From NCBI GenBank assembly GCA_977030845.1, contig OZ365109.1, positions 53,692,001 to 53,756,000 of the forward strand: a stretch of 64,000 nt of DNA, written 5' to 3'. This document shows, piece by piece, positions 1 to 64,000 of this stretch. Every line of letters begins with the position of its first letter. Position 1 is the first letter of the stretch. A program made the position numbers and the translations under genes. The stretch comes from Fimbriosthenelais zetlandica. Its lineage: Eukaryota. The notes below the pieces were generated by a model. It saw only the letters and a program-made list of their open reading frames with translations, was not told the origin of the DNA and searched no databases.

Positions 1-3000
1 AATGATTATAATGATCAAATAAATTTGAATAGAATCACATTTTTCAATTTATGGAGGAAATTAAAGATAATTCATGAAGAATGATCGACTGAGGCAATGT
101 ATTAATATGAAGAATTTCCTCCATTTCCCTGAATATTATTCTGAAATTTACATCTTCTAGGCAAAATAGAAATGTATTTAATGTAATGCATTATTCAGCG
201 TGTACTTTTCTTATACCAACTAGCAATAGCAGTACACAGATCAGCCATCAGGGGCGTCAAATTATGCATACAAACCTCAGATACGCTGGAATGCACTTTC
301 AATGTTAATCATATTCATGAATTAGTTTAATGGAATCTCAATGGCATGTTTGTTGAAGCCGGCATGTAAACAAACTCGAGTGCAGAGGATGATTTTATGT
401 TAATGAGGGTTATCCATCATGTCACGACCTGCCTTCAGCAGCGAGGTTATCCAGAACTGGGTCAAGGTGCTTAGCAATGGGGAAAAGCAAGGTCATATAG
501 AGGAGCCATTATTGGCAGCAATGGCTGGCAATCTCTGCAGTGCAATCGATGTTAATAACCCACAAAAAAAGCTACAAAAACAGAGATTCCTGTCTAAAAA
601 CAGAAGTGAAGTTGACAGAGGTATTGGCCTGTGCCTGCCACATTTCTCCACTTTCAGATAATTCAATTCGGAGTTATGCAGCAAGGCCTTTGTTTGCTGA
701 GCCTTGCTCTTCACAACAGGAGGTTGGCAGTGTTTTTGTCTGATATCATGCGCGTTAACAATGCCCCCTTTGACAATGGGGTCGCTTGGAGAGGGTGTCT
801 GGCTTGCCCCAAGGGAATGGCCTAATTTGGGAAGCCCCGGGGGTGCTGTGATATTCCCCGTTTCCTCCCCCACTTTTCCCCCTTCCCTCGCGCGTTTCCC
901 CTGTGGTAATTTTCTGTCATCGTGATTAATATGCTAGGAGTCAGTAGGATCGGGCATGGAGAGTACACCAGGGTCAGTGAGTGCAAATGTGTTACTGCAA
1001 AAAGAAATGCACTGAAATATTAATGTTATGTGGACAGCAGAAGTGTTGTTGATTTCCTGGCTACTCAAATATTTGGTCCCCTGATATGGACATTAAGTGG
1101 ACGCACTTGTTCTGTGCACAGTGAAAAGCTTACGGTCAATTCACTTAATGTGTTGTTTGCACAAAAGAGATTTAATTGTAACCGAATCAGCCAGACCATA
1201 TTTTCAGTGGATCCTTAATATATTCGCTTCAGTGGGCATCATGAAACATATTATGAAGGGGACACGATCAGCATGCAGTATATAGTATAGTATAACCTGT
1301 TATAATACTGTAATAAGGCACATAGCGAGGCAGGGATAAGAGCAGTAAACGCCTGCCCTGTCTAAGATATTCATGTTCCTAATACCTTTAGATACACAGA
1401 TCTCATCAAAGCAGCCGCACAAATAAAAACTGAAATAAATCCACATCAGAAGACTAATTTGTATGCAATGGATGACAAAGACAACTTTAGCGGACATATA
1501 AAACCAAGAAAAAAATGTTAGTTTGTGCCTGTGAGGTACAAATTGTGCTCTGTGATTCTAGTAGGTGGATGGTATGTGACTGGCATAGAGACGGGGCTGG
1601 GTTTGCCCAGGCGCCTAATGTATCATAATCTAGTTAGCCCGTCCTATTTGTTGACCGTGTCTGGTCCTTTTCCCCCCACAGGCCTGTGTACATTTCACAC
1701 TGGCCTCGCCAAATCTCACCCAAACTTAACAGTGCTGCAACTCTCGCGATAGGAGAGAATATTGGTGACTCAACGAGTGATGGAGCAGGCTTGCATGGGT
1801 GCTTGCTAGGGTGACCCTCCAAACTCTAACCTTGGTAACCCTACTCCTAGAAAGGGAGGGGCCCCTGGACAAAAGACAAAGCAATGTGTGGGTTCTTTGC
1901 TAGATCCTTATGGGTTTCACTATCCTCAGGTTCACTACATACCAGAGTCATCATGATAGAAAGATGGCATCTTTATTATAATAAACCTGAAGATAATGAC
2001 AAATTGCTTCCTTGAGCTGAACTCCCTGAAATACTATATCCAGATCCTTGTGAAACCAAGTCTGAAATCTTATTCCATGATGTGAATAATTTATACTACG
2101 TGTATCAGCGCCTCCAACAAGGATACGGTGACACATGCCAGGCAATTCCACGAAAGACAGCATTCGATTCTTCGAACGGTCCAAGCTATCTGGATATCCG
2201 AATGCAAAACCAATTTGATAGCAACTGAATGGATTTCCAATCTTAATCCGATCCAGAGTGAAAATGTTAATTAAAGTATCAGGAGACCACCAACAAAATT
2301 CAAAGCCAGTTATTTCTGGATATCAGCGAAACAGAGAGTTAGACAATCAAGTTTTAGGACCAATACACAGGGCCAAACCTCCTCTATTGACCTGTTCATA
2401 ATTCATAATTTCAGGGCAGATCAGTGAGTATTGGAGTCCATCTGATCTGTAATTGGCCAGCAAAACCCACCAATTATTCCTCCACCAGATCCAGGCGTCT
2501 CCTGTATTTGGAGGCTTGGAGAGGGAATCAGTGGTTCAGCTTTGAACCTATCATGACCCCCATTTCATTCAGGCCCTCCCTTTCATTTCACCCTCAACCA
2601 ACCATGGAGAAACCAGCAGGGTACCCCATATTAACTACATGATACCTACCATTTAAGGCAAGAAATTGGCATAATGATATGGTATGTAAATAATGCATCT
2701 GCAGCTGAAACTGCATTAATATGTTATAAAGATTCTGTCAGAAAACTGCCTGGAACTGTCAACCAAATGGAGCCATCAGATAGTTTCAACTGAGGAGGCT
2801 AGCACATAGAAAAAGCCTCTGGGCACGCTTTACTCTACTATTTGAGAAGGTCCGGTCTCAACTCCTGCCTACATCCCGGGATATATGGCCATCTTTGATC
2901 CCTTTATATGTACCCAGGGCTACCCAGACTTCATGACCTCTCACTACTACTACCTCAGACCGCCATATATATAGGAAGGCGCCACGACAACATCATTGAC

Positions 3001-6000
3001 ATTGCTCCCAATCCAACTGCGCCATCGTGTGGCATTCCCTGTCAGCGAAGCTGCGCACGCATCCCCTGCCGGAAGCCTGTGATAACACATTACATCAACA
3101 TGGCGTGATCTCTACTGATACGGTCCACTCCTCTGAGATCCACTTTTTTCTGCCCGCTTTGAGTTTGAATTATTCTGATGTGATACCCCAGAGTATCATG
3201 GGGGATAGAGATTCAGGATGAAAAGTATTTTTGTTGCCTGATGGGAGGAAGCATTTCCATCTACTACTACCCTGATGCAGAGTATGGGTTGTTAAATACT
3301 TAACACATAAAGGCCACTGTTCTAATGGCTAGGCTACTATGATTTGATATTCATTTATATACATATTAAACAGAATTATCTAGATTTTGAAATATAAGGT
3401 ACTGAGGCTGCATGAATTAAACTTGACTGATCCATCACAATGGCAATACTTCAGTTTGGGACCATTTCTCCATCTTTCCAAGTGCGGTACTCTGATTGTA
3501 TACGTAAGATACTGACTGAATCTGAGCATGACCACTCAAATCCAGTATAAAAATGTCCAGGAAAGATAGATTCTGTAATGAAGTAGGCAGAGCCAGTATG
3601 TCACCACAGTGATTGCACACACTCCATCATTCCCAGATTTATAGATCAGCCAAAGAAGTAGCGGAATGGCTAGAATGAATATAAGGGCATTATTGATACC
3701 ACTTCTTCTCCTGGGAGAAAAGGTAATCGGGCTTCATTGAAATTATGCTGAAAAGGGCCTTTTGCCAAGCAAGGCCCTCATGCCTGGAGGCACCCATAGC
3801 GAAGATGGACCCATGCAGGCGGGCTGGCTGGCTGCGCCTGCAGGGTCTTATCCATCACGGCCGAAGCCATTCCAAGAATCCTGGCTCCCAAAGAAAACTG
3901 TACTTCCCTGAGCCTGCCTCCTTATAGCCCCCCTTCTGTGAGCAGGGCTTCCATCTTACATCCCTTATACCAGGAATACAGTCTAACCTTCTTTGCTTAA
4001 GTCAGCTTCAGAAATCTTATAACGCAAAATGCAATTTACTGCATGATTCAAGGACCTATTACCTTGCTATAACAATCCATACCAGAATTTAGTGCGGTAA
4101 ATAACAATGAAAAACCTTCTTATCAAAATATATTAACATTTATAAGTATATCTTTAGGGATGTATACCCTGCTTTTATGCTGCACACTCAAAAGAAGTAT
4201 ATAATTGTATGGAAAGCCTTTGATAACGTTTGTCTGCATGTATCCACTAAAGCCTGCTGTCTTTCCGAGAAGTCTGACCTTTTAGTTCAATAATATTCCA
4301 CCTCCTCCTGCGGTATTCCTTCCCTATCCCTCCCCCTCTTCCCATCCACTATATATATACAGGGCACCTCTACCAGCTTCACCTATACCAGCTATTCACC
4401 AGTCTCTGAGCTCTAATCACCCTAGACAGGTCCCTAACTCCCTATCTCTCTCCAGCAAGACATCCGCTGCCCTTTAACCGCGACCGTGGAGGAGCCATCG
4501 AAACGCCCCCTCCTACAACTACACTCTATAAGGGCGGAAGCTTATTTATATACAAGCAACAGCTTCCGGGGGATATAAGGGGGGAAATCTGCCATCCTGG
4601 AAGGGGCAAAGGGTGATGGGGAGTAGGACATGGTGGGTTAAAGGTAGGATCAGTGTCCCACAGGAATAGGACAGCGGAAAGACATGTTTAGTTTAGCATA
4701 ACACTATGCAGGATCCTTATCAGAGGATCCTTGTCAAAGAGCTCTTATCCTAGATGAAATGACTGAACATTTTAGACAAATATAAGAATATTTTCATGAT
4801 GTCCTCAAGCATATTATAGAGTTAAGCTGATGGAAGTCCGAAATCATCTCTTAGTTTTTATTTTTCAATTTTGATTTAAACCAGAAAGGTATTTGTCCTG
4901 GAATGGCTTCATGAACTTCTCTAATAATTGTTAAAGGAGTATTGTACGTCACGTTATTTAACCGTAAAGTATGGTTCGACAACTCCTTATCTCCATTCTC
5001 TTCATATCCTTTAAATCACTTATTCTGGGCAGGGAGAGAAGGCCCAAGTTCCCTTCAATGGAAGAAGCTGAAAGCACATTTAACTCTTCTGGCTGAATTC
5101 CTCTGGTTTAATGCCCCTGTCTATAAATAGCTGAAGGGCAGTTGGACGTCCGAGGAGCTAGTTTTTTATTTAGTTGTCTGGGGGCTCAGATGGGTGGGGT
5201 CTGAAATCTATACCTTTCAGCTGGGCAGCCTGTCAGGTAAGGTATGGAGGGGCATCTTTTCACAACCAGTCTAGAAGAAATATGCCTGGTGGAGCAAATG
5301 CCAGCAAGTAAATGACCAGGCCTGTTTTCTATTGATAAGAAAGCCACTCTATTGTAGGGCGTCCTATAGACACGGTAATAAGCAATCTGAGTTGAAAGTG
5401 AAATCTTTAAGGTTTCGCAAAGGCATTTTCAGCCATTTTAAATGTAATTACGTTAGAATGATTGAAAAGAGTATCTACATAGAGCGCAGAAAGGTGTTTA
5501 AATTTATAACATGGTAAATTGCATCAATAATAATATTATGATATTGAAAGTGAAATCTTAAACCTTTTGGAAAGTTGCTTACTACGAAAGCTAATACTTA
5601 TGGTAGCCCAAGTTGCTTCAGATATGGTGTCGAAGAAAATAGAGCTAATCGTTAACGCCCATGTACACTATGATTTCCGCTTGAAAAAAAGCATCATATT
5701 GCACTGAGAGCGACCCCTGATAAATGGTGTCACTGTGATGGCAAACAGAAATGGTTGCCATGGTGATATCGCAGTGACAGGAGATGATAATGAATGTTTA
5801 ATTAAGGCCAGGCCATCACAAGAGGTATGGCAGGCGAGCAATAGCTCCCCGAAAGTTATTAGGGTCATGGTCATAATTATTTAGATGTATGTGGGAAGAT
5901 AGAGACAGAAGGAGGTTAGGTGAAACTATTATTGGGGAAAGAACAGGTGGGATGTATATGCCTCTACTGCAAGACAAGAGTGTAGGGGAGAATGTAATGT

Positions 6001-6302
6001 AATATGAACCAATAAATAGAATATGTTCAGTAAATATCACACATACAGGCCACCCTATTTAGATGTAGGTGAATGTAAGAGTTGTCAGTTACATGTGACA
6101 GTGCACAGAACCATTACTGTCCCCTGACAGCCTTATTAGCCCTGAGAACCTCGCGTGCGAGTCCACAGTTTTGAGAGCAACTCGTGAGGTAGCTACATCA
6201 TAACGACTCACAAGCAGGCAATCTAACCATGCCATACTGTGATAAGGTAGCAGCCCAGTGTGACAGTCCCCCTCTAACAATTATAGGCATATCATGAATT
6301 TG

Positions 6303-6327
6303 TCATACCTAGCGGTGATAAAAACAG
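6303..6327 (-). other. Weaker candidate recursive splice site
   Basis: Minus strand reads ctgtttttatcaccgctag|gtatga; the regenerated donor is suboptimal. Confidence 0.3.
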
Positions 6328-7881
6328 TCCGTTGGGACCCATGTTCCCATTGGTTTCACTGTGTGTCATTCAATCCAATGAACATCTCACATTACAAGCC
6401 GTTACCGTGTACGTTACGATAGCAGACGGTGTCCCATCCATCAATCTACATGCTTTCGTTCATTATTAGTTTTTTCAAAAATAAAACTCGGGACTTTAAA
6501 AAAACAACTCTTTTTTTGAAGTTGTAATGTGATCTGCTTCAACAGACATTATTTTCACATCCACGGCTACCATGGACATACCCACATTAGCAGAGTAAGC
6601 ATTTTTAGTATTGGATTTATTGTTTTCTGAGTAAACGGGAGGCATCGGGTTATTACTAAGGATTGGATGTATAGTCCATTAGTATACATACTCAGGTCAC
6701 AAGGCAAGATAATATCAGTATTACAGCCAATACATAGCCTGAAGATAATACCCACTTCTACACACAACTCACAGGTCGGCCTGTAATAGACACTTACACT
6801 GTCACATTGGGTATCAGGTTACAATAAAAGATACTCCCACACAACAAGAACATATGCCATGTATAACTATATGATGTATGGTACGAACATCCTATTCTGT
6901 TCAAGGCTTTGTCTCTTTGAAAGAAATGTTTTGGAGATTTATACTGCAATCTTTCGTTTCTATTCATGGATCTCTAAATTGAATGCTGAATATTAGAGAC
7001 ATAAGTTGCATTATTCACATTAAACTACAGGCAGGCCTATGTGTACATTTTACTCTAGTTCCAATCCTTAGAAGGGTAAATGTAAGGTTAAATATACGTA
7101 CATTAATGACTGACTGAGGCATAATTTCCTGCCTAGAGAAAGATATGCAAGGGGGAGCTAATGCCGCAATAGATATAGACTGGTGTGTTGTCTGGACAAT
7201 GGTCAGAGTGCAGTAATAGTGATCTCTGATCCAGACAATACTTTCTGTCATATAGCTCTAGACAGGATGTGTCCAGTCAGCAAACACCGACCACCGGAAT
7301 ACCAAAGGCCCCTTCCGTATAATTGACTGCCAACAACTTTTCTGCTTAGAGGACTTGCTTGCTAGCAATTGCAGCAATTCTTCCATGCAGTCTATGAAAG
7401 GATTAGACTCAAGTCAATTTGAATGGAAGTTCATTTACAACTACTATTTGTAGCAAACTTATGATTAATTAATCCGATGAAATGGTCAGTTTGTAACAGT
7501 CAAATTAAATCTGAGAGGAGTGTCATTTGCACGCCAATTGGAATTCATAACTATGCAATTACATATAGATAATCAATATAGTGCCCACAGTACATATGCT
7601 TCATACTGCATATCTTGTAACAAGCATTATCTATATACCATATACCTTGGCTCAATACCCTGGTGGTACACATAAGGGATTAAAGCTAAGACTGCTCCCG
7701 CATGGTGTGGGGGTATGGTGGTAATTTGTATGTTAATTGTCTGGGTATTAATTGCTAAATTATGCATTGATTCAGTGCAGGCCTGCAGGCTAGGCGAGGG
7801 CTGGCTCACATTAATACGCAAAGGGTCATTTAGTGGGGGCTATATATACAGACTGCGCTCAGCATTCAAGGTTGATGCTAT

Positions 7882-7913
7882 AGCATAGATACAGCATAGA
7901 TACAGCATAGATA
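7882..7913. repeat. 11-bp tandem repeat (agcatagatac) x3
   Basis: Direct reading. Confidence 0.9.
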
Positions 7914-8066
7914 TATTCATGGTAAACTAATGGCATACATAGGCCTTATATCTATCATTTCTGATTCAGCAAAGAAGCTTCTGGTAATGGTAGAATTCCC
8001 ACGAAAAGGTCTATATTTTTCGAACATACAACCCTATTATTGGAAGGACATATTTCAGTCAGATTT

Positions 8067-8170
8067 CGTACCAAACCATCTATTTTTTATTTAGGTGCAG
8101 TCCCCTTTCCGGCTGAATCCGTACCAATTCTCTATTTCGTATTTGGGTGCAGTCCATTTCCCCACTGAAC
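8067..8170. repeat. Imperfect 53-bp tandem duplication
   Basis: cgtaccaa...tctattt...tattt[a/g]ggtgcagtcc...ctgaa at 8067 and 8120. Confidence 0.75.
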
Positions 8171-9398
8171 CTTCTGACCTTCATGTATTAAGCATGAAAG
8201 CAGACACTATAGCTGAGAATGGATGCCTTCGCAGTGGCTTGTAATGGACCACAAATGTTTCACCTTGGTAGATACAAACTGCTTACGGTCATATTTGAGG
8301 TGACACAAGAGCGTTTCTACTGCAAGATACTGGCCAATGATCATGTAAACTTGATGATACCATCTGAAGAACTAAAAATGTATTTTGAGTGCAAGCAAGA
8401 ACAATTAGGGAAACTAAATCTCATCAGTATGTACTTCAGATACAGATCAATTTGTCAGTGATTTTTTACATCGGTAAACTCCCATGCACGCTTTTAAAAC
8501 TAAATGTATTTATTTTTCCATATTGTCTTGAGCGTTAGAGCGGTGTACAGTTTTACATACAAGGATATGATCAATGATATGGACCACCACATCTGGAACC
8601 TCCAGGCCTGCAACTATCACCAAACCCTGAAATCAATCATCCAAACGCCCCACTTGTAGAGGCCTGCCTGCAGGCCCTTTGAAGTCAAGCTCCTTTTATC
8701 AGAGGAAAGCAAATTTCCCAGCACCCTGACACACATTAGGGAAGTATTATTTCCCCACAAGGTGCTAGCCCCTTTAGAGGCATTCTCTGGAGGGTGTCAG
8801 GGTGTGGGAGGCCTCGCGGCTCCCGGCATTAGGAGCAGTTCATCATCCATATGGCCTTGTTCCCAAGCTCCAGGGTCAATATTATGCAGGTAATTCATTT
8901 GAAGGACAGAACCCGGGTTCAGTGATCTACGATCTGAACCCATAAAACACAGGGAACCTTAGTTAAGTTAGCCCTAGAACCAAGGTCAGATGGGCACATC
9001 AAATATAAAGGGCCACCAAGGGGGTACTTTTCAAAGGTGTTGGTTTAATTATTCAACAATGGAATTCATAGCAGCACGGTTATTGATTGATCTCCCACGT
9101 GAGCATGAGAAGAAATGCCCAATTCATTATTCAGATGATGAGTAATAAAAAAATATCTCGTCAGTTTAGAATTCCAGCAGGTTTACTGCAAAGGCGAGTG
9201 TTATCGATTCAATACATTCACAGTTTATATATTCAATATATAGGTCATATTTACTGGACCGTAACTGAAATGCATAATGTAACTGTAATGCATAATGCAC
9301 AATTCCAGCTCCACAGGGAGTGGGTCAGGGAATACAAGATACAAACAAACTGAGACAACAAAAAGATGAGACATCAGGAAGAATCCTGCGGTCCTTAC

Positions 9399-10493
9399 CT
9401 GAGAAAGAGGTTGGAGAGTTGGGGGACCTCGACCATTTCCATTACTTGATTTTCCATTCTCCGATTTGCTTTGGCTGGAGGATATTGAAGCACCACTTCC
9501 GCTGGATCCCTGAGATTCCTGAGCCTGCTGTGCATGTGACTGAGCCTGTTTGGCACTTTTCGCAGCACGAACCTGCTGTGCAGAAGCATAAGTGGTGTTC
9601 GCCAAAGCAGTACGAGCTTGTTGCATGGTAACGTAATTTTCATTTTTGGTGGTGCCAGACGTGGAAGAGGCTGCAGAAGCTGCAGCTTTTGCTTCTTTAG
9701 CTGTAGCGTAAGTGTCAGGTTGCTGTGCGGGAAGCGGTTGCTGGACAGTTGAATACAACGGTTCACTCCCATATCCAGAACGTGCTTGCTGCACAGTAGC
9801 ATAATGATCCTGAGCCTTCCTTATCTTTACAGTCCCGTAGTCACTGTCCTTAGAGGATCTGGAATCCTGAACGGTTGCATACGTAGGATTGGCCAATGAT
9901 GACTTCACATCTTTGACACTGGCATAAGTGCTCACTGACATTGCCTCATTGACAGTTGCATACGTACCAACCCCCTGGGATCCCCTAGCCTCTTGAACTG
10001 TGCCATAAGTTCCACTTCCACGGACCTGTTGCACGCTGGCGTAGGTCCCGCTGGCGGCCTGCTGCTGTGCCCTGCGAACCTCTTGCATGGTGGCATAATT
10101 GCTGTCAGCTTGGCTACTCCGGCCCTGAGACACTGGCACCTGATTAGCTCCAGGTGATCGACCATCTCTGGACTGGCTAGCTCGAGCTTGTCTTTGATGC
10201 TGATGGGTGTCATGCCGTCCACATGTACATTCTGGAGGGATGGCTGGAAGGACTCTAACCTTCTGCATTTGTAAAGTAACGTCAGGCGGTGGCTCTGAGT
10301 GAACGCGTTGACGGCCCTCCCGTTCAATCTGCATCTGGGCCATCTGCTGTGCAGTAGGCTGCTGTCCTTTACTCTTGCTACTACTCTTATCTCCCTTCTT
10401 GCCATCTTTCTTTTGTTCCTTTTTGCCATCTTTCCCTTTATCTTTGGTCTTTCCTTCCTTCTCTTTCTTATCTTTTGACTTCTTAAGCGGCAT
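9399..10493 (-). CDS. Large coding exon (365 codons from ATG, MPLKKSK...PLSQ|): Lys-rich N-terminus followed by a tandem tyrosine-motif array; candidate alternative first or cassette exon
   Basis: Part of the 422-aa ORF 9225-10493, with Kozak gcaccATG and elevated GC. Donor CAG|GTAAGG at 9399 is phase 0. An upstream acceptor (gtgtcttctaag| at 10550) opens the same frame in phase 1 immediately after an in-frame stop. Confidence 0.8.
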
Positions 10494-13400
10494 GGTGCTT
10501 GTGCTGGTGCGGGTGGATTCCTCTGGGGTTCCACAAAGAGTATGAGTGCCTTAGAAGACACATGTAATCAAGGATTACTTCAAATGAATCAGTGGCATGT
10601 ATGCTACACTATAGGGTTCCCTCTTTAGTTAATCATAAGGCTCTGATAAATCCCTAGAATATTCAGCAGTATTCCTTTTAGAGGTAGTACGTAATGATCT
10701 CTTCAAGGCAATTATTCCAAAAGTTAGGCAGAATAATCTCATTGATAATACCAAAAGACTCACATATTCATGAAATTGCCCGACACGTGGCTGTAGCAGT
10801 TTTATATGATTTCGTATTACCAGTCCTTCAAGCTATGAATAAGTCCACAGAGGCCTTTCTAGTAGAGGCTTGGGCATGTGTTTAATAAGCATAAGGGGTC
10901 TGTATATTGTCTTGCTTGCCTCCAGGGTATATGGCACCAACATAGAGCAATGCTTTCATCCCTCCTGGTTGGCAACAATCACCAAAGGCACCCGAGTATA
11001 GTACAACCTGCAAACCTCCTTGTATTGAGTACTTAACCCCGGTTGTAGAAGCAATATTTGGCTTTAATCCAGCCTTTGTATGATCAATGCTTTACACCCT
11101 ACGAACACCCGGTGTCCATTCAAGCAGCAACCGGTGATGAAATCCAGAAGCCATATACAACTGGCTTTATTATACGGTCAAACACTAGGAGATTGTATGG
11201 AACAATATTTGGCAGAATGAGTCAGGCTGTAACCTGGGATTAGAGCAGAAATGTCTGTGGTTTGTGGCCAGTATGAAGGGCCAACCACAGGTTTTATACA
11301 CAGTGAGCTTTTCTTATAAATATAGCCTGCTGGGCAGCTCTCAGATAACAGTCGTGAGTTGGGACTTTTTCTGCTCCTTTAGACCTTCGTGACATGGCAT
11401 GGTAAGGTGCCTAATGGGATGAAGGGGTTGGGAGAGGCGGGAGTCAATATCAAGGTGATAGCTGGTAAGATTGAGACGGGGCTAACAGTGGTAGGGAGCC
11501 AGAACCATTACTTGATACTGAATCAATACCAGATACACTTAGATCACCCCGAGATGTCCTCCAAGCACACAACCTTCAACTACAAGTCAAGAATGCCATA
11601 CAATATCGACCCATTATGTCTAGAGATTATATGTGTAGTGATTTTTCACAGTAGTTCCTCCAGACAGTGTCTTTTCAGTGAGTAACTCCCCCAGTCTTTT
11701 TAGGCGTAAAGAGCCCAGTAAGAGAAGCTAGTAGTGTGAGTTAGTGTAGGGCATTGAGAGGAGCTAAGGGAGGGAGGGCCATAATAGCATTATGCCAGCA
11801 TGAATACAACACAGTGTGATCGATCCACAGTCCCTTTCATCAACTCAAAGGTCCCCTCCTTCGCTATTTTCCTTCTCGGCAGTCTCTATAAGGGTATGTC
11901 TATCATGCTAGTGGCAGGCAGTTTGCCAGTCATAATTGATGGAAGTAAAATGGCAGTTTTCGGCACTTGAAGGTGGAAGTCAGTGAGCGTTTCTGGCTTC
12001 CATAAACAAGTGTTGTCTGAAATTATTAGCTCAGGAAATGATGGAGGGATGGTTCTGGTTGATATAAATGAATCTGCAGCCCACACGGGTAATGGGTTCA
12101 ATGAAAGATGCAGCTTGTGTCAATACTGATTTATCGCAGATACAATGAGATCATTCATAGATGCAAACACAGCTGTATTGCCATGAAATCCATTATCACT
12201 CGATGTGATCCGGTTATAACATTTGTCTGTATTAATCCCAATATAACCTACGGGCATCCTATACGTTGGGTACTATCCGAGACTTTCTATATAGTTATCC
12301 AATATCCTGCATACAACTTAGGTGATTATCTCTTATTGTCCATTCAATCAATCATATTGCCTGTGTGCCTCAGGCCTGGGACATGAAGTCAGGAGTGTGA
12401 CAAGTTTCAGCCATCTCCTCATAGTCCACTACATAAACACTCAATCCCAGCATAAAATCGGCTGCGGGATAATGCCCGTTAAGAGCTGTACGCTGGTCTG
12501 ACCATTGTATTCCTTCTTTCTTGCCATCGAGTGATCAGCCGCTTGATGGAGGGCTGTCAGAACTGCAGTTGGAAGCTGTAGAAGAGGAGGGGGAGGAGAT
12601 GGGGCAAGCCTTTGGCAGCTGGTCTGTGGTATTGGAAGGCATCACCAGCATCCGAGCAGCACACAGAGAGAGAGGGAGATGTTGGCCTAAATCTGAGCAG
12701 AAGCTCAGGCAGAGTAACACAAGAATCCAGTTACAGGGGACACTTCATATTTCACATCTTATATCGACCCAACAGTTCTTTTTTCTTTTCTTAGCAAGCT
12801 GTGAAATTGGTACGCTTTATAGGCTTAAACTTAGTAGTGCAGAGACTAATAAAATTCCATATACTTGTTTAATTTTGTTTCCTGATAGAAAATATATTTA
12901 GTGCTTCAGAAATCATTGCACTAATGTAATGCAATTAAAAGGAATAACGGTTGCATAAATGGAAACCAGAGTTTTGTGTCAAGCAAAATAATGACATCAG
13001 AATGGATGATGTTAAAAATGCTTTTTCAGGTCACATATTGTTGATTCGCGAATATCCCCAAAAGCAGTGGATGATCCGAGCACATTGTCATAATTCTCTA
13101 TGGCTCATAGCTCCATGGTATTGAGTGAGTGAATGGATGTGTGAGTGGCACTAAGGATAATGTGGCATGAGCCACATCCAGGGTTGTAACAAGAACACTT
13201 GTCCAATATTTACAAACCAACCAACCAGTCCTACTCCGACTATTGCTCGCTGTTGTTTAGACACCGTCCCGTCAAAAGATATCCAGGCAAGCGTAGCAAG
13301 TCTGCGACATCAGCAATTGCCATGCACGGTGCTAGGCTAATAAGTGCATTGTGGACGCCATTATGAACTTTTGCCTTACATATAATTATGAGCATGAATA

Positions 13401-13960
13401 TCTCGTGAATCTATCAAGTGGTGCGGCTTATTTTATGTCAGGCTACGGTAACAGCTGGCAGTAACATGTATATTAAATCTCCAGTTTGAGAAGTGAATGG
13501 GAGTACTTGCTTATACAGGTCGTAATGACTATTGTCCTCTGTGATGCTTATATAGCCAGTGTCCTGCAGGGTTTGTATGGATGGGTAGGTAGGTGGACCA
13601 TGCAAGTGTGGATGCCGTATAGCAGCTGTGGGCTACTATCCTACTATACACCCTGTGACATTCCTTCCCTCTCTACATGGGCGTTGAATAAAACCAATAT
13701 ATTGAGGATACAACTAACACATTCCAGTCTATACGCAAACTGTCTCAATGGTTCTGATGGATTGAACACGTCCTGTGGTATGGCATTAGGTTATCCAGAT
13801 GGGGAAGTAAGAGGTGGGTGGATACAGGATGAAAGTGGTTATAATCCTTTGCGTTGAGGGTAGCAGGTTGTTATCGTAAGAGATGGACACTGCTGCCATT
13901 AGAAATGCTGTCAGTGCTGGTCCAACGGAGCGTACGATGTGCAGCTGACGCCTATGAAGT

Positions 13961-13990
13961 GGAGGTGGAGGAAGAGGAGGAGGAGAAGGA
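13961..13990. repeat. Degenerate (GGA)n repeat
   Basis: Direct reading. Confidence 0.8.
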
Positions 13991-14354
13991 GTGGGATGGA
14001 AGGGCCTGCAGCTTCTGGCACGGCTCTACAATTGCATACCACACTCCCCTACAGCACAGCGCTTCCCCACACCCACCACTGCTGCAGCTAGCCTTCTTCT
14101 ATGTAAATATACATCCCGTGCCGCGAATATTCTTCTAATCCTCTCCTCTATAGTGAATGACCGAGGGATTATCTTTCAGTAGGGGAGATTACAGCGGGGT
14201 GTCTAATCCATGTTAGTGAGTAGGATTCCTTGTGTCACATTTTCCCCCGTGCTTCCAGCTTCCCCGCGCATCCCCCTCTGTGGGTAGCAGTAGTGTATTG
14301 CCTCCAGTTTGGTCAGCAAGGACGAGGAGCCCCTGTGTTAATGGTTGCAGCAGT

Positions 14355-14385
14355 GGAGGAGGAGGAGGAGGAGGAGGTGGAGGAG
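14355..14385. repeat. (GGA)n trinucleotide repeat
   Basis: About 10 units with one interruption. Confidence 0.95.
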
Positions 14386-17300
14386 CAGCATCAGCAAGAG
14401 CAGGAGAAACAGAAAAGGGGGTCGTTTGGAGCTCCTGCATTCTAGCTTCTTCAGCTTTAATGCACCAGGGGCGCTTGTGTAGGTGGTGGGGGGAGCAGGC
14501 CTGGACAAGCAGCATTGGAGCCAGGCTAGTTGTATATTAAGGGAAACTGGCTTTTGGATCATTCTCAATAACCCCATTCCTCCTTCCACCCACCAAAAGC
14601 TTTCAGAACTTCCAGGCCAATATGAATGATACATTTCAGATGGGCTTATTCCCAATGGTTAGGTTGGATGACCATATCTTTATTGAGTCAATTTTAAAAT
14701 GTATTATTGTTGAGGTCTATATTTTGTTTAGCTTATTTTAAACCCAATTCATGCCCACATTCTTGTACGGCCTGTTCATGCCCACATTCATTATACAGAG
14801 TGCTTCCCCATATTCACTCTATCTGATTTTTAAAAGTGGCTCAAATCCTAACCATAGAAATCAAATATATTCAGATATATTATAGCTCTACACCCACGTA
14901 CTATACTAAATTCAGGTTACAATGCATGACATGAATCAGATAAGGGACATGTCTCCTAATAGATAATATGCAACATAGATTGCCTAGGCTAATGTAGGGC
15001 ATCTCTGTTATGAAACAGACCCCAGATCGCAGGGAAAGATGGTTGTCCCGATGAAAATAATTAGGAGCGAAGGTTCATTTATTGGGAACAGACAGGCCTG
15101 ATGTAACCAATCAGCAGGTGATCCAACATCATGTAATGTGCCATTTCTGGAAGTGAATAAGTTAACTTCATTTCAGAACCTACGAGACCTTCATTAGGAC
15201 CTATAACATAGTAAATGGAAATATTTACACGGATTTCTCATCCACAAAGCCTTCAAAATGATCCAAGACGTTAGAATTAAGTTTTTATGATTTTAAGGGA
15301 ATAGTGTTATTGCAAAGCAATGCTTTAGCCTATAACATTGCAATGACCCCAATGTAATAATACACCAAACAAGTTCAATGTGATAGAATAACTTTAGGAC
15401 TACCTAAATTATATAGATTGACCTTGTAACAAAGATGTTGCCTTGCAATCCCAGCAGAGCCTAATAAGAGTTCAATTTGTACTGGTAAGAGTATTAAGAT
15501 ATTAGAGGGCTGACTAGATCTAGATAACCTCGCCAAGGAAGGGTGGCCACGTGCCTGGTATCAAGCCCCAGTCTAATTGATATTCTCATCAAGCACGACT
15601 TTTGGGAGCTGGATAGAGCTTCTTTGACTGTGACCTAATTTATCACTACATGATGACAAGATCGAGCAGGCCAAAAAGGAAAAGGAGGGGGGTACGGTGA
15701 CCGTGGAGGGCCTCCTGGAGAGCCAGACAACAGCACCCTGGATAGTGGGCGGGTGGGTGGGTGGATGTGGGGTTGATGGAAGAGGGGGCTATTTAGAACA
15801 GTGACTGGGGTGAGTGTGGGGGCTGAGGAATGTGGATGCATGATGAAGGGGGAGTAAAGGACGAGAGAAGAGCAATGACGAGCAAGAGAAGGAATGGCAG
15901 TTATAAATGTTAAAGATAATGATTGTATGATGAATGAAAGAACAAATCGAAACTCAAAGAAACAGAGATGAAGTAGATATCATGACAAGAAAATCTAATA
16001 CATAGATTGCATGGGAATGGGACAGCGAAGGGAAAGGGGTTGAGAATTGGAATTGAAGTCATAAAAACGAAAATTACAAAGATTATGTTCATCAGATGCA
16101 TTGAATGATCGAGGCGAATACACTCACCATCATACTTGGACAAGTATAGGGATTACACATGCAGCAAAATGAAGAGTACTGTTATGTGTGCATCAAAAGC
16201 GATGGGTGGGTTTTTAGGAGGGTCACACAGGGAGAAGCCCGTATTGTAATTGACAGGCACGTGCTGTTGACATGCACATGTTGACTTGTGGTTGACTTTT
16301 TATTTAACATGCAACGAGTGCAAACTCCGTCATGATCCCATTCCACTAGGTCGGACATTTTGTTCAATGATACAACGAAGACAAGCAATTGGAACAAAGT
16401 AAATATTTATAATAAATTGTGGAAAAATAAATATCCATTGTAAAACTTAACACGGGACACTGATGGACCCCTCCTGCGTTGGCATAGAGCAATACAATGC
16501 ATTCTTTATGATAAAAGCTATAGTGGAGTTGTAAAAGGTTGACCCTAGGCCATCAATTTAATTTTATTTCCGCCCCAACACCTGTACCTTTCCAGATAAA
16601 AAAGATTCACACGTTTAGATAAGATTGTATGGGTGACATATGATAACTGGGCTGGTTAAGATCCCTTTCTTCACGCATAGAATGCTTATTGAATGAGAAA
16701 GTTTTTAATAATACGTGAGTGAATGAGGGAGGTGTGAGGGGTTGGACGTGGGCGTTTCATTGATGGAGTGACCCCCCATAGTGACCAGGTGTTGTTATTT
16801 GGAGCTACCAAGGTGCTGTACTCAATGCCAGGGGCTCTATCAGCCCACCTGAATACCCATCTCATCATTGCCACTCGACTCTTTGACCATTTATTCCCAG
16901 CTTTCACTGGCCTCAGATCATTTCCTTGATCACAATTTATAAAACCTACTTTACTTTTCGGTTATTCCCATAACATTTTATAGTACATTAAATTTAATTA
17001 TCACGGAAACAGACAGCTCCTACGCTAAAGAAATGCACCTTTTAAACATGAATGAACTCAATAATTACCCAAACACCCAAGCAATTGATGACCAGTGGTT
17101 CCTCAAACAAATACATTGCTCGAGGCACTACCTCTGCATCACAAAAATAAAGATGACATTTTTATCTTCTAGCACGAAATTCAAGACCATCCCAGCAGTG
17201 TATAGTCCAGAAGAAAATCTAAAATTCAATAGGGTGTTTAGGACAAGTCTAGGTTGGACTTCACCACAGAGGATTGAATGATCCAGTCAAAGCACCCCCA

Positions 17301-17995
17301 CCCACCTTCCCCTGACTCTCGGCACCTTGCTCTATGTACCGTAATACCGTGAATTACACCTGTGCTGCCACAGGCTCGAGGGAAAACTCCCGCCTGTATG
17401 CATGCTAATGACAAAAAACTAAAAAGGCACAAAAACTAGTTGTAGTGTGACCCACATTCTCCCTGCCGGGATATCATATTTTGTCAAGCAACATGCGTTT
17501 GCGATCACCTGCAGGGGCTCGGAGGCAACTTCTTGCCATTTCAAAATTTACATTGGGTTCTTCAGAGATATGAAAATGAGTCTCGGTGAATCCTGCCTGC
17601 AGACATACGTAGGGTAAAACGCAAATACAGAAGTTTATCTAAAATCCCTTTAGGCTCTGAATATTAAAATCGACGAAGAACGTTTATTTACTATTCCCAG
17701 ACCTGTTCCCTGACCAGTTTTTAGCTACATTTCCCTGTAAGATATTTGTTTGATCTTGTTTCTTGTTTGTAGGTGATGTCAATGTCATATTGACTTCTTG
17801 CTTCAGAATAAACAGGTGAGGGGTTTTTGACAAGATTTGGCCCACAGCTATATAAACATTTCCTAGTATATGAATGATCTCATACTACTATAAAAGCACC
17901 CAGTCGCTTTTACTGATATTAAAGTATGCAAAAGATTTGTAAAAAGGATTTGTTACCTGGTTTTGATCCTTTAAATATCTGGCACAGAAATGGGA

Positions 17996-18021
17996 ACTTA
18001 CCTACAAAACGAAAGGAAACA
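17996..18021 (-). other. Candidate recursive splice site (ratchet point)
   Basis: Minus strand reads tgtttcctttcgttttgtag|gtaagt. Confidence 0.6.
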
Positions 18022-20755
18022 ATATATTATTATTTTAAACAAATTGCATTTTAAGACCTATTTCAAAAATAAGTACATGGCCATGATACGCAAGTGTCTT
18101 TCATCAATCTTTATTATCAAACGATAACAATTCAAGATATCAAACATTGCAATAGAACGCAAAACTGAAGCTAAAATTTTCTATGATCTACATTTTAGAT
18201 AACGATGTAGATATAACATTTTGATCAAATTTAATACATAATATTAATTTTAAGCTTTGACTTTATTTAAATTGAAAGTGAAGTACTGTTCACAAATTAA
18301 AGGAGTATGACAATATGTATGTATACATGATAATGTATATGTTAAAATGAGTGTCACATTCCAATATAGAACACATCGGATTCCCATGGCAACCTAAGCG
18401 TTAACAAGATATGCCTTTAGTCCCATCTCCCACAGACGTATGGGAAGTTGACACCAATGTGTGGTCGAGTTAGATCTATTTTCAGAGGTGACAGATCAGT
18501 CTTGTTAATCAGACTGATATGCTGACGACAGCTGTGACAGCCCTCCCACACAGTATGACAGTATTAACGAGCCTACTGTCAAGTACTCATTGTCAGTACC
18601 TTTGAGGGCAGTTATTCAGTCTGATTTAATGAAGAATGCATAAGACACGCTACCAGTCAACGTTCATACATGAATGAACTGTGATATCATTCAGAAAGAT
18701 TTAAATAGCAGGTCTTTCTAGAATTTGAATCAATCTATATCATTCCTGCTTGAACTATACCAGGGGACTGTTTCAAAAGGAATCGTACTCAAAAGTTTTT
18801 TGGGGAGGGGGTTGGGGTGTTACTCCCGGCTGGCCACACAACTCAGCTCTTGCTCTAACTGCTGTAAGCGGTAAAGTTGCCAGAAATTAATCAATCTTGC
18901 ATGGGGCAGGAAGATGGAGAGGGAGAGATTAGCTGTTGGTGGGAGATGTGATTGGCTATCTCTAATAGATCACCACGTCTACTTGACATTCACCTGACCT
19001 GAACAAGCGTCCAGCAATGTACCGAGAGCAAGGAACCAAGGGACAGGGATTAACGCTGGTATTAAGCTAATCCTTAATGGACGAACAGAGCCTGGAAAGT
19101 ACAATACAAATACCGGCAAATTATCCACTAATACTCAGAAGCATTGTCGAAAGCCTTTAAAATGTACTTTACGTGTTGGGAAATTGAGGTGCACTCATTC
19201 TTGAGGCCGGGCCTCCGATCCATCAGCACCATACAAATGAACATTTTAACAATTCATTTTCTCGAACCATTTTCTAAAGGTTAAAAATGCAAGCGAAGAG
19301 GCCCATTGAACACAGGCACAACATTTGCCAAAGGCCATCAGAAGCTCTTCACAGGCTCGCGCTTAAGTGTAGAAGTTGCTTGGAGGCTTTTTGGTGGTTG
19401 TTGGAGAGAGGAGAGTGTGGACAATGGACTATAAAAGTGGGGAGAAATGACCAGCAGTACTTAATAGCAGCTTGACAATAACCTCCCTAGACTGACCCTA
19501 GCTCACAATGCACCCAGTGACCCCGCTTAATGCCTCTATATATTCATAGAATGCATGAGTAGGGAAATGGACTCAATGGTCGACAAAACATACTTAATTT
19601 AACCCCTCTCAGAGTACCCTACCCATATGAAACCTCTATAATTAACCACCAGTAATTAGGGTTGGTGTACACAAGCATATTGTCAGGAGATGGGTATGTC
19701 TTTAATTTCTGCCACCGAAATTTATTGGTTAATGCCATCCATTTTGTTGTCAATAAAATGCAGACCATTCGTGCCTCTCACCAGGAAAGAATTGATTCAT
19801 AAGAATGGTACAAGTGTAATTTTCTTTATTTTTCCATTTAAGCTAGACTATATTCATTATGAGAAAATAATTCTATGAAGTAAAAACATCATAATACAAT
19901 AATACATATCATTAATTGTGGGATTAGTGCCTCTATTACAAGTTGAAATATATCAGGACGAATCTGGGTTAACCAGGCCATGGAAAAGCACAAATTAAGA
20001 CATCCCGTGTGAATTAAGGAGGCATCACTCTTGAGGATACGCTACATTCAATAGGCATTCCAATTGGGAAAATAGTCATGGACTTTGTCATTTAAATGAT
20101 TTAGTTCCACAATATCTAAGTTACAGTTCTGAATGGTTGTTATCTCCTTGATTGTCAGAGCAAACCCCATTTATCAGAAACCCTCGGGACAGCCATCTTC
20201 AACCTAGGCCACGCCCCGAACTGTCATTCAAGATCCCTAAACACAAGGGTCACATCCTTAATATGAGAGTAAACTCCCAGGTGTGATACGAGTAATTCAA
20301 ATGTCAGTGACGTCAGAAAGGAGAAAGTAATCAGATGTACTTCAGACAGGCCAAAAAATAATTATACTATTATTTTTTATAATCAATTTCCACTTTCAAA
20401 TCCAAATGGGATAAGGCAAAGAAAAAATTCACGAGTTTTATGATTGTTTTTTAAAGAACGGGAATGTTTTTCATTTTCAATTTCAGCGTGCCTCCTTCTC
20501 TTCCAGAAATGACTGACAATTTGCTGACTGGACCGTAATATCCATCCATCCATTATGATATTTTATAAGGACATCGAAGCAGCAAATCAAATGCTAAATT
20601 TTCCTGGCCTTTGGGTTGACTGTGGTGGTGGCCAGGGGCTGCCAGCTGGGCGGTCACCGGCCAGTGGTCAGCTCTCACTGACCACTGGCAGCTGTCAGTC
20701 TAGTGAAGGTAGCCAGCATTGTCTGGAGTGAGTAGCCACCAGTCAGTACCCACCA

Positions 20756-20797
20756 CGGGTGAGTAACCCTAACACCGGGTGAGTAACCCTGACACCG
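20756..20797. repeat. 20-bp tandem duplication (cgggtgagtaaccct[a/g]acac) x2
   Basis: Direct reading; period 20. Confidence 0.9.
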
Positions 20798-21712
20798 CTC
20801 ATACAGAATGACATGTTATAAAGTATTCAACACCTTTACAGGCCAGACACAAATTGCCTGATAAGGGTTCATTTATTTTGGTTGACAGGAGTTGATAAAG
20901 AAGGTAAATATCGTAATTATATTAAAATGCAGGGGCGTGATAGACAGCTCCTGAACGAGTGATGCATGTAAGGAAACCTGGATGGTGGTAATAAATATTA
21001 ATTATGACAGCCAAAATAACTGAATGTAATTAATGACAACGTTAACTGAAATAGCAAGAAACTTATGGCTTCTTTTCATCGGCACAACCAACTGTCTTCA
21101 ACGGAAACTCAGTGGACAATGTTTGGTTGTGTAATGGACGGAATCTGCTCTCAGATTTTGTCAAGTATAACCAGCCAACCCTCGACATAAGGCTGTATGA
21201 CCACTCTAATTCTGTCACTATGTTAAATTGGAAAATGGCAGCAAATGTTTTGGTGCCATTTTGCAATGGCTAATGCAATGTTGTTCTATGACCGTTCCTC
21301 GCATCCAGCCAATTGCACAAGCATCTGACGTCTATACAAGCTCAATGAAGGTTCCACATATTTCGGGGAATATATAAGCGAACCTTCGTCATAAAAAATG
21401 CCACTCATTTGCAACGGTATGGAAGTGTCGCCAGATGTACAGTAGCCCTCGCCACCCACCACACAAACACTGTCGCCAAGCCTCTGCGATTACATCAATT
21501 ACATCAGTCTGCACATCCCCCTGTAGGCCTATTTGGCACAGAGTCAATATAAAATTTCAAGGTGGGACTGGCATCACAAATCAAATCTGTATACCCCAAG
21601 ATGGCCTGGCATCAGATGTGCATAATTAACTCACTAACGTTAAAAGTAGTAACAGCAAGCAAGTGTGATTGATAGGCACATTCCCTCCATACAAGCGACA
21701 AGGTGCTACTGA

Positions 21713-21793
21713 ATTACCATAGCAACTGAAGTTGATGCCCACAGTGATTAGAAAGTGTCATCAAAACATGTATAGAATAGTTTCCATGGTAAC
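21713..21793. promoter_or_regulatory. Pair of RFX X-box motifs
   Basis: ATTACCATAGCAAC 21713-21726 and GTTTCCATGGTAAC 21780-21793. Confidence 0.45.
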
Positions 21794-21879
21794 GGTAGGG
21801 ACTCAGGTGATATAAGGATAGGAATGATAGCAGGAGGTGCCACCCACTCATTAGGCTCTAATTTGGGCAGACACATGCT

Positions 21880-22012
21880 GGCCTAGAGAGGGGCTGGAGG
21901 TGCATGGGGGATGGGGAGGAAATGAATAGTGAAGAGAGATGATGGTGGTGAGAGGGGAGAGTAGTGCACGAGAGGAGGGGATGGGCAGGGGAAGAGGAAG
22001 ACGGAGAGGAAG
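21880..22012 (+). repeat. Purine-rich low-complexity tract
   Basis: Direct reading. Confidence 0.7.
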
Positions 22013-22960
22013 TGTCAATATCATCCTATTTTAATGACAGGCCTAATTGGCACGTGTGTCTGTAATGAAAATCACAATTGAGGGACAACCTTAAGAGTTT
22101 AAGCTGGAATATAATATTGGATACATATTAAAACGAAAAGTTATTGTCATGGCCTTGGTAGAGTCATTGGACCATTACAGTTAATAAACCCCAAGGCGTT
22201 CTTACACCTTCACTGAAAGAAAATTGGAGTTTGATTGTTTTCTGCCAGAAGGAAGCGGACCACCTGTGGAACAGACTTGACTTCACAAAAGCATATGCTC
22301 GGCACCCATTGACAATGGCTGTTGATAGACAGCTGCTAATGATTTCGGGCTTATATAGATGAACTGATTTAACCTTATAATTTGAGAAAATCATTTCACT
22401 GCGATTGCATGTATTGACCTTGTTGTCTCCGAAATACTGATGGCATATGCCTATATGACCAGACTTTGTCATTGCCAATTTTCTAAAGAGCTGTAATACA
22501 CGTTCCTATATATGTATAGCTGGAGGCTGAAAACTGCCATTTGGATGTTCATATGAAGAGAGACCATGGGCAATTTACCAGACACGAGCTTGTTAGGAAC
22601 GAGTCAATAAATCCATACCGACCAAGCCGTGATCGAGTGTGATGATCAATAGATGAGGCACACATAAGATAGCGGAATCAATGGGCGAAGAAAAGACCAG
22701 GCAGACTTTATCAGATTTTTAATCTTGCATGGATTTAAGTTACAGGATGAGAAGCAAGTGAGGGAAGGTGAGAGATCGATATAGGCTGGAATGGGTCGAT
22801 TAGACAAGGGATATAACCGAGTCTGAGCATACTCATAGATCTATAGGACTGGGGTGGGTTCATCGGATTATGCTGATGGTATTCTGTGCAAGGTAAATGT
22901 ATGTATGGAGAACATAGAGGAAAATTAATATAATGGCAAGATTGACAGAATAGGAGATGT

Positions 22961-22999
22961 GAAGGAAGGAAAGAAGGAAGAACGGAAGGAAGGAAGGAA
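22961..22999. repeat. (GGAA)n microsatellite
   Basis: Direct reading. Confidence 0.9.
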
Positions 23000-23995
23000 T
23001 GGCATAACATATAAAGTGAAAATCTTTGAAAAGATGGATGTAAGGGTTCCATATATTTGCATTAAGGCAATATGCCATCTATACCACAATGGATTCTTGC
23101 AATGGAAACCACACACTTCTATACCTCGAGTATAACATGTCCCCACAAAGCCCTTCAATTCTACCACACCATCCCATAATAAGAACGTTGTAACTGATTG
23201 TCTCCAGGCCTCATTGCAACGGGAGATTCATCACACATTTTTCATATGAACATCATTTCCGCAACCACTTTGGGAATCATGGGGAAAATACTTCAGCAAA
23301 TACTGGTGGTAGGTGAAAAATCCATTCAGTGGTAATGGTATGGTGTAAGTGGTAACCTTACTATAGAATCCAATCCCATTTCCATTTTACCCATGTCCGG
23401 TCCGTATTAGACCAGCATGTATCATATTCCACTGTCCTATTTATACCTTCACTCAAGTATCCCTAGCTGCACGTGCTCTTCAATGTCCTCCCCTTTCTAT
23501 GAATTCCAATCAGAATTCCTAGCTGTAGAACATGTACTTCTATTCAACTTTATGATTTCATTATTTGAATTACATAATATTATTATTTAGATTTATATAA
23601 TATGAATTACATAATTATTTAATGCGATAATAAATTAAAGTTACTTCTAAATTAAATAACTAGACTTCAAAGGGCAGGAGCCATTTTTGTCGCCATTTTT
23701 GGGGTTCCCTATAACCAAATGGAAAAGAACGAAGCGGGGTAGGGTTACTTTTGTAGTCGGTTGATTATTGGCCACTTTCACTCTATTAATAATCGTTCCT
23801 AGATTTTGACCCCTGTGATTTAACCCTGCTCCAGTGGTCATCGATTGTGGCTGACCAGTGGGTAGTGGAGAGGAGGGGGTTTTCGGGATAGAGGGGACAG
23901 TGTGGGTAGGGTTGAGAGATCTGGGTGGATTGGTTGTACTTGTAGCTTCCAACCAAACTACCCCTTCCCTCACCAATAGACAGACACAGAGCATA

Positions 23996-24456
23996 GACTC
24001 TGAGTGTCAAAGCTAAGGCCTGTCCCTCGAACCAGCTATCAGTAACACCCCCCCCCCCCCCCCACCAACAACCTACAAGTACCCCTACCCCTGTGCATAT
24101 TCACCTCTTCACACTACCCCACCCCCTTCCCTATCCACCCGGCAGAGCCTCTGTTGCATGTGTGATGTGTGAAAGCTAAAGCCTGTCCTGTGCCCCCCCC
24201 CCCCACCCCCCACAACTCTTAGCTTTTACCTGGAGTTTGCTTTACGCTTCACTGGATTTCTGCGAGTACGCCCGGTTCAGTGTACATGTATAGCACCCCC
24301 CCCCCCCCCCGCCCGCCCACGCCCACCCCTGCTATAGGCACACACTGGCAGCATTGTCTGAGGGGTGTAGTATTCGTAGTGAGGGTCTGTTGCGTGTGTA
24401 AAAGCTAAGACCCGTCTTGTACCTCGAACCCGCGTAGCTTGCGGTGGGTTCGAGGT
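23996..24456. repeat. Diverged three-unit repeat (core aaagctaa-cctgtc) interleaved with poly-C tracts of 12-16 nt
   Basis: Core at about 24009, 24172 and 24400. Poly-C at 24048-24063, 24193-24204 and 24296-24310. Confidence 0.7.
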
Positions 24457-27090
24457 TTCACATTCAGGCTTCTGAATACACACATAGGCTACCTCTGTAA
24501 CAGTATACATACATGTATTTGGCATACATGTATTTTGTAAACTGGTAGCCATTTCTCGCACAGATCTAATATGGCTTTTACCTCCACGCTGTCAAAAACC
24601 AAACAACTAGCCGGTTTTGTCGCCAACTATAGTTGCCTCATACAGTTAAGACTGAAATTGTGCATACTCTTTTCAAATTTTGGGGATACTTTATAATGCC
24701 ATTATGGAACATACTAACTCTTCAGATTAAGTCAACACTAGAAATAATTTAGGGCTTAACACAAAGCAATGCCTCGTGACGAGACCACCTAACTGGCCAA
24801 ATATTATTTCTTGCTACATAAATATTCAATAGTTTAGCCAAGAGAATCATATGCATCATGGAAGGTGCTACTGGACACAACAAAACGTTTATGATTAGCT
24901 CAAGTGCCACGTCATTTCTCCAAGGGAATAAAGCCTTCCCAATGTGTGGTCTAACCTACGGAATATGTACAGAACATGTGCAAAAAGTACATCATTGTAG
25001 GAACCCATTGCCTGCCAGCTCCTCCCCAGGGGCTCATGTGGTCAAATTAAACTACGATACACAATGTGCTGTATATTTTTTATGTGGTTGTAAAAACATG
25101 ATGTACACGGGTCTATAGTCACTAAGCCGAAATATGAAGAGACGCAGGTGAGAAAAATTCGTGTACATAGGTCGTCTCTTATCTCTTATTGGAGTTGGTT
25201 ATCATATGAATTCCTTTAGATCAGTACCTTATTAAGCACGTATTAAACTTTTAAAATAACAATAGTGAACCTCGGTGGGTGCCAAAATAACCATCTAATG
25301 TTGGACATTACATTTGTGGTCAGGAAGTCTCCGGAGGACCAGAGAGATATCAATAGAGATATAGATAGAATAAACCAATAGCTTTATCTGTTTATAGGCT
25401 TAGTGGGGCCCAGATTTAAAGAGTGGGCACTGCTGGGCGAGATATAAAATGAGATAGGTACTGCTCATTCATGATCCAGCCTGTCTCATGGGAGAGGAAA
25501 GGTTGTTTTAATAATGAAAAACTGGAACGTAATATAGAGAACGAGAGAGGTCATCGTCATCTAAAACGCAGTCAAGGATTAAGTACATACTTAAGCCATA
25601 AACCAAGTACTTTTAATCACACTGGAATAAATATATGACCGTTTTATCAGATTTTATGTTCAGAATACAACTGGCCTAGATATGGCAGTTGTACAAGTCA
25701 TATCTCAAAACTGCAGGACTGTATGGTGCTCTCAATACACTTGGCATAAGAACGTAGGCTTTATGGATTTTATGCCCTCAAATAATCGATGGTTATTGTC
25801 TATTATAAATTTACAGTAATAATGTTTATGGCGAGTCATTGAGATAAATATGAGGTAGGATAAAATTATATGCAACTATATAATCCACTAAATGTTTTGT
25901 GATACCATAGTATTTTTTCTCATCCATGAATAGGAAAGGTAACGCATTTGCTTTCCTTACAAGTGAAATAGTGCAGCTAGAGTTACTCCAGATGACAAAA
26001 AAATGTATTCCCAACTGCAAAGAGATAAATGAAGAAGCAGAACCAGGATGATGCCATGGCTTTGAAGGCAAGAAAAAGAAGAGCTCTAGACAGACGTGCA
26101 CAGTATCAAAGGTTGGTAAAGGAAAACATTGGAAGGAGTGACCCAATATGACAGATAGCGTCTGAGACCTGCTCAGCCAAAGAGATGCTCCCAGTACTGC
26201 CAGGGAGCAGGTCACTTGAATACAAACCCAACCGAGCATATCCAAATCATAGTTCACCGATGACTTGAAAGGGAGACAGAGGTAAGGGAGGAGAGGGGAT
26301 GGAGAGTGCATGACTCCTTGATTTTGGATCTATAATTCTGAAATCCATTTTTTCAGATGCCCAGTACCAGATGCCCTTGGTACTACTGTTTTTTTTTTTC
26401 AGATTTCACATTTATGAGATATTGCAAAATTAATTTATGCATACATTTTGGAATTTGGTAGGAATCGAAGTCCATTTGACTCGGAAAATTGGCCTTTCCA
26501 ACAGTGAATATCTTCCCTTTGAAAATGGGAATATAAAGATAAAAAAAATCTCCCATACACAGCCATCGTCTGGGGCATCTTAATGGTGCTATTGCCATAC
26601 ATCACTTTGGTGGGAAAACAGAACAAACAGTAAGAATGTTCTCCAACTGTAGGTGATTTTAAGGTCTCTCAACTTTGCTATATTTTTGCTCGTGTGACTA
26701 ATGTGTGATGGAGCTCCTGTGCGACATAATGACTTTTTGGACCACCGTATTGATTATACTGGCGCAGATGGGCTGTGCTTCAGGAATGGGGTGAAAAAAT
26801 AAAAGGTCAGGAATACAGCCATGGGTCAGACTAGGATGGATGGCCAAAGGAAGTTCACTTTTATCCTAGAGAATATAGATTCCAAGATAAATTCTAAATA
26901 GAAGTAGAGAAGAAAAAAGTGGTATTTTGAGAAAAGATTGCAATATGAAACAGCAAGCCATCTGTGACATATCAGAGCTTTAAGCCCATCTACCTCACTA
27001 TAATAAGATGGAAGGAGGTTTCATGTAAAAAAAAGTTTGACCAAAGTCTTTTCTGACTTAAGCAGCCCATATAGACGAGCCATTTCAATG

Positions 27091-27104
27091 GTTACCAAGG
27101 CAAC
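27091..27104. promoter_or_regulatory. RFX X-box motif
   Basis: GTTACCAAGGCAAC, a near-palindromic consensus match. Confidence 0.35.
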
Positions 27105-27376
27105 TCTACATGTAGACAGACCACTTGGTTCAGAGTATCATGGCTAGTGACTATCAAAACCTCAGAGAAATTCAGACCACGCCAGGCTAGCCAACCCCAT
27201 CTAGCCACTTATCTTTTTCTGCCTTTTTAATGGCGAGGCGAGAGTCTCGTCAGGTCAATACTAATGTGTTCACTGTGTTATAGAGATGAGTTTTTCTTGC
27301 CAACTTTGAAAGAGTTACTTGTGAATATATAGGACTGGTGGAAAGGAACCATGCATTGTCCTCCGAATGGAAAACT

Positions 27377-27630
27377 AGAGAGAGAGAGACAGACACCCCG
27401 ACAGACAGAGAGGAAGAGTGTGCGAGGGATGAGGGAATTGAGAGGAGGAGCAAGGAGGGAGTGGATATGCAGATAGGGTGCATGGAAAGTTGACTGAGGG
27501 AGTGATGGAAGGAAGGTATGGAATGGAGGGTATGGGAAAGATATATGAAGAGAGAAAGGGAATGATTCGGAAAAGACAGATAGAAAGAGATAGGAGTTAG
27601 AAAGTGGAAGAGGCAGAAAGAGTCAGAAAG
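27377..27630 (+). repeat. (GA)n and purine-rich low-complexity tract
   Basis: Direct reading. Confidence 0.75.
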
Positions 27631-29419
27631 TGAAGAGTGATAAATTGGTTATATGCATGGTTATAGGGAAGGTGCTGGACATGAATAATGCTATGTCTGG
27701 ATGTAACATCTCCAAGGAATGCTCACTCATGTATATACATAGCAGTGGTGATAAAAATAAACCCGGGCTTATATAGAGGATAGTGTTAGTAGTACATGGC
27801 GATGGGACTGAGAGCCAGGCGCTCACAGCGGTGACGGGGGACCGGGTATACCACCCACACTGTTTAAATCAGTGCTCAGCAGATATTTACAGCTAAAATC
27901 TACATACAAGCATAGATCTGAGATGCAATGAAGACCCAAGGGTGTTGGGAAAAACTTCTGAAGAAATAGTTGACCAAGAAAAAGTGAAGGAAAAAAAATC
28001 AAAGGAAAAAATAATATACATAAAGCCTCCGTCTCTCTTTCTATCTGTCTATATAGGCCTACTCTTTCTCTATCCCACTGTAGTAGTGAAAGCTAGCTAC
28101 ACATATCAATTCATATTAATATTTAAGTTAATATTTAAAACACAAATCTGTAGCAAGTCTTCTCGATGTAGATAAACAATCAAGGCCATAGTGTATTTTG
28201 AATTAACTGGTATGAAGAGAGGAAGAGGAGTGACCTGATACGGGGATCAAATGATAAGGTCTGATGTACTTGTTTATAGGCCTATATCTGCTCTACCATG
28301 CAAGGCTTATAGGAGAGTCAGTCAACTCAACATGCAGGTAATTAGTAGATGATGTAGAAGGATATGAGTAGTATATGGTCTGGACGATGGAAAGGCAGAA
28401 GATGGAGGGTACAGACACACAAGCAAAGATGAAAGATGAGCAGCATGAAAAATTAAGACGAGTGTAATTTTACGGATGAATGAAATGAATTTGCAATTGC
28501 AATTAATAGTGCAAAGGATTTTTCTTACGTGGAACAAAGGAGCATAACACACAAGAACCAAATGCACGGGCAAAGAGATTCGAGACATGTATGCTCTCCC
28601 AAAATGCCCAATTCTCAAAGAACAAAATCTTGGACAAAGATTAGAAAAGCAATTCAGGACATGCATTCAAATGCTATCCAGATGTTAGACAATCATAACC
28701 CATCTAAGGGATGGTCAAAACTGATCAAAAGTGTCATGTGTATAGAGAAGAGTGAGTGGGATGAGGCGAATGTGGGCAAATATTATGATCTGAACTAACG
28801 ATGACACACTGACATGGATGTTTCTCACGGCCAGATGAGCTTTAATCGTGAAGTCTCTCCTCGAGTCCTGAATATAAATAGATCCGTGTTGACCCAAGGA
28901 TAAATGCAATTAGAGCAATCCTAACCAGAATCTAAATATGGTATAGACCGACAACCTCAGTCACTGCAATTGCACAGACAAATGCAATGAAAGGTGCAAT
29001 GATAAAGGGGCATCTTTTAAAATGTATATGGAACTGGGATAGATTCGAAACATGCAATGAACATGAGAAAATCTTGAAAGTGCAGTTGAATGTGTAGAAA
29101 GATTGTTCATCAAAACATCATGGGTCAAGGAAGACAGATCACGAGAGGACATCTATTTGAAGAGGAGATCTATAGTCATTAGTTGTCGTTGCTTTAGATC
29201 TGCTCAGTAAACAGATCGGATGGGAGGGAATGCCAACAGGGTCAGAGCTCGGTCATTGCCTGATTTTACAAGACAAACACCATCAGACTCATCCCCTGAG
29301 GAGGTCCTGGACCTGGAGGTGGCCGCAGGTCCCGGTGACTGACGACTCATGGCCACCAGGGAATTGAATATACAGATGTGAGAGTGGGTCATAGGTAAAT
29401 AGTATGTCTGTACAAAGAC

Positions 29420-29550
29420 ATGTGGGAGGAGGGAGGGTGAGGGGAGGAAGGAACAAGGGATGGTGGGGGGGGGGGAGGGAGGGTTGGTGGGAGAGAAGGG
29501 AAGAAGGGAAGGAGAGAGGGGGGCTGGGAGGAAAAGATGTATGGATGGAT
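29420..29550 (+). repeat. G/A-rich low-complexity tract with a poly-G run
   Basis: Direct reading. Confidence 0.8.
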
Positions 29551-30994
29551 AGATAGAATACATTTTCGTGCTTGTAAACGTCAGTATAATGCACCTAAAT
29601 GTTCCATCTCTGACTAAGGTCATCCCAGCTGTCCACGGGCCCTCTCCCCTCTCCAGAACCTCCGTCCTGCGGCCATAAATTGAGCACTAAATGATTTATA
29701 ACAAGAGTCTCAGACCCGGATACGTCAGCAAATCGCTTGGGATTTTAAGGGCGTCACAGCTTGTAAATGGTCGCTCCTTGCTGGTGTGTAAAAGAGGAGC
29801 TTTCACGTGACCTATGTTAGAGGAGGGCTTCAATATATCTATCATAGCCCCGAGTGGCGGTTGAGTATACGGGGGTGTATGGGGTAGAGGTGGTGGGGAG
29901 GGGTTGATCCTGGAGCTATCGTCAATGTCACTCAGGCTTTACCAGGTTGACACCAGCATGAGGTATGCTTCCCTGCAGCAAGAACTTGCATCAAGAGGAC
30001 AATGGAGAGCACGAAGCCAAAGGTCAATGAAATGCTCAAATCAACCACTAGTTGTGCTTCATCCTTCAAAAATCAGGAAATAATATATGTTCCCTGGAAA
30101 TGATAACAATCGATTTATCGCAGACATGGAATAGAAAGGGGCCTCTAACATATTGGGGTACCACTGATTCAAAGACAAAGGCCCAGTCAGAGGATGTCAA
30201 TGAACAATAAATGAGTTACAAGAGGCATTCCTTCCCAATTGTCAATGGGCTTCAATAGCTCCATTTACAATTAATTGAAGCGCGAGAAACCATAGAAGCC
30301 GCCATCACATCCAGATCCACCATTAGCTGATGAGAAAGCGTCTCTAACCAATGAACCGATGACCTTTGACCTGCCGGTTTTCACCAGCCTGACCCTTATA
30401 TGTTGGCCGCCATCTTGGAAAGCACCTATTTCCGGTAACGGGTCTCACAATGACAAGTCGATTTTTATCTGGAGAGACAGGCAGGCAGGAGTCACGTATA
30501 GTTTCACAATACAAGTATATTCTATCCAGTCTCACTTAAAGGGCAATCTGCCAAAGTCTTCATACAAGATCTGAAGAGAAATTCAGAACAGTCTTAGAAG
30601 TACGTTTGAATACAGTATAACTTCTAGGGATTTGTACCAGACGTGGTCTATTGTCATCCACATGTATGGCCTCCGCTACAGCTTTAGTGAATGGACGAGC
30701 TGGAAGGATTGTCCATAGGTGTGAAGTACCAACAGGCATGGAATGTACAATCCCAGGGCAAAATGTCATCTACAGACAATGGCTTATTCTACCATTTGTT
30801 TTATCTAATTTTGCCATATTACCTTCGCCGGAATACTTCACAATAATATATAATAAAGTATTGAAGTTGGCGATGTATCATCTTCTCCGATATTTCTTCG
30901 TTTTATATCGTTCAATGACCAATTCATATTCTTTGCAAAGCGCAATATTTGTTCAGAGCTTATATATATAACAGTCAGCCTTTTGCATGCTTAC

Positions 30995-31028
30995 CTTGCA
31001 CATTTTCCTTTGACACATTATGTTTTCT
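30995..31028 (-). CDS. Possible short exon; ATG at 31018 gives MCQRKMCK ending at a phase-0 donor
   Basis: tttcattgtgtgcag| 34 nt |gtaagc, with strong donor CAAG|GTAAGC. ATG has A at -3. No homology support. Confidence 0.25.
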
Positions 31029-32551
31029 CTGCACACAATGAAACTAGATATGCATTCAGAGAAAAAAGTACACGAAACTGTACGATCTAGGCCTATAAAT
31101 CTTAAGAGCCCTCTAATTAATATACAGACCTTCGTGTGCATCCTGGCCAGCATCGTCTTGTAAGGCTTAGATCCAAAACTTTTTCATTTCTCTCCCTCTT
31201 TTCTTGAGTTTTGTCAATATACCGAGACGAATATATACAATTCAAAAAACCTGGAGTAAGGTGCCGTGTATCATACTTTGTGTATATTCCCTGTATGTTA
31301 TGGCTAAGTTCCCAGTGGGGATTAGGAAACAGTGAAAGGTGTAATGTATTATATCATTGTTCAGATGGAAGGCAATTAATATAAAGCGGAGACTTATGTT
31401 CAGAAACTGCAAACAATTAAAGTGTGTTTAACACATGTAAGATCGCCGGACGATGCTATTAGGTGATCGTCGCATGCGACTCCTCATCCAATTTCAAGCG
31501 GACTTTTGGCTGTCGTTTGTCCTGAAGATGGCCAACCGATATCAGTCGAGACAACAGGGCTGAGCAAGGGCCGAGCAATGGCATTTTAAGTGGCTCATCA
31601 TTTGGAAAATTAACTGTGTGCAAATGACTCTGAAGAAAGTTAAGGACATCTACAGCAGGCAGACTGGATCGTAAGGGAGATTATAAAATCGCCCATAAAT
31701 AATTTTGCTGCTGGAAGACCAGATCCCCAAGAAACAGAAACCAAGTCGATCTAATCTGTAGATGAATGATGAAAAAGAAGCTGGAACAAATCCAGAGAAC
31801 CAGACCCGGTCATCTCCATACCCGGTCGTCTCCATATGAACCACTTTGAGGATGAGAACATAACTCCCTCGTTTGTACGGCTGCTCGAGTATGTAGACTG
31901 CGGTAGTACAGACGTACAATTCTTGGATGATTTAAAAGGTACTTTAAGGCCAGTGACCCCGAGAACACATTCTGAGCTAGAGCTAAAAGGAAACCTTTCA
32001 ATTTCTGAGATAAGCCTCAGGGAGTTATCAAAGAGAAAATGGTCTCAGTTTCCCCATCATAAAAGACTGTACACTTTGTTCAACTCAAAAAGGCACGCTG
32101 GCAAAACAGTGTGAAGCAACAAATAGTGGCAAAGCATGAGCAGCATAAACTCTCTCAGTCCCTCCATAAGCAACGAATTAGGAAACATCTGTTGCATCAC
32201 AGTTGACTTTACAATTAGTTCACAGCTCGTAATTTGCTTGAGATATTGCTTTCTTAAGTAAGAAGACGTCTACAGTGAGTTAGGTTGCGTGCGCAGCAGG
32301 AAGTGTCTGTAATTGGAATGAGTAGTAGGACTGTTAGCTTTCAAAACGCCAACCACTTCCTACATGACCGGAGCAGCTGAGAAAACTTAACTCAATTCCT
32401 AACTCAATAAAATGTGGACTGGAGGAGGCCTGTCACCAGCGTCCTACATGGAGTAGGCAAAGCGCGAAAAGCAAGTTGGCACCGGGTCAACTACTTGCCA
32501 ACTGAGATTTTCCCCACAATCTCCCCTATCCCACCTCTGATACCAGGAATA

Positions 32552-32733
32552 GCTGCCATGACAACTGGGCCCAATCCAAATGTGAATGTTGCTATGGTAA
32601 CCCGACACCCCCAAGACACTCGGCACTGCTCGGCTCGTGACTCAGCAGGATTGAACCTAGCCACTTCCGGTTATAGGAGAAGCAGGAATTCTCCATTGGT
32701 GGAGGCTTGAAATGATTCGATCATTACTTCCGG
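32552..32733. promoter_or_regulatory. Promoter/enhancer-like motif cluster: two RFX X-boxes, an ARE/AP-1 site and two ETS sites
   Basis: GCTGCCATGACAAC 32552-32565, GTTGCTATGGTAAC 32588-32601, TGACTCAGCA 32638-32647, ACTTCCGG at 32663 and 32726; locally CpG-rich. Confidence 0.55.
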
Positions 32734-35129
32734 GAGACTGGCTATGTAAGGGACAGGGCACAAGAGATAAGGGAGTCCCCCGGCTTAGACAAACTCTGCG
32801 TGGTTTGCTATCTATGAAAATTTATTGTCATAGCACCACACTAGACTAGATTATAGATTCTATACCATATTGAAGAAAACTGATTTAGTCAGCCAGTGCT
32901 GAGTGGGAGATGACCAATAGAATTAAGATTTCCCATCCCCCATAGGCAAAGCTGTTGCATAAAAGGGTCATCGGCTGAGGGTTGACCTTCCCTCGGGCAA
33001 TTCATTGTGTCCATTTTAACAAGAGGCTCAAGTCATGTGTGCAATGCCCTGATACAGGTATCTGGGTTTGGAAATCTTTTATGTAAGACCTCATGCAAGG
33101 ATTTATCATCAACTCAGTACTTGCTGTCCAGAGAGGGGAATTGTTATGGCTATACTGAAGAGACATGATTGTAGATATGTGGGATCTCAGAAAATTATTT
33201 GCTCCATTATTTAATTCTGCGTAATTAAGCCTATATGACTTGAGACCCATTAGACCCTTTTTTATAGGAAGTCGGAGCGAAATGCCCTTTTCTTTCCTGT
33301 GAGGAACTTGCTCTTTAATCATTTAGATTAATTTGAAGACAGGAGAATGGGACAGCCATTGAAACAGAAGCCAGACCATACATGAATTATATAAAGCAAG
33401 GCTGTGCAGCACCAACTTGGGATCTTCAAGACTCTTTGATGTCTTCGACGTCCCTTTGCTCTTTTTGTAGGCAAGGAATATGATTATCCATTTATACTAC
33501 GGAAATGTGCTTTTGAAAAGAAATACTACAAATAGTATATATACTTAAATTGCATTATGACTATTAAAGAAATGAGTGAGGAATACGTTGTGATACTTTC
33601 CAGTTTAAGTGTCCAAAGCAGGCTTGAAGGTTGATGCCTAATTCTCATGTGCAAGCGTGTACTACCACTGGTACAAACGATCTTAGATCATCACAGTGGG
33701 GAAACAAATCTGGATGGGGGAAGTCAAGCAGAAGGTCGATAGTTCCTCTGAGGAATAAAACCACTCATACTAAGATGGAAGCTACAGGGAAATGTCGCAG
33801 TCCCCCGCTTAAGTGGATTTTAATGTCAAACATTAGTGGCCATTCCATCAATCTGCCATCTGACGTTCTGATTCATTCTTGCCCCAGAACACGTCCAGCA
33901 AATGTATGGAAGTATGGACGCTTATAATTGTGCTGAGGGCAAGAGTCAAGGGGATATAGTACTGAAATACAATGACATTTCAGAATCTTGGATAAATGAT
34001 ATCGTCAAGTCATATTCCAAAAACAAAGCAAATAGTTTGAAATACTAAAAATCAATTCAAATAGCAGAAAAAAACGTATTCAGTCGCCCAGAAATAAAGT
34101 TCAATCAGAATTGTCGTCCAATTAATTTAATGGTGCTCATTTTAGTTGTTATACCATTACAATAATTCTTGAATAAATGCGAGACCAGGGTAACATTGTT
34201 GCTATAAATGAGCAATGAGATACGTATAAAATAGCTGGACAAAATCGATGCTATAGGAAATTGATTGCCATTAGCTAGATTCCACTCCATTTTAGTGTAT
34301 TAAAAAGTGGATCAGATTCTTTATTGCACCTCTCAATGCTAATGTGGTTTGCTGCTAATGGAAAAGTAGGGAAGTCGTTATGTCATGTTTGATCAAGGTA
34401 GCTATCACTGAGGAGGGAAGTATTTTCTTGCCTCAATGAGCACTATTAAGCCCGCCACATCATGCTTGTCTCCGAGCAAGGATTTTTATTTTATCAGTTG
34501 ACACCGAGTCGGGAATCAGGGCAGATCGTATAAGAATACAGAATAGCTGTCTGGGTGTAGTTTTTTTTATATTTGAGGAGCCGTACTCTAGTTTCTATTT
34601 CCCCCATGATTATCGGCTGCTCGAGCAGCTCTAAGATGGTGAATTCCAAACATTTTCTTAAGTCCAATTATAGGAGCAAGAACTTGTTATTAGTAGCGGA
34701 AGGTACTATACAAAGCCACGTTTTGTTTATTTATTTACATGTTGTTTTTTCTAGTCAACTCTTGGAGTTCCTGCTTGAATAGGAAATGCTGAATTATGTA
34801 TCTACACAGTGGAGGTCTGGTGGAAAAAACCGGCGCAGCAATTTCATCATCTATTACAACATTCATTTGAGGGTTGGGATAATGGAGTATGGCAGGAAAA
34901 TTAATAACATAATACCTTTTTATAATAATATAATTTTGTGGTGCAGGTCAGCTACATAGGCAAGGGTTTTCCGGTAGTTTGACCCTTGATCATCATATAA
35001 TCTGTTTTCTAAACATCCCCAGAATCATAGACCTATATAATACAGAACATATAAAGACGTCCTTTGGCCACCTTATCTCCCCAAGGCTCTCATCATGCCA
35101 AAGGCTTTAGTGTCTAGAGAATATCACTC

Positions 35130-35165
35130 CAAACCCGCTCTTTTAGAGTCTAAAGGGCGGGTTTG
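35130..35165. other. 36-bp near-perfect palindrome
   Basis: caaacccgctcttttaga-g-tctaaagggcgggtttg (one mismatch, one bulge). Confidence 0.8.
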
Positions 35166-36693
35166 AAAGGAAGGGATGAAGCAGAGAAACGTCTGAAATC
35201 CTCTAGTCATCAGCTTCTAGATGACTCGAGACAGAGGAGTGAAGTGTGTAGTCAACTAGGGCACTGCAGATGGATAGGCAAATGAAGCAAACTGATACTG
35301 ATACTGATACCTAATATTGTGTGATACTGTTCAATCTTATATATAAGCAAAGTCACATCAGAATGTGAATAATATTATGAAGAAGATGCACTTGACAAGA
35401 GGGGAACTGCATTATAAGGACAAAAAAATGAAGGAGGCCTCAGGGATAATTAGATGACAGTGAAATGGCAAGTACAAATTACATTCAAGACAGATTTATC
35501 TGGAAATATAAGACCGAAGACAATATGAAAAACAAGTTGTAAACAGATTCCAAAGCTAGCAAAGAAGCCATGAAGGTCAGAGAAAATAGACATAGTAGGA
35601 AAATATTCGATTGCACCGACATTCATAAACCCATAGAAATGGCGCTCCATCATAGAATATTGCCAGTTGTAAGTAGTTTATGGGAAGAGGTGAACAAAGC
35701 TGGCAGTCCAGCAAATGGAATGGTGAGAATGACCAAGCTATGTAGTGTTCCCGGCTGGTAGAAGCCAGGCCAGTCCTCCACCCCTTATAAATGAACTTCT
35801 ATTAGAGACATGCCACAAATGCCACACCCTAGTAGGAGCAGCGCCTTCAATATATGTCATTTCACAAAGGTTGCGATACCTATAATGAAGCCAGGGCCAT
35901 TAGGGAGGACACTGCTACAGCCTTATCATGAATACCAAACATACTCTTATCTCTTAATATCTCTCTCATGCTAGCACTATAGCGGCCTTGGGGATAAGAC
36001 ATGAGTAATACAGTAGGATTATCAATAGGGGATGGATGGATGGAGAGAGTTTTAAGACTGCATCATGCGGTAAATGGGAAGATAAAAACAATATGAACAG
36101 AAAAGATTTATCGGAGAGAATTTTGTCACATACTTCTCGACTCTCACTATACATGCCTAACCGAATCATTAATTCTATATTACAGCTAATATTAATTTTG
36201 TGGTTAAGTGCAGGCTTTTTAACCCCCACTGGTATAACATGGTTTGGTTTTATGTGCCTACGTTGTCTTTGTATCTTAAGAATTTATATTTAATCAACTG
36301 AAAGGATTTATAAATATCCATTGCACAGCAAAAAGTACTAGTTGCGTATCAACTGAAATGGTTTGTAGCTATACTTCGATCCGATATTATACTGTTTGTC
36401 GGTGCTCTAGTAAAAAGTAAAGCTTCAGTTTGAGAGATGCTGTGTAGAGGTGGTGGAAAGGAAAGGGAAATGACTTGGAAAATCTAACACTGAATCTGAA
36501 CTTTCAACCTTTGGTGGATAAAGTACATGCCCTTCAGGCCCAGTAAGACATTGGCTTCGCCATTCTCCTAACTGAATGGTAGTGCTAAAGGTTGCTTGGT
36601 GTATTGTATAGGGATTCTATAGTAAAAGATGCTTTGAATGATTTACCTTTTCTGATACATACTCTGGTGCAGCATGGAAATGATGCAATTCAA

Positions 36694-36719
36694 ACTTACC
36701 TGAAAAGAAAGAGAGACAT
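36694..36719 (-). other. Candidate recursive splice site (ratchet point)
   Basis: Minus strand reads catgtctctctttcttttcag|gtaagt: a strong 3' splice site abutting a perfect 5' splice site. Confidence 0.6.
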
Positions 36720-36735
36720 GGTTATTTAAGTATAG

Positions 36736-36768
36736 TCATTCATTCATTCATTCATACATGCATTCATT
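36736..36768. repeat. (CATT)n microsatellite immediately upstream (minus strand) of the 36.7-kb recursive-site candidate
   Basis: Direct reading. Confidence 0.9.
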
Positions 36769-37144
36769 GGGCCATGATAAGTACATATTCATCATCTAAT
36801 CATCTTATTTGTCCAATAATGTCAACACAACATTTGAATTTTGTACAACCATTCATATACCAATGCTTTAACGAGTCTACCCTTCCCTCACATTCAGCCG
36901 ATCCATGTGTAGGCAGTACAGAGCATAGAGAGAAGGCAGTACTAGCACAGATCCCATACATCACATGTGGGTCTCTCACAGGACTCATTGGCCTTATAAA
37001 TCAGGGGTGGATCATTGACCAGAGGTGAACATTAACACACATACATTGACCACTACTGACAGGTCGTGTATCAGCCTGCCCAAGTACAACTGACCAACAA
37101 ATCAACACATTATACCCCTAAGCGAGTTTAGTTAAAGCGCTATA

Positions 37145-37169
37145 CCACTGCTGCGATTTGGCTTGCGAA
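37145..37169 (+). mobile_element. Solo fragment of the MITE-like terminal repeat
   Basis: ccactgctgcgatttggcttgcgaa matches 57612-57636 at 24/25. Confidence 0.5.
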
Positions 37170-40100
37170 GTGTTCGGCGTCAAATACATGTTTGTTATTT
37201 TTCATTTCAGAATCTATCAAATCCCGCACAATAACGGCACAAAATCTACAAGAGACACTTTGTATAAAGACATGTATTGTAATGAAGCATTTCATCGCTA
37301 TATACTTTATGCTTTGATCTCAGATCAATGAAATGCCTTGGGGTTTGAAAATGAATTTTATGTTTAATGCACATGTAATATTGATTGGGGCTCAGTATAC
37401 ATGGAAGGACCACAATCCTGGACATAATACAGCTAACGGAGCTAGTAGGCTGTACATTTATACGGATATAGAAAAGGGCCTAAAAATAGAGCCATATAAT
37501 GAATGATGCCTTATCACCAATTGCCAAACATGTCACAAATCAGACATATATAGGTTTCACATAGTCCTCTACATAGACCGGTGGGTGCTTTAATTGGCTT
37601 CGCCACATTCCCTGTGGCCTAACAGAACGGTCGCGAGAACAGTATATTATAAACTGTGTGATGGGGACTGTGAATTATACATAGCAGGCAAGGCTCCGAT
37701 ATTCGCCTCTTGTATGGCCAATCTAAAGCCAAGAAAGGGCGAAATGAAGAAAAATTTCCCAAAACCTGAACCAAGGAAGGTATAATGAAGAAACATAGAA
37801 TAAAGCATTTTTTCTCCATTTCTATCTCCTCGGAGGTGACAACTTGGTATGGTCTAATCCAATCTATACCTCCTACGCCAGTGCCACCTACGGGGCTATC
37901 TTTACACTATAGCCATTGACAGTTGGAGGGCCCGTGGTTTTCCGGCTCCCCAGGGCTAGTCGTACATTGCCTCCCGTGCAAGCAATCAATAGAGGGTAAT
38001 GGCCAGAGATTCGTTTATCTTGCCTTGTGTTGCATCGGGTCTAAAAGGTGCAATGTGCAGCATTTTACCATCAGGACATTGTTGTAGGGGCGGAGTAGAT
38101 GACGAGGGGTGATAGAGAGTGAATGAGAGGAGGGGGCACTAAATGATGAGGAGCCATTTGTTAGGTCATTCATATGTTACAATCCACTCAGACTTACTAC
38201 ATTCATTATTGGTTCCATAAGTTGTAAATTATGCAAGAGTATCATGGATTTTGGCCATTGTTGTGACTGAAAATCAAAGGGGGTCAATCATGCACCGGAA
38301 GCAATCAATGGCAGCACTAGTTCTGAAAAATTCATTTCATTTGTAATAATCAATTTCCTAAAATTGGAACAATTGAAATTATTCCAGAAAACACTCCTAT
38401 CATAGAGCTAGGAAGGTAACATAGCTGCTACGATACATTCATATAGACCAAAAGGCAAATAAAACCTACCAAATTGGATCTGCAACTCATTCATTGGAAA
38501 AAAAAATGCTTTTAAAAAATGAGATTTTCCGCCAAAGAGAGTTGAATGACTCAATTATTATTTTTCTGATCTAGACATATCATGTATGATCCAATTTAGA
38601 AAAAACGATCTGGAAATGCTTTTCAGCAGTAGAATGCACCATCTGTGAGCCACAGCTAGAATACATGAATTGTATAGACCTGTAGTTGGGGAATATCTGA
38701 GGCACACAGGAACATATCAGACCTGGCTGAGCGCAGCCATTGTTACACTGTTAAGTACATCTATTGTTAAGACTATTCTCAGTGACTAAAGGATCAGTCG
38801 TACTTGAGCTGGGAATACAGAAAAATCTATTATGAGTAACTGAGTACAATAGGCTCTATGATGGCATGACTAACCCTGAACAAAGGTTATGAGAAGAGAC
38901 TGATTAGCATTTTATATAAACAAATATTGTAATAAATACTGTTTATATTATGCTGTTTAAATAATATTTTATGATTAATACTGTGCTAAAATATATAATA
39001 CTAAAATAATACAGGTGCAGTATATAATCCGTAGACTTGTTTGGGGAGAACGAGCATTTTATCCCATATAATTATGAATTAACATTACTGAGACCCTGGT
39101 TATTGGAAGGTAATGGCAAGCACTTAAATACTATGTCCAAACACATGGTAGAAATAAATGAACAGCTATGAGAATTAATTAATGACTAATTAAAACTTAA
39201 AACGGTGGGTTTTCTTGTGATACCTTTTATATTTCATCAAATAATATTAATTATCACTAATGACACTTGGTACAAGTTCCACACTTGTTAACAAGTACGA
39301 ACAAGATCCTAGGTCACGTTTTAAACAATAACTTTGCCGTGATTGCAGAGGAACAGACAAAACCAAACTTGATTTCTGACCAGGGGCACGTGTCCGACAC
39401 CAAAGAAAAAGTCCCATCTCCATTTGTCACTTTCATTTCTTGACTCCCCCTGAACAAAAGTCTAAGAAAATTGCAATCCACCACGCGAGTGAAAAAGGGA
39501 GGGCATGGAAGCATTCAGATCTTTGACACTGGACAAGACGCTGTAATTTGTCATCCGTGTTTTTCGCTGTGAAATCAATATAAAAAGCACTTTTCAGGTT
39601 TGACAGTTAACATCAGTTGCGATCCTGAGTGATGGGTAGAGTAGTAAGCAGAATGGTTTTTAGCCCATAGGTTTTAAACCTTAAATGGAAGGATAAGAAG
39701 TGTGTGGAGAAAGGCACTGTTTATATAATATTAGCCAGATCCAATCCCCCAAGCTTCTATACTACTGGGCTGCTACTATTCTCTAACAGTGCAGGGTCGA
39801 TATATCACAGTGTGGGGGGAGAGATGGATGGGCCCGGGGTAAAGAACAGATATACAATGGTACGAACCAACAAGGGAAAACCTCACCCACAGATGCCTGC
39901 ATTTGATTCATATTGGCAAGCCAATTTAAAGACTCACACCTCCATTTTAGACTTACAGCAGGTATTCGAGACAATATTATCTCATAAAGTTATCTCATAA
40001 ATTACTGAACTGTAATGAAAATAATGAAAGTAATAGTTGATGGGCCAAGACCCAATATAGGGTCAATTGCATAATAACTCTGTGATAACCCCAGAAGCTT

Positions 40101-40584
40101 GCCTTGACTTTCAAATTTAATATGGCACGTGAAGCTTGAAGAATAAATGATGCCAGCGACGCTGTGAATGGGGGATTGGAATGAACTTTCACCTTCACAG
40201 TACAACGACCCCGCAGGTAACATTAATCTTCATATATCGATTAATGTACATTTACAGGAATAGAAAATAAATATCAGATTACCAATTACCATGATTATTG
40301 CATAGTATTCTGACAGAAGCCGCGCCATACAGTTGCTTCAATAGAGGCTATTTATCTCATTCGGGGTAACCATTTATGTACCAAAGTAGCTCCATACAGT
40401 ACATCTATACAAGTCAGGATATTAATTTCTACAAAAAGGCATGTAATAAACCATCCGACCACACGACTCCATGTATTATTCATAATCAATAGGTTAGAGG
40501 CGGTCAACTATTTGTGGATGATTTATAGCAGAAATCACACTGTGTATTGGACACGGCCACGCCTTGTGGGGATGTGAGTAGTCC

Positions 40585-41000
40585 ATTGGGAGGGGGGTGG
40601 AGGTAGGGGGAGAGAGAAAGGGAGGGAGGGAAGGGAGAGGTAAGGCATGAAGGGAAGCGGTAGGTTGCTGGAGGAAGGGGGAAGAGGGAGTACGGAAGGG
40701 GTAGGATGTATAGGGAGGAATTTCAGGAGGGTCAGAAGAGAAGTTTTAAAGGAAGGGGAGAGAGCGGGACAGGGAGACAGGGGAGGGGCGAGGAGAGAAG
40801 AGGAAGGCAGGATTGCTTCGGGAAGTGTAAAGGGGTAGGGTGAGGGAGTTGGATCAGGAGTGAGGAAAGAATGGGGAAGAGAACTCAAAAAGTGTGAAGT
40901 GATTGGGCGGGGGACCGGGTAGAAGGAAGTGGGAGTATGAACAGAGTGAGAGGGGTACAAGGGAGGGGTATGTGTATAGGAGTGAGGGGAGAGGCTGGAG
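40585..41000 (+). repeat. Long G/A-rich low-complexity tract with a canonical G-quadruplex motif
   Basis: Strong purine bias over about 400 bp; GGGAGGGAGGGAAGGG at 40620-40635. Confidence 0.8.
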
Positions 41001-41495
41001 GTATAATTGACAGGCATGTCACACGCAGGTCGTGGACACCACTCTTCATGTAGAGCTGATAAATCACTATAACAGACGCAGGTAGTATACCATATTTATA
41101 GGCGTCTACCAGTGTGGCAGGATCACAAAAACACGACTGCGATCGGGATGGGATAAGTCCGTGTTATAAAACATCCATCAGTGGGATGGATACCTCCCAT
41201 ACTCCTGTCATATCACCCATGCATTCCACTCATACTGGTCATATTCTATGGTCCACCGGTGGAAGCAAAACTAAGAGCTTGAATGGCATTATCAGAGGTG
41301 CGAACAGTATAGTATGGAGGGATCTACACTTACAGGACTCTGTCTGTGTGGGATTAGTCTCCTGCTGATGGGTCTCGCAAAATGGGTCAAGTCATCTGCA
41401 GACAGGTTCTCCCAAAATGGATTATGTCTCATGTAGATTGGGTATCAGAGAATAGGTAAAATCTGTGAGAGACATGGTCTCACAAAATGGGTCAT

Positions 41496-41630
41496 GTCTC
41501 CAGCAGATTGGGGCTCATAATGGGCAAGTCTCCAGCAGATTGGGGCTCATTATGGGCCAAGTCTCCAGCAGATTGGGGCTCATTATGGGCCAAGTCTCCA
41601 GCAGATTGGGGCTCATTATGGGCCAAGTCT
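41496..41630. repeat. 33-bp minisatellite, about 4 copies (gtctccagcagattggggctcattatgggccaa), with degenerate flanks from about 41364 to 41701
   Basis: Units start at 41496, 41528, 41561 and 41594, with a partial unit at 41627. Confidence 0.95.
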
Positions 41631-42353
41631 ACAGTAACTGCAGACAGGGTCTCCTATAAGGGTCTCACAGAATGGGTTCTGTCTCTGGCAGATTGGGTTT
41701 GACATATTATTATGGTGCACCATTAAACCTAAATGGACATTTTCCAGCTATACCTTTAGTTAAAGTGTAAATTGGTCGCAAGAAAAAATGTCCGTAACAG
41801 CTCTCAATGAAGGTTTATGTGACAAGCTGGTACATTCTTATCAGAATGTCTGTAACATTACTTGCCGTCTGAGCAATTTAATCAGAATTACAACACCCAG
41901 ATGCTCCCAAGTGAAAATTTTACAGCAAGTGGGGAAAAACTATTGCATTTCCAAATGAATCTGAAGATTGGCATCTCTGAGTTAATCAGGTTGGGATTCA
42001 ATGGAATGCGCCGATGGATACAGATGTGGCCCTTATCGAGATTAATATTACAACCAGTGCTGCGATCACCCAAGACTTGCTCCCCCGTCTTTAACATTAT
42101 TTTTATCATGATGATATTTAGAAATTGAAAGCTACTTTCTATGTGCTATATGATTCAGATATGAATTCAGACAATATATTCACTTTCCATGTTCACGAAC
42201 AACGTTGCAAATCAGTTACCTTGAAAGAAGGGAATTACATCAAAATTTCATATTTTTTATTTAAGTAAAGGAAGAGAGACTGGAGCAATTCTAGGTGAGC
42301 CCCTCGGTGAACTTGACCGAAATAATATTTTGGGAATCCCTGTTGAAGAGAGG

Positions 42354-42382
42354 GGATTAGCCTAATCCTAATCCACTAAGCC
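42354..42382. promoter_or_regulatory. K50 homeodomain (Otx/Pitx-type) site cluster
   Basis: GGATTA-gcc-TAATCC-TAATCC-ac-TAAGCC: four sites in 29 bp. Confidence 0.4.
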
Positions 42383-44100
42383 TCAGCTGTGGTCAACTAT
42401 TTTATCGCCGTTTCGGTGCTTTTCAGCTGGGATAAAAGCTTTTAAGGGCGAGTCACTTCAGCAAAACGATAAAGAGCGACCGTTTTCACATTACCTACAA
42501 GCGTCTGTGAGTAAAAGCATCAGCTTATTAAGTTATCTTTAAATTAATACATATAGATCACTTGAAAGAGTTGAATCTTCGCGAAAATGTATTGCTGAGC
42601 TAGGGTACAAGTCTAGTCTTGAGACATGTAAAAAAAAGTTGACTTTCTCAATCCATAACAAAAGGAAAATTTAATGATTATCAAAATGCAGGGTTCATTA
42701 TCTGATGTATTTTTAGAACATCCCTAAGATTCTAAGATATGTACTTCAGTAAAAGCATAATTATCAGGATCGAGATTTTACAAAAATAAAAACCCCATCG
42801 CCGTGATAGGAGCGAGCAGCTCGAATTAATTGCTCAAGATTAATCTCACGTGATAATTGGAGGACGTTTTCATAAAGATTTATGATAATTAAAGGCAGGA
42901 TCCGATGAACCAATTAACTTTGAACTTCTGGTTCCATCAAGGTAAAATATGTCATAAAATTAATAAAAATGGAGCGAGTATAGCCCAGGTGCCCCCTATC
43001 CCCTTATAAAAACATAGTTTCGGTTTAAAATTATGTAAATTAATATGGTCGGTACCAAACCTCTTCAGATCACACAATCAGGACAGTGGGTGCTGCCCCT
43101 ACGACTCCTCTTACGAACGAGAACAGAGGAGGGTACTTGGGATTAGCCATAAGGAGATGGATCCCATTCGACCTTGGGGTCACTGGACACATGAGTCAGG
43201 ATTGGGAGATCTGCTGACCACTGCTACTGTTTAAAGAACGCGTGAGTCAGGCAAGACAGAAACAAGAATATAACACTGTCAAGTCAGGAGTTGTTAAGAC
43301 ATCAAACACATCTTCATTGATTAATACAAATATTATTAGCAACAGCTGGTGAAAATCGATCACATAATCTATAAGATGGGGAATCAGTATTGCGTATGCA
43401 TATCACCATATCACATAAATCCCTACAGATTCAAAATAATTTGTTTAATACAAAATAATATGAATATTATCAACTAAGTAGACATTCATTATGGACATTA
43501 TAGGATAGATTCTCCAACTTATTATGGAAACTTTCATGTGCGTGGTCCCCAACAACAACGAAGATAACAATAGGCATTGTGATGAGAGAGAATGGGAACC
43601 AAACCATAATTAGGCACTCTAAAGTGAATTCCCAAATTACTAACTGTTGTTTGGAAGCCACGTTAAGCTCACTGGAACCCCAGGGGTCATCTATGGATGC
43701 AACTCATAAGAAGCAGTGAGAACAAAGCTTCCAAGTTCAATGACAGGCTCGAGTCACGCATGGCATGGCTATATCTAATTAGCCGTGCCTTGAAATGCCT
43801 TGAAATTGGGCAAGAAAAAGGTCAAGTGGAAGCTTTAGAAGCGCGAGCATCGACACCATGTGTTGACCTAGATCTATCGCAGCAATTACCGCACATTTGC
43901 AGGCTTAACTTGAGTTGTTTTTCTGTACAAAAATATTACCCCAAAGAGTTGATACTTTTATATGGCTTTCTTGGAAGACTGACAAATTATAAATCAAAAA
44001 AGTTGAGCCAAAATACAGTTTACTGTACTGTTGAGAATCCAGACTTTTCCGCATGAGCAGTTCTCCATGGACAAATGATCAGAAAAGTGTATCCAATAAG

Positions 44101-44250
44101 TGGGAGACTGGGCCCAAGCTGCTGGAAACTGGACTTAGTCGATGGGAGACTGGGCCCAATCTGCTGGAAACTGGACTTAGTCGATGGGAGACTGGGCCCA
44201 ATCTGCTGGAAACTGGACTTAGTCGATGGGAGACTGGGCCCAAGCTGCGA
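44101..44250. repeat. 42-bp minisatellite, about 3.5 copies (tgggagactgggcccaatctgctggaaactggacttagtcga), with degenerate tail to about 44430
   Basis: Units start at 44101, 44143, 44185 and 44227; each is built from two related halves of about 21 bp. Confidence 0.95.
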
Positions 44251-47200
44251 GAGATTTGAGCCAACCTGCTGGAGACTCGACTGAACTTGTGGGAGACGGG
44301 GTACAGCCTGCATGAGAATGGACCTAATTGGGGTGGTGAGCCCAATCTTTGGGACTGGGACCAATGTGTGGAACATTATGCAGGAGACAGGACTGGTACA
44401 GTAGCCCAAGTCTGCAAGGGATGAGACCAAAGTTCCCTTTGTGTAAATGACAGTCAGACAATCCTTAAGGTGGTTTATTAACTATGAAATATGATGAGTG
44501 CAGACCTTTATGAAAGTAAAGTCCTGGTAGGATTATGGCAGCTCGGATTTCCACAGTGTAAATCAATGGACAGTATAGGGTTTGCATGTGCGTGTGACAG
44601 GATCAGACCTACGAGCTTTATTATAGCTAGAGACCTTCATTTGCTGGCTGGTGCCGTGAGTGGAACTCGTAAATACCTCCAGGGAACACCTTTATGGTCA
44701 TTGTTCATACAAGGCTGGCTTCAGAACTGGCCCTTTCTTAGCCAATGGCATGCATTAGACCTACTATTGGTTTCATCCAAAACAACTTTAGTATCATACG
44801 TCTTTTCATAATTCCGACTTTTTCAATCTTCTGCAGTATTGCCATTCAATACATCGGGTGTTAAAATAATTATTGTCCAAATCTCAAGTTGTCATGAACA
44901 ATGTTCTCAATAAATTTGGTTCAATTACTGGGTGCAATTTCATACAATATTCAATATGGTATAGTAGAAAACCTCTACATCCGCACAATAATAATGAATG
45001 ATCCAATACATGTACAGGTTAAGTTCATGTAGGACAGGTGTCATGTAGACAAGGGTCTATAGAATCAGATTCAGGAGTCAAAACCACTTGATTAAAAGTA
45101 AGAAAAAAAACCTTAAAATTCAGACCAAAAAAACGGTAAAATGTTAGAAACGGAATAATTGTATACAAAATCTCATCAGCTATAAAAATGTCATTTGCCC
45201 AATATAATTTAGACTTAAGAACCCCCTTTGGGACGTAGGGTTAGTAGATGGGGTTAATTTTTTATGAAGCGTCCTATGTCTTGATTAGAAACTAAGGTTG
45301 GAATTTACAGTCTGGGTGCAGGGTGATTAAGGTAATTGAGACTGAACGAACTCATTCATCAAAGCTGTTCAGCCCCTGGATACATAGACCAGCAAAACAT
45401 CGATGATTTATGATCGAAACTCGTCTGCTCTTGAACACAAAAATTCAAGTGACTGCACCGAAAACATTGTTTAAGGCCTATTTGTACTGAATCTGACATT
45501 TTCCATTATATCAAGTTATCATTCACTTAAGTATTATGACATTGTCATGTGGTCCATGACATTCAATCTGTATTCAAAACTAGAGGTGATACCTCTCTTC
45601 CCCAGGTCTAAGGTGAGGGGCGAGATTTAATTTTTGGCAATTAAAAATTTCACAATTTAAATTTCAAAACCCTTAGAAAATGAAGGCTAGTCAGGTAAGC
45701 CCATCTCCTAAGAGTAGCTCCCTTGCACCTCAGAGCAGCTCACGCTGGTGTCACCATCTGGTGCTAAACACTGTAACTACACCCTCACAGCCCAGACAAG
45801 TTACTCCGGCTGTTGAAGCGGCTGGACAGCGTGCCACTAGGGTGGAAATAGTGAATGACGGATGACTGGACCAAACTACAGACAGAGAGACATAGATCAG
45901 ATTAGGAAAGGTCCTCAATCAAACTGATATATTGTAATATTCTAATAAGGACAAACTACTCATACATCAGATGCTCTGTCACTGGGCTGCGTTGATTAAT
46001 GTTCACCGAAGAACATTCGTCTAGACTTGATTTGCTATTGTGTAGCAAGCAAGGAAAAATTAATTTAAAAAATATGATTATGTAGACTATTCGGGAATGT
46101 CTCAATTGATGCAGGGGAGGATTTTGTTTCATAATTGCCCATATCATGCCTTGAATAATGTCTGAAAGGAATACAGAACTTTTCACTGGATAACACACGC
46201 AGACACATGAGTCATATCAATGTCTAAACGTATCAGCCATGAATCTGGTCCATAGTTCATAGACTGTAATTAATCTTTCTTAAGGGATTTAGTATAGATT
46301 TGGTTGAGACTGGATATAGTCTAGTCCTGGAGGAACAATCTAGCTTAATTACATGGCATGGTAGACAATACTGTATGGCCCGTGGCAAAGCCAGCCATCA
46401 TTTCTATCAGGAGGCGACCATAGATCGACCTCACATGAAGCTGCTTTTTGAGACGATAATGAGCCTGCATGGACAATACATTCACTGCATTAATCAGTGT
46501 CAAAAAACCTGGAGTTTCAGTTGAAGAAAATGAAATTTTGATGTTTTTTTACTATAATATATGGCAAGCAAACTTAATCATATAGTTATGCTGATTGCTT
46601 GTATATCGTTTAACGTCCAGTCAGCAATTTCACAGCTATCTCAGGACGAAAGGAAAAACGCTGTCGGCACACAATGTACTACTCTTCTCAAACGGCAGCA
46701 ATGGTTAAGAAATTTAAGTACAGTGGGGATATCAGATTCTTTGGCTCAGTTCTAAGCTCTAAATATAGTTTTTAATCTATCCACCCACATCATTATTAAT
46801 GACTAAATTATTCCATATAAGGGGCACATAACATATATATCCCCGACAGCTTTACATCCCGTGACATTACTTTATAAGTTAAATTACTTTACAAAAAGTT
46901 CTATTAAAACTTCCCACCAGGGTCAAAGAACTCCTTGAGGCATTTCCACTGGAGAAGTGAAAATTGCATGCTATAGCAGCCAAGCTAGGTTAGCAGACGA
47001 TAGGTTGCATGTATGTCTAACGTTAAATCACATAACCTATACTCACAGGACCGTTATAAACCTGTTCATCAAAACAACCTTCCTATGATAGGCCATGTGA
47101 GGGAGTAGAACGCCGGGGGTGGTTTAAGAGATGCCAGATTTAGAAAATCCCTACAGTGTATTAACATCCTATCTTAGATCCCACCCTCTTTCTCTACTTC

Positions 47201-47581
47201 AATGTATAGTCTATACCATCAGTAGGCCTATTCAAATAAATTCTCTTAATCTATACTATATATTAGGTGACAATGATACCTTTAATCATGTTGTGATAAA
47301 TATTTCATCTTCACCGGAGTCTATACTCCACTGGAGATTCTACATCTATATACACCCATTATACTCTATAAAATATAATACTCAGTAAATTAGTCATCAC
47401 TATAAATTTGGAAGGGCTCGCATCAGTTTTACCTCAGAATAGACCTGTCCTGATATCATGTGTTGAGGCTGCTTAAATATCTAAAGATTAATCGCTGGGA
47501 ATATTACAGTGGAATTGTATGGGGAAAATAATGAAGGGTGTCCTTACTTAACTGAAGGCCACAGTGAGCAAGTATACTCAC

Positions 47582-47593
47582 TTGTGTGAGTTA
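47582..47593 (-). CDS. Possible 12-nt symmetric microexon (phase 1 to 1)
   Basis: catttcttgtcaatttttcag|taactcacacaa|gtgagt; splice signals only. Confidence 0.2.
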
Positions 47594-48248
47594 CTGAAAA
47601 ATTGACAAGAAATGTCTAGTAAACCAGAACATGTAAATAGGGGAATTAATCGGACTTTTATGAACGATATATTTGTGTGCGCATACTAATTAAAACATTG
47701 TCCCCACTCGGGAAACACAACAGGGAAATAATCTTGTGTCTATTTCTGGTGACCGAGATTAGACTGCGCTCTCTAACAGGGTTAAGACGCCCATCTCCAG
47801 TCATTATCCCTATTCACACTTCTGATGTCATTCCCGCCCGTGACAATTCAAATGTCAGTCCCAAATGAATTTTTTCTCCGAATAAAACTGGTGCCACTTC
47901 AAATGGAAACCGCAGTTGAATTGAAACAGGCTATCCTATTCCTAGGTGATCATGTCATTACGAGTGACAGGAAATAATGATGAATTAATTTTAGTGATTT
48001 GGAAGCAATTTCATCTATTTTCTTCCACTCCCTGCTCACCGTCTGCACCTATTTTAAACCATATTGTACGAGAAGAATGGTCTAATTAAACGAGTGTCAT
48101 CTACTATTTTCCATGAATATGAAGTTTCTCGGTTTCATTTGATTGCCAGATGATTGTATCACATTTTAAATATTAATTTATATTGGATCTATATTTAAGT
48201 TAAGATATTAATGTTAGAGCTTTAGTTAAAGTGCAGTTTCCAACTTAC

Positions 48249-48273
48249 TAGTAAATCTAAAAACATGAGAGAT
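48249..48273 (-). CDS. Possible 25-nt microexon (ISHVFRFT, phase 0 to 1) following the 601-codon exon
   Basis: Very long CT tract ending ctgtccttccag|, then 25 nt, then |gtaagt. In frame with the phase-0 donor at 48448 across a 174-nt intron. Confidence 0.3.
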
Positions 48274-48279
48274 CTGGAA

Positions 48280-48321
48280 GGACAGAGAGAGAGACAGACA
48301 GAAGGAGAGACACAGAGAGAG
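48280..48321. repeat. (GA/GACA)n microsatellite forming a minus-strand polypyrimidine tract
   Basis: Direct reading. Confidence 0.9.
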
Positions 48322-48447
48322 CATGTGTGGTATGCTTGTGTGCCCAATGGTTTATCAATATTGTAAAGTTTTGTTCATACTTAAACCCTGTAATATTTCT
48401 TAGCTTTTTTTCTTAAAAATCCCAACAGGACTGGTATGGGGGCCTAC

Positions 48448-50250
48448 CTTGCGCTCCTCCTCTAGAAGTTCCAGTTCTACTCGGACCATGTCCACGTCTG
48501 ACTCAGGTCCATACAGGATATCATCCTCCTCATCCTCCTCATTTCCCACCCCGCGACTCTCCCGAGACCGACCATCCGTGAAGGGTGACTTATAGATCTC
48601 CTTCTCTATACCATCCATGTCCTCCTCCCCATCCTTCGATTCCTCTTCGTCGTCCTCATTCATCCCTTCATCTCCGCTCTCTTCCCTCTCTTCCTCCTCC
48701 TCCTCTTCGTCCTCCTCCATATCCTCCTCTTCGCGGGGGGCATACTTGCTGGTCTTCCTCAGGATACCTTGGGGTTTCTGGCACAGTTTGATGACGGGTT
48801 TGTGCATATTCTCTGAGGTCTCCAGCACGATGACTTCATCATCGATATCGTAAACGGTCTCAGTCTCGTCGAAATAAACCCTCTTTCTCTTGCTGGATGG
48901 AGAGATATCATACTCAATGGATTCCTCAGTGTTGAGTGTTCGTCTGGGAGAGGTGGGTTCACTGTCGAAGGTAGTGTGTTTCTTACCGGGGCTAATCATA
49001 AAGGCATGGGTCATCAGTTCCTCTTCACTGTAGTACCTCCTGGCCTCGTCTATATTGGACGGCCTACCGTATGGAGGAGGTGGATGCTGAGCAGTCCTAT
49101 CCCAAGCATGACCACCACCACCTATACCACCACTGCTCCACTGAGACTTCTGCGGTGGAGCGAAAGGTGAGGCTCTCAGGTGGCTGAACTGGTAGGAATC
49201 ATCATCGAGTAAGATCTTGCGCCTGCCAGTGGTAGGGGAGGTCACGTAGATGTCCGGGATCTCCCGGCGAAAGTAGCGTCTTCGAGAGGAGCAGTCGGGA
49301 GGCTCGAGCTGGACACCGCTAATGATAGGCTGGATGATGGTCCCAGGAGCAAGTTTGAGGAAGTGTTCTCTCTTGGGACTACCACCGGATGGTTTACCTG
49401 GTGGCTCATTGGAGTAGTATCTCTCGTCCTCATACCTCCCCGATCTCTCCTGGTGGCCATAACTACATCCTGAGAGATCCTGAGGGGAGTTACTGATGTT
49501 TTCCTCACTGTTGTAGTAGTATATTTTATCATAGCCATCAAAGTAAACTCTCCCAAGACCTGCGTCCGACCACCTTCGACCTCCACCGATGCCATCGTTG
49601 GCTGTCAGTGACTCCTTCCCGTCAGAACTGGAGGAACACGTGGTGGAGTCACTGCTAAAGGCTGGCTTCCTCCCGTAGTAACCAGCGTCAGTACTGGCTG
49701 ACCTTCTGTGACCTTGGCTCCCTCCTGGGTATCCCCGGTCACACCTCTCATCTCCTCCAGTACTGGGGGCCCTCCTGTGCCCCCTCTTTGTGTACTCATT
49801 GTGTATGCCCTGATGGTAGATATCCCCATCTCGTTGAACCACATATGGATCACCTACTATATTACTGGGGCCCCTTCGGTGACAGGCCCCATGACAGACA
49901 GGTCTTCTGTTACCTTGCCTGCAAGGACTGGCAGATCGCGACCTTTGCTTTGGTCTCTGGGGGATCTGCTGCCTTTCTGGGTTGATCGGGATGGGACGGA
50001 ATGTCCTTTTGGAATCGTTACTAGGACTTGGTGACCTCCGCTCTCGGTCGGCACTCAGTGATCTCTGGTTGACACCGAACAGTTTCTTGGTGTGGCACTC
50101 ACCGCCGTAGCTTGAGGAGCGGCGGTGGCTGCCGGAGCGTGGCTGTCTACGACTGCTGCCATGCTGCCTGGATCTGTCACCGTAAGCACACTCATTGTCC
50201 AGCTGATCCCAGCTCAGTGATTTGTTGTCTGCCCGTGAAAATCTCGGCAT
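48448..50250 (-). CDS. Large coding exon (601 codons, MPRFSR...EEERK|) for an intrinsically disordered Ser/Arg-rich then acidic region; candidate alternative first exon of the minus-strand gene, or a nested gene
   Basis: Part of the 663-aa ORF 48400-50391, with GC well above the flanks. ATG at 50250 has A at -3 (gcaagATG). Donor AAG|GTAGGC at 48448 is phase 0, and the sequence turns AT-rich immediately after it. Confidence 0.75.
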
Positions 50251-53200
50251 CTTGCGGACCTTCTTTTCAGCGGGTATAACGTAAAGAACTTTGAGGATTT
50301 GCACCATGTTATGTAAAAGTCCAATATGATGAGAGTACAATATTGTTATAGGATGATCAGGAGTAATTTGCTCACACAATCTTGTCCACAAAAAACCTCA
50401 AGAGGCTTAAAGTATCTTGGAAATAATAGGACTATTCTTGATATGTTAGTATATTTTTCTTCTTCAAGATAATTATCTCAGGAATTGTAGAGGGTAAACA
50501 CTATGCTGGTATCAAAGATCCATATAAATCCAATCGAGCCTAATAAACCTGGCAGATATATGCTGTATACATGCAAAGGCATGTCTGTATTTCAAAGGCA
50601 CGGTTACAAACTGGCAAAGTAATGTCCTTGACTAAGATACATTACATGGAGTCGCAATGTTTCAGTCAAGATTAAAGGCACTTTTGTTGTTAAACAAAAT
50701 GTACAATTTTTTCCTGGTGAAGAGAGGAATTCCTCTCTGGGCCTATGGGGTTTCAGTCTTAGATAGTTAGGAGGCCTCCTCAGTGACAGATGACAAAGGA
50801 AAGCTTTTTAACTGGCTCTTGTTTTCCACACTGGACCAGCCCCTTGGGACTTGTTCTCCTGATCCAGTACCTCCAAGCTGGTACAATGACCATCTAGACC
50901 ATCCGATAATAAAAATATTATTTCTTTTAAAATAGTAGATAAAAAATATTCCTCTGGGTGTTATGCTGGATTATTCATTCAAACAAAGATCAAGATTCAG
51001 ATCAATTGTCATAAACGGTGGAAATGCCAGTAGTATTAGAAAAGTATTGTAGGTGTATTACTTCTAAATATCCAAAATTTTAAGGAACGATTTGTAAGGC
51101 ATTCATGTAGATGTCAGTCGACAGGAAAGTGCACTTTTTGATATTGGAGGTTTTCTCCTATGGCATAAACAAGTGGCACCACTATTTAGAAGATCACTAG
51201 AAATCAGATTATGTAACATTTGCATTAAGTATATCCAAAGGCAGTCCACTTAAAAGCAGTTATGATTTTAACATCTCACAAGGTTTGGCTTCCTAAATAT
51301 GAAAAACAAACAGATCCACCTTCAATGAACAGAAATATAGCTAATGAAGAATCCAAGGTGTATTTTACATTGTGTCTTCCTTCAAAATTTGCAGGGTTAA
51401 TCCCATGACTTTTCACATGTAAGATTGTAGTTGTTGCATTTGCAAAGTAATAAGAGTGGGGCTTTCAATGGTGGATGTATTATCCTTGGTAACAATATTC
51501 CCAATGTTGTTACTGACTATGTCGCAGCCTGTAGGGTGTCCAGACAATCCAGGTGGGCTCTCCAACCTCCTCCAATAGGATTTACTTCTCCACTGGAGGA
51601 GGTAATAATCCACTGAGGGCACACTTCCTGGGTAGGGACATTTTACATGTACCCTCCCCCTACTCCAGTACCCTACACCATTACCTCCTACAACCCTCCC
51701 ACCCTCACCCCCCGGTCACAGTCATCTTCCAAGCATCTTGGGACACTTTATAGGGTACCTTTCTGCCTCCTCCTACTCCGCCTCCACCTACTTGTCCTGC
51801 CTGACTTTTACTAATTCATAAATACGGACAACGATCGCCAGGTGGTGTTGCTTAAAACAATGGCCAAGACCAAAGCTTGTCCCGCCTCATTCTATCAACT
51901 AGTTTCACTAGCAGATGATCTCCATCAAGAGATACAGTACAGCCCAAAATGATTGAGAACCTTGTCAATTTTGGGAAATATCCATAATGCTATTTAATAA
52001 TAACATACCTGTCTGGTGTAGATCACATAAGATGGTGATGGAAGTCTGAAATCAGCTCTTTTATACTTTTGACTGAGTTTGTTTGTTCGTTAAATATCAT
52101 TATGGACTGTGAGTAAAATTAACAAGGTTGTGAATAATTTTGGGCTGTACTGTAATATGGCACGTGGGGACACATGCTCATGTCCTGACATTTGTCAAGT
52201 ATGGAGTTCGAGGAGAAAATCTTGCTTTTTCAAAATTGTATCTCTGGACTAATGGAGACATGTGCGGCAGAAAGTTACCTGAGATTTTTTAATGGCGTTT
52301 CAAGGAATGCACAAGCAATGTTAATGGGGAAGGCTATATGGTGGAAAAGTGATGAAATTGACTCCAATGTGTGTAACGCAGAATGTCAATCAAAATTAAG
52401 GTGAGGCAAACGAGTACAGACCTGTTTAAGACAAGAAATTAAGGTAAGTTTGACAGCAACAATGGTGAAGTGGTTAAAATAGCATCAAAATTGTAAAATG
52501 GCAGAACCACAATGAAGCTATACCATACTTCGTCACTAAATCATGGACCACTCTGGGAAAATGATTCTCTGGACACTTCACCCAAATCCAATTAAAATGA
52601 CGAGACAATCATTAATGAATTTGTCTCTAGATAGAGCCATCAGTGGCCACCCTCCTCTCCCCCTCCTCACTGCTGATTAGCACCCTTTGCTAGCCTCTCT
52701 TCCCTACTCGTGCTCCTTCCAAATGTCAACACCTCGCCTACACTTATGAGAAAAATCCACCAAAGGAATCTCACTCCTACAAGCGGGACATATTTAGCAA
52801 TCCAGGTACTCAAAGCGGTCTAATGGTGAAAATAATGTGGAAAACCATGCCGTCCTTGCCTTTATCGCTGCAAATTATTTTTCTTTCGCGCCGCAATTGT
52901 ATAAATTTGACAGGATCGTGATTTGGCTAGGAGAAAATCATGTTATGTTTTGTAGAGTGCGTTAATTATAGCTCGCAGCGTTCATGGAATGGTGAGGATG
53001 ATAATTAGATGCCGTTATGATGGCATAATGGTTATATTCGTAATTAGTACAACCAAATATTTATACATTTTGTGGAAGTTTTAACACTTCAGGCATATTC
53101 CTAATTAGAAATACCCACATGTGGATGTTCTAACACTATAGTAATTAGTAAGAGCCAGGGAACTTTTGTTGAAGGTCTAACGCTCGAAATGTATGACCCA

Positions 53201-53807
53201 TACAATTATTTACCTTAATTTCTGCCATTTACAAATGTCATAGAGCGCCTATTATAATAGTATGTGCAACATTGTTGAAACGTCAATCAAAACCAATGTT
53301 AGTTCAACGCTTTAAGAAATCCTTTATAAATGTCAGATCTTCAATGGTGGGCTTTTTATGTGGAGGGGGATAGAGAAACATCCCCTTAACGGGTCTCAGA
53401 ATAATACACAGAAAAATACCCACAAAGGTTCACAGCATGGGTTGCCCACATTTTAAAGTCCCCCCTTGGGGCAACCACATGTAAACGAAGAATACATTGA
53501 AAGGAAACTGGCTTAATAGGCGTTGAATTTGACTGAAAGTTCTGGATGTGGAGGTGCACAAGCTTCAATGTTCTGAGGATTCTGTCCAGAGGTGATGTCT
53601 GGCTATTCAATTATGAGTTGAATCACAGTAGGCCTGAGGCAGGGGGCCAGCATGTTTGATATTCCGGCAGTGACAGGCAGAAATCAGTGATTCGCGGTAA
53701 GCAGATTGGGGGAGTGCAGAATGACATTGGTTCCCTTTACTATCAGAGGACAGTCATAAAGCCTCATCGTTGACATAAACTCTATGTTGCACTGATACTG
53801 ATATAAT

Positions 53808-53858
53808 GGATGGATGAATGAATGAACGATTGAATGAATTAGATGGATGAATGGATGA
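53808..53858. repeat. (ATGG/ATGA)n microsatellite
   Basis: Direct reading. Confidence 0.85.
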
Positions 53859-53952
53859 TTAAGTTGCATCCAATTGCAACATTGGGGGTGATGCATATTG
53901 TAGAATTAAACGAGTACTCTTAGATGTTATGAAATGGATTTCATATACTCAC

Positions 53953-54063
53953 CGGTGGACGTCCATTTATCGTGGGTGTGGATTTGATGGTATGCGCATG
54001 CTCTGGGAACTTCCTGGCCAGGTGATCCAGAAAGGCCTTCCTTTCCTTTTCTATTCTCTGAGT
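53953..54063 (-). CDS. KIAA1217/SRCIN1: Internal coding exon (phase 0 to 0) of a KIAA1217(SKT)/SRCIN1(p140Cap)-family scaffold gene, conserved N-terminal motif
   Basis: Strong acceptor (aaattttgttcttcag|) and donor (ccg|gtgagt) bound 111 nt of open frame: TQRIEKERKAFLDHLARKFPEHAHTIKSTPTINGRPP. IEKERKAFLDHLARKFPEHAHTI aligns ungapped with human SKT MDRKREAFLEHLKQKYPHHASAI as recalled (11/23 identical, plus D/E, F/Y and K/R conservative changes). Confidence 0.75.
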
Positions 54064-54494
54064 CTGAAGAACAAAATTTATAATTGTAAATTATACAAAG
54101 GCAAAAGCTGTCAAAGTTTTAATGACAAAAAATGCATGTCCATGCAAATAATATAATTATTTTGAGAAAAATAGGCACATTGATGACTTGCAAGAACAAC
54201 TTAAAGATTGCATTAAATGCAAAATACCATATAAAACAAAACTATATAACTTTCGAGCATCTACTTGATGTTACTTTGCGCACAAAATTGTATTGATCGA
54301 ATCCCTGGGAATAACAGGATATCTGAGGGAGAAATCCCATGTAGGATTAGGCTGATTAACTATTTGATATCACACCATCAACGATATAAATACATTAATC
54401 TAAAATCAATAATTCATCAGCCTGCCTGACCATACTGATTTGAAACAACAGCTCATTGCTTTTTAGCACATTAAAAGATCAGTTATATTTCAAA

Positions 54495-54549
54495 ATATGG
54501 AAGCCTTATGATGACGTCTAATATGGAAGCCTTTTGGTGACGTCTAATA
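54495..54549. repeat. 26-bp tandem duplication containing CRE-like TGACGTC
   Basis: atatggaagccttatgatgacgtcta followed by atatggaagccttttggtgacgtcta. Confidence 0.85.
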
Positions 54550-55407
54550 CTTATATGTATTATGATTGTTGGGAAAGTTATACAGTTGGACAAAATAATG
54601 ACTTATAAAATCTATGAGTTACTGTTAAAGTTCTGACGGATGGATAAAGGAGTTATATGGCAGCTGTATTTCTCTCACCACTGTCAATTTGCAATCTTCT
54701 AAACGTTATCGGAAGAATTATAACTTCATCAAAACAAAATTAATTAACTCAGTCCTTAATTGGACAAACGCTCGACCACGATTAAACTGCCCAAAGCCGC
54801 TCACTCGGTCATGTCTTTCTAATCCCAAATTAAAAAGAAATTCAATTAAAAAAACAAGATAATGCGACACGCCCCAGCGGTCACAGTTAAAAAAAAAAAT
54901 TAATTTCCATATTTCACATGACAATAAACTTTGTGCCCTGCACCAAAGCACCCATAACAGGTTAAAGCCACTGCTTCCATCCAGCACTGCCGCCTTGTTA
55001 AGTGGTCAGTTTCTATTATTTACAAGGAAAGTGGTGGTAAGGTAGTGTCTATTGACCAGTGCCTATCTTACCTGCATTTAATGGTCATTTGTCCAGGTAA
55101 GCACATGTATAGATTTGGCAGGTATACAGGTGATCCATTAGAGGGGTGGATCAGTGAAGTATGGTTAGGGTGGTTTAGGTGGGGAGTGTGGTATATGTAA
55201 TGATGTGAGAGCAGTGATGGGTAAGGCAGTTTGTATAAAATGTGTAAGACACACATGGTTGAAGGGGGCCACCAAGCATTCATAGCATGGGGTGGGAGGT
55301 ATGGTTAGTTTTCTAGCCACTGCAGAGCTTCTTTTATGTATATCCTACATAATTATATTCAATTGACGTGAATCTGAAGCGAAGTCAATAATCGTGGATA
55401 AGTATGT

Positions 55408-55686
55408 ATGGTTGTGGCCGGGCCCCCAATATGGCATCAGTTTAGAGGCAATAAAAAAACTAATAAAAAAATAAAATAAAATAAATGGTTGTGGCCATGC
55501 TATTCTAATAGTCTGACCACCGAGAATTTGGAGCTAAACTTTGCCATCAGTAACTTTCAATACCTTTCTTGTGCCGCTTCCACTTCTCGAAGTGTTCAGA
55601 CTATGCAGTATACCTGTATGGCATCGGTTTAGAGGCGATGGTTGTGGCCAGATTACTTTTATGGCATCAGCTTAGTTAGAGGCTAG
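55408..55686. repeat. Modular repeat of two alternating motifs, three copies each
   Basis: atggttgtggcc at 55408, 55485 and 55638; tatggcatc[a/g]g...tagaggc at 55430, 55617 and 55660. Confidence 0.75.
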
Positions 55687-57607
55687 TTGCTGCAGTATTG
55701 AAACAAAATGGCCTCCTGCCAAACGCCATCTCCAATGACTGTTGATGTTGATGCTTGAAAGTGTCTGTCTATCTTAGAGTTCGACAAGAAATTGAGTTTT
55801 TATATGATAAAGATTTTATGTAGAAACACGGCATATGACTAGGATTTAAAAATAATTATAAGCTAGCACAACACCTATAAATAGCAGCAATCCTGACTGG
55901 GAAGTCAGTGACAGAGAGATTAATCGAGAATAGAATATCCATCACACAACAGATCCTCCCTCTGAGCAAATATCTGATTAAATCCTTACAAATGTTACAA
56001 CAACCCTCAGCTTTCAAATCAAACTAGATTATCTCAAGTCTGGCGCAGACGATTTAGGATTAATAACCATTAACGTGAAATCTAATACAACTTTCTATTC
56101 AAGATCAGTACTAATTTTAGACGGAGAAAGAATGCCTCAATTCCTTATTCATTGTTCCATCAACAGAGTGAAAATCCACTAACTTCAAAATCCTGATTGG
56201 TAGCAAATGTTCTGAAATATTGTCGGAATCATCCTGCTCAATATGAAAGCCTCAAATTTAGAGCAAAAAAAGGAAAATATTTTTCTATAATTTTAAGATC
56301 ATACACGATTGTTATGCTTCGTACTATGATACTCCATATTTCAACCAATTGAAATGAAACCAAGCCAAATGAGTAGGCCTACTACTAAATGATTCCCTAA
56401 AATAGAGGAATTCTGAGAAATTATTCCTGAAGATAAATGAATTATGAGATACGAATTCCCCAAATAAATTAACCCTGCGATGCGATTCCCCCAAATAAAG
56501 GTATCCATGAATCAATTGTTGCCCAATAAACCCCTCAGGCGAGGGGCACTTAAGGTATTGAACAACCGGGCCCAAAGGAGAATGTCTATAGTGGCCATTC
56601 TGCCTTATACTGCCATTTGCTTGCTCTGAAGAGGGCAGCACGGAGGTAAACTGATACTTGCCGCAGTCTTCATCACTCCTTGTGAAGAAGTGTCACATAA
56701 CCGACATCTCTAACAGGCTTAACCAGCTGGAAGTATCCAAGGCGAGCATTTCTTCACTGGCCACTTTCACTGTGACCAGCACTATAGGCTTTACCTTGAT
56801 TGAGCCACATTAGAAGTAAATATCACGTCTCTTGGTCTGTACAATTAGCTGTAATTTAGATACAATGTGTCTAGGAGTGCATCTTTCATTGTCTCGCCAG
56901 ATTACTTAGGACACTATTTAAAAGTTTTTACTCATAGAATGCAACCTATACTTGTGGGTAAAAGATCAAATAATTCATAATACTTAAAGAGCAGTTCTTT
57001 ACCCTATAATCCGTTTCATAATGTACAATTAAATTGTAACAGTGGATTATGAAACGGGACCCATGAAATGAATGGAGGTTTATTCGAATTAAATTAGAAA
57101 ATATCTGATTTTGCCTATAAATACTGCCTATAAATATTGTATTACAGTACAACCTCTCGGGTGAATGATAATAGTAACAAATGAATACATTTCCAATATT
57201 CAGTATCCACTCACTTATACTGAATTATGAAATGGTCCCCAGTTATAAATCGGTAGATAAATATTAGAATTACACCAGAGGCCATATATTACTTATTAGC
57301 TGTATGGTCAAAATTACATTCAAGCACAGAACAATTATGCCTGTACTTACTGAAACCCTTGAAGATTATTACATTTCAGGTACACTTTCCAGACTTGGCA
57401 GGGAGGGTGCAAGATGACTCACTCACAATTGGGTCTGATGGTCTCCTGGTACTGTCTTCGGAAGAAACCTAAACCCCCTGGTCCTCCATTATTAAGCCAC
57501 TCACTCACCCCACCCATTATCTCTTGTCAGATGTCGGTACCCTGTATCATCAGGTACATGTGGTGGGTCAATACCAAACAGGCTGTCTGATCTAAAGGCG
57601 ATACATG

Positions 57608-57807
57608 TACTCCACTGCTGCGATTTTGCTTGCGAAACTACTGTAAAAAGGCGCACTCCTATCTCACACTGAATAATGTACCAATCATGGAGGACAGCCT
57701 TTTAAAAATTCTTGGGCACTTCGACCAGAATTTATAAATTTTATTGCGACATAATCATCACTTTCGTCGCGGTATAGTGCCGCAATCAACCTCGAAGCAG
57801 CAGAGTA
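57608..57807. mobile_element. 200-bp MITE-like element with diverged 33-bp terminal inverted repeats
   Basis: Left end tactccactgctgcgattttgcttgcgaaacta versus reverse complement of right end tactctgctgcttcgaggttgattgcggcacta: 25/33 identical, ungapped. A 25-bp near-identical copy of the left end occurs at 37145-37169. Confidence 0.5.
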
Positions 57808-60102
57808 TCGCCACAAGTAATAGCCTTAACATCTAACTTAATGATTGAAGGGAAATAATTACGTATAATTGTTATGCACTTATCGTGTCAAGAGTAGAAA
57901 GTGAGGGAATACTTAAATGCTGGACTTAAGTTGTATACCGTGGATATATACCAAGTTCTTTACATTTCTTCGGAATCAGGTTTCCATACATGTACAAGAT
58001 ATCAAATTATATACGGGAAAATTGAAAAAGTGGAGCAAATTTTCTGCAGCAAAATACCAATGGGCTTTTCAACAATTCTGTAATCATCTCAGCATTGCAT
58101 TGTCGATTTAATAGTAATACACAGACCTAGTGTGTAAGAACTGTAATTATTCTGTTTCCTGTAAAGGTTGCTGTTGATTCATCGTTGGATGCACCCAGCA
58201 ATCAATAGATTTCTATTTTACCGCCAGGTCAGGCTGCCTGCCGTGGTAAGTTTCCCCTGCTTGAACAAACAGAATTAGCGAGAGACAGATTGTGTATACT
58301 GGAAGGGGAAAAAGCTTCTTTCCAGGACAACTTTAAAAAGACTGGAAACAAGGAGCCTATCGAATCCCCAACCTACCGAAGAGATTAGAAATAGAAAGTA
58401 TACTTAAAGTTTAATCCCATCATAGAAGTGATACACTTTCTGGATTAAAATTCCTATGTGTAGGAAAGAAACATATAGGAAATGTGTTAAAAACTGAAGG
58501 ACGTTCCCCCAAATTAACTCCAAGGGAACAAGGCTTTCTAGGAAGCCTTTCTCATTCCAATATCAACTTAAAAGGCTCTACAACTCTCGGGAGGATTATA
58601 GTAAAAGTCACCCTCAAGAGGACTGTCTCAGTATCAGTATTTACCTATATTAAACTAAAAAAATATGCCATTGCTTAAAACTATACATATATATTTCTTA
58701 ACAAAAATTGAACGACCGGGCACACAGGGGATTATAAAGCTTTGATAAGTTTTTTTTTCAGCACAGTAAGAGCAGGTTCTTTGCAATTTGCTCAGAAAAA
58801 CTCAGATTAAAAAATACATTTACAGTAGAAGCAATTCATATGAATATAGTGCAATTGATCAATGCTTTCAATTGCTTTGTTCCTAAGAAGTGATTCATGC
58901 CCATACAGTTGAACCAATTTATTACCACCAAAATTCTGATACAAGAATAAAAATGTTTCGAAAACATCTTTCAGTGTGGACCCATGTTGGGTATTTTGTC
59001 TGGGCAGATAAAAACCTACATTAATACGGAGAAAAATGGGCCTGGATGCGTGTGTAAACTGATACTCTATGTTTTACCATTGCATGCCAACACTTGAGAA
59101 CAAATATAGAATTCTCTTGGCAGCATGTGGATACAGAGAGAGGGGCGTCTAAATACACTGCTTTATATGCCATTATATGGGCATGGGACTGAAGAATATT
59201 CTTTATAGGAAACTTTACAGTCACATCTCATTTCACTCTTCTGCCGAGCAGAAGCTATATTCAATAGTGAGACGTCAATGTGAGTTTTTCTAAGCATCGA
59301 TGCATGGCTGGAATCACAATTATATTCAGTATCAGCCATTAGCAGCGTGTCTAGACTCTAAATATATTTTATTGGGAAATACAAATTTCCATGCCGAGTT
59401 ATTGAAACTGCCTCATATAGCAATTTAGGATGTTTGTGGATTAACTTTAAAGTCAATCTAATGCCTGAACAATGGCTGTCCATATCCGCCAGATTTCAGC
59501 CATAAGTAGTTAAATGTATTTTTTCTTAGCCCCAGGCTTTGTTTGCAGTAGTCATAGCAACCATATATTAGTCATCCAGGGGGTCATGGGATCGCCATGA
59601 CGACTAATTAGTAATTTCTTTTTTTTACTATGAACTACTGTCTGGCCTCGACATTTTGCACTAATAATCTTTCAATGCAGCGTCCATGTAATATCAATTA
59701 TCAGCTTGAATATAACCTACAAGTGGAGCTATAAGTATTCAAAGTCCCGACTAGATTTCCATGGATTATAAAATATAATTATTGAAGCCTTATTTATCTA
59801 TTTAAACCTATGTATTATTCATATTTCAATATTTTTATTATTATGCTATTTCACTGTTTTCATATCTAAACTAGATGACTTGGTTCCTCGATGGAAATCT
59901 CGACCATGGATTAGAAACAATAATAATGTTTTCTCCTAAATATTTTATTAATATTCCACTTCTAGTTTTTCATATTTTTTTGGACATTTCAGATTATTTG
60001 GTTCCCCATACAAATCTATAGCTGGAATGACAATATTTTAAACCTATTTCCATACAGCACCTATCTTTAAATAAGAACATCACGTAGAAATAGCATACTG
60101 CA

Positions 60103-60124
60103 GCAGCTGGCACGTGGGCAGGTG
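60103..60124. promoter_or_regulatory. Three E-boxes within 22 bp (bHLH cluster)
   Basis: GCAGCTG-GCACGTG-GGCAGGTG. Confidence 0.4.
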
Positions 60125-63100
60125 TTATAACCAAGGCCAACTCCTCCTAATTGAGTTCAAAGCCTGGGATGCTCTAATGGAGAAGCAATTATAAATGACC
60201 AGGCATAATTAGCAAAACAATATTATGACTTATTGAATAGGTAATTTGGTGCAAACAGAGACTTTAAGAAGGAATGGGATGTAGCCTTCCTTGACATTTA
60301 TGATAATGACATCCTGTTTGATAGCAATACTGTTCCTATAATGCTCTAACACATACACGTTACCTGTCACGAAAATACTAACCCAGACTCATGACTAAAC
60401 ACAGTGGTTTTCCAACTTAATCTCCCACTATTTTTACTTTATTTGTCCAAACTCTCCCAACTTGCCCAAATATGCAATCTTAGCCCTCATTTAATTGATT
60501 TCAAGGCGTCCGCGTAATGATTGTCGGGATTCAGTTCCATTTCATTTTTTTGGCTCCACAATCCATTTGTTCATTTTCCACCTGACATGTGGCATTTTAA
60601 AAGGTCGTGGAAATACTTTTCCCATATCATAAAGATTTCCAAATAGGAAGGTACCTGGCAAATGTCCTTTCTGAGAAAGAAAAAGTTATTTTCCCCTTTG
60701 ATGAAAGGCTATTCACATGCATTCAACAAGTGTGGCTTAAAATAAAGGTATTACACAAGCAAGGAGTAGGGAAGTGAAAAATGATTGAATTGTGTGTAAA
60801 ATGTGCCATTGTCACTTTTAGAGTAAGTAATTTTGCGAATGATGACAGTGTTTAAAATAATAATATTGTTATTTTAATTTAAGAACACTGTTAGAGTAAG
60901 TAATATTGAGGGGGGAAATCAAGACAACAATACTGTTAACTAACAACATTGTTAAATCAAGTAATACCAAGATAATCTCAAGGACAGCCTATAACAATTT
61001 ATCTTTTTAAATTAAGAATAATTAAGTTTTGTTGGCATGAAAAATATTATTAATCAACGTGATATGGCATACCTCTTCGTGGCTCCTCATTATGATACTT
61101 TCAGGTGTTTAATCATCCATTTGAATCAACCTTATCCATAAAGCATCTACTCTCCAATGAGGAAGCCGTAGAAGTAGCCAGATAGATCTATTGGTTCCAT
61201 TAAGAGCATATTATATCATATCCCATAGTGAGAGGGGATTAATCACTCATTCACACCTACACATAGATCACTGCTTATCCATAGATGTACATGTGGATTT
61301 GCCTTGATTGGATCAGATTAGCCTGATTATAATCCATTGCCCTGCTTAATTACCTTCCCTCTATGTTCATTACTCATTATGGGCATTCAAGCTTGAGTGG
61401 TCATCAGTTTTTTTCAGGCCTTTCATACACCATGCATTCAGCATATTCCATAATGTATTTTCCGGACAAATAGAAGTTGTGAAACATGCCCTAATATTCA
61501 TTCAACATTATGTAGTAGGTGCCAAGTTTGTCAATGGGATCATCAGACATTTAAATGTACCAAATGAGTTTGCAAAATCCTCGGAGATGCCCATAATAGA
61601 TCCAGACAGCCATCGGATCAGACACCTATGCTTTTGTCCGAGTACGAGTGGGACCAATATTGGACCATTCTCCACATATTCAGGAAGCTGTTACCTATGA
61701 CAATAGCTATATCCTAAGTGGTAGTCGTCACACAAGCGGGCAATATATAACAACACCGAAGGCCCTCGTGTCCTTGGGAAATGTTCTAAAAGGTCATGGA
61801 CTGTTTTAACAAATGGAAAATCTATAGACAATCCTGAAAAGTAAAAGAATCCGGAAGGTTTGCCTGACCTGGTTTTTCTCCAGTGGGTCCATTAGGCCTG
61901 ATTACATCAATGTAATCTCTTTGAACATGTTAGGTTGTTCTACAGGAGCCACTGATACACTGATACACCCATTCTACTAGCATAGCCACATTCTACTTGG
62001 AAGCTAAATTATTGCTCACATAAACTTAAGCTTCTAAAGATATAGGGCTAAGCTTAAAGCTGACATCCAAATCCGTTGCATGATTTTGGAAACATAAGAT
62101 TTGAAGAACTGATTTTAAAAGTGACATGAGTTGAAAGGGGGCAGTTCTTATTAGGACTTCCTTATCTTTTTGCATGTCTGCCTTCATGATTTGCCTTTGA
62201 AACTCTTTTCATGACAATGCTGCCGATCCCTCCTACCTATTCATCCGTCACGCAAGGGTCCCATTGAGGATTAAATATTTTAGCAAAGTTTATTCCAACG
62301 AAGAACTTGGGTTTAGTTTCAGTGGCAGACTCATCTGACTTGAGTAATTGACATTTGATGGGGGAATGGCAATTGTATTCAGAGATGGTACTGGGCCTAC
62401 TCAGCTTGACATGCAGCGTTAAACTGTTCAGGTAATCAATCTATTGCCTTAGTTTTATCATGAGGTAATGGCCTATAACAATCCACCATATTGCAGGAAT
62501 ATCTGAACTCCAATATTAAATATGTTAATTATAGATGTTGGGTATTATGTTGGGTATTATGTAGTATCAATATCGATCCATAGTGGATTTATTTACGGTG
62601 CCAAATGGTTGTTACCATCCCATGATTGTGGTTAAAGCAGACCCATTGACTCCTGATTAGTCATTGAGGTGGTCTCATACTTGGTGTTGATACGTGCTGG
62701 AGACGATCATTTTTAAGCTGCAGTATGATTGCCAGTGTGGTCCAGTGTTATTTCTGCATTAACCGTCTCTTGATTGCCGAAGCAGGATCTCAGTGATGGA
62801 ATTATGGTAATTATTGAATGCTGCAGTAACCATTGTACATTCCAGCACTGCGGATTAGGACCTCATTGTCCGAATTCACAAATCACTTCCCAAGTATGGG
62901 ATAAATTGATGAGTGATGTTTTTAAATACAGAACTTTTTAAAATCTGCTGGATATGGTTCAGAGATCATGACATATTTCAGGGCTGAAATCTAGTACATG
63001 AATACGTGTATGTAGTCCAAACTAGGTGGCTCTGACAAGATCAATGCATTGGTAAAACAGGCAGAAAGTTAAATTTAAAACCTCTAACCCAATAATGAAC

Positions 63101-64000
63101 AGGTAAGCATTTGGTTTAGTTCCAAGAATGAGGGCTTTCACGGTATTCCAGGTGCTTGTTCTATGAGGGCGAGTTCTAACCGCGAGTCAAAAAGTGCCAC
63201 GGATGGATATGATAGAGGATGAAAGGTATTCCTCCTCTTGAATTTTGCTCCAGTATATATTTCCTAGTCTAGATCATGTGTCTATTCTCGTATGTTGGTA
63301 TCACGGTTGCTAATATAGTTAACAGATCCACTGCCATGTCCACGTTGCACTGATGGGGCCCAGGAGGATTTGAAACAGATCCAACGATTACCAGGGAGGA
63401 GGACTCATGTGTGGTGGTATGGAGCGCTCCTCCTGTACCTCCACCACCTCCTCCAGTGCCTCCATACCTGCAGCTACCAGCACCCAGCAGATTGACTCCA
63501 GTGTGGGAACAGCGTTGGTTGTGATACCAGGTACATTGCTGGAGATAGCAAGTCACCAGGCTTAGACATAGGCCAACAACGCTAAAGCTGTATTGGAAAC
63601 ACTGCATATATACACACGCATGGCTTAAGAACAACCCCTCTCTATATAGATGTATGTGGTATCTACTATGCGCAGGAGGAAGGTTTATAGATGCTACATC
63701 AAGGTTAACTTAATAAAGAAAGCTGATTGGAGTGAATCAATTGAATTTTATATTGATTTCCTCCACTTTTTACATGGACTTACCAACCAGGAAAGATGGA
63801 GTGAATGGCTTGCTGGTTGGTGGGGTAGAATAGATAATGGAGAGGGAGAGTGCAATGTAATTCAGGAGAGGCGACCTTGGGTTTGGTACATGGAGAAGTA
63901 GATGTGGTTGTGGGAGTTATTTTGGGTGATGGGGAGGGGTGGGGACAAAGTGGTATGGACAGCATGCATATGTGGCTTCTTTTCATGGGGTCTGGATGAG

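Follow-up and report, generated by a model that had tools for sequence, protein, structure and literature searches.

A conserved array of twelve tyrosine motifs on a first coding exon of Fimbriosthenelais zetlandica as a candidate multivalent SH2-docking platform

What might be the function of a protein segment in which tyrosine, the sole aromatic residue, recurs a dozen times in nearly the same short setting? The question is raised by an open frame on the minus strand of the window, by which we mean the whole 64,000-nt stretch of Fimbriosthenelais zetlandica DNA analyzed here (OZ365109.1, positions 53,692,001–53,756,000 of the forward strand; assembly GCA_977030845.1). The exon in question contains 13 tyrosines (residues 133, 151, 163, 178, 190, 205, 219, 231, 241, 247, 262, 287, and 302), all located within a span of 170 amino acids, while the other 192 residues include none, and Phe and Trp are absent from the whole exon. 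Twelve of the tyrosines fit the pattern Y-[AGSV]-[TS]-[VMA], in the order YATM, YASV, YGTV, YATV, YASV, YATV, YGTV, YATV, YSTV, YATA, YVTM, and YASA, and form an array at residues 133–305 (positions 9579–10097, minus strand), running exactly from the first tyrosine codon to the last motif residue; the thirteenth (Tyr241) stands in an off-pattern YGSE. One unit is contained in the sequence EPLYSTV (residues 244–250; 9744–9764, minus strand). The original prediction, made from the nucleotide sequence, had named the twelve motifs, their order, the EPLYSTV sequence, and the extent of the array, all of which are reproduced exactly in the minus-strand translation.

The regularity of the array is far beyond chance. 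Given the exon's own composition, the probability that a tyrosine fits the pattern is 0.0156, corresponding to 0.2 expected matches against 12 observed among 13 (binomial P for ≥12/13, 2.6e-21), and the matches never exceeded four in 20,000 shuffles of the exon. The repeat unit is longer than the four-residue motif, with Thr at −1 (7/13), Gln at +4 (8/13), and Arg or Lys at +7 (10/13), together with Gln/Glu at +5 and Ala/Val at +6; most units are spaced by 12–15 residues from tyrosine to tyrosine. At the DNA level, Tandem Repeats Finder detected no repeat in the array at the unit period of 36–45 nt. Codon choice within the motifs is scrambled: Ala is written with three of its four codons, Val with all four, and Ser with codons of both families; third bases agree in 36% of the cases in which motif residues are identical, and the mean nucleotide identity among the units is 54%. 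The lack of a DNA repeat at this period and the scrambled codons together indicate protein-level constraint rather than a DNA satellite, as had been predicted.

Relatives of the exon were sought among 5.8 billion proteins with a word index and, exhaustively, among 1.84 billion cluster representatives with HMMER. The sole relative found in these two collections is a 387-residue protein (hereafter P0001; 64% identity), called on a 1.72-Mb contig (ctg38755) of the ENA sample ERZ25767047. Other searches with the exon were negative: no family was hit in Pfam, no usable match was obtained in a feature search of the ESM Atlas, and metagenome scans with Lys-rich patterns only, and with a degenerate pattern for DVTLQMQKVRVLP, gave no match. 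The exon occurs once in the F. zetlandica genome.

Comparison with P0001 delimits the coding part of the open frame, which extends over 422 codons (9225–10493, minus strand), of which 365, from the ATG to a phase-0 donor (9399–10493), are assigned to the exon. The start codon (10491–10493) has A at −3 and is preceded by an in-frame stop 19 codons upstream (10551–10553); in the orthologue, A likewise occupies −3 and the frame is closed by a stop 13 codons ahead of the ATG, in DNA that bears no similarity to that of F. zetlandica. At the other end, the donor GTAAGG follows CAG in phase 0 (9393–9398, minus strand), with CAG|GTAAGT at the corresponding codon of the orthologue. Translated similarity is confined to the interval from Met1 to this donor, and the tails that would be read through are unrelated. 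Alignable DNA between the two species amounts to 71 bp at the exon end, the flanking DNA being without similarity. All indels between the exon and its orthologue are in frame, leaving 365 and 373 open codons, respectively, and dN is 0.26 with dS saturated and hence not computable by the NG86 method. From the similarity bounded by ATG and donor, the in-frame indels, and the dN of 0.26 at saturated dS, we infer that purifying selection acts on 9399–10493 and that this is a genuine first coding exon. The possibility of an internal exon, using an AG located 30 nt upstream of the ATG as the acceptor, was considered and rejected, because the similarity begins at Met1 and in-frame stops lie upstream in both species.

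The conservation is distributed very unevenly within the exon. All 12 motif tyrosines are matched one-to-one in P0001 with the residue classes at +1 to +3 retained, and the non-motif Tyr241 is replaced by His. Residues of the motifs are identical at 41 of 48 positions (85%), the remainder being changes within the class, as compared with 29–40% identity in the spacers (Fisher P, 1.7e-8), and every indel in the array falls in a spacer. The +3 residue is kept by type, and it is unchanged in both YxxM sites and in the final YASA. Thus, the predicted signature of tyrosine and +3 conserved amid drifting spacers is borne out in P0001, the comparison being a single one since the two protein collections searched contain one orthologue. 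At the level of this alignment, the array is conserved in its motifs and free in its spacers.

Three further segments of the exon are conserved or otherwise distinctive. The N-terminal residues 1–45 (10359–10493, minus strand; 67% identical in the orthologue) are Lys-rich, with 19 Lys/Arg residues; the stretch, polybasic in the original prediction, also contains 8 Asp/Glu and is better described as one of mixed charge. A role of this stretch in association with a membrane or with another protein is conceivable. Residues 65–99 (10197–10301, minus strand; 34/35 identical) form a block comprising the sequence RVLPAIP, a C-x-C motif, and a His-rich tail, and residues 344–365 (9399–9464, minus strand; 21/22 identical) form a C-terminal block leading to the splice junction. 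The RVLPAIP sequence (10236–10256, minus strand), identical in both species and situated 50 residues upstream of the array, matches by regular expression the RxLPxxP class-I SH3-ligand consensus, which is established for Src-family SH3 domains. AlphaFold2 prediction of the exon gave a mean pLDDT of 37.7, with values of 25–32 across the array (from an alignment of two rows), and the array is predicted to be intrinsically disordered. In the same genome, the N-terminal exon of a Src-family kinase was located (L026 1462–1863, minus strand; G000:C10:16628958–16629359), which by itself covers an MGNCIS start of the myristoylation/palmitoylation type, the unique region, and the whole SH3 domain, with its ALYDY sequence. 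Complex prediction of this SH3 domain with residues 62–104 of the tyrosine exon gave a score of 0.18 (mark, 0.34), which speaks neither for nor against docking.

Before the identity of potential SH2 readers is considered, readings that dispense with phosphorylation or with function should be weighed against these data. That the frame is a chance or decaying one, as the absence of a Pfam family and the single relative might suggest, is the least credible of them: 365/373 codons have stayed open despite saturation of the synonymous sites, only in-frame indels have been admitted, and a start codon and a consensus donor are kept amid flanking DNA without similarity. Scarcely more probable is a set of YxxPhi sorting signals to be read by the μ subunit of clathrin adaptor complexes. 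Y-x-x-[LIMVF] does describe 10 of the 12 motifs here and 11 of the 12 in P0001; however, YATA and YASA are off-consensus, and the strong conservation at +1 and +2 is not called for by the signal. Moreover, such signals work on the cytoplasmic tails of membrane proteins, and the exon encodes no transmembrane segment. A more serious rival, though still an improbable one, holds that the tyrosines are stickers acting without phosphorylation, in which a condensate-forming low-complexity region would make contacts between Tyr and Arg(+7) across flexible spacers rich in Gln, Ser, Ala, Gly, and Thr. The status of tyrosine as sole aromatic, the regular spacing of 12–15 residues, the occurrence of Arg/Lys at +7 in 10/13 units, and the Q/S/A/G/T-rich composition with predicted disorder would all accord with it, but stickers have no need of Ala(+1), Thr/Ser(+2), and Val/Met(+3), which are conserved as strongly as the tyrosine itself; furthermore, the choice between Met and Val is kept site by site, and the one tyrosine outside the pattern has been lost in P0001. 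On sequence logic and one orthologue comparison, a multivalent phosphotyrosine platform in general, as originally proposed, is the best-supported reading of the exon, in line with the orthologue conservation, the coding evidence, and the predicted disorder; the likenesses to ITIM, ITSM, and EPIYA sites that accompanied the proposal are weak.

The individual motifs were compared with the preferences of known SH2 readers. The ITIM consensus [ILVS]-x-Y-x-x-[ILV] is satisfied by two of the 12 motifs here and one in P0001, and the ITSM consensus T-x-Y-x-x-[VI] by none here and one in P0001, in neither case by the same units; most motifs lack the defining −2 residue. The EPIYA core E-P-[IL]-Y-A is not repeated either: there is one EPLYS, whose Glu is Asp in the orthologue (DPLYS), and the other units lack E-P at −3/−2. 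Better agreement is found with the wider Csk-SH2 consensus, pY-[A/S/T]-x-[V/I/M], known from established peptide-library work and exemplified by YSSV of PAG and EPIYA-x-V of CagA. This Csk-type preference, itself derived from vertebrate proteins, fits 7/12 motifs here and 9/12 in P0001. The remaining prediction, that YxxM sites of the PI3K p85 type are present, holds for two of the 12 motifs, both kept in P0001. In vertebrates, the Csk site of PAG is YSSV (PMC3492796), and in p140Cap the Csk SH2 domain is engaged by EPLYA and EGLYA, two sites that serve as substrates of Abl and have been likened to the CagA EPIYA sites (PMC3561454); the link between p140Cap and Csk is also supported elsewhere (PMC7904710). 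As judged from the motifs, a Csk-type reading supplemented by two p85-type sites would give the best fit, ahead of ITIM, ITSM, and EPIYA. It is possible that another reader is involved, since conservation within the unit extends from −1 to +7, farther than an SH2 domain typically contacts.

Altogether, we favor the reading that the exon encodes a kinase-docked, multivalent SH2-docking array, for which the Csk type is the best match, and assign it a probability of roughly 0.5. The layout would be that of an adaptor, with the Lys-rich N-terminus, the RxLPxxP motif next to the C-x-C/His block, 12 units of the type T-Y-A-[TS]-V-Q-x-x-R, and a conserved tail running into the next exon. A tyrosine kinase of the Src or Abl type would dock on the proline motif and phosphorylate the array, and the position of RVLPAIP upstream of the array fits processive phosphorylation. 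The phosphorylated motifs would then recruit several copies of SH2 proteins, probably of the Csk type, with the two YxxM sites serving p85-type readers.

To which gene the exon belongs is a separate matter. Exons of a gene resembling p140Cap/SRCIN1/KIAA1217/CG32809 lie 29–73 kb downstream of the tyrosine exon on the same strand. The first recognizable one of the family, containing LPVVRS, is situated at window −19471 to −19683 (minus strand) and is preceded by TTTTCAG in frame as a phase-0 acceptor; an AIP3 exon (PF03915) follows at window −30076 to −30357 (minus strand), scoring above the Pfam cut-off, more exons come after it, and the last one, of 603 codons, is located at window −61442 to −63250 (minus strand), with relatives annotated as ‘CG32809-like’ in Haliotis and as an AIP3 protein in Capitella. 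The named relatives of the p140Cap-like gene are thus one gastropod and one annelid. The phase-0 donor of the tyrosine exon is compatible with the phase-0 acceptor of the LPVVRS exon, a weak agreement to be expected by chance in one case out of three. In the gene body at window −42529 to −42700 (minus strand; locus L008 region), the sequence reads DVKDRAVLKIYETEAPSVRS, as against ...IKIYRKEPLYAAF in vertebrate p140Cap, i.e., KIYETEAPS where p140Cap has KIYRKEPLYA; from these readings, the homologous position has no counterpart of the EPLYA tyrosine that binds Csk, and the relatives P0014 and P0036 lack it as well. With a gene body devoid of the EPLYA tyrosine, it would make functional sense for many Csk-type sites to be supplied by an N-terminal exon. 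We put at about even odds the possibility that the tyrosine exon serves the p140Cap-like gene as its most distal alternative first exon, in which case the scaffold would gain a multivalent Csk-docking N-terminus that its body lacks at the EPLYA position.

Other open frames were also observed on the minus strand. One of 663 codons at window 48400–50391 is disordered, rich in Ser, Arg, Asp, and Glu, ends in a stop, and belongs to no Pfam family. Another, a short exon encoding MGGCISFDLRL and followed by GTAATG as a phase-2 donor, lies at L003 8740–8790, ~1.2 kb ahead of the first position of the window.

The attribution to the p140Cap-like gene competes with a tentative but appreciable alternative, in which the exon belongs to a separate small adaptor gene lying merely upstream of the p140Cap-like one, the function of the array being unchanged. 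In ERZ25767047, the P0001 exon is located on ctg38755, 108 kb from one end of the contig, and no p140Cap-like or other conserved exon was found in the 78 kb downstream of it. The collinear 3′ half of the p140Cap-like gene, with at least seven exons in order and an identical C-terminus, occupies 2.27–2.29 Mb of the 4.13-Mb ctg39069, i.e., mid-contig, 2.27 Mb of sequence extending 5′ of it. With exon and gene half on different contigs in that sample, the exon would be placed outside the p140Cap-like gene in the other species unless the assembly, in which misassembly is possible, is wrong. Furthermore, no annotated p140Cap/CG32809-like protein in the databases has an N-terminus with the tyrosine array. 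Against a separate gene, no conserved downstream exon of its own was found between the two species, and the next conserved coding sequences on this strand in F. zetlandica are the p140Cap-like exons. The introns are ~2.8 times longer in ERZ25767047 than here, so that the first p140Cap-like exon is expected ~80 kb downstream of the P0001 exon, just past the 78 kb examined. An X-box with a similar flank at proportional positions downstream of the exon in the two species (71.0 kb and 26.6 kb) also tells against separation.

The X-box palindromes, of canonical RFX type, GTTRCCATGGCAAC, are found on the minus strand at window −17237 and −22333 (G000:C1:53674763 and 53669667), flanking the LPVVRS exon. 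In F. zetlandica, the motif lies 26.6 kb downstream of the tyrosine exon and 2.2 kb before the LPVVRS exon, and in the other species (L022/L021 region), where it is also downstream, its distance from the P0001 exon is 70,990 nt, giving a distance ratio of 2.7. The flanks are identical at 8/10 bases between the species, and ~0.03 X-box palindromes per region are expected by chance. The motif may represent a conserved RFX-regulated internal promoter or enhancer. An eight-residue peptide common to both downstream regions, once considered as an exon, was rejected because it corresponds to the X-box DNA motif. In the interval 2,266,650–2,287,897 of ctg39069 (L023), the last coding exon of the p140Cap-like gene appears to be split into segments ~0.7 kb and 3 kb apart, which are collinear with the single 603-codon exon of F. 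zetlandica; the 3′ half as a whole takes up 2.8 times the length that it has here.

Several known systems share features with the exon. One of them is p140Cap/SRCIN1, a Src-regulating scaffold with a disordered N-terminal part and phosphotyrosines binding the Csk SH2 domain (PMC3561454, PMC7904710). The exon resembles it in its predicted disorder, in its EPLY-containing motif, and in adjoining the orthologous gene. In contrast to the two functional sites in the body of the vertebrate gene, however, the 12 YA[TS]V units here are nearly uniform and occupy a first exon of their own, without sequence homology to the vertebrate region and with the Glu of EPLY not conserved. Cbp/PAG1 is an unstructured adaptor in which pYSSV recruits Csk (PMC3492796), and the YSTV, YASV, and YATV units here are of the same type; the C-x-C motif beside the basic stretch could provide membrane attachment in a manner comparable to the palmitoyl cysteines of PAG. 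Whereas PAG spans the membrane and combines a single Csk site with YEEI/V sites for the Src SH2 domain, the exon has 12 similar sites and neither a transmembrane segment nor a YEE motif. p130Cas/BCAR1, whose up to 15 YxxP motifs are processively phosphorylated by Src docked through SH3 and SH2 (PMC10435235, citing Pellicena and Miller 2001), shares with the exon the combination of a kinase-docking proline motif and a disordered array of repeated tyrosines, recognized here from sequence; it differs in that its YxxP motifs are read by the Crk SH2 domain, and the exon has no YxxP motif, SH3 domain, or four-helix bundle. The EPIYA sites of Helicobacter CagA and of Pragmin, which bind the SH2 domains of Csk/SHP2 once phosphorylated (PMC3561454), are alike in the repeated tyrosine, Ala(+1), and hydrophobic +3 residue, but the defining E-P-I at −3 to −1 of CagA is approached here once (EPLY), the other 11 units having Thr, Asn, Asp, or His at −1. 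ITIM and ITSM sites are alike in Y-x-x-V with a small +1 residue and unlike in that the exon does not encode a receptor tail and mostly lacks the defining −2 residue. As far as the searches and these comparisons tell, no described family is homologous to the array.

In concept, the array is a variant of the already known multi-tyrosine docking scaffold, and it offers a clean natural example of motif-level selection with free spacers in a protein predicted to be disordered. Should it turn out to be no more than a lineage-specific adaptor, it would add only modestly to the list of multi-tyrosine scaffolds. A farther-reaching proposal, which we regard as unlikely at present, is that this lineage-restricted exon is a 12-valent, SH3-primed docking array for Csk (and p85), representing independently evolved Csk recruitment outside vertebrates. 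Were that so, an alternative N-terminus would make the invertebrate p140Cap-like scaffold a strong brake on Src, replacing the EPLYA/EGLYA sites missing from its body, or else the exon would specify a free-standing cytosolic counterpart of PAG. The known Csk recruiters (PAG, p140Cap with EPLYA/EGLYA, and Pragmin) were defined in mammals, and to our knowledge, little is understood of how non-vertebrate animals bring Csk to Src-family kinases that are active. For this problem, an array of 12 Csk-type motifs with its own proline motif, beside a p140Cap orthologue, would provide a concrete and testable candidate.
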